Assembly (NCBI GenBank): GCA_040882355.1
Contig: JBBEBM010000009.1
Location: forward strand, 1 to 43,869
Reading direction: 5' to 3'
Source of the DNA: Dehalococcoidia bacterium
GTDB taxonomy: Bacteria > Chloroflexota > Dehalococcoidia > DSTF01 > RBG-16-68-14
DNA length: 43,869 bases
A program made the position numbers and the translations under genes. This document shows, one piece after another, positions 1 through 43,869 of the stretch (positions are counted from its first letter, which is position 1; every line of letters starts with the position of its first letter). The notes beneath the pieces were generated by a model. It searched no databases and was not told the origin of the DNA. It worked only from the letters and a program-made list of their open reading frames with translations.

Positions 1-219
1 GAGGACAACCTCCTGGCCGAAGCGCTGGAGCACGAGATCGACCACATCAACGGCATGCTCTACATCGACCACCTCGAAAGCATGGACGATCTCGTGCGCC
101 TCGACGAAGACGGCGACGAGCAGCCCGACGAGGATCACGACGACGCCCCAAGCGAGAGGCCGGCGCCCCCACGCCGGACTCGAGAGGTGAAGGCCCGGCC
201 CGCCCGGGCTCGATCATGA
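1..219 (+). CDS. def: Peptide deformylase, C-terminal part (5' end outside window)
   Basis: Frame 1 reads EDNLLAEALEHEIDHINGMLYIDHL (HExDH metal motif); TGA at 217-219 overlaps next ATG (ATGA). Confidence 0.88.
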   Translation, partial: EDNLLAEALEHEIDHINGMLYIDHLESMDDLVRLDEDGDEQPDEDHDDAPSERPAPPRRTREVKARPARARS

Positions 220-1733
220 CCCGGCGCAACGTCCCGCTCGCTCCTGAGACGCGGGCACTCCTCGCCACCGCCAACGAGCTGCTCGCCGGCGTGCCCGGCT
301 ATCTCGTCGGCGGCTCGCTCCGTGACGCGCTGCTCGGGCGCCCGTTCGGCGACATCGACCTCGCCGTGCCCGGCGACGCCCCGGAGTTCGCGCGCGCCCT
401 CGCCGACCGCCTCAACGGCCACTACGTCCTGCTCGACGCCGAGCGCGGCACCGCCCGGGTCGTCCTTGATGACGGGCCTGTGCGCGTCATCGACGTCGCC
501 CGCCTGCGCGGCGACAGCATCGAGGCCGACCTCGCCGAACGCGACTTCACCGTCGACGCGCTCGCCGTCCCGCTCGAAACGCTGGCCGCGAGCACCCCGA
601 TCGACATCATCGACCCGCACGACGGCCTGCGTGATCTGGACCGCCGCGTCATCCGCCTCGTCTCCGAGCAGGCGCTCATCGATGACCCGCTGCGCCTGTT
701 GCGCGCCGTCCGACTAGCGGTCCAGCTCGACTTCCGCATCGAGCCCGGCGCCGCAGAGGCGATCCGCGCCCACGCCGGGCGCGTCGGCGAAGCGTCGCCC
801 GAGCGTCAGCGCGACGAGCTGGCGCGCGCGTTCGCCACGCCGCGCGCCGCTCCGGCGCTCCGCCTCATGGACGACCTCGGCCTGCTGGAGCAGGTCTTCC
901 CTGAGGTGACGGCCGGCCGCGGCGTCACGCAGCCTAAGGAGCACTACTGGGACGTCTTCGACCACGCGCTGGAGGCCGTCGCCGCGCTCGACTTCATGCT
1001 CTCAGAGCAAGCGCCGCCCGACGCCCGCGAGGCGCGCTTCTGGCGCGCGTTGTGGGACGAGCTCGACCTCGTCGCACCAGAGCTGCGCGCCTACTTGAGC
1101 GAGGAGCCGAGCGAAGGCCGTTCGCGAGCGACCCTGCTGAAGTTCGCCGGCCTGCTCCACGACGTGGCGAAGCCAGAGACGCGCGCGCTCGACGCAACCG
1201 GCCGCATCCGCTTCTTCGGCCACGCCGACGCCGGCGCCGGGACCGCCCGCCGCGTGTTGCGTCGCCTGCGCTTCAGCCGCCATGAGGCGGACCTCGTCGC
1301 AACGATGGTGGAGGAGCACCTCCGCCCGGGCCAGCTCGGCCAGGGCGAGCCGCCCAGCCGCCGCGCGCTCTTTCGCTTCTTTCGCGACACCGGCGAAGCG
1401 GCAGACGGCATCCTCCTCCTCAGCCTGGCCGATAGCCTGGCCGCGCGCGGCCCGCGCATGCGGCTCGAAGGCTGGCGCGGCCATGTCGCGTACATTGCCC
1501 ACGTGCTGGCGCGTCGCAACCAGGACGAAGCGATCGTCCGGCCGCAGCGTCTGCTTACCGGCGAAGACGTGATGGAAGCGCTCGGCATCGGTCCGGGGCC
1601 GGAGATCGGGCGCCTGCTCGGCTCGCTGGAAGAGGCCCAGGGAGCCGGCGACGTGACCGACCGCGATGAAGCCCTCAGCTTTGTCCGGCGCCAGCACCAG
1701 CGCCCTGCCGTCCTCGCCGGAGAAATGCAATAG
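216..1733 (+). CDS. CCA-adding enzyme / poly(A) polymerase family nucleotidyltransferase with HD domain
   Basis: Motifs VGGSLRD, DIDL, ERDFTVDA, DDPLRLLRA, LLHDVAK, FFGH, LLTGEDVM...PGPEIG. Confidence 0.9.
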   Translation: MTRRNVPLAPETRALLATANELLAGVPGYLVGGSLRDALLGRPFGDIDLAVPGDAPEFARALADRLNGHYVLLDAERGTARVVLDDGPVRVIDVARLRGDSIEADLAERDFTVDALAVPLETLAASTPIDIIDPHDGLRDLDRRVIRLVSEQALIDDPLRLLRAVRLAVQLDFRIEPGAAEAIRAHAGRVGEASPERQRDELARAFATPRAAPALRLMDDLGLLEQVFPEVTAGRGVTQPKEHYWDVFDHALEAVAALDFMLSEQAPPDAREARFWRALWDELDLVAPELRAYLSEEPSEGRSRATLLKFAGLLHDVAKPETRALDATGRIRFFGHADAGAGTARRVLRRLRFSRHEADLVATMVEEHLRPGQLGQGEPPSRRALFRFFRDTGEAADGILLLSLADSLAARGPRMRLEGWRGHVAYIAHVLARRNQDEAIVRPQRLLTGEDVMEALGIGPGPEIGRLLGSLEEAQGAGDVTDRDEALSFVRRQHQRPAVLAGEMQ

Positions 1734-1740
1734 AGTTGCA

Positions 1741-2061
1741 ATGAACACAGAAGAGATCGGGTTTATAATCATACTGGGCGTGTTGGTCGCCATCTACCTC
1801 ACGTTCATCCGCCCATCACAACAGGAGCAGAAGCGCTTGCAAGGGCTGATCCAGGACATACACGTAGGCGACGAAGTGATCACCACCGCGGGATTCTTCG
1901 GTGTGGTCAAGGAGATCCACACGCCGGAGGAGGGCCCGGTGCAGATCGTCATCGACTTCGGCAGCGGCGTGCAGGTGCGCGCCCTCACCAGCTCGATCCT
2001 CCGGCGAGTCTCCGTTGCTCCAGAATCCATCGAACAGCCTGAAGAGGTGAAAGGAGCGTAG
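1741..2061 (+). CDS. yajC: Preprotein translocase subunit YajC
   Basis: One N-terminal TM helix, IRPSQQEQK, GDEVITTAGFFGVV; directly upstream of secD. Confidence 0.9.
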   Translation: MNTEEIGFIIILGVLVAIYLTFIRPSQQEQKRLQGLIQDIHVGDEVITTAGFFGVVKEIHTPEEGPVQIVIDFGSGVQVRALTSSILRRVSVAPESIEQPEEVKGA

Positions 2062-2066
2062 GGGGT

Positions 2067-3815
2067 ATGGGTCGCTGGTGGAATCGCATCCTGCTCGTCT
2101 TGATCCTCGCGGTCACCGCATTCAGCATCGTCGCCGTCTGGCCGTCGGAGCCCGAGCGGTACCTGACCAGCTCGATTCCCTGGCCGGAGGGCAAGGGCAT
2201 CAAGCTGTACCTGCCAGCGATCAAGGGCGAGACGTTTGAATGGAAGAAGATCGAGCGCCGCGCGATGAGCCTCGGGCTCGACCTGCGCGGCGGCGCCCGC
2301 CTCGTGCTCGAGCCGGAAGAGGGGTTCCAGGTCGAAGACCTGGATGCTGCCCTCGACGGCGCGCGGCGGGTCGTCGAACGCCGTGTCAACGAGTTCGGTG
2401 TGGCGGAGTCGGAAGTGAACCGGCTCGGCAACGACCAGCTCGAAGTACAGCTCCCCGGCATCGATCCCGAGGAGGCGAAGGCGAAGATCAGCCGCACCGG
2501 CCTGCTCCAGTTCTGCGTGCCCGTGAGGGACGAGACGGGCAACGTCGCCATCGTGCAGCAGGGCACCGTCACCTACGAAACACAGACGTGCAGGCCCGAG
2601 CGCGATGCTCAGGGCAACGTCGTCGTCGAAGGCGGCACGGTCGAGTTCGTGCCCTGGGCGCCGTCCGACTCCACGGCCTCCCAGAGCAACCCGGCCGCGG
2701 ACCAGATCGTCTGGGAGCCGGCCCAGGCCGACCTCAATGGTGTCCCAACCGAGCTCAGCGGCCGCTTTCTCAGTAAGACAGCCGTTATCCCGAACCCTGA
2801 CACGCTTGACCTCCAGAACCCATGGCTGCTCCAGTTCGAGTGGAACGGCGATGGTTCGGACATCTCCGGCCTGGTGACCGAAGACCTGGCCACCTCAAAC
2901 TACCCCCTGGCCGCGTTCCTCGACGGGGTGCCCATCTGCGGCGACGAAGGGTCCGGGACACCGAATGCGGCGTGTGAGGAGGGCAAGGGCGACCACATCA
3001 TCGCCCCGCGCGTCCAGAGCAAGATTACGGATAGCGGCGTGATCACGGGGCTGGAGAGGGGCGACGCCGACGAGCTGAGCAAGCTGCTCAACATCGGCGC
3101 CTTCCCGGTGCCGCTCCAGGTGGTCCTTGAAAAGGAGGTCGACGCGACCCTCGGCGACACGGCCGTGCGCGACAGTGTGATCGCCGGCGAGGTCGCCCTC
3201 CTGATCATCATGCTCTTCATGGTGCTCTACTACCGTTTGCCCGGCGTGATGGCCAGTCTGGCGCTGATCACGTACACCTCCGTCAGCCTTGCCGTATTCA
3301 AGATCGGGCTGCCGGGCATCGGCCCCATCGTTCTTACGCTGGCCGGTGTGGGCGCCTTCGTCCTCTCGGTCGGCATGGCCGTCGATGCGAACATCCTCAT
3401 CTTCGAGCGCATGAAGGAGGAGCTGCGCGTCGGTCGCAACCTCGTGGTCGCTCTCGAGGACGGCTTCAACCGTGCCTGGTCATCGATCCGCGATAGCAAC
3501 ATCTCGACGCTCATCACCTGCGTCATCCTCTACTGGTTCGGCGACCAGTTCGGTGAGAGCGCGATCAAGAGCTTCGCCCTCACGCTGGGCATCGGCGTGG
3601 CGATCAGCATGTTCTCCGCCATCATCGTCACGCGCACCTACATGCGCCTGATCGTCGGCTTCAGATTCGTCTCCAAGCGCCACTGGCTCTTCGCTCCGGA
3701 CCTGCCGGAGGCCGCGCGCCTTGCGCGCGGTCGCGTGCCGGCGGTAGCGGGCGGCGCCACCAGCCGCGCGGGCGGCGCCACCAGCGGCGCGCGCGACGCC
3801 GGAGAGGAGCGATAG
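2067..3815 (+). CDS. secD: Protein translocase subunit SecD
   Basis: LGLDLRGG, RRVNEFGVAE, GMAVDANILIFERMKEE, DSNISTL motifs. Confidence 0.96.
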   Translation: MGRWWNRILLVLILAVTAFSIVAVWPSEPERYLTSSIPWPEGKGIKLYLPAIKGETFEWKKIERRAMSLGLDLRGGARLVLEPEEGFQVEDLDAALDGARRVVERRVNEFGVAESEVNRLGNDQLEVQLPGIDPEEAKAKISRTGLLQFCVPVRDETGNVAIVQQGTVTYETQTCRPERDAQGNVVVEGGTVEFVPWAPSDSTASQSNPAADQIVWEPAQADLNGVPTELSGRFLSKTAVIPNPDTLDLQNPWLLQFEWNGDGSDISGLVTEDLATSNYPLAAFLDGVPICGDEGSGTPNAACEEGKGDHIIAPRVQSKITDSGVITGLERGDADELSKLLNIGAFPVPLQVVLEKEVDATLGDTAVRDSVIAGEVALLIIMLFMVLYYRLPGVMASLALITYTSVSLAVFKIGLPGIGPIVLTLAGVGAFVLSVGMAVDANILIFERMKEELRVGRNLVVALEDGFNRAWSSIRDSNISTLITCVILYWFGDQFGESAIKSFALTLGIGVAISMFSAIIVTRTYMRLIVGFRFVSKRHWLFAPDLPEAARLARGRVPAVAGGATSRAGGATSGARDAGEER

Positions 3816-3816
3816 C

Positions 3817-4851
3817 ATGCGCGACCGACCGATCGACATCGTTGGCAATCGCCGCTGGTTCTACCTCTTCTCGTTGATCCTGATCCTGCCCGGCGTGATC
3901 TCCCTCATGATCCCGCCGCGCCTGAAGCCGGGCATCGACTTCAGCAGCGGCTCCACCTTCACCGTCCGCTTCGCCGAGCCGGTCGACGCCGACGAACTCC
4001 GGGCGGAGCTGGCCAATCTCGATCACTCGGAGGCGCGCGTCCAGCACTCGGGCGACAACGAGTTCCTCGTGCGCACGAGGACGCTCCGCGGCGCGACCTC
4101 CGCGCCGCCTGTCGGGCCGGCCCCGCCCTCCGAGCGCGACGAGATCGAGGACGCGTTACGCGCCGAGTTCGGCAACATGGCGAACAGTGACGGCGTCGCC
4201 AGCGAGCAGCAGGGATTCGTGGAGTTCAACTCAATTTCTGCCACTGTCTCGCGCGACATCGCCAAGAACGCCGGATATGCCCTCGTCGCGGCCTCAGGCG
4301 CGATCTTCCTCTACCTCTGGTGGTCGTTCCGCTCGGTGCCGAAACCGTTCCGCTTTGGCGCGGCCGCCGTGTTCGCCCTGCTTCACGACGCGCTGTTGGT
4401 GGTCGGCGCCTTCTCGATCCTCGGCAAGCTCATCGACACCGAGATCAACGTCATGTTCGTCACCGCCATCCTCACGGTCATCGGCTTCTCCGTCCACGAC
4501 TCGATCGTCGTCTTCGACCGGATCCGCGAGACCGTTGGACGCGGCGACGGACTCTCATTTGCCGAAGCCGTCAACACCAGCTTGCTTCAGACCATGGGGC
4601 GCTCGCTCAACACCACGCTGACGCTCGTCTTCGCCATCCTGGCGCTGCTGCTGATCGGCGGCGGCATCGAGGAGTTCCTCTGGGCGATGTTGATCGGCGT
4701 CGTGACCGGAGCGTACAGCTCCGTCTTCATCGCCAGCCAGATCCTCGTCTCGTGGGAGGAGGGGGACGTCCCGCGCTTCTTCAGGCGCGTCTTCCGCCGC
4801 CCGGAGCCGCTCGAAGAGGAGTACGAAGCAGAGCCCGTGCCGGCGATCTAG
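3817..4851 (+). CDS. secF: Protein translocase subunit SecF
   Basis: GIDFSSG, LHD, GFSVHDSIVVFDRIRE, RSLNT motifs. Confidence 0.96.
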   Translation: MRDRPIDIVGNRRWFYLFSLILILPGVISLMIPPRLKPGIDFSSGSTFTVRFAEPVDADELRAELANLDHSEARVQHSGDNEFLVRTRTLRGATSAPPVGPAPPSERDEIEDALRAEFGNMANSDGVASEQQGFVEFNSISATVSRDIAKNAGYALVAASGAIFLYLWWSFRSVPKPFRFGAAAVFALLHDALLVVGAFSILGKLIDTEINVMFVTAILTVIGFSVHDSIVVFDRIRETVGRGDGLSFAEAVNTSLLQTMGRSLNTTLTLVFAILALLLIGGGIEEFLWAMLIGVVTGAYSSVFIASQILVSWEEGDVPRFFRRVFRRPEPLEEEYEAEPVPAI

Positions 4852-4913
4852 GCGCGCCGCGTAACGGGCGGCGTTTCACTCGAACGCCCTCATGTATCGT
4901 CGGAGCGCAGGTC

Positions 4914-5441
4914 CTACGAAACGTCGGTAGCCGTGGGCGCCGGGCCGGCGCAAAGGTCGAGCGTTACGTCGATACCGTGTTCGTCAGCTAGAGCCTTGAG
5001 GTCCGTGCAGGCCGCAGCGGAGCGACTGAAGGCCGCTGCCAGGGCGACATCTTCCTGCAGGATGCCGGTCACCTCGTCGATCGTTGCTGCATCTTCGTGT
5101 TGGTCATACAGATCGGCGAGCGCCGCGGTCGCGTCCTGCAACCCCCCGACCAGCTCTTCGTGGGCGGCGGCCGCCTCCTCCGGCGGCTCCACCGCGCTCA
5201 AGTCGTTTCCGGTTTCCACCAGGAAGGTCGCGTAGCGCAGGAACGTCTCGCCCGGCACCGTCACTTCGAAGTCACGGTCGTCGATCTCGTTGATGAGGGG
5301 CGCGGCCGCGGCGAAATATGTCTCCAACTCGCTATCGCTACCGTCGCCGTCGTCGTCGCGGAGCAGGAAGAACCAGACCGCTGCCGCGATTCCCGCACCG
5401 GCCAGCACCACCACCGCGACGAAGAGCAACGCTTGTCTCAT
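4914..5441 (-). CDS. Hypothetical membrane-anchored acidic helical protein
   Basis: 175-aa ORF with N-terminal hydrophobic segment, GAGG RBS-like sequence upstream, host-like codon usage. Confidence 0.7.
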   Translation of the reverse strand: MRQALLFVAVVVLAGAGIAAAVWFFLLRDDDGDGSDSELETYFAAAAPLINEIDDRDFEVTVPGETFLRYATFLVETGNDLSAVEPPEEAAAAHEELVGGLQDATAALADLYDQHEDAATIDEVTGILQEDVALAAAFSRSAAACTDLKALADEHGIDVTLDLCAGPAPTATDVS

Positions 5442-5475
5442 GATCCTTCGGTCCTCAACCTACAACGCAAGCTGC

Positions 5476-6474
5476 TCAGATAGTATACACGCGCTCGTTA
5501 GGGCCGCGTAGGAACAGTGCTGACGAGCTACCGCGCCCATCTGGGTCGGGCTGCCAGAACGGGCCGACCAGGTTCTCCCTCGTCCCGCTGTCGAGCTGCT
5601 CCACTCGCCCTCCGTGCTCGTAGCGCAGCAGCGCGCCGTTTTCGCCGCAGAGGATCGCGTACGCGCCGTCCGGATGCCAGGCAGCGCCCAGCAGCGCCCC
5701 CGACGCCTCCACCGCACGGTAGGCGAAGCCTGCCCCGTCGTACGTGAGCAGCTTGTTCGCGGCGCGGCCGTCCCCGCCCCGCGCGCTCTCGTACGCGTAC
5801 CCCACAATCAGCGCCTGCCGGCCATCGGGATGCCAGTCGACCGCGACGAAGTCGTCCTCCTCGTCCGACGCGAGCAGCGCCTGCAGGTATAGACCATCAC
5901 AGCGATAGAGCGCGTGCGGCCGCGGGTAGCCCGCCCAGCGGCTGGCGTAGGCCCCGACCAGCGCGTACTCGCCGTCCGGCCGCCAGGCAACGGCGCGCAG
6001 GGTGTGGGCGCGGTCGCCCGGGACGGGTGTGAGGGCCCCGCCTTCGTAGCGCAACACCGTCCCCGCGTTGCCCACGATCAGCGCGACCTGGCCCTCGGGA
6101 TGCCAGGCGACCCGACGCAGGTTCTCGCTGGTGGGCGATGCCAGTTCCCGCACTGCACCGTTGTCATAGAGCAGAACCGCGCCCCGATTGCCGGCCAGCA
6201 GCGCTCGCTCTCCGTCCGGCGAGAACGCCGCGCCGCGCAGGTTGTGCTTCGTGCCGGTGTCGATCGGTTCGATGCGGTGTGACGCTGGGTTGTAGAGCAC
6301 CGCCGTTCCGCCGTTCCCCACGAGCAGGCACGCCGAGCCACCGCGCCCGTCTGGGTCGGGCCGCCAGGACGCCCAGCGCAGCGGCCGCCCAACGGCGACA
6401 TCTAGAGCGGTCAGCCGTTCGCGGCCGGGCTCGAAGGCGTAGAGCTGTGTGCTCGATGATGCTCTCTTGCTCAG
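5476..6474 (-). CDS. Beta-propeller (WD40-like) repeat protein; start uncertain
   Basis: Repeated blades NLRxxAW(H/R/S)P(D/E)GxxALxxG. The 604-aa ORF's N-terminal extension is antisense to cofD. The best start found is CTG at 6474, 9 nt after AGGAG. Confidence 0.75.
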   Translation of the reverse strand: MSKRASSSTQLYAFEPGRERLTALDVAVGRPLRWASWRPDPDGRGGSACLLVGNGGTAVLYNPASHRIEPIDTGTKHNLRGAAFSPDGERALLAGNRGAVLLYDNGAVRELASPTSENLRRVAWHPEGQVALIVGNAGTVLRYEGGALTPVPGDRAHTLRAVAWRPDGEYALVGAYASRWAGYPRPHALYRCDGLYLQALLASDEEDDFVAVDWHPDGRQALIVGYAYESARGGDGRAANKLLTYDGAGFAYRAVEASGALLGAAWHPDGAYAILCGENGALLRYEHGGRVEQLDSGTRENLVGPFWQPDPDGRGSSSALFLRGPNERVYTI

Positions 6475-6558
6475 CGGGCTTGTCTCCTGACGGCACGCTC
6501 CGTAGGATGGCCGCGTGCCGGAAATCCATTGTATCGCCTCTTCGCGCAGGGCCCAGCC

Positions 6559-7482
6559 ATGATCGCCGTCCTCTCCGGGGGCGTGGGCGGCTCGCGATTC
6601 CTGCAGGGGCTCGTGCGGGCCATCCCGCCGGAGGAGGTCGTGGCGATCGTCAACACGGCCGACGACGACGAGTTCTTCGGCCTCTACGTCAGCCCCGACC
6701 CCGACATCGTCACCTACGCGCTCGCGGCCATCGTCGACGAGGAGCGCGGCTGGGGCGTGCGCGGCGACACCTTCCGCTGGCTGGAGACGATGCCCCGCTT
6801 CGGCCACGACACCTGGTTCCAGATCGGCGACCGCGACCTGGCCACCCACCTCTACCGCACCCGCCGTTTGCGCGAGGGCGCAACGCTGTCGCAGATCGCG
6901 GCGGAGATCGCGGAGCGGCTCGGCGTGGCGGCGCGCGTCCTGCCGATGTCCGACGACCGCGTCCGCACGATCGTCGAGACCGGCGCCAGCCCCCTGCCCT
7001 TCCAGCGCTTCCTCGTCCAGCACCGCGCCCGCGATCCGGTGCGTAGTCTGCGCTTCGACGGCATCGAGTCGGCGACGCCCGCGCCGGGCGTGCTCGACGC
7101 CCTGCGCGACGCCGATGCGGTGCTCATCGCTCCCAGCGACCCGCTCGCCAGCATCGGCCCGATCCTCGCGCTGCCCGATGTCCGCGAGGCGCTTCGCGTC
7201 CGCCGCGACCGCGTCGCAGCCGTCAGCCCGATCGTCGCCGGGCGCTCCTTCCAGCCGCCCGCCGCCGAGCTGCTCGCCGGCCTCGGTCACGAGGTGAGCG
7301 CGCTCGGCGTCGCCCGCCTCTACGCGGACGTCGCCGGCGTCTTCGTGCTCGACCGCCAGGACGAGGCGCTCGCGCCGGAGGTGCGCGAGCTCGGCCTCGA
7401 GCCGGTCGTCACCGACACCGTCATGCGCGACGACGCCTCAAAGGAGGCGCTAGCGCGGGTCGCGCTGCAGGCGATACGATGA
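6559..7482 (+). CDS. cofD: 2-phospho-L-lactate transferase (F420 biosynthesis)
   Basis: [46 protein letters not shown]. Confidence 0.95.
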
Positions 7483-7488
7483 GGCGCC

Positions 7489-8298
7489 ATGGCTGACCCA
7501 CCCGCGCCCTCCGTCCCCCAGTTCTACCTGGAAGGCGAGCCGCACCTGCCGCCGGAGCGCATGGTCGAGGCGTTCTGCAAGATCTTCGGCGTGCAGCGCG
7601 ATCAGCTCGGCATCAAGCCGGTGGTCGTCGCGAGCTTCTTCAACCACCTGACGTCGTACCTGGCGACGCAGGCGAAGGCGGAGCGATCGCCGTACCGCAT
7701 CTCCGGCCGGATCGACAACGAGCTCTACATCCTGAACGACACCGTCTCGCTCACCACGCTGCGCATGGGCGCGCCGGCCGCCGTGATGGACTGCGAGGAG
7801 CTGATCGCCTGCGGCGCGAAGACGCTCATCATCGTCGGCGCCGCCGGCAGCCTGCAGCCCGACCTGCCCATCGGCTCCGTCACGCTGCCAACGGCGGCCA
7901 TCCGCGAGGAGGGCACGTCGCACCACTACCTGCCGCCCGAGCTCCCCGCCACGGCCACGCCTGAGCTGGTCGCCGCATTGCACGAAGCCTGCATGCAGGC
8001 CGGCCTCGAAACGCGCACCGGCCTCCACTGGACCACCGACGCGCCGTATCGAGAGCACAAGACGAAGATCGATGCCTACCGCGAGGCGGGCGTGCTCTCC
8101 GTCGACATGGAGGTCTCGGCGCTCTACGTGCTCGCGCAGCATCGCGGCGTCGCCTGCGCGTCGGTCCTCGCCATTTCGGACGAGCTGTACGAGCCGTGGC
8201 GCATCGGCTTCACGGACGCTGGCTTCCTCAACGCCGTCACCAAGATCGGCGCCGCCGCGATGGAGACGGCCCAAGTCGTCGGGGCGGACTCGGCCTAG
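7489..8298 (+). CDS. Nucleoside phosphorylase (PNP/UDP family 1)
   Basis: MGAPAA, VGAAGSL, AIREEGTSHHY, WTTDAPYRE, VDMEVSAL, ISD. Confidence 0.9.
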   Translation: MADPPAPSVPQFYLEGEPHLPPERMVEAFCKIFGVQRDQLGIKPVVVASFFNHLTSYLATQAKAERSPYRISGRIDNELYILNDTVSLTTLRMGAPAAVMDCEELIACGAKTLIIVGAAGSLQPDLPIGSVTLPTAAIREEGTSHHYLPPELPATATPELVAALHEACMQAGLETRTGLHWTTDAPYREHKTKIDAYREAGVLSVDMEVSALYVLAQHRGVACASVLAISDELYEPWRIGFTDAGFLNAVTKIGAAAMETAQVVGADSA

Positions 8299-8346
8299 CG
8301 ATGGCGCGGCATCGACACAGCAGCGCCATGCTCATCTCCCACCACC

Positions 8347-8440
8347 GAAAGATGCTTCGCTGCTCTCAGCATGACAGAAGCCGCGTTGTCATCCTGAGCC
8401 CTTCGCACTTGCTCAGCGTAGACTCCCCGAAGGATCTTTC
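8347..8440. repeat. Composite palindromic REP-like element (GTCATCCTGAG...GAAGGATCT family)
   Basis: Outer arms GAAAGATGCTTCG / CGAAGGATCTTTC and inner arms CTCAGCATGACA / TGTCATCCTGAG, one mismatch each. Confidence 0.75.
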
Positions 8441-8482
8441 CTGCCCCGCGGGTCAGCGTACGACCTGGAGTACCGCGCCGCG

Positions 8483-9130
8483 ATGAAGATCGCCTTCATC
8501 GGCGGCACCGGGCCCGAAGGCAAGGGGCTCGCCTATCGATTCGCCCTCGCCGGGCACGAAGCGACCATCGGCTCCCGCAGCGCCGAGCGCGCCGCCGAGG
8601 CCGCTCGCGAGATCGCGGCGCGCGTCTCGACGAGCCTGTCGAAGGGGGTCGAGAACGCGGACGCCGCCCGCGAAGCCGACCTCGTCGTCCTCACGGTGCC
8701 CTACGACGCCCAGGGCGGCACGTTGCCCGCCCTCAGGGACGCCATCGGCTCGAAGATCGTCGTCAGCACGGCGGTGCCGCTCTCGTTCGAAGGCGGCAAG
8801 CCGGCGATGCTCGCCGTGCCCGAGGGCTCGGCGGCGGAGCAGGCGCAGGCGCTCCTCCCCGGCGCGCGCGTCGTCGGGGCCTTCCAGAACCTGGGCGCCA
8901 CCAAGCTCTGGGCCGGCGACGACCCGCTCGACCAGGACGTCCTGATCTGCGGCGGCGACGCCGGCGCGAAACGCGAGGTGATGGCGCTCGCCGAGGCGAT
9001 CCGAGGCGTGCGCGCCGTCGACGGCGGGCCGCTCGCCGCGTCGCGCTATGTGGAGGGCATCACGGTGCTGCTCATCGGCGTGAACAAGCGCTACAAGGCG
9101 ACGACCGGCGTTCGCATCGTGGGCATCTGA
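8483..9130 (+). CDS. npdG: NADPH-dependent F420 reductase
   Basis: MKIAFIGGTGPEGKGLAYRFA, IGSR, PEGSAAEQ, VGAFQN, DGGPL; located between cofD and cofE. Confidence 0.95.
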   Translation: MKIAFIGGTGPEGKGLAYRFALAGHEATIGSRSAERAAEAAREIAARVSTSLSKGVENADAAREADLVVLTVPYDAQGGTLPALRDAIGSKIVVSTAVPLSFEGGKPAMLAVPEGSAAEQAQALLPGARVVGAFQNLGATKLWAGDDPLDQDVLICGGDAGAKREVMALAEAIRGVRAVDGGPLAASRYVEGITVLLIGVNKRYKATTGVRIVGI

Positions 9131-9885
9131 TGGCGGCGGAAGTCCGCATCATCGCCATCGAGGGCATGCCGGAGGTGCGCCCCGGCGACGACCTCGCGTC
9201 GCAGATCCTCGACGCGGCTTCTCAGCAGGGGCTCGCGTTCGAGGCGGGCGACGTGCTGGTCGTCACGCAGAAGGTCGTTTCGAAGGCGGAGGACCGCATC
9301 GTCGACCTGGAGAGCGTCGAGCCGGGCGCGTTCGCCCGCCAGATCGCCGAGCAGTGGGAGAAGGACGCGCGCGTCGTCGAGCTGGTGCTGGGTGAGAGCG
9401 CGCGCATTGTGCGCATGGACCACGGCGTGCTCATCTGCGAGACGAAGCACGGCCTGATCTGCGCCAACGCCGGCATCGACTCCTCGAACGTCGAGCGGCT
9501 GGGCACCGTCGCGCTGCTGCCCGTGGACCCGGACGGCTCGTGCGAGGCGCTGCGTTCGCGCATTCAGCAGTCGACGGGCGTCGCGCTCGCCGTGATCATG
9601 ACCGACACGTTCGGCCGGCCGTGGCGCGAGGGCCACGTCAACTTCGCGATCGGCGTCGCGGGCATGGAGCCGCTGCTCGACTACATGGGCCGCGTCGACC
9701 CTGCCGGCTACGAGCTGCGCGTGACGCGCATGGCCGTCGCCGACGAGCTGGCCGCCGCCGCCGAGCTGGCGCACGGCAAGCTGGACCGCGTCCCCGTCGC
9801 CGTCGTGCGCGGCTACGCGTACCCGCCCGGCTCCGGCACCGCGCGGGCCCTCCTGCGCGACCCGGAGCGCGACCTGTTCCGCTGA
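9130..9885 (+). CDS. cofE: Coenzyme F420-0:L-glutamate ligase
   Basis: GMPEVRPGDDLA, QKVVSKAE, ANAGIDSSN, DTFGRPWREG, AVADELAAAA, DLFR. Confidence 0.95.
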   Translation: MAAEVRIIAIEGMPEVRPGDDLASQILDAASQQGLAFEAGDVLVVTQKVVSKAEDRIVDLESVEPGAFARQIAEQWEKDARVVELVLGESARIVRMDHGVLICETKHGLICANAGIDSSNVERLGTVALLPVDPDGSCEALRSRIQQSTGVALAVIMTDTFGRPWREGHVNFAIGVAGMEPLLDYMGRVDPAGYELRVTRMAVADELAAAAELAHGKLDRVPVAVVRGYAYPPGSGTARALLRDPERDLFR

Positions 9886-9963
9886 GCCCCCAGCCGCAGA
9901 GCCGCGTGTCAACCCTCGTCGGCTGGTGTGGTACAATCTCGGCCAAGGAGACGTATCCTGGCG

Positions 9964-10827
9964 ATGGCCTTCCCCAAGGATTCTGAACTTCAGACTGCGA
10001 TACTCGAAGAAGTGGCCGCCGCGGGCGGTCGTGTCAAGCCGTCCACAATCTACGAAAAGGTTGTCTCCCGCTTCAACCTGACTCCCGAGGACAGGGCGAT
10101 CTTTTACGCTGGCGACCAGAGGACACCCAAGTGGGTTAAGCTTCAACAGTGGGCTAGGCAGGCCCTGGTTCAGAAAGGCGAACTTGACCCCAAGGTGAAG
10201 GGGGAGTGGGTCATCACTCCGAAGGGGCTGGCACGCATAGGGCGGGCTGCAACCGCGCCCGCGCCGGCAGCCAAGCAGGCTCCACCGCCGGCTCCTCCTC
10301 CGCCAGCAGTTACGCCGGAAGTCACACCCACGATTGCCAGGCTTGCCGCAGACCAGGAGACCACCGTTCGGGAGGCCCTGCTGACCCACATATACCAACT
10401 GTCGCCGGCGGAGTTCGAGCAGCTAGTCGGCCGGGTCCTCGAAGCGATGGGCTTCCCTCAAGTGACCGTAACGGGGCGCACGGGTGATGGAGGCGTCGAT
10501 GGCGAGTGCGAGATGCCCCTCCTCGATCTCAAGGCGGCGTTCCAGGCGAAACGTTACACGACCAACTCAGTAGGCGGGCCGCTGATGGCACAGTTTCGAG
10601 GCCAGATCACGGGCCGATTTGACCGCGGCATCTACATCACCGCTTCGACTTTCACGCAAGGCGCCCGTGAGATGGCAGAGCAACCTGGCGGCGTCAAGAT
10701 CATCTTGATCGATGGCGAGGGGCTGGTGGACCTCATGATGAAGCACAGTCTGGGCGTTCGGTCTGAACCCTTGGCCTTGAAGCAGATCGATGAGACGTTC
10801 TTTGCCCGGCTGTCGAGCCAAGACTAG
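9964..10827 (+). CDS. mrr: Mrr-family (type IV) restriction endonuclease, N-terminal winged helix plus catalytic domain
   Basis: WARQALV...GEWVITPKG N-domain; FEQLV...MGF, TGDGGVDG, QAKRY, GIYITASTFT, LIDG; TGnTACAAT -10 at about 9929-9937. Confidence 0.9.
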   Translation: MAFPKDSELQTAILEEVAAAGGRVKPSTIYEKVVSRFNLTPEDRAIFYAGDQRTPKWVKLQQWARQALVQKGELDPKVKGEWVITPKGLARIGRAATAPAPAAKQAPPPAPPPPAVTPEVTPTIARLAADQETTVREALLTHIYQLSPAEFEQLVGRVLEAMGFPQVTVTGRTGDGGVDGECEMPLLDLKAAFQAKRYTTNSVGGPLMAQFRGQITGRFDRGIYITASTFTQGAREMAEQPGGVKIILIDGEGLVDLMMKHSLGVRSEPLALKQIDETFFARLSSQD

Positions 10828-10886
10828 TATAGTGGGGCAGTCGCTCCGTAGTACGACTGTTTGGCGTCGGCTCTGGAAGCAAGGTC

Positions 10887-11036
10887 ATGCCCAATAGACT
10901 GGCAGTGGTCCTCGGCGCAGGTGCCTCGCATGACGTGATTCCATATGTTGATCGTGGAAGGCAGCCACTAGGAACGATTGATAGCAAGGATCACCAACCC
11001 CCGTTGACTATGGGCGTGTTCGCTGACAGCCCGTGA
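10887..11036 (+). pseudogene. Truncated N-terminus of a SIR2-like protein (49 aa)
   Basis: MPNRLAVVLGAGASHD...PPLTMGVF matches the SIR2-type GAGxS loop; the stop TGA is the first three bases of the IS-like end. Confidence 0.65.
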
Positions 11037-11058
11037 CCTGCCCCCGACCGGTGGACCA
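11034..11058 (-). mobile_element. Isolated IS3-family-like terminal repeat
   Basis: Minus strand reads TGGTCCACCGGTCGGGGGCAGGTCA, resembling IS3-family ends recalled from memory; no partner end or transposase seen. Confidence 0.5.
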
Positions 11059-11280
11059 GCGGGCCTCGATTTTTGAACTTCGAGCGCCGAGACCTTCCCC
11101 TCTCTGCTGCCACCACCCCCTTCGCGCTCTTCCGGGCCTGCCTTACCTTAGCCCTGGATAATCCGGCCTGGGCATGCCCCGCTCAGCGCCCGGCCGCCAG
11201 ATTCGAGCCGGGGAGGAGATCTGCCGTGTCCAGCCAGAAGGAGGCGATTTTGCTGAACCAATGCCATCTTCTGCAGCAGG

Positions 11281-11306
11281 CCTGCCCTCTAGCGAAGCGA
11301 AGGGTC
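11281..11306. repeat. Short repeat CCTGCCCTCxAGCGxAGCGAAGGGTC, intergenic copy
   Basis: 24/26 identical to the copy at 12087-12112. Confidence 0.65.
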
Positions 11307-11356
11307 TGGGAGAAGGGCGGCCGCGTTTCCCCTTGGAAGCTGAGGGTTTCCAACCC

Positions 11357-11857
11357 TCAGGCGTGTCCAACCAGCGCCTGGCCGCCCGCCGTCAGGTACG
11401 CGTCCAGCGTGTCGCGGATACCGGTGACGAGGGTGTTCAAGCCGGGGTTGTCGGCGACCAACGCGAGCACGTCGTCGCTTACGAACTGGTCGCGATAGTC
11501 GCGCGCGGCGATCCAGCGGTGCTCGGAGTGCTCGAAGTTGAGCTGCGGCTCGGCGCCGGCTGGGACGTCGCAGGTGTAGGTGAGCGCGAGCGCGGGCGTG
11601 CCGTCGGGCTGGCGGGTGTGCCAGACGCGAAAGAGGCGCAGGTTGTCGACCTCCAGGCCGGCCTCCTCGCGGATCTCGCGCCGGATGCCGTCCTCCGGGC
11701 TCTCGTCTTCTTCAAGCCCGCCGCCGGGGAAGTACCACGCGCCCGACACCGCGCCGGCGGCGCGCTTCATGATCAGGATCTCGTCGCCGCGCCGAACGAG
11801 CGCGCCCAGGTGGACGTGGAAGCGCACCGGCTGCCAGGAGTCTTCTTCGTTGGTCAT
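11357..11857 (-). CDS. NUDIX hydrolase
   Basis: Nudix box PGGGLEEDESPEDGIRREIREEAGL, EHSEHRW; GGAGG RBS. Confidence 0.92.
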   Translation of the reverse strand: MTNEEDSWQPVRFHVHLGALVRRGDEILIMKRAAGAVSGAWYFPGGGLEEDESPEDGIRREIREEAGLEVDNLRLFRVWHTRQPDGTPALALTYTCDVPAGAEPQLNFEHSEHRWIAARDYRDQFVSDDVLALVADNPGLNTLVTGIRDTLDAYLTAGGQALVGHA

Positions 11858-11905
11858 GGGGCACCTCCAGTGACGTCGACGGTATCGTCTTCTCGCACGA
11901 CCGCC

Positions 11906-11956
11906 AGATTCTCCGCTCACGGTCGACTGTCGCCGACCTTGCCGCTCAGAATGACA
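11906..11956. repeat. REP-like half element AGATTCT...CGCTCAGAATGACA (same family as 8347-8440)
   Basis: Matches the left arm of the 8347 element; contains a GGTCG/CGACC hairpin. Confidence 0.6.
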
Positions 11957-11962
11957 GGGGTG

Positions 11963-12736
11963 CTACACCTCTCTTCTGCCTACGACCGGTATGACCGCCC
12001 CGCTTACGAACGACGCCCGCTCGGAGCAGAGGAACGCGACGACCTCTGCCACGTCCTGCGGCGTCGACACGTTCGACGCTTCCGCACCTGCCCTCGAGCG
12101 CAGCGAAGGGTCGTGGGCGGCGAGGCGCTGCGCCTGCTCGAGCGTGACGTACTCGATCGGGCCGGGCGCGACGGCGTTCACCGTCACGCCGTGCGCCAGC
12201 TCACGCGGGCCGAGCGTGCGCGCAAGCCAGTGACGCGCCGCCTTGCCGAGCGGGTAGTCGAGCGGCGCGTCGGGCGGGCCAAACGGCCAGCCGTCCGCGC
12301 GCAGCCCGCCGATCAGCACGACGCGACCCCAGCCGCGACGTCGCATGCCCGGCAACGACGCCCGCAGCAGCGCGTAGGCAGCGTCGATCTCCTCCGACAT
12401 GACGCCACGCCAGTGGGCGGGCTCGATCTCCGGCAGGTCGCGCGGCTCCCAGGAGCCGCCCGCGCTGCAGACGGCGATGTCGAGCCGGCCGAAGTGCGCC
12501 TCCGCGGCGTCGACCATCGCGCGCACGGCCTCGGCGTCCGCGACGTCGCACTGGTGGACGAGCGCGCGCCGGCCCATCGTTTCGATGACCTGCGCGACCT
12601 GCTCGGCGCGCTCGCGCTTCTCCTTGAAGTTGACGACGATGCCGGCGCCCTCGCGCGCCAGGGTCAGGGCGATGCTCCGGCCCATCCCGTTCCCGGACGC
12701 GCCGGTCACCAGCGCGACGCGACCCTCCAGCTCCAT
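11963..12736 (-). CDS. SDR family oxidoreductase (FabG-like)
   Basis: VALVTGASGNGMG, CDV, YPLGK (YxxxK), VTVNAVAPG, VAFLCS...FVSG. Confidence 0.9.
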   Translation of the reverse strand: MELEGRVALVTGASGNGMGRSIALTLAREGAGIVVNFKEKRERAEQVAQVIETMGRRALVHQCDVADAEAVRAMVDAAEAHFGRLDIAVCSAGGSWEPRDLPEIEPAHWRGVMSEEIDAAYALLRASLPGMRRRGWGRVVLIGGLRADGWPFGPPDAPLDYPLGKAARHWLARTLGPRELAHGVTVNAVAPGPIEYVTLEQAQRLAAHDPSLRSRAGAEASNVSTPQDVAEVVAFLCSERASFVSGAVIPVVGRREV

Positions 12737-12804
12737 CGCCGGGCAGCGTACCACGGGGTGGTTGGGCTGGCCACAGATGGGCCGGTTAATTGGCGGGGAC
12801 CGCC

Positions 12805-12833
12805 TTGCACCACCCCTGACGCCGACGCATACT
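12805..12833 (+). promoter_or_regulatory. Sigma70-type promoter, probably giving a leaderless SDR mRNA
   Basis: TTGCAC-17 nt-CATACT, then 7 nt to ATG 12841; no SD. Confidence 0.6.
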
Positions 12834-12840
12834 GCGCCCG

Positions 12841-13608
12841 ATGGCAGAGCGACCGTTCGCGGGCAAGGTGGCGCTGGTCACCGGCGGCAGCCGGGGCATC
12901 GGGCGCGCCTGCGTCCTCAAGCTCGCCCAGCTTGGCGCGGACGTCGCCGTCAACTACTCGCGCAGCGCCGAGGACGCCGAGGCGACGGCGCACGAGGCTG
13001 CGGCGCTCGGAGTGCGCGCGGCCACGCTGCAGGCGGACATGGGCGACCAGAAGGCCGTCCACGAGCTGTTCGGACGCGTCGCCCAGGAGTTCGGCCGGCT
13101 GGACGCGCTGGTGAACAGCGCCGCGCGCGGGCTGGAGCGGCCTCGCGGCGCGCTTGAGTCGCTGCCCAAGCACCTGCGCCACACGATGGACGTCAACCTC
13201 TTCGGGCCGTGGTTCTGCGCCCAGGAGGCGGCGAAGCTCATAGCCGGGGGCGGCGCGATCGTCAACCTGCTCAGCCCGGGCGCGGAACGTTACCTGCCCC
13301 GTTACGCTGCCGTCGGCGTTTCGAAGGGGGCGCTGGCCACGCTCACCACGTACCTCGCGGTCGAGCTCGCCCCGCGCGGCATTCGCGTCAACGGCGTCTC
13401 GGCGGGGCTGGTCGATGACACCGACGGCGTGCGCATGCTGCCAGAGGAGCTGCTCGAACGCTATCGAGAGCGCGTGCCGGCAGGCCGCCTCGTGCGACCG
13501 GAGGAGGTCGCGGACGCGGTCGCCTTCCTCTGTTCGGATGCTGCGGCTATGATCGTCGGGCAGGTGTTGCTGGTGGACGGCGGCTACACGCTTGTCGGCG
13601 TGCTGTAG
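12841..13608 (+). CDS. SDR family oxidoreductase (FabL / enoyl-ACP reductase-like)
   Basis: TGGSRGIG, VNSAA, YAAVGVSK (Yx6K), GIRVNGVSAG, VDGG. Confidence 0.9.
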   Translation: MAERPFAGKVALVTGGSRGIGRACVLKLAQLGADVAVNYSRSAEDAEATAHEAAALGVRAATLQADMGDQKAVHELFGRVAQEFGRLDALVNSAARGLERPRGALESLPKHLRHTMDVNLFGPWFCAQEAAKLIAGGGAIVNLLSPGAERYLPRYAAVGVSKGALATLTTYLAVELAPRGIRVNGVSAGLVDDTDGVRMLPEELLERYRERVPAGRLVRPEEVADAVAFLCSDAAAMIVGQVLLVDGGYTLVGVL

Positions 13609-13609
13609 C

Positions 13610-14419
13610 CTAAGCGGCAGCGCGCTGTTCAGCAGGCTGCGCCTCGCCTGCCGACCTCAACACTTCGTCGAGGGGCATCAGGCGCTGGTGGGCGGCGGCG
13701 AAGATCTCGTTCGGCTGCTCACCGTCCCTGCCGAACGTGCTCCCGCCGATGCGGCAGCCCGCGAACGCGCCTTCGCCGTCAGTCGTGGACAGTGACCGGG
13801 CAAGGCGGTGCATGATGCTCGGTCGCGCTTCCTGCGGCGCGCCCGCTGACAGCACCCATACCTCGCGCGGCCAAAAGTCGCCGACCACGTCCTCAGAGCG
13901 GATCGTGTTGCGCACGACCATCGCCGCGTACTGACGGACGTTCTCAGTGTCCTGGAGCAGTGGCCGTTGTTCGTCGGACATCTCTTGAGTAGGCAGTTGC
14001 ATGACGATCAGCGAAAAGACCTGGCGCCGGTCCTTGCGCGCCCGACGGCACTCCGCGGCCAGGCGGCTGTGGAACTGCTGGGGGCCGCGGATGAGCTGGC
14101 CCGCGCCGAAGAGCACGCGCAGGAACTCGGGCAGCGGCTCGTTTCTGAACTGGGGCGCCCAGACCAGCGCGAAGAGCAGCGTCGCGACCGCCGAGGCGAA
14201 CCCCATGATCATGAGCACGAACGTGGCGGGCGTGTAGTCTTCGGCCCGCATGCCCCACGGCAGGCCCGGCAGCGCCCAGGCGGTGAGGCCAAGGTTGAGC
14301 AGGAAGACGCCGAGGAACGACAGGCGCATGAGCAGAAACCGAAGCCGCTCGGCTCGGATCTGCCCAACAACAATACGAACGCCGCCTGCCTTGGCCATGG
14401 CGGCGCGCGACATCTCCAC
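13610..14419 (-). CDS. Two-TM membrane protein with degenerate GGDEF-like domain; start uncertain
   Basis: Two hydrophobic helices, then RLAAECRRARK...FSLIVM, IRSEDVV, IGGSTFGRDG...IFAAA pattern typical of the GGDEF fold. Confidence 0.65.
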   Translation of the reverse strand: MEMSRAAMAKAGGVRIVVGQIRAERLRFLLMRLSFLGVFLLNLGLTAWALPGLPWGMRAEDYTPATFVLMIMGFASAVATLLFALVWAPQFRNEPLPEFLRVLFGAGQLIRGPQQFHSRLAAECRRARKDRRQVFSLIVMQLPTQEMSDEQRPLLQDTENVRQYAAMVVRNTIRSEDVVGDFWPREVWVLSAGAPQEARPSIMHRLARSLSTTDGEGAFAGCRIGGSTFGRDGEQPNEIFAAAHQRLMPLDEVLRSAGEAQPAEQRAAA

Positions 14420-14616
14420 TGGCGCGCTCTCCTCTCGGCCGATAAGAATGCCCCTCACATCACACAAGGGTTGCTATGGTCAGTATCGTCCACTGGGGGG
14501 CGAGGTAGCAGGCCAGCCAAATGGCGTAGGCATGTTCCTGAAGGAAGGCCTCCAGCTCCCCTATCCGGCCTTCGAACTCGGTGCTACACTGGGGCTTCAA
14601 GGGAGCGCCCGAAGCC

Positions 14617-15246
14617 ATGACCGTCGCAGAAGAAGACCGAGGCCATCGTTGGTTCGCCGCGATGTACGACCGGATCACCGGCCCGGGCGAGCGGCGCCTG
14701 CTGGGCAAGGTCCGCCCTCGCATCGTCGGCGACCTCCAGGGCCGCGTGCTCGAGATCGGCGTCGGCACCGGCGCCAGCTTCGAGCACTACCCTTCGCAGG
14801 CGCGTGTCACAGGCATCGAGCCCGACCCGTACATGCTCGAACGCGCCCGCCGCCGCCTCGCCGGGCTGGGCGTAACGAACATCGAGCTGCAACAGGCGCC
14901 CGCCGAGCAGCTCCCGTTCGACGACGCCTCCTTCGACCACGTCGTCAGCACGCTGGTGCTCTGCACGGTGCGCGACCAGCCCCGCGCGCTGGCCGAGGCG
15001 CGACGCGTGCTCAAGACGGACGGCACGCTCCGCTTCCTGGAGCACGTCCGCAACGACGAAAACGGCTTCTGGGGCACAACACAGGACCTGATCGCGCCGG
15101 CCTGGCGCTGGTTCGGCGCCGGCTGCAGCCCGAACCGGAGCACGCAGCGCGGCATCGAGCAGGCTGGCTTTCACGTCGAGTGGGTCGAACGGATACGCAT
15201 CGCGCCGGGCACGCCCGCCATCTACGGTGTGGCGCGACCCGGCTAA
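14617..15246 (+). CDS. Class I SAM-dependent methyltransferase
   Basis: VLEIGVGTG, GIEPD, AEQLPFDDASFD, LVLCTV, FLEHV; TGnTACACT -10 upstream. Confidence 0.92.
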   Translation: MTVAEEDRGHRWFAAMYDRITGPGERRLLGKVRPRIVGDLQGRVLEIGVGTGASFEHYPSQARVTGIEPDPYMLERARRRLAGLGVTNIELQQAPAEQLPFDDASFDHVVSTLVLCTVRDQPRALAEARRVLKTDGTLRFLEHVRNDENGFWGTTQDLIAPAWRWFGAGCSPNRSTQRGIEQAGFHVEWVERIRIAPGTPAIYGVARPG

Positions 15247-15260
15247 GAAGGAGTGTCGCT

Positions 15261-15827
15261 ATGCCTGTGGAACGCGTCCAGCAGGTGATCGACCGCATTA
15301 CGAGCGAACGCGAGCGCTTCGTCGAGTTCATCCGGGGCGTGCCTGAGGACCAGTGGCGTAACACCTCGCCTGAAGGCATCTGGCAGGCGCGCGACTACGT
15401 CGCTCACCTCTCGTCCATCGACCCGCTGATCACCGCCTGGTTTCGCTCCCTCCAGCGCGGCGAAGGATGGCCGGAGTACGGCGGCGACGGGCCCTTCCAG
15501 ATCGACGACTGGAACGAGGAGCAGATCCTCGCCCGGCGCGAACACACCATCGACGCCCTGCTGGAGGAGATGGCGCGCTCCCGCGACGAGCTGATCGCGG
15601 CGCTGGGCGACTTCACCGACGAGCAGATCGATCGGACGATCCACTTCGGCGGGGACCGCAAGCGCGCCCCGCGAGAGATCCCCCTCCACGCCTACCTGCA
15701 GTTCTGGGCCTTCCACGACCGCTGGCACACCGAGGACGCGCGCCGCGCCATCGCCGGCGAGACGGAGCAGCCGTTCGGCGACGCCGCCTTCGCCCGCTCG
15801 GCGCAGGGCGAACTCGCCGGCTCGTGA
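15261..15827 (+). CDS. DinB / maleylpyruvate isomerase N-terminal superfamily protein
   Basis: W..RDYVAHL, DDWNE, HDRWH metal-binding pattern; AAGGAG RBS. Confidence 0.8.
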   Translation: MPVERVQQVIDRITSERERFVEFIRGVPEDQWRNTSPEGIWQARDYVAHLSSIDPLITAWFRSLQRGEGWPEYGGDGPFQIDDWNEEQILARREHTIDALLEEMARSRDELIAALGDFTDEQIDRTIHFGGDRKRAPREIPLHAYLQFWAFHDRWHTEDARRAIAGETEQPFGDAAFARSAQGELAGS

Positions 15828-17104
15828 CGCAGGACGCCGCCTTCGTCGAGCTGCCCGCCCAGCGGGTGCCCGTCGTCGCCCGCTGCGACGTGCTCGCCGT
15901 CGGCGGCGGCGCGGCCGGGCTCTCGGCAGCCATCGCCGCGCGACGTCAGGGCGCCGACGTCATTCTCGTCGAGCGGTACGGCTACCTCGGCGGTCTCGCC
16001 TCGGGTGGGCTGATCGTGCTCCTCCTCACGCTCGACGACGGCGCCGGCCGCCAGGTCGTCGCGGGCCTCTGCCAGGAGCTGGTCGAACGGCTGGAGGCGC
16101 GCGACGCCTGCTTCTACCCGCCGCGCGATGAATGGGGCGACCCAAACCCAGAGCTGGTGGAGCGCTATCGACGCTGGGGGCTCGTCTGGGGCTCCGCGCC
16201 GCACAAGGTGCGCTACTCCGTCGCCTACGATCCTGAGGAGTTCAAGTCCGTCGCGAACCAGTGGGTGCGGGAGGCGGGCGTCCGCCTGCTCTACCATCGC
16301 TGGGCATCCGACGTCGTCCTCGACGGCGACCGCGTCACGCACGTCGTTTTCACATCGAAGGCCGGCCGCCAGGCGATCGCCTGCGACACCGTCATCGACA
16401 CGACCGGCGACGGCGATCTCTTCGTGCTCGCCGGCGAGCCATTCGAGCTGGAGGAGGTGCACCCCTGGCTCTGGTTCCGCATGTCGGGTATCGAGGACAT
16501 CGATGCCGCGCAGGAGGGGCGCGGCGGCTTCTTTTTTCGCACCGTCAAGCCCGGCCAGGCGCTCATGCCCTGGGGCGCCGCCGAGCGCATCGACCGGCGC
16601 ATCGACGCCACCAACCCTGACGACCTCACGCACGCCGAGCTGGAGTGCCGGCGGATGGTGATGGAGGAGGTCGAGCGGCTGCGCGGGCAGGTCCCCGGGT
16701 TCGAGAACGCCTACCTGACCGACGTCGCGCTCACGCTCGGCATCACCGAGTCGCGACGGCTCGTCGGGCGCTACGTGCTCCAGCGAGACGACATCGACCG
16801 CCCGTTCGACGACGTGATCGCCGTCACCGGCCACTGGACGAAGTACGACTGCACCTACCAGATCCCGTATCGCAGCCTGCTGCCGCAGCGCGTCACGAAC
16901 CTGCTCGCGGCCGGGCGCTGCATCAGCGTCGACCACCGCGCGCACCACGCGACGAAGGAGATCCCGGCCTGCTTCGCCACCGGCGAGGCCGCCGGCATCG
17001 CCGCGTCGCTCTCCCTCAGCCGCGCTGTCCCGTTGCCCGAGGTTGACGTCTCGGTGTTGCAGGCGGCGCTGCGCAAGGCCGGCGCGTGGCTGCCGGAGCC
17101 GTAG
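15824..17104 (+). CDS. FAD-dependent oxidoreductase
   Basis: DVLAVGGGAAGLSAA, ERYGYLGG, IDTTGDGD, ESRR, IPYRSLLP, AGRCIS, GEAAG; GTG start overlaps previous stop. Confidence 0.9.
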   Translation: MTQDAAFVELPAQRVPVVARCDVLAVGGGAAGLSAAIAARRQGADVILVERYGYLGGLASGGLIVLLLTLDDGAGRQVVAGLCQELVERLEARDACFYPPRDEWGDPNPELVERYRRWGLVWGSAPHKVRYSVAYDPEEFKSVANQWVREAGVRLLYHRWASDVVLDGDRVTHVVFTSKAGRQAIACDTVIDTTGDGDLFVLAGEPFELEEVHPWLWFRMSGIEDIDAAQEGRGGFFFRTVKPGQALMPWGAAERIDRRIDATNPDDLTHAELECRRMVMEEVERLRGQVPGFENAYLTDVALTLGITESRRLVGRYVLQRDDIDRPFDDVIAVTGHWTKYDCTYQIPYRSLLPQRVTNLLAAGRCISVDHRAHHATKEIPACFATGEAAGIAASLSLSRAVPLPEVDVSVLQAALRKAGAWLPEP

Positions 17105-17124
17105 CGCAGTGCTCCTTCTTCTCC

Positions 17125-17176
17125 GTGGGACAGGCTTCAGCCTGTCGCGGTGCCGTCAGGCTAAAGCCTGTCCCCC
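17125..17176. repeat. REP-like inverted doublet between convergent genes
   Basis: GTGGGACAGGCTTCAGCCTGTC ... CAGGCTAAAGCCTGTCCCCC; each unit is palindromic. Confidence 0.7.
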
Positions 17177-17184
17177 GCAGGGGG

Positions 17185-17943
17185 TCACCCCATCCGCCGC
17201 CCGGCGGCCATGCCGCCGTCGACGAAGATCATGCCGCCGGTGACGTAGTCCGCCTCGTCCGACGCGAGGAAGAGCGCGACGTCGGCGACGTCCTTCGGCT
17301 CGCCCAGGCGGCCCAGCGGCGCCACCTCGCGGCCCGAGGCCTTGATCGCCTCGACGAGGCCCACGGTCAGCGGCGTCTCGATCACGCCGGGCGCCAGGGC
17401 GTTCACCGTGATGCGATGCGGCCCCAGCTCGATCGCCATCACCTTGGTCAGCATGCGCACCGCCGCCTTCGATGAGTGGTACGCGGCCATGAAGCCCGAC
17501 GCTTGCTCCGCCGCGACCGACGCCATGGTGATGATCCGTCCGCCGTGGCCCTGGCTCACCATCTGGCGCGCCGCCGCCTGACACGAGAAGAAGACGCCGC
17601 TCAGGTTGGTGTCGATGACCGCGTTCCAGTCGTCCTCCGTGACGTCGAGGAACGCCGCCGCCCGCCCGATGCCCGCGTTCGCGACGAAGATGTCGAGCTT
17701 GCCCATCGAATCGATGGTTTCGCGCACGATGCGTTCGCAGTCGGCGCGACTCGTCACGTTCGCTTCGAGCGCGAGGGCGCGGCGCCCCATGCGGCGCGCT
17801 TCGTCCGCCGTCGCCTCGGCGCCCTGGCGGTTCATGTCGGCCGCGACAACGTCGGCGCCCTCTTCTGCGAAACGAACGCAGATGCCGCGACCGATGCCCG
17901 AGCCGCCGCCGGTGACCAGCGCTACCTTGCCCGCGAGACGCAT
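17185..17943 (-). CDS. SDR family oxidoreductase (glucose 1-dehydrogenase/FabG-like)
   Basis: TGGGSGIG, ANAG, YHSSK, ITVNALAPG, VDGG; GGAGG RBS. Confidence 0.93.
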   Translation of the reverse strand: MRLAGKVALVTGGGSGIGRGICVRFAEEGADVVAADMNRQGAEATADEARRMGRRALALEANVTSRADCERIVRETIDSMGKLDIFVANAGIGRAAAFLDVTEDDWNAVIDTNLSGVFFSCQAAARQMVSQGHGGRIITMASVAAEQASGFMAAYHSSKAAVRMLTKVMAIELGPHRITVNALAPGVIETPLTVGLVEAIKASGREVAPLGRLGEPKDVADVALFLASDEADYVTGGMIFVDGGMAAGRRMG

Positions 17944-18006
17944 CGTTCACCTCCGCGCGCCCGTCTGGGTCGCGCGACGCACCATAGCACGAGCGCGGAA
18001 GGCCGT

Positions 18007-18817
18007 CTAGGAAGGCTCGTCGGCGAGGCCGAGGAGCTGCTCGCTGGCGGCGAGGAAGTCGCTCGCCTGCTGGACGAGCCGGCGGGCCTCCTCAGCGCCG
18101 ACTTCATCTCGGTAAGGAGTAGTCAGCCTTGTTGCGCGCAGAGAAGGCGCGGCTGAACGCCTGCCCTAGCGCAGCGGGGAGTCGCTTCGTCTTCACGTAC
18201 CGCTCGTTGAAGGCGCTGATCACGCCTCGATGTCGAGAGAACGCCAGCCCTTACGAGAGCAGCAACGCTGTGGCCGCGTGGAACATCGCGTAGTACGCGC
18301 GGTTGGCCGCCCAACCAGATAGCTTCTCGTTCAGTCCGATCCGCGCACCTTCAAGGGCTTCGTGAGCCCGGCGCAGCACCAGTTCCAGATCATCCTTCTG
18401 AGTGTCCTCATACCGCGGCCGCTCCTCGCGCACACGCGTCGGCCGGCCCGCCGACCACAGCTCGACGCCCTCGCGCCGGATGTTCATGAAGAGCGGCAGC
18501 ATCCGCGTGCGGTAGTCCGTCTCTGTGGCGACGAGCGGCGCGAGCAGCGGGTATTCGAAGTGCTCTTCAAGATCGTAGGCGAGGCTCACCGGCACCTCGT
18601 GTTCCGTCCCGACGTCGAAGTCGTCGCGCAGCACGACCAGCAGGTCTACGTCCGAGCCTTCCTCGTCGGCGTCGCCGCGGGCGCGCGAGCCGTAGAGGAC
18701 GACCGCAGCGAGCCGGTCGCCGTAGTGCGCGAGTACTTTCTCGACGAAGGCGCAGACGGCGCGCTGCCAGGGGGCGTCCCCGCCGATAGCTGGGTTGACG
18801 GTCGCCGCGCTGGTCAT
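18007..18817 (-). pseudogene. MNT-HEPN fusion with HEPN half disrupted (TAA at 18251-18253 and +1 frameshift near 18114)
   Basis: LYGSRARG...SDVDLLVV (MNT); NRAYYAMFHAA, then past the stop GLAFSRHRGVISAF...RNKADY, and in a shifted frame EEARRLVQQASDFL to TAG at 18007. Confidence 0.85.
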
Positions 18818-18827
18818 GCTTGATCGG

Positions 18828-19559
18828 CTAGTGGCCGTCGCCTCCTCCACCACCGTCGCCGGGCGCGTCGGGCGTCGGCGCGGGCGGCGCATCTGGCGCT
18901 GGCGCGGAGGGCGCGGCCGCCGAGGGCGCGGCAGCGGGCGGCGCAGGCGGAGCGCCGGCCGCCGGACTCGCCGGCATCCCGGCGCCGCCGTTCTCGAACG
19001 AGAACGGCGGGTACTCGTCGACGAGCGAGGCCATGTACGCCAACACGCGGGCGTTCCAGCGCAGGTACCCGCGGATGAAGTTCTCGGCCCAGTCGGGGGA
19101 GGTGCCGTTGATCAGGATCGAGACCGCCGCGATCAGCCAGACGAAGAAGAAGACGATGCCGATGATCCCCAGGACGATCGCGTGCGGGATCGCCAGGATG
19201 ATCCGAAGCAGCGCCTGACCCACCGACGGCTTGCCCGTGGGCCGCACGTTGAACTGCACAACGTCTTCGGGCTTCTCAGTCGAGAGCTTGTCGGTGGCGA
19301 GCGCCATGTAGCTGTAGAACATCAAGAGGAAGCGCAACCATCTAGTAGGGCCCTGCTCCGCCTCCGCAAGGTACTTCTCGGGCCCCTTCTGCGAGATCAT
19401 CACCGCCGCGATGATCGGAAAGGCCAGGTACGCGCCGCCAAAGACGAACGAGGTGACCTGGAAGATGGAGAGCGCGATCAAGATCACGACTCGCAGCAGG
19501 ATCTGCATCTTGTCGAACTGTTGGGGCGGTTGAATGTCGAATGTGGCGGGATAGGCCAT
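18828..19559 (-). CDS. DUF4389-like membrane protein with Pro/Ala-rich tail
   Basis: RIILAIPH, LRWNARVLAYMASLVDEYPPFS. Confidence 0.82.
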   Translation of the reverse strand: MAYPATFDIQPPQQFDKMQILLRVVILIALSIFQVTSFVFGGAYLAFPIIAAVMISQKGPEKYLAEAEQGPTRWLRFLLMFYSYMALATDKLSTEKPEDVVQFNVRPTGKPSVGQALLRIILAIPHAIVLGIIGIVFFFVWLIAAVSILINGTSPDWAENFIRGYLRWNARVLAYMASLVDEYPPFSFENGGAGMPASPAAGAPPAPPAAAPSAAAPSAPAPDAPPAPTPDAPGDGGGGGDGH

Positions 19560-19657
19560 GACGCGACTCCTTTCGTGCGCCTGCATGCCAGGCTGTGGAC
19601 TGATCCTACTCTTCGAAAGGCCGCCTGTCTACCGCCCCCTCGCGCGAGGGGCACCCC

Positions 19658-20218
19658 TCACGCCAACCCCCTCCGGTAGCCGTACTCCACCGTCGCGCTC
19701 AGGTCGCGCAGCTCGCGCGTTTCGGCGGCGCGCGCGTAGCCGAGCCGCTCGTACAGGCGATGCGCGTCCTCGAAGCGCGTGTCCGACCAGAGGAAGACCT
19801 CACGCGCCCCGCGCGACGCCGCCTCCGTCTCCACCAGCTCGACCAGCCGCGCGCCCAGGCCTCGCTTGCGCCAGCGACGGTGCACGTAGAGCATCCGCAG
19901 CTCCGCATCGTCCGACGCCGCGCCCGTACCCTCGCCCTTGGGGAGAGGGTCGGCCGAAGGCCGGGGTGAGGGCTCCGACGCCGCGCCCGCCACGAGCCCC
20001 ACCGTCGCGACGAGGCGGTCGCCGGCGACGACCACCCACAAACGCCCGCCCCAGCCGGCGTACGCGCTCGCGATCGCGCGGAGGTGCGGCATCTCGCCAT
20101 CGACGTCCAGCACGCAGCCCTCGTACTCGGACCAGCACGACGCCACCAGCCCGATCACGTCGTAGCTGTCGTCGTCGGTGGCGTCGCGAACGGTGAGACG
20201 GTCCGTGTCGATGGTCAC
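19658..20218 (-). CDS. GNAT N-acetyltransferase carrying a 21-aa in-frame repeat insertion
   Basis: AELRMLYV, RKRGLGARL, LWSDTRFEDAHRLYERLGY. Confidence 0.88.
   Translation of the reverse strand: MTIDTDRLTVRDATDDDSYDVIGLVASCWSEYEGCVLDVDGEMPHLRAIASAYAGWGGRLWVVVAGDRLVATVGLVAGAASEPSPRPSADPLPKGEGTGAASDDAELRMLYVHRRWRKRGLGARLVELVETEAASRGAREVFLWSDTRFEDAHRLYERLGYARAAETRELRDLSATVEYGYRRGLA
19911..19989. repeat. 47-bp palindromic element (19927-19973) flanked by exact 16-bp direct repeats
   Basis: TCCGACGCCGCGCCCG at 19911-19926 and 19974-19989; insert on minus strand GCCCTCACCCCGGCCTTCGGCCGACCCTCTCCCCAAGGGCGAGGGTA. Confidence 0.85.
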
Positions 20219-20238
20219 GAGCGCGCGGCCTTGCTGGC

Positions 20239-22821
20239 TTAGAGTTCGACGATACCCTGGTCGCCGTCGACGGTGATCCACTGGCCGTCGCGGATCGTCG
20301 ATGTCGCGTCGCGGGTCATGATCACGGCCGGGATGCGGTACTCGCGCGCGACGAGCGCCGCGTGCTGGAAGACCGCGCCCTGGTCGAGCACAAGCCCTCC
20401 CAGCAGCGGGAAGACCGGCGTCCAGTTCGGCCCAGCGTTGACGGCGACCAGGATCGCCCCCTTCTCGACCTTGGGCGGCCGGGCCGTCATCGGCACGACG
20501 CGCGCCTTACCCAACACGCGCCCGCGCGAGCCGGCCACGCCGCGCAGCACCTTCCCGTCCAGTCCGACGCCCTCCGGCAGGTCGAAAATCGCGAACGGCG
20601 CGGCCGGCGGCGGCCCGCCCGATCCGATGTTCAGGGGCGGCCGCAAGCCCAGGCGCCGCTCGTGCTCGGCCTGGCGTTCCCGCACGATCGTGCGCAGGTC
20701 CTGCGGGCCGCGACCGGACGCGATGCGCCGCAGCTCGGCAACGGGGAAGTGCAGCACGTCGTCGGGGTCGTCGAGACGCCCTTCGTCGACAAGACGCCGG
20801 CCGACGAAGTAGATCGACTCGCGGAACGCGCCGCCGGTCGCCTGCTCCATCATGTGATTGTGGTTCTCCATATCGCAGACTTCTTGCTGCGCCTGCGAGA
20901 GCATGCGGTCGAAGCGAGCAAGGCGCGTTGGGTCGGCGGCCAGCATCCGGCGCACGCGCCGCGTCTGGCGCAGCCGTTCGGCGCGCGCCTCGACCTCGAG
21001 TCGATCGAGGCGGTCGAGTTCGAGCTCGGCGTAGGCGGCGATCATGTCGAGCGGCTGCTCGGGCTGCATGCTCCACGTCGGCGTGTCGAACAACGTCGCC
21101 GAGCCGAAGCCGCGGCCAGTCCGACGGCCGTGACGCTTGAGGAGGCGGCGAAACCCCTCGTTGAGGCGCCGCACGCCCGGCCGCTCGCGCACGCGCCGGT
21201 CGTCGAGGCGCTCGTACGCGCGCGTGGCGAAGATCGAACGCAGCGTCCGGTCCTGCTGGACGAGCCTCGCCAGCCCACGCAGCGAGCGGATCATGCGCGT
21301 CGTCTTGTTCTCGATGGCCTGCAAGAAGACACCGGCATCGACCTGGGGCTCGCCGGTGAGCTCCGTGTAGACAGCGCCCCAATCGAGCCGGCGCGAGATG
21401 TTCGCCCCGGCGAAACGCCAGTGCAGGTCGCCGAGCACGCGGGAATACGCCCGCATCGCGCTCTCCATGTGCGCCACGAGCTCCTTCCGCGACGCGCGCT
21501 CCGGCCGGAAACGTTCGAGCTCGCGCACGATCTCTTCGACTTCTGGGCGAAGCTCTTCCTCCCAGATCGACGTGCTGCGGTCGTAGTACTTCTGGGCGCG
21601 TGCGCCGTAGCGCTGCAGAAGCGCCGCAACCTTCGCTTCGTCCACATCCGGGCCACGGCCGTAGGAGAAGCCGTCGATGAAGCAGATGATGTGGTTCCGC
21701 GCGAGCGGCGAACCGGTCGCGTTGAAGCAGGCCCGCGAACCGGCGTAGTACGCTCTCAGCGCGTCCTGCTCGAGGCGACGTGTCGGCACCGCTCCGCGTT
21801 GGGGGATGCGATAGAGGAGCCATGTATGGTTCGCGTCCTCCGGCTTCTCCCAGACGATCGGAAAGTCGGGCGTCTCATCGACCGCGGTCACCGGCCGCGC
21901 CTGCAATAGATGGACGGAACCGTTGCGCACCGCGAACTCGATGTCCTGGTGGCCTTCGAAGAGCCCTCGCACCGACGTGGCGAGGCTGGCCAGCTCAATC
22001 AGGTGCTGCTCGCGGAGCGCGGGCGCCGTCTGCTCCTTCGACCGGACCTTGACTCGGCGCAGGCCGCCCCGCCGGGCGAGCGTGACCTTGTAGTCCTTCG
22101 TAGCGATCTCACGGTCGAGGACAGCGCCGCTCTCCGGGTGCAGGCCGAAGCGATCGGCGGGCGCCTCGCCCGCCACGACACCCTCGCCCATGCCGAGCGC
22201 CGCGTTCACGACGTAGCGGTTCTCGTCGCTCGTCATGGGGTCGCGCGTGAAGAGCACGCCAGCCGCTTCCGCGGGCAGCAGCTCCTGCACCACGACGGCC
22301 ATGCGCACGTCTCCGTCCGCTATGGCCCGCTGGCGACGGTACGAGACCGCCCGCGGCGAGTAGAGCGACGCCCAGACGTGCAGGATGCGCTGGAGGATCT
22401 CGGCGGGCCCGAGCACGTTGAGGAAGCTGTCGTACTGCCCGGCGAAGCTGGCGGTCGGCAGGTCCTCCGCCGTCGCCGAGGAGCGCACGGCGACCGCCGG
22501 GGCGCCCATCGAATGGTGCGCGTCGTGGACGGCGCCAACGATGTCGTCCGGCAGCTCGTGCCGCTCGAGGCGCTTGCGCGCGCTGCGATACGCATACTCC
22601 AGCGCATCGAGATCGGCGACGTCGACCCCCGCGAACGTCGCTTCGATCTCCGACAGCAGCCCGTCCGTGCCGCGCTCGAACGCGTGCGCCGTGACGACGA
22701 AGCCGGCTGGCACCGGCAGCCGCGCCTTGATCATGCGCGCCAGCGCCGCCCCCTTCGCCCCCGCAATGGCGGGGTCGTGCGCAGCGGTGTCGTGAAGTGG
22801 AATGACGTGTCTGCGGGTCAT
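20239..22821 (-). CDS. PEP-utilising enzyme, PEP synthase / rifampin phosphotransferase-like architecture
   Basis: GAKG, VAVRSSATAEDL..ASFAGQYDS, QDIEFA, LLQARP; C-terminal QHAALVAREYRIPAV (phospho-His) and VDGDQG. Confidence 0.9.
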   Translation of the reverse strand: MTRRHVIPLHDTAAHDPAIAGAKGAALARMIKARLPVPAGFVVTAHAFERGTDGLLSEIEATFAGVDVADLDALEYAYRSARKRLERHELPDDIVGAVHDAHHSMGAPAVAVRSSATAEDLPTASFAGQYDSFLNVLGPAEILQRILHVWASLYSPRAVSYRRQRAIADGDVRMAVVVQELLPAEAAGVLFTRDPMTSDENRYVVNAALGMGEGVVAGEAPADRFGLHPESGAVLDREIATKDYKVTLARRGGLRRVKVRSKEQTAPALREQHLIELASLATSVRGLFEGHQDIEFAVRNGSVHLLQARPVTAVDETPDFPIVWEKPEDANHTWLLYRIPQRGAVPTRRLEQDALRAYYAGSRACFNATGSPLARNHIICFIDGFSYGRGPDVDEAKVAALLQRYGARAQKYYDRSTSIWEEELRPEVEEIVRELERFRPERASRKELVAHMESAMRAYSRVLGDLHWRFAGANISRRLDWGAVYTELTGEPQVDAGVFLQAIENKTTRMIRSLRGLARLVQQDRTLRSIFATRAYERLDDRRVRERPGVRRLNEGFRRLLKRHGRRTGRGFGSATLFDTPTWSMQPEQPLDMIAAYAELELDRLDRLEVEARAERLRQTRRVRRMLAADPTRLARFDRMLSQAQQEVCDMENHNHMMEQATGGAFRESIYFVGRRLVDEGRLDDPDDVLHFPVAELRRIASGRGPQDLRTIVRERQAEHERRLGLRPPLNIGSGGPPPAAPFAIFDLPEGVGLDGKVLRGVAGSRGRVLGKARVVPMTARPPKVEKGAILVAVNAGPNWTPVFPLLGGLVLDQGAVFQHAALVAREYRIPAVIMTRDATSTIRDGQWITVDGDQGIVEL

Positions 22822-22828
22822 GCGGTCT

Positions 22829-22838
22829 ACGTTAGCAC
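22829..22838 (-). promoter_or_regulatory. Extended -10 element for a leaderless PEP-utiliser transcript
   Basis: Minus strand GTGC-TAACGT, then 7 nt to ATG 22821; no SD. Confidence 0.45.
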
Positions 22839-22861
22839 GGCGCGGTGCCAGTTGGCGGGTT

Positions 22862-22924
22862 CGCGCTGTCCACCCTCACCCGGCCTGCCGGCTGCCCCTC
22901 TCCCAATGAGAGAGGGGCGCGTGC
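22862..22924. repeat. 63-bp direct repeat with internal palindromes, copy 1 (downstream of DUF559 gene)
   Basis: 55/63 identical to 23390-23452; CCCTCACCC...CCCCTCTCCCAATGAGAGAGGGG. Confidence 0.88.
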
Positions 22925-22959
22925 CGCTTGCGCTCCCCTGGAGCCGAGAAGCTCTGAGG

Positions 22960-23358
22960 TCACGAGCGTTCCCCAAGCACGCGAGGGGTGAGCAGATGAA
23001 GCTCGCGCCGTACGCTCTCCGCAACCGCATTCATGTTCTTCTCGACCTGTTCCGCATCGATGCGGAGCACGCGAAGGCCCAACGCTTCGAGGATCTGCTG
23101 ACGCCCGCGGTCAGCGGCCCGCTTCCCAAGGTGGATCGGGCCGTCGATCTCCACGATCAATCCGGCCTCATCACAGTAGAAGTCCACCACGAACGAACCG
23201 ATCGGCTGCTGACGGCGAAACTTGTAGCCACCCAGCTTTCGACTTCTCAGCACATCCCAGAGCAACGCCTCGCTTGGCGTCGGCTCCCGCCGCAACTCGC
23301 GCGCAATCTCCACCATCCGCTCCCTCAATTCTGCCGTGACGAGTTCGTCAAACCGCAT
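22960..23358 (-). CDS. DUF559 / Vsr-like endonuclease domain protein
   Basis: ARELRREPTPSEALLW, GYKFRRQQPIG.FVVDFYC, IVEIDGPIH, DRGRQQILEALGLRVLR. Confidence 0.92.
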   Translation of the reverse strand: MRFDELVTAELRERMVEIARELRREPTPSEALLWDVLRSRKLGGYKFRRQQPIGSFVVDFYCDEAGLIVEIDGPIHLGKRAADRGRQQILEALGLRVLRIDAEQVEKNMNAVAESVRRELHLLTPRVLGERS

Positions 23359-23389
23359 CTTTCCGGCCAAGTCTACATGTCATCTTGAG

Positions 23390-23489
23390 CGCGCTGCCGT
23401 CCCTCACCCTGCCTACCAGCTACCCCTCTCCCAATGGGAGAGGGGCGCGTGCATCCTGGTGTTTCCCGCACACGCGCGTGGGGTGAGGG
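23390..23489. repeat. Direct repeat copy 2 (23390-23452) plus closing GGGGTGAGGG arm (upstream of DUF559 gene)
   Basis: CCCCTCTCCC-AAT-GGGAGAGGGG perfect stem; CCCTCACCC (about 23401) can pair with GGGTGAGGG (23481-23489). Confidence 0.88.
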
Positions 23490-23553
23490 CCCCCGCAGTG
23501 GCCGGGTCGCGCGACGCAGCGTGATGGAGCGGGATGACGTGTTTAGCTACCAC
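23489..23553 (-). pseudogene. Orphan 5' fragment of the PEP-utiliser gene
   Basis: GTG 4 nt after the ilvD stop; MVAKHVIPLHHAASRDPATAGA versus MTRRHVIPLHDTAAHDPAIAGA; homology ends at the repeat arm. Confidence 0.8.
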
Positions 23554-23557
23554 TGTG

Positions 23558-25249
23558 CTACCCGCAGACAGCGCCCTCTGACGCCGAGGAAACCAGCCGC
23601 GCATACTTGGCGAGCGCCCCCCACGTGTAGTGCGGCGGGGGCGGCGTCCACGCGGCCAGCCGGCGGTCGATCTCCTCCTTCGGCACGTGCAGCTCCAGCC
23701 GGCGGTTCGCGGCGTCGACGGTGATCTGGTCGCCGTCCTGCACGATCGCGATCGGCCCGCCGACCGCGGCCTCGGGCGCGACGTGGCCCACCATCAGCCC
23801 GCGCGTTGCGCCGGAGAAGCGGCCGTCGGTCACCATCGCGATCTGGTCGCCGAGGCCCTGCCCGACGAGCGCGGCCGTCGTCGCGAGCATCTCGCGCATG
23901 CCGGGGCCGCCCTTCGGCCCTTCGTAGCGGATGACGACGACGTCGCCCGCCTGGATCTCGCGCCGCTCGACCGCGGCGAAGCACGCCTCCTCGCCGTCGT
24001 AGACACGAGCGGGGCCGGTGCGATCCAGGTGCGCGACCGACGCCACCTTCGCGACAGCGCCCTCGGGCGCGAGGTTGCCGCGCAACACGACGATCGTGCT
24101 CCCGCCCGAGAGCGCCTTCTCGACCGGGTGCACCACGTCGCCGTCGGGCGAGACGTTGATCGCATCGAGGTTCTCGGCCATCGTCTTGCCGGTGACGGTG
24201 AGCGCGTCGCCGTGGAGCGCGCCTGCCTTCAGCAGCTCCTTCAGCACGACAGGCACCCCACCGACGCGATGCAGGTCGGCCATCACGAACGTACCGCCCG
24301 GCTTGAGGTCGGCCAGGTGGGGCGTGCGCGCGCAGACCTTGTCGATGTCGTCCAGCGTGAAGTCGACGCCCGCCTCGCGCGCCAGAGCGAGGAGATGGAG
24401 CACCGCGTTCGTCGAGCCGCCGACGGCGACCGCGACCGCGATGCCGTTTTCGAGCGCCTCGCGGCTGATGATGTCGCGGGGGCGGATGTTCCGCTCCAGC
24501 AGGTTGAGCACTGCCTCCCCCGTGCGGCGGCAAACGTCGGTGCGCTCCGGGAAGACGGCGGGCACGGCGGCGCTGCCGGGCAGCGCCAGGCCGACGGCCT
24601 CGCTCACGGCGGCCATCGTATTCGCGGTGAACATGCCGCCGCACGAGCCGGCGCCAGGACAGGCGACGTGCTCCAGCTCCAGCAGGTCGGCTTCGCTCAT
24701 GGTGCCGGCGCTGTGCGCGCCCACGCCTTCGAAGACGTCCTGCACGGTGACCGGACGCTCGTGGTAGGTGCCGGGGAGGATACTGCCGCCGTAGAGGAAG
24801 ACGCTGGGCAGATTGACGCGCGCCATCGCCATCATCATGCCAGGCAGGCTCTTGTCGCAGCCGGCGATGCCCGCGAGGCCGTCGTAGGCGTGGGCAAGCA
24901 TCATCACCTCGGCCGAGTCGGCGATGATCTCGCGGCTGACGAGCGACGCCTTCATCCCCTCGTGGCCCATCGCCATCCCGTCGCCGACGGCGATCGTCGC
25001 GAACTCGCGGGGCGTGCCGCCGGCGCCCTTCACGCCCGCCTTGACGTGCTGCGCCAGACCGCTCAGGTGCATGTTGCAGGGCATCGCCTCGTTGCCGGCG
25101 TGACCCACGGCGACGATGGGCCGCGTGAGGTCATCGTCGGTGAGGCCCATCGCGTAGAAGTACGAACGGTTGGGCGCGCGCTCGGGCCCCTCGGTCACCT
25201 GCCAGCTCCTGGGCTTCGTGCCGGCGTGCGTGGCGGTTTCGGTGGTCAT
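23558..25249 (-). CDS. ilvD: Dihydroxy-acid dehydratase
   Basis: [61 protein letters not shown]. Confidence 0.97.
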
Positions 25250-25327
25250 GACGTGCCTCCTAGCGGCGTGGCTGTGCAGGCAGCGTACCGTGAGGCGAAC
25301 GGGAGTCTCAAGGAGGTGGACGCAGGT

Positions 25328-26134
25328 TCAGGCGTCGCTGTCGCTCTCGACGGCTTCTCGCTGCCGCTGTCGCTGCTGCGCCTGGCGCATCATCGTGAGG
25401 ACCGCGATGGCAAAGAAGGCGAAGAGGATCAGCTCGAAGATGCGCACGTTCTGGTCGGACGTGTCCAGGCTCAGCCCGAAGACGCCCAGCAGGTACCCCA
25501 GCATCATGAAGACCACCACCCAGAGTGCCGCCCCAATGTAGTCGAGGACGATCCAGCGCCTCAACGGCATCCGCATAAAGCCTGCCGCCGCCGGCCCGAT
25601 CAGCCGCGAGTAGCCCGCGAAGTGGTAGGCGACGACGACCCAGGCGTTTTCGTTGATCAGCGGGTCGCGCATCCGCTCCGACCAGCGCGCGAGCCTCGAC
25701 TCGGCGCCCAGGCGCTGCCAGCCGAACCGACCGATGCCGTAGCTGATCGTGTCGCCGATCCAGGCGCCGAGGATGGCGAGCGGGATGCCGGGCCAGAGCC
25801 CGATCAGCCCTTCCTCGGCGCTCAACCCGGCGAGCAGCATCACCAGCGTGCCCGGGATGATCGCGCCGATGAAGAGGGTGTTCTCCAGCAGCGGCGCCAG
25901 GAACACCGTGAGGTAGCCGTACGACTCGAAGAGGTCCTTCGCGATGCTGAGCGCCTGCTCGGTCAGCCAGCTAAACCCTCCGAAGAAGCTCTGGACCGGC
26001 TTGAACGGCGTGAATCGCCCGACCATCACGAGAGCCGCGATCGCCAGCACCCAGACGAGGTCGCGCGGCTGCCAGCGGTCCTTGTCTCCGCGACCGGACC
26101 GGCCCGACGCTTGCCGCTCATCCAGGGAGGCCAT
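25328..26134 (-). CDS. DedA family membrane protein (divergent)
   Basis: LEN..FIGAIIPG, GDTISYGIGR, AAAGFMRMP. Confidence 0.85.
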   Translation of the reverse strand: MASLDERQASGRSGRGDKDRWQPRDLVWVLAIAALVMVGRFTPFKPVQSFFGGFSWLTEQALSIAKDLFESYGYLTVFLAPLLENTLFIGAIIPGTLVMLLAGLSAEEGLIGLWPGIPLAILGAWIGDTISYGIGRFGWQRLGAESRLARWSERMRDPLINENAWVVVAYHFAGYSRLIGPAAAGFMRMPLRRWIVLDYIGAALWVVVFMMLGYLLGVFGLSLDTSDQNVRIFELILFAFFAIAVLTMMRQAQQRQRQREAVESDSDA

Positions 26135-26159
26135 GTCGAAGCTCCAGGCCGGCGGGGGG

Positions 26160-26837
26160 CTAGCCGTCCTCCAGCGTCTGCGTCTGTGGCTCAGGTTGCG
26201 GGCCCCAGGCCCGCTTCACGTGTCGATAGACGTACCAGACCACCAGACCTACGATCGCGATCACGATCGGGATGTCCGCTGGTCGCATCCAGGCGCGCAG
26301 GTCTTCCCAATTCTCGCCGAGGACGTAACCGCCCCACGCTAGCAGCAGCGACCACAGAAACGCGCCCACGAACGTGTAGACCGTGAACTGCCAGATCGGC
26401 ATGCGCGAGATGCCCGCCGGCAGGCTGATGAACGTGCGCACGACCGGGAGAAGGCGCGACCCGAACACGGCTAAGTTACCCCAACGCTGGAAAAAGCGAT
26501 CGGCCAGGTCCAGGTCGTGGTGGGAGATCAGGATGTATTTGCCGTACTTCTCGACGAGCGGCCGGCCGCCCCACGCCCCCGCCCAGTACGCGATCAGCGA
26601 ACCAAGGGTGTTGCCCAGCCCGCCGCAGAACGCTGCGAGCAACAGCCACTCGGGCCCCAGGCCTTCGTCCTTGATCAGCATCCAGCCAGCGAGGGGCATG
26701 ATGATCTCGCTGGGCAGGGGGATGCAGGCGCTCTCGATCGCCATCAGCACGACGACCCCCGGCCAGCCGATCAGGTCGTAGGTGTTGCTGATGAAGTCGA
26801 GCAGATGGTTTTCGACCGCGTGGATCAGCTCTTGCAT
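26160..26837 (-). CDS. DedA family membrane protein
   Basis: LMAIESACIPLPSEIIMPLAG, RLLPVVRTFISLPAG. Confidence 0.93.
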   Translation of the reverse strand: MQELIHAVENHLLDFISNTYDLIGWPGVVVLMAIESACIPLPSEIIMPLAGWMLIKDEGLGPEWLLLAAFCGGLGNTLGSLIAYWAGAWGGRPLVEKYGKYILISHHDLDLADRFFQRWGNLAVFGSRLLPVVRTFISLPAGISRMPIWQFTVYTFVGAFLWSLLLAWGGYVLGENWEDLRAWMRPADIPIVIAIVGLVVWYVYRHVKRAWGPQPEPQTQTLEDG

Positions 26838-26960
26838 GCTAACGATGCGCGCAACCGGCCTTGGACAGGCTCGACGCGCACCTGATACTGATCTTACTCT
26901 ACCACCGTGTCAGCGGCTATGCGTGTCCGCCCTCTCCCGTCCACCTGCTACCATTCGTTC

Positions 26961-27596
26961 GTGAGCGAACCGCCCTTCCGCCCGGAGCATTTCCGTCGCC
27001 AGGACGAGCGCGACGATCCGCTCTTCTACACGGCGCCCCGCCTCGTGACGCACATCGACGACCACGCCATCGAGGCGATCCGCGCCCTCTACGCCGAGCT
27101 GCTCACGCCTGAAGGCGACGTGCTCGACCTTATGTCGAGCTGGAAGTCGCACCTGCCCGCCGAACCGCCCCGCCGCCTGACCGTCGGCCTCGGTATGAAC
27201 GGGGTCGAGCTGCGCGAGAACGACCAGCTCGACCAAGGCGTCGTCCACGACGTCAATCGCACACCGCACCTCCCCTTCCGCGATCGGTCGTTCGACGCCG
27301 TCGTGATGGCCGTGTCGGTGCAGTACCTGACCCAGCCCGTGCAGACGTTTCGAGAGGTGGCGCGCATCCTGCGGCCCGGCGGCCCGTTCGTCATCACCTA
27401 CTCCAACCGCCTCTTCCCGGAGAAGGCCGTCGCGGTCTGGTGGGCGTGTGACGCCGAGCAGCGGGCGCGGCTCATTAGCGCCTACTTCCACTACGCCGGC
27501 GGCTGGGAGCAGCCAACATCCCAGGACCGGAGCCCGCGTCTCGCCTTCGCGACGGACCCTCTGTTCGCGGTCTGGGCGCGCCTCGCCATCGCGTAG
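26961..27596 (+). CDS. SAM-dependent methyltransferase (type 11-like)
   Basis: FYTAPRLVTHIDD, VLDLMSSWKSHLP, VSVQYLTQP, SNRLFPEKAV; TGnTACCAT 6 nt before GTG. Confidence 0.88.
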   Translation: MSEPPFRPEHFRRQDERDDPLFYTAPRLVTHIDDHAIEAIRALYAELLTPEGDVLDLMSSWKSHLPAEPPRRLTVGLGMNGVELRENDQLDQGVVHDVNRTPHLPFRDRSFDAVVMAVSVQYLTQPVQTFREVARILRPGGPFVITYSNRLFPEKAVAVWWACDAEQRARLISAYFHYAGGWEQPTSQDRSPRLAFATDPLFAVWARLAIA

Positions 27597-27615
27597 GCCA
27601 GGCCTTCAGCCTGGC
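27593..27615. repeat. GTAG-type REP-like hairpin overlapping the stop codon
   Basis: GTAG-GCCAGGC-CTTCA-GCCTGGC. Confidence 0.55.
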
Positions 27616-27632
27616 TCGCTCGCCGTGCGCGC

Positions 27633-28337
27633 CTACCCCTCGGCCTCTACTTCGCTCGGCGCGCTGCGCAGCCATTCGGGCGGGCCGTCTAGAGGGAAGC
27701 CGTCACCCCAGCGGGCGCGCAGGTCGGCGACGCGGCGGCCGAGGAGCTGGCGAAACCCTGACGATCGCAAGGGAGGCGTGGTCATCAGCACCGCGTCCTC
27801 CTGGTTGTCGCTGTAGTAGCGCGCGCGCACGCCCACCTGCGCGAAGCCGTACTTCTCGTACAGCGCGCGCGCGGCCAGGTTCGAGAAGCGGTACTCCAAT
27901 GTGACCACGTCCTGCCGTGCGTCGATCGCCGCTTCCAGCGACGCCACGAGCAGCAGCTCGCCGATGCCTTCCCGCCGGCAGTCCTGGCGCACGGCGATCG
28001 TCACGATGTGGCCCTCGCCCATCACAAGCCAGAGGCCCACCAGACCCAGGATGCGCTCGCGCCGGGTTTCGGGCAGCGGCAATCCCCCGAAGAAGCGCCG
28101 CACGCGCGCCGCTACCCTCTCGTGCGGAGAAGCAGCCTCCGGCGGGTCGGCGCCTCCGCCTTCCTGGTCCGCGGGCTCGTACGCGACGAAGTAGCGGGCC
28201 ATCTTGTTCTTCAGCTCGCGCTGGTAGACCGTCTGCGGCCACATGGTGGGGAAAGACTGGCGCTCGATATCGAGCACCTGAGGGATATCGCCCGCGTCCA
28301 TGAGGCGAATGCGACAGCGAGTTGCGGTTGCGCGCAT
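27633..28337 (-). CDS. rimI: Ribosomal-protein N-acetyltransferase RimI-like
   Basis: DIPQVLDIERQSF..W, EGHIVTIAV, RREGIGELL, LE.R.SN, LYEKYGF..VGVRARYYSDNQEDAVLM. Confidence 0.88.
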   Translation of the reverse strand: MRATATRCRIRLMDAGDIPQVLDIERQSFPTMWPQTVYQRELKNKMARYFVAYEPADQEGGGADPPEAASPHERVAARVRRFFGGLPLPETRRERILGLVGLWLVMGEGHIVTIAVRQDCRREGIGELLLVASLEAAIDARQDVVTLEYRFSNLAARALYEKYGFAQVGVRARYYSDNQEDAVLMTTPPLRSSGFRQLLGRRVADLRARWGDGFPLDGPPEWLRSAPSEVEAEG

Positions 28338-28485
28338 CGTCGTTCCTCGACAGAACCCCAGAGCAGGAAGTGTAGCACAGGGAGCGGCGCGCGGCACCCT
28401 GGCCTTGACGGCATCGGATGCGCGGAGTAGCATGGCTCTCGCCTGGGGGCACTCCCGTGCCGCCGGCCTCAAGGGAGGGTGCACT

Positions 28486-29799
28486 ATGGTGCTCCGTCTG
28501 GCCGTCCTGGTGATCGGCACCGTTTCGCTTGTCGCCTTCGCCAGCGATTCACTGCGCGCCGTCAGACCCGCGTCCGCCGGCCCCGGGGACCCGGTGCTGG
28601 TCGGCGCGGGCGACATCTCCACCTGCGCAAACAACAACGACGAGACGACGGCAGCGCTCCTCGACAGCATCCCGGGCGCCGTCTACACGCTGGGCGACCA
28701 CGCGTATAACAACGGTACCGCGACCGAGTTCGCCAACTGCTACGACCTCACCTGGGGCCGGCACAGGGCCCGCACCCGGCCCGCGGCCGGCAACCACGAC
28801 TACAACACTTCGAACGCGACCCCCTACTACGACTACTTCAACGGGACCGGCAACTTCACCGGACCGGCAGGCGACCGCGACAAGGGCTACTACAGCTACG
28901 ACCTGGGCGACTGGCACATCATCGTCATCAACAGCAACTGCTCCGCGATCGGCGGGTGCCAGGCAGGCTCCACCCAGGAGCAGTGGTTACGGGCCGACCT
29001 CGCGGCCAACGCCACGACGTGCACGCTGGCCTACTGGCACCACCCGCGCTTCAGCTCCAGCGCCGTGCACGGCAACCACGCCTTCATGCAGCCGGTCTGG
29101 CAGGCGCTCTACGATTACGGCGCCGACGTTGTGCTCAGCGGCCACGACCACAACTACGAGCGCTTCGCGCCCCAGGACCCGACCGGCGCCGCCGACCCGA
29201 CGCGCGGCATCAGGGAGTTCGTCGTCGGGACGGGCGGGTACAGCCATTACGCATTTGCGGCGCCCCAACCCAACAGCGAGCTGCGCGACGCCGTCACGTA
29301 CGGCGTGCTCAAGCTCACCCTTCACGCGACGAGTTACGACTGGGAGTTCGTGCCGGAGCCGGGCGAGCTCTTCACCGACACCGGTTCGGACGGCTGTGTC
29401 GACCAGTCCGATGACGACCTGGACGGCTGCTTCGCCGCTGTCGAGCTCGGCACGAACCCGGCGCTCGGCGGCTTGCGCGACCCGTCCAGCTTCTGGGACT
29501 TCATGGACGTCTGGGCGGGCGAGCCGCCGTCGCGCGACAGGAACGTGAGCATCTCCGACGTCGGCGCCATCGTCGGGCGCTTCGGCAAGATGCACGCGAC
29601 ACCGCCGACGAAGCCCGAAGCCCTCGCGGAGGCGCTCACGCCGCCCACCGACCTGACCGGCTACCACGCCGACTTCGACCGCAACGGCGCGTCCGGCCCC
29701 AACCCAAGCGACGTCCTTCCGCCGGACGGCGTCATCTCCATCGGTGATGTCGGCCTCGCGGTCACGCAGTTCGGCCACACCTGCGCCGGCCCGCCGTAG
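28486..29799 (+). CDS. Secreted metallophosphoesterase with Chloroflexi-type C-terminal (flexitail-like) domain
   Basis: Signal peptide; GAGDI, LGD, GNHDY, WHHP, SGHDHNYER; C-terminal DDDLDGC...LGGLRDP..FWDF...QFGHTC. Confidence 0.85.
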   Translation: MVLRLAVLVIGTVSLVAFASDSLRAVRPASAGPGDPVLVGAGDISTCANNNDETTAALLDSIPGAVYTLGDHAYNNGTATEFANCYDLTWGRHRARTRPAAGNHDYNTSNATPYYDYFNGTGNFTGPAGDRDKGYYSYDLGDWHIIVINSNCSAIGGCQAGSTQEQWLRADLAANATTCTLAYWHHPRFSSSAVHGNHAFMQPVWQALYDYGADVVLSGHDHNYERFAPQDPTGAADPTRGIREFVVGTGGYSHYAFAAPQPNSELRDAVTYGVLKLTLHATSYDWEFVPEPGELFTDTGSDGCVDQSDDDLDGCFAAVELGTNPALGGLRDPSSFWDFMDVWAGEPPSRDRNVSISDVGAIVGRFGKMHATPPTKPEALAEALTPPTDLTGYHADFDRNGASGPNPSDVLPPDGVISIGDVGLAVTQFGHTCAGPP

Positions 29800-29931
29800 C
29801 GCGGCTCCAGCGTCCAGCTTCGAGAACTCGGTGTGCCATTTCCCAATCGGATAGCGTATAATTACGCCGCGCAGCCGGGGTGGCGCCCGGCAACCCGCGC
29901 CAACACGACCAGGGTGGGAAGGAGTACCTCT

Positions 29932-31791
29932 ATGCTGAACGCTGCCCTCAACGGCAAGATCCTCAACGTCAACCTCAGCGCCGGAACGACCGAGCCCGAG
30001 GTGATCCCGGAGGAGACCTATCGCAAGTATCTGGGAGGCTACGGCCTGGGCGCCCGCCTCCTCTTCGACCGCATCCCGCAGGGCGCCGACCCGCTGGGCC
30101 CCGACAACATCCTGGGCTTCTTCCCCGGCCTGCTCACGGGCACGCCGCTTTTCGGCATCCGCTACCAGGCCGTCGCCAAGTCGCCGAAGAACAACGGCTG
30201 GGGAGACGCCAACTGCGGCGGCGACTTCGGCCCATTCCTCAAGCACGCCGGCTGGGACGGCCTCCTGCTCTTAGGGCAAGCCGAGAAGCCGGTCTACATC
30301 CTCATCCAGGACGACCAGGTCGAGATCAAGGACGCCGGCGATCTCTGGGGCATGCTCGCCATCGACGTGGAGGACGCGCTCAAGCAGCGCCACGGCAAGA
30401 AAGCGAGCGTCGCCTGCATCGGCCCGGCCGGCGAAACGCTGTCGTACATGGCCGGCATCTGTAACGAGCGCGGCCGGCTCGCTGCCCGCAGCGGCCTGGG
30501 CGCCGTGATGGGCTCGAAGAAGGTGAAGGCGATCGTTTGCCTCGCCTCGCGCAACATCCTCGCCGGCGACAGCAAGGACGTGCGGATGATGGTGCGCACC
30601 TCGCTCGACGAGTTCGTCAAGCCGCTCGCAGGCTTCTTCCGCAAGTACGGCACGACCGGCATCACGGCCGGCTCGGCCATGTCGGGCGACTCACCGGTGA
30701 AGAACTGGGGCGGCGTCGGCGTCGCCGACTTCCCGGACGCCGCCGCGCTCGCGGGCGACAACTTCAACGCGAAGATGGAGAAGAACTACGCCTGCTGGCA
30801 CTGCCCGCTCGCGTGCGGCGCCGAGAGCGTCGAGTCGACCAACCCGAAGTACCCCTACCCCCACCACACCCACCGCGCCGAGTACGAGGCCGCGGCCGCC
30901 TTCGGCACGATGACCCTCAGCGCCGACGTCGACTTCCTCCAGTACTGCAACCACCTCTGCAACCAGTACGGCCTCGACGTCATCTCGGCAGGCGCGACCG
31001 TCGCCTTCGCCATCGAGTGCTACGAGAACGGCCTGATCACGAAGGAGGACACCGCCGGGCTGGAGCTGACGTGGGGCAACCCCGACTGCGTCGTCGACAT
31101 GCTCAACTTGATCGGAAAGCGCGAAGGCATCGGCGAGCTCTTCGCCGACGGCATCCGGCCCGCGGCCGATAAGCTGGGGCCGTCCGCCGAGCCGTTCGCG
31201 ATGGAGGTCGGCGGCGAGGAGCTGCCGATGCACGACCCCAAGCTCCAGCCGGAGTTCTTCACGGCCTACAAGCTGGACCCGACGCCCGCCCGCCACACGC
31301 AGTACGAGGGCGCCACCCGGCCCGAGTGGGGCCTGGCCCCGGCGGTGCAGGACCGCGCCGAGGCTGGGGGCCGGGGGGAGCACCACAAGGGCCGCGCCGA
31401 GTACATGCACGTCGTCAACAGCGCCGGCATGTGCCAGTTCATCATGATGGCCGCGCCCAACAACCGCATCCCGGAGTGGATCAACCTCACCACCGGCTGG
31501 GACACCACGAACGAGGAGATCCTTCAGGCGGGCGAGCGCATCGCCAACCTGCGCATGGCCTTCAGCATCCGCGAGGGCGACATCGTGACGAAGCGGCACG
31601 TGCCGGACCGGCTCGTCGGCAACCCACCGCTGGCCGCGGGCCCGCACCAGGACTTCAAGCTGGACACCGACACGATCGAGAAGGAGTTCCTCGCGGCATG
31701 CGGCTGGGACGCAGAGACCGCTACGCCCAGCAAGGCGAAGCTCGCCGAGCTCGGCATCGAGGACGTCGCCGAAGCGATCGGCGCGCGCTAA
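29932..31791 (+). CDS. aor: Aldehyde:ferredoxin oxidoreductase family (W/Mo-pterin)
   Basis: YLGGYGLG, ACIGPAGE, ARSGLGAVMGSKKVKA, CWHCPLAC, EYE, CNQYGLD, MHDP; TATAAT at 29857-29862 and AAGGAG RBS. Confidence 0.93.
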   Translation: MLNAALNGKILNVNLSAGTTEPEVIPEETYRKYLGGYGLGARLLFDRIPQGADPLGPDNILGFFPGLLTGTPLFGIRYQAVAKSPKNNGWGDANCGGDFGPFLKHAGWDGLLLLGQAEKPVYILIQDDQVEIKDAGDLWGMLAIDVEDALKQRHGKKASVACIGPAGETLSYMAGICNERGRLAARSGLGAVMGSKKVKAIVCLASRNILAGDSKDVRMMVRTSLDEFVKPLAGFFRKYGTTGITAGSAMSGDSPVKNWGGVGVADFPDAAALAGDNFNAKMEKNYACWHCPLACGAESVESTNPKYPYPHHTHRAEYEAAAAFGTMTLSADVDFLQYCNHLCNQYGLDVISAGATVAFAIECYENGLITKEDTAGLELTWGNPDCVVDMLNLIGKREGIGELFADGIRPAADKLGPSAEPFAMEVGGEELPMHDPKLQPEFFTAYKLDPTPARHTQYEGATRPEWGLAPAVQDRAEAGGRGEHHKGRAEYMHVVNSAGMCQFIMMAAPNNRIPEWINLTTGWDTTNEEILQAGERIANLRMAFSIREGDIVTKRHVPDRLVGNPPLAAGPHQDFKLDTDTIEKEFLAACGWDAETATPSKAKLAELGIEDVAEAIGAR

Positions 31792-31823
31792 GCCGAGGAG
31801 GCCACACGCGACAAGAGAGGGGG

Positions 31824-31833
31824 NNNNNNNNNN
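31824..31833. other. Assembly gap (10 N)
   Basis: Run of n in the sequence. Confidence 1.
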
Positions 31834-31927
31834 CCTGGAACCGAGTTCCAGGGCCCTCCTCCTTGCGTCGCCTGACGGTCTGATACACTCGACGGGCGAT
31901 AACCCAAACTCACCGAAGGAGCGTCAC

Positions 31928-33166
31928 ATGAACAGCGAGTTGCAGGCCACGACGGACGCCGGACGCCGATTCGTCGCGCTCGCCGAAGAGCACGCCGCAG
32001 ACTTCGCGACGCGCGCCGACCAGCACGATCGCGAGGCGTCATTTCCTCACGAGAACATCAAGGCATTGCAGGAGAGCGGCTTCCTTGCGGGCCCGGTCCC
32101 GGAAGAGTTCGGCGGGCTGGGCGTCCAAACGCTGCACGACATCTCCGTGGGCATGAGCCGCCTCAGCCGCGGCTGCGCGTCGACAGCCATCGCAGCGAAC
32201 ATGCATATAGCAGCCGCCTGGGAAATGAGCCGCATCTGGCGCTGGCGTGCGCAGGCCGCGCCTGGCATGCCCGAGGCGGTCGAAGGGCTCATGCGCGGCA
32301 TCGCGGCGAAGCAGATCATCGCGTGCGGCGCCAACACGGAGGCTGGCACCGACCTGAGCTCGCCCATGACCGAGGCGACGCCGACTGAGGACGGCTATGT
32401 GATCAACGGCCGCAAGATGTTCGGCACGCTGTCGCCCGCGGCGACGTTAATCTTCTCATTCGTCCGCGTTCCGGAGGGCGGTGGCTATCGAGGCGGCCTG
32501 GCGTTCTACCCGAAGAACGCGCCGGGCGTCACCGTGCTCGACAACTGGGACGCGATGGGCATGCGCGCCTCCGGAAGCCACGACATCCTCCTGGAAGATC
32601 TGCGGGTGCCCAGGGCGGGCCTCGTGCCGGGCCGCACCTGGGGCGTGCTGGACGCAGGCGCCGCTGACACATACGTCTCGCTCAATTTCTCGCTCGCGTG
32701 CTGTTTCCTCGGCATCGGGGAAGCGGCGCGGGACCTCGCCATCGAGCGCGCCACGCGCAAGAAGGGCCCCAGCGGGAAGGCGCTCGCCGAGCGCATCCCG
32801 ATCCAGCAGCTCATCGCGGAGATCGAGATCGACCTTGCGACATCGCGCGCGATCGTCGACCGCGTGGCGCACATGGCCGACGCGCACTTCTCGGCCTATG
32901 CGCCGGGCCAGACGCCCAGCGCGGAAGCGTACGCGATGCTCAAGGAGAACCAGATCATGAAGTGGGTCGTCCAGCGCAAGGCCATCGACATCGTCGACAA
33001 GGCGATGACGGCGACCGGCGGCTCGGCCTACCTGGCCGGGAGCCCCTTCTCCCGCCTCTACCGCGACGTGCGGGCGGGCCCGTTCATGCAGCCGTTCGCG
33101 CCCTACGAGGCGCTGGAGTACATCGGCAAGGTGACGCTCGGCCTCGATCCGCAGCTCGACCGGTAG
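31928..33166 (+). CDS. Acyl-CoA dehydrogenase superfamily protein
   Basis: VPEEFGGLG, INGRKMF, NWDAMGMRASGSHD, GGSAY...RLYRDVRAG. Confidence 0.9.
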   Translation: MNSELQATTDAGRRFVALAEEHAADFATRADQHDREASFPHENIKALQESGFLAGPVPEEFGGLGVQTLHDISVGMSRLSRGCASTAIAANMHIAAAWEMSRIWRWRAQAAPGMPEAVEGLMRGIAAKQIIACGANTEAGTDLSSPMTEATPTEDGYVINGRKMFGTLSPAATLIFSFVRVPEGGGYRGGLAFYPKNAPGVTVLDNWDAMGMRASGSHDILLEDLRVPRAGLVPGRTWGVLDAGAADTYVSLNFSLACCFLGIGEAARDLAIERATRKKGPSGKALAERIPIQQLIAEIEIDLATSRAIVDRVAHMADAHFSAYAPGQTPSAEAYAMLKENQIMKWVVQRKAIDIVDKAMTATGGSAYLAGSPFSRLYRDVRAGPFMQPFAPYEALEYIGKVTLGLDPQLDR

Positions 33167-33196
33167 GCGAACGCGCTGAGGGGCGTTCGCCTACCG
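33161..33196. repeat. Perfect 14-bp stem hairpin overlapping the ACAD stop (REP- or terminator-like)
   Basis: CGGTAGGCGAACGC-8 nt-GCGTTCGCCTACCG. Confidence 0.65.
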
Positions 33197-33237
33197 TCGC
33201 GTTGGCCCACCCGGCCTTCTGTTACACTCGAATCGCC

Positions 33238-33474
33238 ATGATCCGCGTCAAGCTGTACAACCTCCTGGCCGAGCGTTCGCTCTCGGGCCAGGAGGAGTAC
33301 GCCGTGCCATACGAAGAAGGCATGCGCCCGCTCGACATCATCCACCGCGAGGGCTTCAAGGGCGAGGAGGCCGAGGCGATCGTCGTCCTCGTCAACGATG
33401 AGCAGGCCACCCGCGAGACGCCGCTGTCCGAGGGCGACCGCGTCGAGTTCCTGATCAACATGGTCGGCGGCTAG
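33238..33474 (+). CDS. MoaD/ThiS family sulfur-carrier protein
   Basis: 78 aa, VLVND, LSEGDRVEF, C-terminal GG; downstream of AOR. Confidence 0.9.
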   Translation: MIRVKLYNLLAERSLSGQEEYAVPYEEGMRPLDIIHREGFKGEEAEAIVVLVNDEQATRETPLSEGDRVEFLINMVGG

Positions 33475-33611
33475 CAGCGTGCTGAAAAAGCCCAGGAAGC
33501 AGTGTCATTCGTTCCCACCCACCCGCCCAGTGGCGTTTGGGTGAATCTGGGCGGACACCCCCTGACCCTCGGCATGGGGCGCTGGCCCCTGCACCCCGTT
33601 TCAGCAGCCTG
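33475..33611. mobile_element. MITE-like element (137 bp) with IS5/IS1182-like ends, flanked by CTAG
   Basis: CTAG-CAGCGTGCTGAAAA ... TTTTCAGCAGCCTG-CTAG; no internal ORF. Confidence 0.7.
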
Positions 33612-33623
33612 CTAGGGTCTCCG

Positions 33624-33714
33624 GGACGCAACAAGGCGGCCCAACGGTGGCCGCACAGGGCAGCCCCTGCAAAAGCGGTGGACGCAACAAGGCGGCCCTG
33701 AGGAGGGCCGCCTT
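33624..33714 (-). terminator. Duplicated hairpin module, 19-bp repeat x2, terminator-like
   Basis: GGACGCAACAAGGCGGCCC at 33624 and 33680; the second forms a 10-bp stem AAGGCGGCCC/GGGCCGCCTT. Confidence 0.55.
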
Positions 33715-33782
33715 TGTCTCCGAAGGTGTCGCGTTGTGTGGGTGACTGGTGGCTGTGCGACGAACCCTCGGTAGGAGGTCAC
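33680..33782 (-). ncRNA. Candidate small RNA (about 100 nt)
   Basis: GATACT -10-like hexamer at 33792-33787, 5' GUGACCUCCUAC, 3' GC-rich hairpin; no ORF. Confidence 0.3.
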
Positions 33783-33980
33783 CCTTAGTATCTCCTACGC
33801 GTGTTTCAGGCCTATGGCAAACCGATTAAATCTCTGTAAAATCGCGGAACCGGTCTTGAGCGAACGTGGGCGTGATCGCTTTCCGGCGCCTGGCGGGCGG
33901 CGAAACGCTAACAGAACGATTTCCTGCCCTTAATCTCCGTTCATCCGCTGTTAACCTGGCGCACCGATAATCGAGCCGAG

Positions 33981-34229
33981 ATGTCGATCCTCCAGGAAGA
34001 CACCGTCCTCTCGCCCCGTTCGCTGCGCATCGGCCGGATGGCTCGCCAGCGCCGCGCCCGACGCTGGGAACGCCTCGGGCGGCAGATCGCGCTCGGCCTC
34101 GAGTGGCTGGCGTACCACTCGCCGTACTCCATGCTCTCCGGCGAAGAGCTGTACCTCTACGATGAGCCCCTCGCTCGGTCGGCTGCAGGCGACGATCGCG
34201 CGCCGCCGGACGGTACGTCGCCCTCCTAG
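33981..34229 (+). CDS. Hypothetical small protein (82 aa)
   Basis: GATAAT -10 shortly before ATG, host-like codon usage, fills the gap before glyQS. Confidence 0.55.
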   Translation: MSILQEDTVLSPRSLRIGRMARQRRARRWERLGRQIALGLEWLAYHSPYSMLSGEELYLYDEPLARSAAGDDRAPPDGTSPS

Positions 34230-34312
34230 GCGCACCCCAGGCCCTCGCGCTTTACTTCGCATCGTCCATCTGGTAGTGTTTGCGATACGTTGCCTCACAT
34301 TCGATTCCGAAC

Positions 34313-35638
34313 ATGAGCGAAGCTGAAGAACGCCACGACGTCCAGATGGACACGCTCGCGTCGCTGTGCAAGCGGCGCGGCTTCATCTTCCCCAGCAGCG
34401 AGATCTACGGCGGCTTCGAGAGCACCTGGGACTACGGCCCGCTCGGTGTCGAGCTGAAGCAGAACGTCAAGCGCGCCTGGTGGCGGGCGATGGTCCAGGA
34501 GCGCGACGACATGGTCGGCCTCGACTCCTCGATCCTGATGTCGCCCCGCGTCTGGGAGGCGAGCGGCCACACCACGCACTTCCAGGACCCGCTGGTGGAG
34601 TGCAAGAGCTGCCGGCGCCGCTTCCGTCAGGACGACATCAAGAGCGACCGCTGCCCGGAGTGCGGAGGCGAGCTGGCCGAAGCGCGCATGTTCAACACCA
34701 TGTTCAAGACCTTCGTCGGCCCGGTGGAGGAGGACGCCTCGGTCGCCTACCTGCGGCCGGAGACGGCCCAGGGCATCTTCGTCAACTTCGAGAACGTCCT
34801 CGACACCACCCGCCGCAAGCTGCCCTTCGGCGTGGCGCAGCAGGGCAAGTCGTTCCGCAACGAGATTACGACCGGCCACTTCATCTTCCGCCTGCGCGAG
34901 TTCGAGCAGATGGAGATGGAATACTTCGTCAAGCCCGGCACGGACGACGAGTGGTACGACTACTGGCGCAACGAACGCCTCAACTGGTTCATCCGCTTCG
35001 GCGCGAAACGAGAGCACCTGCGCCTGCGCGAGTACACGCCCGAGGAGCTCGCGCACTACTCGTCCGGCACCACGGACATCGAGTTCCTCTATCCGATGGG
35101 TTGGGCGGAGCTGGAGGGCATCGCCAAGCGCAGCGACTACGACCTGCGCAAGCACGCCGAGGCGAGCGGGCGCCGCCTGGAGTTCTTCGACGAGGAGTCG
35201 AGCGAGCACATCGTGCCCTACGTCGTCGAGCCCGCGGTCGGCGTCGATCGCTGCGTCCTCGTCTTCCTGCTCGACGCCTACCACGAGGAGGAGGTGCGCG
35301 GCGAGCAGCGGGCGCTGCTGCGCTTCACGCCGGCCCTCGCGCCGATCAAGGTCGCCGTGCTGCCCCTCAGCCGCAACGAGAAGCTGGCGCCGACCGCGCG
35401 AAAGGTCTGGGACCTGCTCCGACCGCTGTTCATGACGCAGTTCGACGACGCGCAGAGCATCGGGCGGCGCTACCGGCGTCAGGACGAGATCGGCACGCCC
35501 CTTTGCGTCACCGTCGACTTCGACACCATTGACGACGACGCCGTCACCATCCGCGAGCGGGATAGCATGGAGCAGCTCCGCGTCCCCATCGCCAACCTCG
35601 TCGCCGCCCTCCGAGAGCGGCTGCCCGACGTCCTCTAA
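34313..35638 (+). CDS. glyQS: Glycine--tRNA ligase (alpha2 type)
   Basis: KRRGFIFPSSEIYGG, WDYGPLG, YLRPETAQG, GKSFRNEI, REFEQME, IGRRYRRQDEIGTP. Confidence 0.97.
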   Translation: MSEAEERHDVQMDTLASLCKRRGFIFPSSEIYGGFESTWDYGPLGVELKQNVKRAWWRAMVQERDDMVGLDSSILMSPRVWEASGHTTHFQDPLVECKSCRRRFRQDDIKSDRCPECGGELAEARMFNTMFKTFVGPVEEDASVAYLRPETAQGIFVNFENVLDTTRRKLPFGVAQQGKSFRNEITTGHFIFRLREFEQMEMEYFVKPGTDDEWYDYWRNERLNWFIRFGAKREHLRLREYTPEELAHYSSGTTDIEFLYPMGWAELEGIAKRSDYDLRKHAEASGRRLEFFDEESSEHIVPYVVEPAVGVDRCVLVFLLDAYHEEEVRGEQRALLRFTPALAPIKVAVLPLSRNEKLAPTARKVWDLLRPLFMTQFDDAQSIGRRYRRQDEIGTPLCVTVDFDTIDDDAVTIRERDSMEQLRVPIANLVAALRERLPDVL

Positions 35639-35740
35639 GGGCACTCGTCATCCCTGCTGGCGGAGCATCCGAGACCGGTCGGCACATTCAATCGAGCATC
35701 GGCCCTCACGCTGAGAGCTGACCCCACGACGTACGAGAAA

Positions 35741-35760
35741 GCCAGGCGGTTTCGCCTGGC
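35741..35760 (-). terminator. Intrinsic terminator-like hairpin between convergent glyQS and ferredoxin
   Basis: GCCAGGCG-GTTT-CGCCTGGC, followed by TTTC on the minus strand. Confidence 0.55.
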
Positions 35761-35789
35761 CTTCGATCTCTACGTCGCTGGGCGACGCG

Positions 35790-36077
35790 TTACGCTGGTG
35801 CGACCTCTTTCACCTTGGCCCGCGCGGCGTCCTTGTCCTTGAACCAGAGCGCATTGATCTCTGTATAGACCTTCATGTTGTCGGGCACGTCGTCCTCCGC
35901 GAAGATCGCGGTCACCGGACAGGCGGGCTCGCACGCGCCGCAGTCGATGCACTCATCCGGGTCGATGTAGAGGATCTGGTCGTCGTCGCCGTCGTCGTGG
36001 ATGCAGTCCACCGGGCACACGTCGACGCAGGAGCGGTCCTTGGTGCCGATGCACGGTTCGGTGATGGTGTAGGTCAT
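35790..36077 (-). CDS. Ferredoxin, FdxA-type (7Fe-like)
   Basis: EPCIGTKDRSCVDVCPVDCI, ECIDCGACEPACPV; AGGAGG RBS and TAGAAT -10. Confidence 0.95.
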   Translation of the reverse strand: MTYTITEPCIGTKDRSCVDVCPVDCIHDDGDDDQILYIDPDECIDCGACEPACPVTAIFAEDDVPDNMKVYTEINALWFKDKDAARAKVKEVAPA

Positions 36078-36228
36078 GAGTGCGTCGCCTCCTGAATGAC
36101 TCTCTAGCTTGCGGGCCTATTCTACTGCGGAGCCGATTCTGAAGGAAGGCATTTAGCAAGCCATTGCTTACTAAACTGCCACATTCTCAGCCCGGCCTCG
36201 AATCTGCGCCCCGGCAGGGCGTCGGCGC

Positions 36229-36283
36229 GTAACAGTCTTGTAACCCGCATGCAGCCATTCGGTCATCGTCGCGTAACAGTGGC
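36229..36283 (+). promoter_or_regulatory. 11-bp phased direct-repeat array (OmpR/PhoB/GlnR-type operator candidate)
   Basis: GTAAC 36229, GTAAC 36240, GCAGC 36251, GTCAT 36262, GTAAC 36273. Confidence 0.55.
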
Positions 36284-36312
36284 GCTCTAGAGTGAGGCCG
36301 AACGTGGGTGGG

Positions 36313-36666
36313 ATGGCTGAGACAATGATCGCAAGCCTGCTGTCCACCGGCTCCTTTCCGTCCGACGAAGCGCCTGCCATGTCGGCAGGCAACGTGCGGG
36401 TGGACGTCGCGAGGTATCAGGCCTTCGTCGCAGAGAAGCCGGTCACTCTCACGTACCAGGAGTTCGAGCTGTTGCGACTACTCGTCGGCAAGCCAAACCG
36501 AATCGTCCGATACGACGAGCTCATCGTAGGGCTCTGGCGGGACGCCGCAGACGGCTCTCGCCGCCGCCTTGGCGTCGTCATCTGCCGGTTGCGGGCCAAG
36601 CTGTCCGGCGCTAGCCCCTACCGGATCCAAACGGTTCGAGGTCGAGGGTACGGCCTGCTGACCTGA
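36313..36666 (+). CDS. OmpR/PhoB-type winged-helix DNA-binding protein without receiver domain; start uncertain
   Basis: LTYQEFELLRLL, VVICRLRAKL, IQTVRGRGY. Confidence 0.82.
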   Translation: MAETMIASLLSTGSFPSDEAPAMSAGNVRVDVARYQAFVAEKPVTLTYQEFELLRLLVGKPNRIVRYDELIVGLWRDAADGSRRRLGVVICRLRAKLSGASPYRIQTVRGRGYGLLT

Positions 36667-36686
36667 TTCGATACGCTGGCCCTGCG

Positions 36687-37934
36687 TCAGTCGTCCCGCG
36701 CGATGCGGTAGAGCGCCCCGTCCGAGTAGTTCAGGAAGTAGAGGAAGCCATCGGCGCCCGTAGTCAGGTCGGTTTCGCAGCCGGCGGCGACGATCCGCTC
36801 CTGGGCGACGCCGCCGTCGTCCGCGAACGTGATCTCGTGGATCGCTCCTCCGACGTGGAACTGGCAGTAGTAGAGCTTGCCGGTGAAGTCGGAGAGCACA
36901 TCGCTGGAATAGAACTCCATGCCCGCCATGCCCACGACCTCGTTGTAGAACGTCAGCGGCGGTTCGATCTGGTCTGCGGGCACATCGAAGTTCTGGCCGG
37001 GCCAGCCGTAGTTCGCACCCTTCTTGATCTCCACCACCGCGTCCTGCCCCCAGTTCCCGTTCTCGCCCGCGAAGATGCGTCCCGTCTCCGGGTCGATGGC
37101 AACGTCGTACGGGTTGCGCAGCCCGTAGGCGTAGACCGGGCCCCCGAACGGGTTGTCGGAGGCGTAGCTGCCGTCCTTGTTGAGGTGGATCACCGAGCCG
37201 AACGGCGTCTGCGGATTCTGGGCCTCGTTCGCTACCACGTGGTCGCCGACGCCGACGAACAGCGTGCCGTCAGGCGCGAAGCGCATTCCACCGCCGACGT
37301 GACAGCAGGGCGACTCGCCCTCCCACGACCAGATCTCCACCGGATCGCGGGCGCGGTCATCGTCTTCGCGCACACGGAGGATCTCGACCCGGCGCGGGTT
37401 GTCCGCCGTGTAGTAGAAGTAGACGTAGTGGTTGTCCTCAAAGTCGGGGTCGATGGCGAGGCCGGTCAGCCCGTGCTCCTCGACCGTCTCCGGTGTGTAC
37501 ACGTCGACGGTGAAGAACGGGTCGCCGCGCAGCTCGCCGTCGTCCACGATCCGCACGGCGCCGAGCTGCTCCGCGATGAAGATGCGTCCATCCGGCGCCG
37601 CGGCCATCTGCGTCGGCATCTCCAGGCCGTCCAGCACGTACTCGATGCGGTAGTCCTTCGGCAGCGGCCGGAAGACCCACGGTTCGTCGTGCAGGCCTGT
37701 GGCCAGCCAGGGGTCGTGGCCCCAGCGCTGCCGCGTCGCCGACGTCGGCTCCGGCGTCGGGAACTCGAACGGCGGGTCCGCGGCGTTACCGGGCTCGGCT
37801 GTGGCGGTGGGGCTCCCCCGCGCCTCGGTCGGGGTCGGCTCAGGCTCATCGCCTCCGGACCGGCAGGCGACGACAGCGATCAGCCCGACGACAAGGGCCG
37901 CGCCGATCCAGCGTGTCGCCTGCCCGAAGGGCAT
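36687..37934 (-). CDS. PQQ-dependent glucose/sorbosone dehydrogenase family lipoprotein
   Basis: Lipobox-like VVAC; APDGRIFIAEQ, GLAIDPDF, HVGGGMRFAPDG, YAYGLRNP, NYGWP. Confidence 0.88.
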   Translation of the reverse strand: MPFGQATRWIGAALVVGLIAVVACRSGGDEPEPTPTEARGSPTATAEPGNAADPPFEFPTPEPTSATRQRWGHDPWLATGLHDEPWVFRPLPKDYRIEYVLDGLEMPTQMAAAPDGRIFIAEQLGAVRIVDDGELRGDPFFTVDVYTPETVEEHGLTGLAIDPDFEDNHYVYFYYTADNPRRVEILRVREDDDRARDPVEIWSWEGESPCCHVGGGMRFAPDGTLFVGVGDHVVANEAQNPQTPFGSVIHLNKDGSYASDNPFGGPVYAYGLRNPYDVAIDPETGRIFAGENGNWGQDAVVEIKKGANYGWPGQNFDVPADQIEPPLTFYNEVVGMAGMEFYSSDVLSDFTGKLYYCQFHVGGAIHEITFADDGGVAQERIVAAGCETDLTTGADGFLYFLNYSDGALYRIARDD

Positions 37935-37940
37935 CTCGCC

Positions 37941-38432
37941 CTAGCCCGCCTTGCGTCCCCAGAAGCGCCACCAGGCCCCCCGGGGCCGGGCATCGGATTC
38001 GACAACGGCAGCGGGCTCGGGCGCTGCCCGCTCCAGCCTGCGGCGGAGCTGGAGCATGTGCCCCGCAAGCTGCGACGCCTCGTCTGGCTCCGCTTCGACC
38101 TCCGGGAAGAGCCGTCGCAGCGTCGCGTCGAAGGCGGGCGAGGCCGTCCGCCGCCCGCCGCCCGGCATCGGGTCGAGCAGGGGGTACGTCTTCAGCTCGT
38201 TCACGGCCCCCGCCATCGCTTCGACGAGCCGCTGGTGCTGGCGTTCGTCGAGATCGATCGCGGCGACGGCCTTGTCGAGCTGAGGCTCCAGCGACTGCGC
38301 CACCTCGGCCAGTCCGTGCGCGGCGGGCGCCCTCGTCTCCGGGTCGAGCTCCGCGCCCGGCCGGGCGAGGTGGTACTGCAGCGCAAGGTAGGTCAGCCGC
38401 GCGTCGAGGTTGGGGAGCTGGACGGTGGTCAT
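37941..38432 (-). CDS. Hypothetical protein
   Basis: 163-aa ORF with GAGGA RBS, ends WWRFWGRKAG, 6 nt from the next gene. Confidence 0.7.
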   Translation of the reverse strand: MTTVQLPNLDARLTYLALQYHLARPGAELDPETRAPAAHGLAEVAQSLEPQLDKAVAAIDLDERQHQRLVEAMAGAVNELKTYPLLDPMPGGGRRTASPAFDATLRRLFPEVEAEPDEASQLAGHMLQLRRRLERAAPEPAAVVESDARPRGAWWRFWGRKAG

Positions 38433-38472
38433 GGGTTTCCTCACCAGCCTAGCAGAAGCGCGGGTTAGGTCT

Positions 38473-38488
38473 GTTACCAAGTTGTTAC
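38473..38488 (-). promoter_or_regulatory. GTAAC-n6-GTAAC direct repeat upstream of the hypothetical/PQQ-dehydrogenase genes
   Basis: Plus strand GTTAC at 38473 and 38484 (11-nt spacing). Confidence 0.45.
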
Positions 38489-39540
38489 AGTCCGTGCAGC
38501 GCCCGCACCTCCGCCAGCAGCGGCGTGACGTCCGGCGCGCGCGCGACATCGGCGGGCAGGCCGAGCGGGTCGGGCGCCGGCGTCTCGCCCAGCAGCAGCT
38601 CGATCACGCGGCGGACGCCCCAGGGCAGTGCCGTCAGGTGATAGCCGCCCTCCAGCGCGAAGACGATCCGCCCCGCGCACAGCCCGTCGGCGAGCGCGAT
38701 TAGCCGCTGCGTCAGCGCGCCGTAGCCATCGACGCTGAGCGACATGCCTGCCAGCGGGTCGGCGAAGTGGGCGTCGAACCCGCACGAGACGAGCAGCAGC
38801 TCCGGCCTGAAGCGCCGCACCACCGGCTCGACGACCTGCTCGAACGCCGCGGCACATTCGGCGTCGCCGCTGCGCGCGGGCAGCGGGATGTTCACGTTCG
38901 CGCCGCGTCCAGCGCCCGCGCCGATCTCCTGGGCGGGGCCGGTGCCCGGATAGAACGGGTACTGGTGGGTCGAGACGTAGAGCACAGACGGGTCGTCGTA
39001 GAAGACGTCCTGCGAGCCGTTGCCGTGGTGGACGTCGATGTCCACGATCGCGACGCGCTCCAACCCATGCCGTCGCTGGCCGAAGCGCGCGGCGACGGCC
39101 ACGTTGTTCATCAGGCAGAAGCCCATCGCCTGGGCGGGCCGGGCGTGGTGGCCGGGCGGCCGCACGGCGCTGAACGCCGATCGCACCCCGCCCGACAGCA
39201 CCGCCTCGATCGCCTCCAGGCACGCGCCCGCCGACTGACGAGCGGCGGCGCACGAGCCCGGCACGATGTACGTGTCGGGGTCGGCCCAACCGCCGCCCTC
39301 GCGACAGGCGCGCTCCAGCGCCTCGACGAACGCCGCCGGGTGCACCCACGACAGCTCCTCGTCCGTCGCGTCGCGCGGCTCCAGTCGCAGCATGCGATCG
39401 AGGACGCCGCTCTCTTCGAGCAGCGCGAGCACCGCTTCGAGCCGCTCGGGCCCCTCCGGGTGGCCCTCCACGCAGTGCCCGACGTGCAGCGGGCTCGTGA
39501 CGAAGCCTACGGCCACAGGGCCAGGTCCCGTTCTAGCCAC
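38485..39540 (-). CDS. Histone deacetylase family (AcuC/AphA-like) hydrolase; start may be 39516
   Basis: HPE, RPPGHHA, MGFC, DIDVHHGNG, YPGTG, GFDAH, LEGGY. Confidence 0.94.
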   Translation of the reverse strand: MARTGPGPVAVGFVTSPLHVGHCVEGHPEGPERLEAVLALLEESGVLDRMLRLEPRDATDEELSWVHPAAFVEALERACREGGGWADPDTYIVPGSCAAARQSAGACLEAIEAVLSGGVRSAFSAVRPPGHHARPAQAMGFCLMNNVAVAARFGQRRHGLERVAIVDIDVHHGNGSQDVFYDDPSVLYVSTHQYPFYPGTGPAQEIGAGAGRGANVNIPLPARSGDAECAAAFEQVVEPVVRRFRPELLLVSCGFDAHFADPLAGMSLSVDGYGALTQRLIALADGLCAGRIVFALEGGYHLTALPWGVRRVIELLLGETPAPDPLGLPADVARAPDVTPLLAEVRALHGL

Positions 39541-39620
39541 CGATAGGCACAGACTTTCACAGATTCATCGTTCTCGCGCTACCCGTCAATCTGTGTTTCA
39601 TCTGTGTGAATCTGTGGCTA
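39534..39620. repeat. Palindromic element with tandem CACAGAT / ATCTGTG units
   Basis: TAGCCAC...CACAGAC...CACAGATT // AATCTGTG...ATCTGTG...AATCTGTGGCTA. Confidence 0.7.
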
Positions 39621-39670
39621 ATCTCCGCGTTTCATTCGGGCCAGTGTGCGGCGATAATGGAGCAGCGCCC

Positions 39671-40120
39671 ATGTCTCGCGTCCTCTACTTCGCCTACGGA
39701 GCCAACATGGAGTCGCGACGCTTCAAGCGCCGCTGTCCGAGCGCGGCCGTCCTCGGCCGGGCGCGGCTGCCGGACTACCGGCTCGCCTTCACGCGCTACT
39801 CGCGCGCCGAGCGGGGCGGCGTAGCCGACATTGTAGCGCAGCCCGACGCCGAGGTCTGGGGCGCCCTCTACGACATCGACGAAAAGTGCTTCGTCGCGCT
39901 CGACGAATACGAAGGAGCGCCGCGCGCCTACCGTCGCGAGACCGTGCGCGTCGTCGACGACGCGGGCGACGCGCACGACGCCGTCGCCTACATCGCGAAC
40001 AAGACGGGCGACTTCGCCCCCAGCCGCCAGTACCTCGCCCTCATCGCCCAGGGGGCCCGCGGCCACGGCCTCCCCGACGAGTACGTCCAGGGCATCGAGG
40101 GCGTGCGGACGCACGCGTAA
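39671..40120 (+). CDS. Gamma-glutamylcyclotransferase family protein
   Basis: LYFAYGANM, VWGALY, LDEYEG, PSRQY. Confidence 0.9.
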   Translation: MSRVLYFAYGANMESRRFKRRCPSAAVLGRARLPDYRLAFTRYSRAERGGVADIVAQPDAEVWGALYDIDEKCFVALDEYEGAPRAYRRETVRVVDDAGDAHDAVAYIANKTGDFAPSRQYLALIAQGARGHGLPDEYVQGIEGVRTHA

Positions 40121-40122
40121 CG

Positions 40123-41985
40123 ATGTTCGTGATAGGGACCGCAGGCCACGTCGATCACGGCAAGTCCGTGCTGGTGGAGGCGCTCACGGGCATCAACCCC
40201 GACCGGCTGCGCGAGGAGAAGGAGCGCGGCATGACGATCGACCTGGGGTTCGCCTGGATGACGCTACCGTCCGGTCGCCAGGTGAGCATCGTCGACGTGC
40301 CCGGGCACGAGCGCTTCATCAAGAACATGCTCGCGGGCGCGGGCGGCGTCGACCTCGCGCTGCTCGTCATCGCGGCGGACGAGGGTGTCATGCCCCAGAC
40401 GCGCGAGCACCTCGCCATCCTCGACCTGCTCGGCGTCGCCAGCGGCGTGCTCGTCATCACGAAGCGCGACCTCGTCGAAGAAGAGATGCTCGCGCTGGCC
40501 GAAGCGGACGCGCGCGAGGCCGTCGCGGGCACGACGCTCGCCGGCGCGCCGCTCGTCGCCTGCTCCGCGCTCACCGGCGACGGCCTCGACGAGCTGCGCC
40601 GCGTCCTCGACGAGCAGCTCGAAGCGACGGCGGCGAAGCGCGACGTCGGCCGCCCGCGCCTGCCCATCGACCGCTCGTTCACGATGTCCGGCTTCGGCAC
40701 GGTCGTCACCGGCACGCTGATCGACGGCGCGCTCGAAGTCGGCCAGGAGGTCGAAATCGTCCCGGGCGATCTCCGCGCGCGCATCCGCGGCCTCCAGAGC
40801 CATCGAGAGCAGGTCGAGCGGGCGCTGCCCGGCTCGCGCACCGCCGTCAACCTGGCGGGCGTCGCCAAGGACGACGTCCGGCGCGGCCAGGTGCTCGCCC
40901 TGCCCGGCACGATTCGCGCGACGAACGTCCTCGACGTGCGCCTGCGCGCGCTCGCGTCGAACCGCCGCCCGCTCCGCCACGACACGTCGCTCACGCTCCA
41001 CGTGCTCTCGGCGGAAGCGCCGGCGCGCCTGCTGCTGCTCGACCGCGACGAGCTCGCGCCGGGCGACGAGGGCTGGGCGCAGCTCCGCCTCGGCGAGCCG
41101 GTCGCCGCCGTCAAGGGCGACCGCTTCGTCCTGCGCACGCCCAACGACACCGTCGCCGGCGGCGAGATCGTCGATACGCGCCCCAAGCGCCACCGTCGCT
41201 TCCACGCGCCGACGCTCGACGCGCTCGAGACGCTGTTGCGCGGCTCACCTGTCGAGGCGCTCCTCGCCACGCTCGCTCGCATCGAGCCCGCTTCGCTTGA
41301 CGCGCTCGCCCGCGAGACGAACGCGTCGCTGGACGAGCTGCGCGCGTCGGTCGAGGCGCTCGTGCAGGAGGGCCGCGTCGTCGCGCTCGGCAACGCGCTG
41401 CTCATCACCGCCGACGGCTTCGCCGCGCTGGGCGAACGGGCGCGCGCCGCCATCGACGCGTACCACCGAGAGCACCCAACGCTTCGGGGCGTGCCGCGCG
41501 AGGAGCTGCGCAGCCGCCTCCGGCTCGACGAGCGCGTCTTCGCCGCCGCGCTGGCCCGCTGGTGCGACGACGGCCTGCTCGTCGAAGCGGGCGCCGCAGT
41601 CGCGCTTCCCGGCCACGCGCCCAGCCTCACCCCCGCCCAGCAGGCCGAGGCCGACGCCTACCTCGCATCGATCGCCGCGAGCCCGCACGCGCCGCCCACC
41701 GACCGGGCGCCCTCGGCGGAGCTGCTCGCGTACCTCGAAGACGCCGGGCGCGTCGTCTCCGTCGGCGACGGCGTCGTCTTCACCGCCGAGGCCTATCGCG
41801 AGATGGTCGACCGCGTCACCGACCACCTCCGCCGCGAAGGCGCGATCACCCTCGGCCAGACGCGCGACCTCTTCGCCACCACCCGCAAGTACGCCCAGGC
41901 CCTCCTCGAGCACCTGGACGAGCGCCGCGTGACGCGCAGGGTGGGCGACGAGCGGGTGCTGCGGGAGCGGTCTGGCAACGGATAG
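40123..41985 (+). CDS. selB: Selenocysteine-specific translation elongation factor
   Basis: IGTAGHVDHGKS, EEKERGMTIDLGF, DVPGHERFIKNMLAG, TKRD, C-terminal TRKYA..LLEHLD...RVGDER. Confidence 0.96.
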   Translation: MFVIGTAGHVDHGKSVLVEALTGINPDRLREEKERGMTIDLGFAWMTLPSGRQVSIVDVPGHERFIKNMLAGAGGVDLALLVIAADEGVMPQTREHLAILDLLGVASGVLVITKRDLVEEEMLALAEADAREAVAGTTLAGAPLVACSALTGDGLDELRRVLDEQLEATAAKRDVGRPRLPIDRSFTMSGFGTVVTGTLIDGALEVGQEVEIVPGDLRARIRGLQSHREQVERALPGSRTAVNLAGVAKDDVRRGQVLALPGTIRATNVLDVRLRALASNRRPLRHDTSLTLHVLSAEAPARLLLLDRDELAPGDEGWAQLRLGEPVAAVKGDRFVLRTPNDTVAGGEIVDTRPKRHRRFHAPTLDALETLLRGSPVEALLATLARIEPASLDALARETNASLDELRASVEALVQEGRVVALGNALLITADGFAALGERARAAIDAYHREHPTLRGVPREELRSRLRLDERVFAAALARWCDDGLLVEAGAAVALPGHAPSLTPAQQAEADAYLASIAASPHAPPTDRAPSAELLAYLEDAGRVVSVGDGVVFTAEAYREMVDRVTDHLRREGAITLGQTRDLFATTRKYAQALLEHLDERRVTRRVGDERVLRERSGNG

Positions 41986-42020
41986 CAGAACGGATTAACG
42001 GATGGCGGCCGGTGCGGCCC

Positions 42021-42099
42021 GTAGGGGCGGGTCTCAGACCCGCCCACAAACGTCACCCTGTCGTGCGCCCTTGTGGGGCGGCTCGCGAGCCGCCCCTAC
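42021..42099. repeat. GTAG-type REP inverted doublet
   Basis: GTAGGGGCGGGTCTCAGACCCGCCC ... GGGGCGGCTCGCGAGCCGCCCCTAC. Confidence 0.8.
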
Positions 42100-42168
42100 A
42101 GGCGTTTGCCTGCGTGCACAGCGCCCCCTCGCGCCCACCCACCCTCGTGTTACGATTGCTCCGCTAAC

Positions 42169-43689
42169 GTGGAATACGACGACATCATCGTGGGCGCCGG
42201 GTCGTGCGGGTGCGTGCTCGCCGCCAGACTGAGCGAGGACGGGCAGCGCCGCGTCCTGCTGCTCGAAGCGGGCCCTGATTACCCGACGCTCGACGCCCTG
42301 CCGCACGACCTGCTCGACTATCGCCACGTCGGCTCGGACGACCACGACTGGCACTTTCAGGCCGAGGCGGTGCCAGGCAGGCGGATCGACTTCCCGCGCG
42401 GCAACGTCGTCGGCGGATCGTCCGCGATCAACGGCGCGATCGCCCTGCGCGGCACCCCGGCCGACTTCGATGAGTGGTCGCGCCTCGGCAACGACGAGTG
42501 GTCGTGGGAGAAGGTGCTCCCCTTCTTCCGCCGCCTCGAAGCGGACCCGGACGGCGATGCCGCTCTGCACGGCCGCGCCGGCCCGCTCCCGATCCGCCGC
42601 GCGAAGCGGCCCGAGTGGATCTCGATGCAGCAGGCGTTCTTCCAGGCCTGCCGCGCCCTCGAGTTCGACGAGGCCGACGACCAGAACGACCCCACCGCGA
42701 CGGGCGTCGGACCGTCGCCTAACAACGCGCCCTTCGGCGTCCGCGTATCGACCGCGATGGCCTATCTCGGGCCCGCGCGCCACCGCGAGAACCTGACGGT
42801 TCGCGCATCGGCGCCGGCGCGACGCGTCATTTTCGAGGGCGAGCGAGCCGCCGGCGTCGAGCTGGCGAACGCGTCCGGCGAAGTCGTACGGGGCGGGCGC
42901 GTCATCCTCGCCGCGGGCGCGATCGGGTCGCCGGTCATCCTCCTGCGTTCGGGCATCGGCCCGGCGGCCGACCTTGCCCGTTGGGGCATCCCGATCGTCC
43001 GCGACCTGCCGGGCGTCGGCGGCACGCTCATCGATCACCCTCAGGTCGGCTTCAACTTCGCCGTCCAGCCGGGCACGCTCGGCCCCAGCGCACCCATGTA
43101 CCAGCTCATACTGCGCTACACCGCCGACGGTTCCAGCGACGAGAACGACATGCAGCTCTGTCTGTGGCACTACCCCGACAGCTCGTCGAGCCGCTTCTCC
43201 TCGATCCTCCAGAAGCCGCGCTCGCGCGGACGCCTCTCGCTGACAGGCGCCGGCAACGACGATCCGCCCGCGATCGAGCTCAACTTCGCGTCCGACCCGG
43301 ACGACGCGCGCCGGCTGGAGGAGGGCCTTCAGCTTGCGTTCGAAGTGCTGGGCTCGCCGCACCTCGAGCCGTTCGTCGGCGACGAGCTGCACTGGGACGA
43401 CGGCATATCGATGCCATTGGTCCAGGCGAAGGAGGCCATTGCAGACGAAGCCTTCCGCCAGGACTACGTGCAGCGTACGGTGGGCACCCTCTACCACCCC
43501 GTCGGCACGGCGCGCATGGGCCCGCCGACCGACGCCGGCGCCGCCGTCGATCAGTACTGCCGGGTGCGCGGCGTCGAGGCCCTCGTTGTCGCGGACGCCT
43601 CGGTGATGCCCGAGATCCCTCGCGCCAACACCAACCTGACCTGCATCATGATCGCCGAGCGCGTGTCGGACTGGCTGCGGTCATTGTAG
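42169..43689 (+). CDS. GMC family oxidoreductase (choline dehydrogenase-like)
   Basis: YDDIIVGAGSCG, LLLEAG, GGSSAING, LLRSGIG, YHPVGTARMG, ADASVMP, NTN. Confidence 0.93.
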   Translation: MEYDDIIVGAGSCGCVLAARLSEDGQRRVLLLEAGPDYPTLDALPHDLLDYRHVGSDDHDWHFQAEAVPGRRIDFPRGNVVGGSSAINGAIALRGTPADFDEWSRLGNDEWSWEKVLPFFRRLEADPDGDAALHGRAGPLPIRRAKRPEWISMQQAFFQACRALEFDEADDQNDPTATGVGPSPNNAPFGVRVSTAMAYLGPARHRENLTVRASAPARRVIFEGERAAGVELANASGEVVRGGRVILAAGAIGSPVILLRSGIGPAADLARWGIPIVRDLPGVGGTLIDHPQVGFNFAVQPGTLGPSAPMYQLILRYTADGSSDENDMQLCLWHYPDSSSSRFSSILQKPRSRGRLSLTGAGNDDPPAIELNFASDPDDARRLEEGLQLAFEVLGSPHLEPFVGDELHWDDGISMPLVQAKEAIADEAFRQDYVQRTVGTLYHPVGTARMGPPTDAGAAVDQYCRVRGVEALVVADASVMPEIPRANTNLTCIMIAERVSDWLRSL

Positions 43690-43869
43690 GGGCGGGTCTC
43701 AGACCCGCCCACAGACGTTGACCTGACATCCGGCGTTGCCTTCCAGGATGCTGCACGCCGAACGCGCAGACGCGTTATCACACCGGCCGAGCTGGTGGCG
43801 ACCTGAAGGTCGCCGCTACACATCCCATCAACCAAGGCGACATGTAGGGGCGGGTCTGAGACCCGCCCC
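43686..43869. repeat. Cluster of three GTAG-type REP units at the window end
   Basis: 43686-43710 and 43844-43869 match the 42021 unit; 43796-43819 is an inverted variant TGGCGACCTGAAGGTCGCCGCTAC. Confidence 0.8.

Follow-up and report, generated by a model that had tools for sequence, protein, structure and literature searches.

The icd/icdC locus of E. coli K-12 and several other described systems resemble parts of the locus analysed here. REP/REPIN sequences are extragenic palindromes dispersed in tens of copies per genome, and the RAYT (HUH-Y1) gene is flanked by the same repeats. The free-standing homing endonucleases of phages are lone nuclease genes beside a gene whose neighbouring allele differs from that of relatives, and classical homing copies both flanks, leaving no duplicate. 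Prophage e14 is a 15-kb element with an integrase and one fixed site. According to the part of the e14 account on which we draw, this insert in the end of icd supplies the working end, the fragment beyond e14 differs at silent sites, and recombination between the ends can excise the insert (PMC13626634). Homology-facilitated illegitimate recombination combines one homologous anchor with one non-homologous joint, and in T6SS effector-immunity and Rhs displacement arrays the displaced ends stay as orphans and can stack, with a toxin tip as cargo, in a process described as rare in the sections used here (PMC5361080). Finally, Caulobacter VsrA, a Vsr-like DUF559 protein, is treated as a mismatch-repair nickase in the portion of the work considered here (PMC12907096).

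In the 43,869-nt stretch of Dehalococcoidia DNA that we analysed (the window), a repeat-DUF559-repeat unit is positioned at codon 22 of a PEP-utiliser gene, with a stranded start on one side and a diverged working start on the other. As many other gene ends in this bacterium and its relatives have this layout, hairpin repeats likely carry with them a relative's version of the gene end, which lets them insert while the gene stays intact. The - strand carries every gene at the locus, which comprises the following features.

23558..25249, - strand: ilvD, dihydroxy-acid dehydratase, 563 aa, the upstream neighbour (ORF list; Pfam ILVD_EDD_N and ILV_EDD_C)
23488..23553, - strand: orphan 5' end of the PEP-utiliser gene, codons 1-22, GTG start
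23390..23489, - strand: repeat 1, a hairpin repeat including an 11-nt tail common to repeat 2
22960..23370, - strand: DUF559 gene (Vsr-like PD-(D/E)XK endonuclease), 136 aa, TTG start at 23370 (Pfam)
22862..22992, - strand: repeat 2, a second direct, diverged copy of the hairpin repeat
22829..22838, - strand: predicted extended -10 box GTGCTAACGT (from the genome-wide leaderless motif)
22756..22821, - strand: working 5' end of the PEP-utiliser gene, codons 1-22
20239..22821, - strand: intact PEP-utiliser gene, PPDK_N and PEP-utilizers mobile domain, 860 aa (ORF list, Pfam)

Without its tail, repeat 1 (23401-23489) consists of a foot CCCTCACCCC, an inner palindrome CCCCTCTCCCATTGGGAGAGGGG and a foot GGGTGAGGG, and folds as single-stranded DNA with z = -3.2; across its 3' part repeat 2 is identical to repeat 1 at 55/63 nt. 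About 38 such palindromes are dispersed in the genome, where 33 clusters were counted, and Rfam gave 0 matches at E 0.5 within 22700-23650.

The locus shares with e14/icdC, as far as the cited portion goes, a displaced gene end plus a diverged replacement end, but the hairpin units measure 45-730 nt, lack an integrase, lie within the 5' or 3' ends of many unrelated genes, and are joined at the foot of the hairpin. The pairing of a homologous side with a non-homologous joint recalls homology-facilitated illegitimate recombination, and the stacked rarA orphans in two related genomes (G071 and G007), every one behind a repeat, recall the displacement arrays as described in the excerpted account; in contrast to those arrays, housekeeping genes are affected here, a repeat, alone or together with DUF559, forms the cargo, and the joint has a fixed place <=8 nt from the repeat foot. 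As in REP/REPIN, dispersed palindromes match the repeats beside one small enzyme gene; here, by contrast, the enzyme is a Vsr-like PD-(D/E)XK nuclease rather than HUH-Y1, the repeats are direct copies, no GTAG/CGTC tag was seen, and the insertions lie within gene ends with a diverged replacement. A lone nuclease gene beside a gene with a differing allele is also the arrangement of phage homing endonucleases, from which the present case differs in its unrelated targets without shared sequence, its duplicates in place of clean conversion, and its nuclease-free copies that behave alike. The DUF559 protein has the same domain and motif as VsrA and 3HRL, but it lies between repeats, whereas the VsrA account, in the portion cited, presents a mismatch-repair nickase and states no link to repeats or mobility.

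The duplicated start of about 22 codons reported in the initial annotation is real. It forms a 54-nt direct repeat (22757-22810 and 23489-23542, spacing 732) identical at 42/54 positions (78%), and six of the 12 differences are silent (ATC/ATT, CCG/CCA, CTC/CTT, CAT/CAC, GCG/GCT and CCG/CCC), six others not. The two start codons are in register (orphan GTG 23553, working ATG 22821), and the N-terminal peptides read (M)VAKHVIPLHHAASRDPATAGA in the orphan and MTRRHVIPLHDTAAHDPAIAGA in the working copy. The orphan begins 4 nt past the ilvD stop (23558-23560) and ends at the first base of the repeat foot, as had been described, with one C at 23489 common to orphan and foot. The duplicate stands well above chance, both in a blastn comparison of flank against flank (E 2.7e-8) and by its score of 20, against a 99th percentile of 12 for a null of 396 cross-locus pairs. 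A merger of two strains during assembly, raised in the initial annotation and favoured by the genome being a metagenome assembly, is virtually excluded: in three samples from the same study, each junction is crossed by contigs that match without a single difference (run X1, possibly the origin of the window's DNA, with one contig over 20341-23914; run X2 over 22642-23111 and 23201-23912; run X3 over 22251-22865, 22841-23043, 23030-23377 and 23370-23682), and the same layout is found again in other genomes. No contig joint skips the 732 nt, as an excised or empty form would; contigs drop rare forms.

By comparison with orthologues, the orphan probably represents the original 5' end of the PEP-utiliser gene and the working 5' end an incoming, diverged copy, in agreement with the initial annotation. 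The closest orthologue, P0002 (88% identical), starts MAARHVIPLHHAASRDPAVAGA, fits the orphan at 19/22 residues and the working start at 15/22, and has the rare S14 in common with the orphan. The polarity is thus set by this one close relative; P0002, like P0003, is a lone JGI protein. P0002 is identical to the gene body at 744/838 positions (89%) and to codons 23-44 at 20/22, and a match of <=15 has a binomial P of 0.008, with 42/816 body windows equally low. The proposed substitute start does look foreign, but only to about codon 15-22, a tract of about 20 codons. Among 103 homologue N-termini, none had the MTRRHV-type start expected of a donor, the best other match being P0002 at 13/18. At the DNA level no close empty-site relative was found; the best genome orthologue (52%) is in G010, which retains the ilvD-gene-PEP order, and the best metagenome locus reaches 50%.

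The working gene also has a plausible -10 box of its own, in line with the initial annotation: TAACGT at 22834-22829 with TGC ahead, 7 nt before the ATG, fits the genome-wide leaderless motif, in which TAnnnT peaks 6-9 nt before the ATG with a TGC prefix. The working start has no Shine-Dalgarno sequence, a scan for sigma-70 two-box promoters returned nothing, and GTGCTAACGT is likely the leaderless promoter of the gene. The bases before the working ATG could also be taken for a leftover of the ilvD end (10/18 nt, with AVLT* and AVCG* in register), a reading dropped because the genome-wide motif explains them at least equally well. Codon usage, in contrast to the -10 box, did not survive as a marker of origin. 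Codons 5-22 include five AT-ending codons in the working copy, three in the orphan and 3.3 in the genome mean, and the argument fails because 134/521 gene starts (26%) have 5 or more; over 19 pairs of working and stranded ends, the direction splits 18 vs 16.

What had been read as a one-off cassette is instead a general habit of the hairpin-repeat family. Duplicated gene ends bracket 11/175 DUF559 loci (two of the 11 detected in a single flank screen only), 9/75 within the order, and 9/28 of this genome's stand-alone hairpin-repeat clusters without DUF559, compared with 2/1110 matched repeat-free gene ends, both of which adjoin other repeat families. 3' ends are duplicated more often than 5' ends. 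The remaining 164/175 DUF559 loci are without a duplicate, e.g. an ilvD-repeat-DUF559-repeat arrangement in G001 and rarA in G010. Duplicates can also be identical, as at L300 (41/41) and in the core of cluster C82 of this genome (23/23).

In our preferred reading, to which we assign a probability of roughly 60%, the unit with the working start and predicted promoter would have arrived from a related cell and replaced the gene end in one step. The joints are compatible with such an event: the PEP-utiliser gene runs on in frame on one side, while on the other the joint lies at the repeat foot with few shared bases at most. In 18/19 pairs the stranded end is -1 to 8 nt from a repeat foot (2 of the 18 measured by eye), and the working end lies 2-149 nt from the repeat. 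Pooled over the pairs, 53 silent changes over 184 sites and 46 replacement changes over 563 sites give a dN/dS of 0.24 (locus bootstrap 0.12-0.39), with frames set by hand and pairs drawn from high-scoring segments without gaps, a choice that cuts off diverged tails; own C82 (core without differences), the second G007 copy, C4:129518, purH and C42:71449 were left out. This low ratio indicates that both copies were once working ends. Likewise, in G009 the working tail agrees with G015 in its states and the orphan tail with two congeners, G001 and G014; both ends are therefore natural alleles. At L144 a diverged head, identical core and diverged tail are as expected from a crossover within the duplicated piece.

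The same data bear on duplication in place with later neutral decay of the orphan copy, or on the orphan being the stump of a tandem paralogue, a possibility noted in the initial annotation. One DUF559 gene (L131) does lie between tandem paralogues of a whole gene, and some orphans contain indels (L165, C42:86047, C43). Yet decay predicts a dN/dS of >=0.5, reached in 10/5000 bootstrap samples, and a working copy nearer the orthologue, where it is the orphan that is nearer; moreover, the neighbourhood holds no other fragment of a second PEP gene. On these sequence comparisons we consider this account largely refuted and improbable. A dN/dS below 0.5 excludes neutral decay and would nevertheless be compatible with a later allele swap.

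Such a swap is the basis of a two-step account, in which insertion with an exact 20-110 nt duplication of the recipient end (a long target duplication) was followed by allele exchange through ordinary homologous recombination. It predicts a low dN/dS as well, identical duplicates are known (L300, C82 and, at 61/61 nt, purH), and rarA copies share genome-specific residues within each case (WW in G002, KKIKD in G007). Closely related donors, however, would give identical pairs too, most of the 19 pairs would require a second event, the foreign-looking tract stops at the end of the duplicate where a later swap need not, and the 41 nt holding the -10 box have another origin than the DNA upstream of the orphan (no more than a 10/18 nt match to the ilvD end, by eye). 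We regard this account as unlikely, though less so than duplication in place.

The initial annotation drew a parallel with homing. In that account, DUF559 as a free-standing endonuclease would cut the empty start of the PEP gene and the cassette would bring a recoded, cleavage-resistant replacement. The insert does hold a nuclease gene with an intact-looking motif, and rarA ends have been targeted repeatedly, with duplicates in 4 genomes. Against this, the 19 joints have no common junction sequence or fixed attachment site, close DUF559 relatives lie at PEP, uvrB and ilvD ends, replacements identical to the stranded end occur, repeats without nuclease do likewise, and the orphan, the supposed target, is retained next door, where classical homing would leave no duplicate. 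We therefore abandon recoding against re-cleavage and consider homing very unlikely.

Returning to one-step replacement from a related cell, we envisage that in the donor the unit lay beside the end of the same gene, and that the incoming piece ran from the outer foot of the repeat to about codon 20 of the donor allele, with DUF559, the second repeat and the promoter in between. A homologous crossover between about codons 15 and 30 would have resolved the gene side and a non-homologous joint the hairpin foot, formed either in the recipient, through homology-facilitated illegitimate recombination, or beforehand in the donor, as a small circle that would then have entered by a single crossover; the product would be the same either way. 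Survivors would be the events that leave a complete gene, so that events pile up at gene ends. DUF559 is predicted to nick at or near the repeat foot, making the hairpin-repeat family prone to end swapping, and the gene would now be transcribed from its own leaderless promoter instead of being coupled to ilvD.

This would represent a common and apparently undescribed spreading route for small palindromic repeats: about a third of the genome's stand-alone repeats have a working gene end on one side and a stranded one on the other. Lineages could exchange the starts, stops and promoters of genes that stay unbroken, DUF559, a widespread domain of unknown function, would gain a possible, testable role, and short diverged gene-end duplicates near hairpins should be taken neither for assembly errors nor for decayed paralogues. 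We found no literature linking DUF559 with repetitive extragenic palindromic sequences, no title on repeats or mobility among the DUF559 matches listed, and no description of this layout in a search whose coverage left out most subscription papers and bioRxiv supplements.

More tentatively, we speculate that DUF559 and the CCCTCACCCC...GGGGTGAGGG hairpins make up a class of mini mobile elements without integrase or transposase, in which the nickase cuts the foot and the unit, or a bare repeat mobilised in trans, takes along the adjoining end of a gene, promoter or stop included, and swaps it in at the corresponding gene of a relative. If so, such elements could colonise even essential genes (tRNA synthetase, uvrB, rarA, mutS) and repeatedly rewire termini and promoters, as from ilvD-coupled to leaderless here. 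DUF559 is the sole gene inside the 732-nt unit (ORF list, Pfam), with no HUH-Y1 transposase gene between the repeats (ORF list, Pfam) and no integrase gene (Pfam). For one-step replacement, too, DUF559 may not be needed, because brackets occur without this hairpin repeat (around a nucleotidyltransferase-HEPN pair at the purH start, at L165 and at one orphan in G007) and in a second hairpin family (1/24 clusters). One-step replacement is also favoured by related DUF559 genes occupying different host genes; those at rarA do not group as a single clade in a rapidly built tree of low resolution (81 rows, 104 columns, many open forks) that we take as a hint only. The chimeric middle unit at mutS in this genome speaks for it as well, as do the stacked rarA orphans.

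The DUF559 protein itself matches PF04480 at 114.9 bits (cut-off 20.6, E 2e-33) with its frame intact and PDB 3HRL at E 2e-18, and in the alignment keeps an intact-looking D-F...E-x-D-G-x-x-H motif; a structure predicted from the single sequence had a pLDDT of 47 and was set aside. ATG 23358 is an alternative start, repeat 2 encodes the final codons of the gene, and its GC3 is 0.76 vs 0.89-0.94 in the neighbours.

The duplicated gene-end layout at the PEP-utiliser gene is real. On the minus strand the order is ilvD, 4 nt, a stranded 5' end of the PEP-utiliser gene (the orphan), repeat 1, the DUF559 endonuclease gene, repeat 2, about 40 nt and the intact PEP-utiliser gene, positioned as follows.

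23558-23560, minus strand: ilvD stop codon
23553, minus strand: GTG start of the orphan fragment, 22 codons
23489, minus strand: foot (outer end) of the repeat 1 hairpin
22821, minus strand: ATG start (the working start) of the intact PPDK_N/PEP-utiliser gene, 860 aa

The two 5' ends are identical at 42/54 nt and spaced 732 nt apart, and in a codon comparison their start codons are in register, with 6 silent changes among the 12 differences; recomputation returned the figures of the initial annotation. Within one study, contigs of three samples bridge every junction with 0 differences, which speaks against misassembly; one of these samples, run X1, may be where the DNA comes from. Homologues point to Dehalococcoidia. 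In run X5, from another study, a 422-nt contig (window 23414-23753) aligns to the ilvD end at 187/196 positions and continues into repeat 1 without an aligned orphan; this one short contig hints that in some relative the repeat may follow ilvD. A short N run lies at window ~31830 (XXXX in ORF translations). Downstream of the PEP gene, the open frame of a GNAT acetyltransferase gene (19658-20281, minus strand) includes a further copy of the hairpin repeat, at 19929-19949, which is translated as some 20 additional residues (SEPSPRPSADPLPKGEG) lying within the Pfam domain.

Gene-end duplication at repeats is a general pattern of which the PEP locus is one case. DUF559 loci were gathered from genome contigs and from order-wide and phylum-wide family searches, of whose listed matches 120/170 were taken (the best-scoring and most same-order ones). 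There were 205 distinct hits, 175 of them with 500 nt on both sides, and a duplicated gene end brackets 11 of these 175, the present locus included (9/75 within the order).

Other DUF559 loci bracketed by a duplicated gene end (genes named from Pfam; C82 is a contig of the window's source genome)
L294: acyl-CoA dehydrogenase, 5' end
L300: class I tRNA synthetase, 5' end, 41/41 identical
C82, L223, L293, L298: rarA/MgsA, 3' ends
L289: uvrB, 3' end
L218: another PEP-utiliser, 3' end
L144: sodium:solute symporter, 3' end
L165: type I restriction R gene, 3' end
The C82 and L165 duplicates were picked up in the unmasked screen only.

A DUF559 gene in cis is not required. The source genome has 33 clusters of the same repeat, of which 5 flank DUF559 genes and 28 do not; 13 of these 28 have a flank-to-flank match, and 9 bracket clear gene ends (UbiA-family, GATase_5, DUF2961, Sir2, an unnamed gene, polysaccharide deacetylase, MutS, peptidase and, at its 5' end, glycosyltransferase). 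In a matched control the same test (E 1e-5) on 1110 of 1874 repeat-free gene ends gave 6 matches, 2 of them gene-end duplicates, both adjoining other repeat families (9/33 clusters versus 2/1110 ends, Fisher P 2e-13). Of 2030 random windows, 1254 were tested and 46 showed a repeat of some kind; with six short ones inspected, we took these for repeat proteins or tandem paralogues, with one further bracket case, purH. There (L355:1322-2147; source-genome contig C79, about 21260-22150) the gene start is duplicated, 61/61 nt, on either side of a nucleotidyltransferase-HEPN gene pair; no hairpin repeat was recognised, and the displacement is apparently of the same kind, by a toxin-antitoxin-type cassette. 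A nucleotidyltransferase-HEPN gene also lies in the window (18251-18892, minus strand), 4.7 kb further down than ilvD; look-alikes stand directly 3' of ilvD in three related genomes (G007, G009 and G015; L110, L112, L113). A second hairpin family (TGTCA...TGACA) gave 1 bracket in 24 clusters, around a displaced ATP-grasp_2 3' end (L356, C42:71450-71545; 65/68 nt).

Which 5' end is original is best judged from the closest orthologues found by protein search, P0002 (88% over 860 aa) and P0003 (77%); genome and metagenome searches gave no PEP-locus relative closer than about 55%. The N-terminus of P0002, MAARHVIPLHHAASRDPAVAGA, matches the orphan at 19/22 residues versus 15/22 for the working start, and S14, present in 2/102 homologues, is common to P0002 and the orphan. 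The orphan therefore likely shares the gene body's lineage and represents the original 5' end, as the initial annotation had proposed, on the strength of one close protein compared as protein only. P0002 matches the working gene at 20/22 in codons 23-44 and at 744/838 in the remainder, the odd tract stops about where the duplicate stops, and the divergence of the working start is equalled in 42/816 windows of the body. The slot after ilvD differs in content in most family members: G001 has repeat-DUF559-repeat without a gene fragment, and G010 has an unrelated gene between ilvD and the PEP gene. Near ilvD in G011 (L024, C93:2082-2402) the PEP gene is reduced to its last 107 codons (71% identical), suggesting a deletion or an assembly join.

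The AT-ending codons once taken to mark the working start do not set it apart: it has 5 within codons 5-22 and the orphan 3, and 134/521 modelled starts have at least 5. Gene starts are AT-richer genome-wide (GC3 0.71 in codons 2-6, 0.79 in codons 7-13 and 0.89 in bodies). A promoter of its own is nevertheless plausibly predicted, with GTGCTAACGT 7 nt 5' of the working ATG and no Shine-Dalgarno. In the 521 starts TAnnnT, mostly preceded by TGC, is enriched 6-9 nt 5' of ATG (9, 5, 14 and 17 cases, against a background of about 4 for the remaining spacings). Signals of this kind, located about 12 nt 5' of the start, mark leaderless genes (PMC3160421).

The simplest account is a single event, with homologous crossing over towards the gene and non-homologous joining at the foot of the hairpin, that would import a relative's gene end with whatever separated it from the repeat, here the -10 box. 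A circle made in the donor and crossing over once would give an identical product, and fits the diverged head, identical core and diverged tail of L144 and the short foreign tract at PEP. The proposed event matches homology-facilitated illegitimate recombination, described with one homologous and one non-homologous joint for effector and Rhs arrays (PMC5361080). From their association, DUF559 might be guessed to cut at the hairpin foot; it is a Vsr-like nuclease (PMC12907096), and the protein here matches PDB 3HRL. Host recombination can leave such brackets even without this repeat family, as purH, L165 and one G007 orphan demonstrate. Gene-end displacement as such is already known; icd/icdC around e14 (PMC13626634) yields a like product, whereas the repeat unit here has no integrase and no fixed site. 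For the DUF559/hairpin-repeat variant, the paper listings searched gave no description joining DUF559 with repetitive palindromes, and Rfam gave no match (E 0.5, 22700-23650).

For 18 of the 19 pairs, the distance between the stranded end and the outer foot of the repeat is -1 to 8 nt (the L165 joint lacks a repeat), and the working end lies 2-149 nt from the repeat or runs into it. The best-conserved stretch usually adjoins the joint, and no sequence shared among the joints of the 19 pairs was found. Homing with a recoded, re-cleavage-resistant replacement end, as initially envisaged, is thus very improbable, lacking a common target and contradicted by identical replacements and nuclease-free copies. 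An exact duplication of the gene end followed by a later allele swap is the main rival, though an unlikely one. An exact copy with a drifting orphan would be expected to give a dN/dS of at least 0.5; pooled, the 19 pairs have 53 changes over 184 silent sites and 46 over 563 replacement sites, a dN/dS of 0.24 (locus bootstrap 0.12-0.39; 0.25 without the PEP-utiliser locus, 0.20 with rarA counted once), and we therefore infer that both copies mostly evolved as working ends. No premature stops occur in the aligned orphan codons of these pairs. In G009 the orphan tail agrees in its states with two congeners, G001 and G014 (3 differences from G001 over 40 nt, counted visually), whereas the working tail agrees with G015, the nearest congener of G009 (4 differences). 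The two are thus natural alleles, and G009 alone does not fix polarity.

Repeated displacement and recombination between copies also occur, given the stacked rarA tails (three in G071, each behind a repeat; three with two DUF559 units in G007) and the source-genome mutS, whose middle unit mixes orphan and working-end sequence. The cargo of the slot after rarA/MgsA (L334-L344, L223) differs between almost all family members and includes DUF559 units, bare repeats, low-GC genes and an apparently HicA-like gene. A tandem array in the source genome (C61:9225-9790) has a 193-nt unit that combines a gene end with two short palindromic repeats of other kinds. The working Sir2 and DUF2961 genes (L349, C42:100595; L348) terminate inside the repeat, taking their last residues and stop from it, while the stranded copy retains the normal ending.

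Follow-up and report, generated by a model that had tools for sequence, protein, structure and literature searches.

Within the window, the whole 43,869-nucleotide stretch of Dehalococcoidia DNA analysed here, a small gene for a putative nuclease lies between BoxC-type repeats and appears to be inserted at the start of a neighbouring gene, an arrangement that points to it as a candidate for the missing agent of repeat spread. BoxC repeats, also described as the intrastrand-triplex motif (TM), were already described in the 1990s and have been linked to genome instability. The accessible sections of PMC4666352 present both their origin and their mobiliser as open questions.

A DUF559 gene between two repeats

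The cassette (BoxC/TM–DUF559–BoxC/TM, about 670 bp) is located at codon 22 of a gene for a PEP-utilising phosphotransferase-like protein. The features of the locus are:

23558..25249 (−), ilvD, the upstream neighbour, at whose 3′ junction gene content varies across the family (Pfam and relatives)
23488..23553 (−), dead 5′ end (22 codons) of the PEP-utiliser gene, starting 4 nt past the ilvD stop (alignment to the live start)
23390..23489 (−), BoxC/TM-type element 5′ of DUF559: hairpin 23445-23423, then a 14-nt linker and purine third-strand tail 23409-23401; its outer pyrimidine tail (23489-23480) abuts the dead copy
22960..23370 (−), predicted DUF559 endonuclease gene (Vsr fold, PD-(D/E)XK), ATG at 23358 (PF04480 and fold)
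22862..22992 (−), BoxC/TM-type element on the 3′ side of DUF559, with its hairpin at 22917-22895, a purine tail at 22881-22873 and the remnant of a pyrimidine tail at 22992-22985
22822..22872 (−), spacer separating the downstream element from the live start; it holds a string resembling an extended −10 element (22837-22829), which ends 7 nt upstream of the ATG
22756..22821 (−), live 5′ end (22 codons) of the PEP-utiliser gene, the probable incoming allele (comparison with homologue P0002)
20239..22821 (−), PEP-utilising phosphotransferase-like gene (PPDK_N and PEP-utilizers; Pfam), 860 aa, the target gene

An earlier, sequence-only reading had described a 132-aa DUF559 gene between two direct repeats. 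Recomputation recovers both repeats (22862-22924 and 23390-23452, 55/63 identical), and the minus-strand ORF at 22960-23370 encodes 136 aa from a TTG or 132 aa from the ATG. The protein matches PF04480 (E=2e-33; 114.9 bits against a cut-off of 20.6) and is a single domain, with every Pfam match DUF559-type even at E up to 1; NUMOD, GIY-YIG and HUH Y1 transposase domains were not found in the gene at that threshold. The predicted structure (pLDDT 90) matches 3hrl (Z16.8), 3r3p (Z13.6) and 1cw0 (Z10.6), superposing on 1cw0 with an rmsd of 2.0 over 96 residues, and has the Vsr-like fold that the earlier reading had named. The putative catalytic residues E34, D63, D76, H80 and D87 fall in conserved alignment columns: among 21 sequences D63, E74, D76 and H80 are invariant and E34 and D87 almost invariant. 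A homodimer prediction scored 0.08 against a mark of 0.42 and was not used as evidence. GC3 of the gene is 0.75, compared with 0.89-0.94 in its two neighbours.

The absence of a nearby mobility enzyme had also been noticed, and transposase, integrase and reverse transcriptase families are indeed absent from the 36 window ORFs in a Pfam scan covering ORFs of about 90 codons or more that passed the frame filter. An assembled contig of run X1, possibly the source sample, carries the locus unbroken from 20341 to 23914 with zero differences; three further runs from the same study match it piecewise. Among the joints listed for four sequencing runs, no junction skips the cassette.

A duplicated and probably displaced gene start

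The cassette separates two versions of the start of the PEP-utiliser gene. What had been taken for an orphan ORF upstream of the nuclease turned out to contain the dead 5′ end of this gene, forming an insertion-related 66-bp direct repeat. The dead and live starts are identical at 42/54 nucleotides over the aligned block, with mismatches distributed 3/2/7 by codon position. The dead copy is probably the displaced resident 5′ end, the live start having arrived with the cassette, because the dead copy is closer to P0002 than the live start is (17/18 against 13/18 residues identical, a comparison spanning just 18 residues). A second homologue, P0003, separates the two copies little (14 versus 12). 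Over residues 23-320, P0002 and the live protein are identical at 270/298 positions. The string at 22837-22829 is presumably an extended −10-like motif and possibly the PEP-utiliser gene's own promoter; a sigma-70 promoter scan found no site.

The flanking repeats as BoxC/TM variants

Each repeat copy carries CCCTCACCC and a 10-bp pyrimidine/purine hairpin, with one mismatch in the 22862 copy. The stem and distal arm first read from the sequence are present in each, the arms lying at 23480-23489 and 22985-22992, the latter within the 3′ end of the DUF559 gene. The DUF559 C terminus and the ORF at 23413-23604 both read LTPR, as had been noted, because LTPR is the translation of the repeat arm; the ORF itself does not stand as a separate gene.

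Both copies fit the BoxC/TMECO pattern of a 9-nt C-rich stem, a 3-6 nt loop, a 9-nt G-rich stem and a second G-rich mirror stem (at most one mismatch). They resemble BoxC/PIT/TMECO, as described in the available parts of Holder et al. (2015; PMC4666352), in the order of pyrimidine stem, short loop, purine stem and mirror purine tail, and in being multicopy, mostly intergenic and patchy between relatives. They differ in having tails on both sides and a second loop of 14 nt, containing a mini-hairpin, in place of the 3 nt of the strict TMECO pattern, and are thus a BoxC/TM variant rather than strict TMECO. Most other TM copies in a scan of the family genomes have short linkers. Judged by sequence pattern, then, the window repeats are variants of the E. 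coli BoxC/PIT/TM motif and so not new. The 23390 copy has folding z-scores of about −3, the 22862 copy just −1 to −1.8; ViennaRNA folding counts Watson-Crick and wobble pairs only, and the intrastrand triplex is predicted here from the sequence pattern. The single Rfam match (whalefall-1, 17.8 bits versus 37) is at chance level, and Caulobacter CIR and CGTC-tagged REPs, as their papers describe them, were set aside for not fitting the motif.

The core hairpin is more abundant than chance: the genome has 49 copies, and two order-5 Markov simulations gave 1 and 3. The TM repeat is dispersed over 44 loci in this genome and was found in 16/16 family genomes, with 0 control matches. Tails upstream of the gene in relatives are pyrimidine in 13 cases and purine in 3, and downstream tails are purine in 18 and pyrimidine in 5. 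The direct orientation reported earlier holds for the window locus, where it arises because the copies are double-tailed, and does not extend to the family, in which the repeats are mostly inverted pairs with tails outward.

DUF559 genes are linked to TM repeats

In the window clade, the association of DUF559 genes with TM repeats is tight and specific. All three in this genome touch a TM. A hairpin lies within about 280 nt of 25/25 strong DUF559 homologues in this genome and its relatives, compared with 3/47 distal control windows, and of 60/70 GTDB loci from many phyla, compared with 7/270, the GTDB loci having been chosen by alignment of TM-flanked proteins and so biased toward the TM-flanked clade. 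Loci with less than 150 nt of flank and four weak DUF559 matches (L020-L023) were excluded from these counts. One of those weak matches, a degenerate copy, has a hairpin. True Vsr genes have a flanking hairpin in 0/30 cases. Hairpin-free homologues make up 10/70 GTDB loci, 27/34 viral loci and 1/3 plasmid-collection loci.

Hairpin number also tracks DUF559 presence across 200 genomes. At least two hairpins occur in 55/57 DUF559-positive and 46/143 DUF559-negative genomes (medians 20 and 0), and in mixed families hairpin number is higher with DUF559 in 18/20, or 15/19 after subtraction of the cassette's own two. The sequence-only reading had proposed DUF559 as a possible cognate nuclease for these repeats, with local enrichment and copy number among its tests, and the proposal passed each of the comparisons put forward for it; its choice of RAYT as the analogue needs correcting. 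In E. coli, ycjD (DUF559) has a hairpin and a full TM following it, and one BoxC/TM copy sits between ycjD and fabI; in five strains hairpin counts are scarcely apart (23 and 15 with ycjD; 2, 11 and 13 without). A literature search, in which most papers were judged by title or abstract start and whose scope was outside subscription journals, the original BoxC/PIT papers and bioRxiv supplements, returned no paper linking DUF559 or YcjD to BoxC/TM.

These data bear on the idea that DUF559 is a Vsr-like mismatch-repair nuclease, inactive on TMs and captured once between two of them as a passive traveller, the TMs being terminators, stabilisers or recombination hot spots. We consider this improbable. 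It draws on the predicted Vsr fold and on Caulobacter VsrA (CCNA_02930), which also carries DUF559 and has its first four putative catalytic residues at similar spacing. From the portions of PMC12907096 available, VsrA differs in its 177 codons, shows in vivo evidence of DNA-damaging activity and has an SOS phenotype that needs loss of a cytosine methyltransferase; as the one DUF559 protein studied in vivo, and read there as a VSP repair enzyme, it counts against a role in repeat mobility. No linked or cognate C5 cytosine methyltransferase of the kind expected for VSP repair accompanies DUF559, however: by a crude motif, a C5-methyltransferase lies beside 0/77 DUF559 loci and 8/30 Vsr genes (L279 and L280 excluded from the methyltransferase and viral comparison as duplicates of L278), and PF00145 was not found in this 94%-complete genome with its three DUF559 genes. 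A passenger would predict neither repeat number within families nor repeat retention across phyla.

Occupied sites

DUF559 genes of the window clade sit at many unrelated sites. The window protein groups (98/90) with copies at an ilvD end, a uvrB end and a fourth site, with neighbours named from the flanks. At the end of a rarA-like gene, 11 family genomes have a cassette in 4, a lone hairpin in 3 and neither in 4 (L368, truncated, excluded), and one family genome has stacked cassettes with three alternative gene ends there. A look for empty junctions between ilvD and the PEP-utiliser gene in relatives had been suggested, and 9/10 are cassette-free at ilvD; gene content differs there and none provides a clean empty allele. 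The relatives compared at ilvD are all outside the window genus, and the empty rarA ends are in 4/11 more distant genomes. The ycjD-negative allele of E. coli was rejected as a clean empty site, an efflux operon occupying it according to the accessible text of PMC12817139. A metagenome scan found no near-identical cassette at a second site (best DUF559 protein at most 63% identical), so recent cassette movement is not demonstrated; in DNA, identity to the closest DUF559 genes is 53-68%.

Repeated occupation of the rarA end would also be expected of a minimal homing endonuclease that cuts an empty double-stranded target near the insertion point, so that repair copies the cassette, while TMs protect the filled site or mark the end of copying. 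The EDxHD homing endonuclease I-Bth0305I is the second-best fold match and also a sequence match, sharing the catalytic fold (Z13.6; rmsd 2.1 over 94 residues) and, in the part of PMC3239194 available, use in a mobile element; predicted structure and alignment give the DUF559 protein a Vsr-like catalytic domain with the E-D-x-H-D residues, and the duplicated ends described below look allele-derived. We nevertheless find homing quite unlikely, given that this 136-aa, single-domain protein has no N-terminal NUMOD region or other DNA-binding extension and no associated intron or intein, that one clade occurs at unrelated targets, and that gene-free TMs give the same duplications at dozens of different genes.

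Gene-end duplications

Cassettes and lone TMs are often flanked by duplications of 16-80 bp of a gene end, at about one quarter of TM loci: 11/42 in this genome, against 4/400 random sites, and 11/61 in relatives (seven overlapping or own-genome loci excluded here and from the tail-side counts). About three quarters of TM loci have no detectable duplication, as do 19/24 cassettes in relatives and 52/56 in GTDB. GTAG-REP loci of this genome have none (0/40); after clustering, other-hairpin loci (5/171) and CGTC-like loci (1/3) scored six, all at N-filled scaffold gaps.

In cassettes and lone TMs alike, the duplication abuts the third-strand tail at its outer end on one side; on the other side the gap is 20-90 nt. 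Among single-tailed cases it is nearer the triplex tail side in 13/14, and within 12 nt on the tail side in 11 and on the other side in 0. Mismatches between duplicates fall 16/12/45 by codon position in 21 framed cases, frames being assigned by a codon model to 29 cases, 8 of them frameless, with the mis-delimited cassette rows L008 and L016 adding 1/1/1 and 0/0/0. Such a third-position bias is also explicable by selection on the live copy and GC-biased decay. One gene-free example lies in the window:

19911..19989 (−), gene-free TM copy inside a GNAT acetyltransferase gene, with a perfect 16-bp duplication and 63 nt added, frame kept

There is no empty allele for comparison because no GNAT orthologue was found among 15 relatives at E≤1e-30.

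The duplications argue against a MITE-like composite that a transposase encoded elsewhere, for example Y1/RAYT, would move in trans, with DUF559 as cargo. Inverted TM pairs look like terminal inverted repeats and the genome has three PF01797 matches, but the duplications are long, variable and diverged rather than short and fixed, the GTAG-type REPs have none, and cargo would not be so uniform. Holder et al. (PMC4666352), in the sections available, report no transposase or integrase remnants at TM sites. Such movement in trans is highly improbable.

A model for cassette movement

We give about an even chance to a model in which the putative DUF559 nuclease cuts at the TM tail, host recombination anchors the other end and a gene-end allele is replaced. 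DUF559 would be the cognate nuclease of TM repeats. Acting on single-stranded DNA, for instance DNA entering by transformation, it would recognise the TM in its folded form of hairpin and third strand. Its cut would fall at the tail edge, and the free end made there would be joined to the recipient gene close to the gene end, a few codons in. The far side of the incoming piece, bearing a related allele of that gene end, would be fixed by host homologous recombination. The former gene end would thereby be pushed aside and left dead while the incoming allele end took over, and the host gene would stay whole. The nuclease would supply only the cut and host enzymes the joining; lone TMs may have moved in trans by the same route or been left after loss of the nuclease gene. 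Besides the TM linkage, the occupied sites and the duplications, support comes from the catalytic fold common to DUF559 and a homing endonuclease, and SsnA offers a precedent for single-stranded DNA cleavage beside a flanking hairpin (PMC11893778, in the parts available). ComEC is present in this genome.

More tentatively, and in our view doubtfully, TM–DUF559–TM may be the autonomous form of a pan-bacterial transposase-free element in which a Vsr-fold nuclease reads the triplex fold and cuts the tail while host recombination brings in a donor gene-end allele along with the element and its possible cargo; BoxC repeats would then be non-autonomous derivatives.

The same DUF559-TM linkage is predicted if DUF559 is cognate to TMs without spreading them. 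It would then cut TM-bearing incoming single-stranded DNA, limiting or tuning transformation like Neisseria SsnA, while TMs would multiply through host processes, with forks stalling and templates being switched at the triplex, and the duplications would be scars of repair. SsnA restricts integration, and in the available text of PMC11893778 spreading of its repeats is not demonstrated. TM loci are unstable in E. coli, 32/143 DUF559-negative genomes are TM-rich (at least 10 hairpins), and 3378/5426 E. coli genomes carry ycjD at one fixed site. Against this stand the many unrelated sites of DUF559 genes, their repeated arrival at one site with alternative gene ends, and the one-sidedness of the duplications relative to the tail, and we judge a cognate role without spreading unlikely.

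Related systems

RAYT, an HUH tyrosine transposase, cuts and rejoins DNA. The Vsr fold, to our knowledge, has no HUH tyrosine for strand transfer, and for this reason Ssn/NTS is a closer analogue than the RAYT/REP pair first suggested. REPtrons share a repeat family with a dedicated enzyme gene between copies (Di Nocera et al. 2013; PMC3733652, in part); the window locus has no HUH Y1 transposase gene between its repeats, and the GTAG REPs here lack long flanking duplications. Ssn, too, is encoded by a small gene for a one-domain nuclease that lies between copies of its own dispersed hairpin, and gene presence tracks repeat number (Chenal et al. 2025; PMC11893778, accessible sections), and DUF559/TM has the same layout and co-occurrence across genomes. 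The authors remark on the IS-like repeat-gene-repeat layout of Ssn. The systems differ in that Ssn pairs GIY-YIG with CGTC-tagged hairpins, whereas Pfam and fold matching give the window nuclease no GIY-YIG domain but a Vsr-like fold, and its repeat has a third-strand tail. The main text of PMC11893778, where available, leaves DUF559, Vsr and boxC unmentioned; that of PMC4666352 describes no mobiliser or target duplications for TMs and lacks the words 'ycjD' and 'endonuclease'.

Restriction-modification units with long target duplications (Furuta et al. 2010; PMC2853133, in the parts available) are also nuclease units that lack a transposase and leave the target intact, with long, variable duplications often over a start or stop codon, comparable to the 66 bp at the window locus and 16-80 bp elsewhere. 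The window differs in lacking a methyltransferase, in having ends set by TM repeats, in gene-free repeats scarred alike and in duplicates that look like two alleles.

Implications

We know of no assigned substrate for DUF559, E. coli YcjD included. The DUF559-TM pairing names a protein and a candidate substrate for it, and predicts that the cut falls where the third-strand tail ends on its outer side, so a single assay would address both what mobilises TMs and what DUF559 acts on. If true, the pairing would add a third independent partnership of nuclease and repeat to HUH/REP and GIY-YIG/NTS, and possibly the first enzyme reading an intrastrand triplex; it would offer a candidate single-stranded DNA tool like Ssn and a reason to revisit the repair reading of Caulobacter VsrA. 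Were the autonomous element real, it would give a nuclease-guided way to replace allele ends and to capture genes at gene boundaries.

Triplex-motif repeats bracket the DUF559 gene

The sequence-only reading had described a DUF559 gene between 63-bp repeats, with characteristic repeat arms and two LTPR readings, and all of these are found in the window, the repeat copies being identical at 55 of 63 positions:

22862-22924, first repeat copy
between the copies, minus strand, DUF559 gene
23390-23452, second repeat copy

On the minus strand both copies share one layout: a C-rich and then a G-rich stem joined by a 3-nt loop, followed by a 14-nt linker that leads to a mirror tail, also G-rich. This layout matches the E. 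coli BoxC/PIT/TMECO triplex motif as described in the available text of PMC4666352. The TMECO linker is 3 nt there, so the 14-nt linker excludes strict membership, and on sequence grounds the window repeats are a variant of this motif (here TM; a TM-DUF559-TM unit is a cassette). The same text reports neither a transposase nor an integrase at TM sites and leaves mechanism and origin open, and the available part of a 2026 review still regards the function of bacterial triplexes as largely unresolved (PMC13463272). The direct orientation noted earlier holds at the window locus, but relatives mostly carry an inverted TM pair with outward tails. The 3.33-Mb genome carries 49 core hairpins, spread over 44 loci (Markov simulations, 1 and 3), and the locus is unbroken in sequencing run X1, possibly from the source sample. 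As first reported, no mobility enzyme was detected among the 36 window ORFs examined. That a transposase acting in trans moves the unit seems very unlikely.

The window also contains:

18251-18892 and upstream, nucleotidyltransferase and partial HEPN ORF, MNT-HEPN toxin-antitoxin-like; the frame stops early relative to ~260-aa homologues in relatives
42024-42060, 43689-43725 and 43833-43869, second palindromic family, GTAG-type, around a GMC oxidoreductase gene

There are three PF01797 matches in the window genome.

DUF559 genes and TM repeats are linked across genomes

All three DUF559 genes of the window genome contact a TM. Using a generic pyrimidine/purine hairpin detector and counting hairpins within ~280 nt, we found one beside 25 of 25 strong DUF559 matches with both flanks in relatives and the window genome (distal control windows, 3 of 47). 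The same was true of 60 of 70 GTDB loci (controls, 7 of 270), taken from the best 80 of 595 matches to an alignment of TM-flanked proteins, a set that therefore represents this clade rather than all PF04480 and spans Chloroflexota, cyanobacteria, Bacteroidota, Planctomycetota, Proteobacteria, Patescibacteria and others. The suggested enrichment of the repeat in DUF559 flanks is thus borne out. Hairpins flank 7 of 34 viral homologues and 0 of 30 true Vsr genes.

Repeat number likewise tracks DUF559 presence, as had been anticipated: among 200 genomes of the phylum, where kin are not independent, at least two hairpins occur in 55 of 57 DUF559-positive (E ≤ 1e-15) versus 46 of 143 negative genomes, with medians of 20 and 0. 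Positive genomes have more hairpins in 18 of 20 mixed families, and still do in 15 of 19 once the cassette's own two copies are subtracted; any trend with Vsr presence falls short of significance (26 of 42, p=0.12). At least ten hairpins occur in 32 of the 143 negative genomes despite the absence of DUF559. An Ssn-like restriction activity, with repeats that DUF559 does not spread, is a possible but rather unlikely account.

In E. coli K-12 the DUF559 gene ycjD has a BoxC-like hairpin at its end, and a full TMECO lies between that and fabI; five E. coli strains have 23 and 15 hairpins with ycjD, and 2, 11 and 13 without. Past the first hairpin, 22 nt from the 3′ end of ycjD appear again (L032, 2820-2990), a gene-end duplication of the kind described below, here of the nuclease gene itself. 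TM-like hairpins flank DUF559 genes in Neisseria gonorrhoeae (L369) and Sphingomonas (L371, an inverted pair, between sufB and sufC); a Picosynechococcus plasmid gene (L370) is without one. Strong DUF559 matches in >1000-aa open frames (G208:C8, G139:C148, G225:C90, G184:C19, G112:C27 and G175:C6, the last with a hairpin ~95 nt downstream) are probably fusions to large enzymes.

DUF559 has a Vsr-like nuclease fold

The predicted structure (pLDDT 90) best matches NGO0050 (3hrl, Z16.8). It also matches the EDxHD homing endonuclease I-Bth0305I (3r3p, Z13.6) and Vsr (1cw0, Z10.6), the latter in agreement with the fold first assigned. Its putative catalytic residues are conserved, and their spacing resembles that of the first four which the available text of PMC12907096 names for Caulobacter VsrA. 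The protein has no DNA-binding extension, and a role as a homing endonuclease is improbable. We also think it improbable that DUF559 is a repair enzyme carried as a passenger between TMs, a role weakened because linked C5 methyltransferases accompany 0 of 77 DUF559 loci versus 8 of 30 Vsr loci and no PF00145 gene was found in the window genome.

The cassette left a scar at the PEP-utiliser gene

The upstream ORF, previously taken for an orphan, in fact holds codons 1-22 of the PEP-utiliser gene, beginning 4 nt past the ilvD stop. This dead copy terminates exactly at the start of the outer pyrimidine tail, and the live gene begins again 666 nt downstream. The homologue P0002 (87% over residues 1-120; 91% identical over the 298 residues after the start) shares 17 of 18 residues with the dead copy and 13 of 18 with the live copy; P0003 matches at 14 and 12. 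Because the dead copy is closer to P0002, we infer that it is the resident gene start and that the live start arrived with the cassette. L140, the closest relative among the metagenomes, is built in the same way, with a ~54-bp duplicated gene start on both cassette sides.

Duplications (score ≥14) flank 11 of 42 TM loci of the window genome versus 4 of 400 random sites and 0 of 40 of its GTAG-type REP loci. In relatives they flank 11 of 61 TM loci. They are 16-80 bp long (median 38), and 19 of 21 framed examples are 3′ ends or internal gene parts, several stopping at the stop codon. Mismatches at codon positions 1/2/3 number 16/12/45 (p=7e-7 versus one third; p=0.001 versus a rough 0.43 null of one neutral and one selected copy, a null that does not allow for GC-biased decay, which would push it higher). 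In single-tailed elements the duplicate is closer to the tail side in 13 of 14; a distance of 12 nt or less is seen there in 11 and on the opposite side in none. Whole cassettes carry duplications in 5 of 24 (relatives) and 4 of 56 (GTDB) versus 2 of 450 controls, so the majority have none. A gene-free TM at 19911-19989, in frame within a GNAT gene, adds 21 codons with a perfect 16-bp duplication and is probably a young event.

Cassettes occupy different sites

The ilvD end lacks a cassette in 9 of 10 relatives, none with a clean empty allele; in the tenth sits a separate cassette, 57% identical, whose inverted TM pair lies at the stop codon. That copy, a uvrB-end copy and a fourth-site copy form a group with the window protein (98/90), in a tree whose bootstrap is not settled and most of whose forks are open. 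Among 11 family genomes, the end of a rarA-like gene has a cassette in 4, a lone hairpin in 3 and neither in 4 (the names uvrB and rarA are read from flanking translations, with no family search behind them); G007 has stacked cassettes and three alternative gene ends there. No near-identical second-site cassette was found in the tree set or a metagenome scan, so cassette movement is not established as recent.

Behind the rarA-like gene of G007, L364 (G007:C5:163728-167534) has two tandem cassettes with cargo between. The ilvD 3′ junction (window 23558; L117-L126) is hypervariable, its content switching between relatives among nucleotidyltransferase-HEPN-like genes, DUF4389 copies, a protease-like ORF and others; in G006 the junction is free of TMs, the ilvD end is duplicated and DUF4389 occurs twice. 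A lone TM at G000:C68 (near 62844) shares its linker, and ~20 nt of flanking rarA-end sequence, with the G000:C82 cassette (near 607-1150), as if flank DNA had travelled with the repeat or the contigs were related copies.

A possible mechanism

This analysis shows DUF559-TM linkage, multi-site occupancy and long one-sided duplications. In the proposed mechanism DUF559 would cleave the folded TM at its tail in single-stranded DNA, the cut tail end would join illegitimately and the other end would be anchored through homology by a donor allele, a scheme to which we give an even chance. The cut has a precedent in SsnA and the scar in restriction-modification insertions; the window genome encodes ComEC. 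The RAYT/REP comparison made at the outset stands for the mode of working, which is also like that of Ssn/NTS in the available text of PMC11893778, but DUF559-TM belongs to neither. On G000:C42 (near 40578-40913) a GIY-YIG match adjoins a TM as well as another, distinct palindromic motif, so that the window genome may also contain an Ssn-type pairing.

DUF559 and BoxC/TM were each already known; for their pairing, a literature search judged mostly on titles and abstract openings listed no publication. What the window locus contributes is the structure of the junctions, with duplications that abut the tail and with evidence for the displaced copy being the resident allele.
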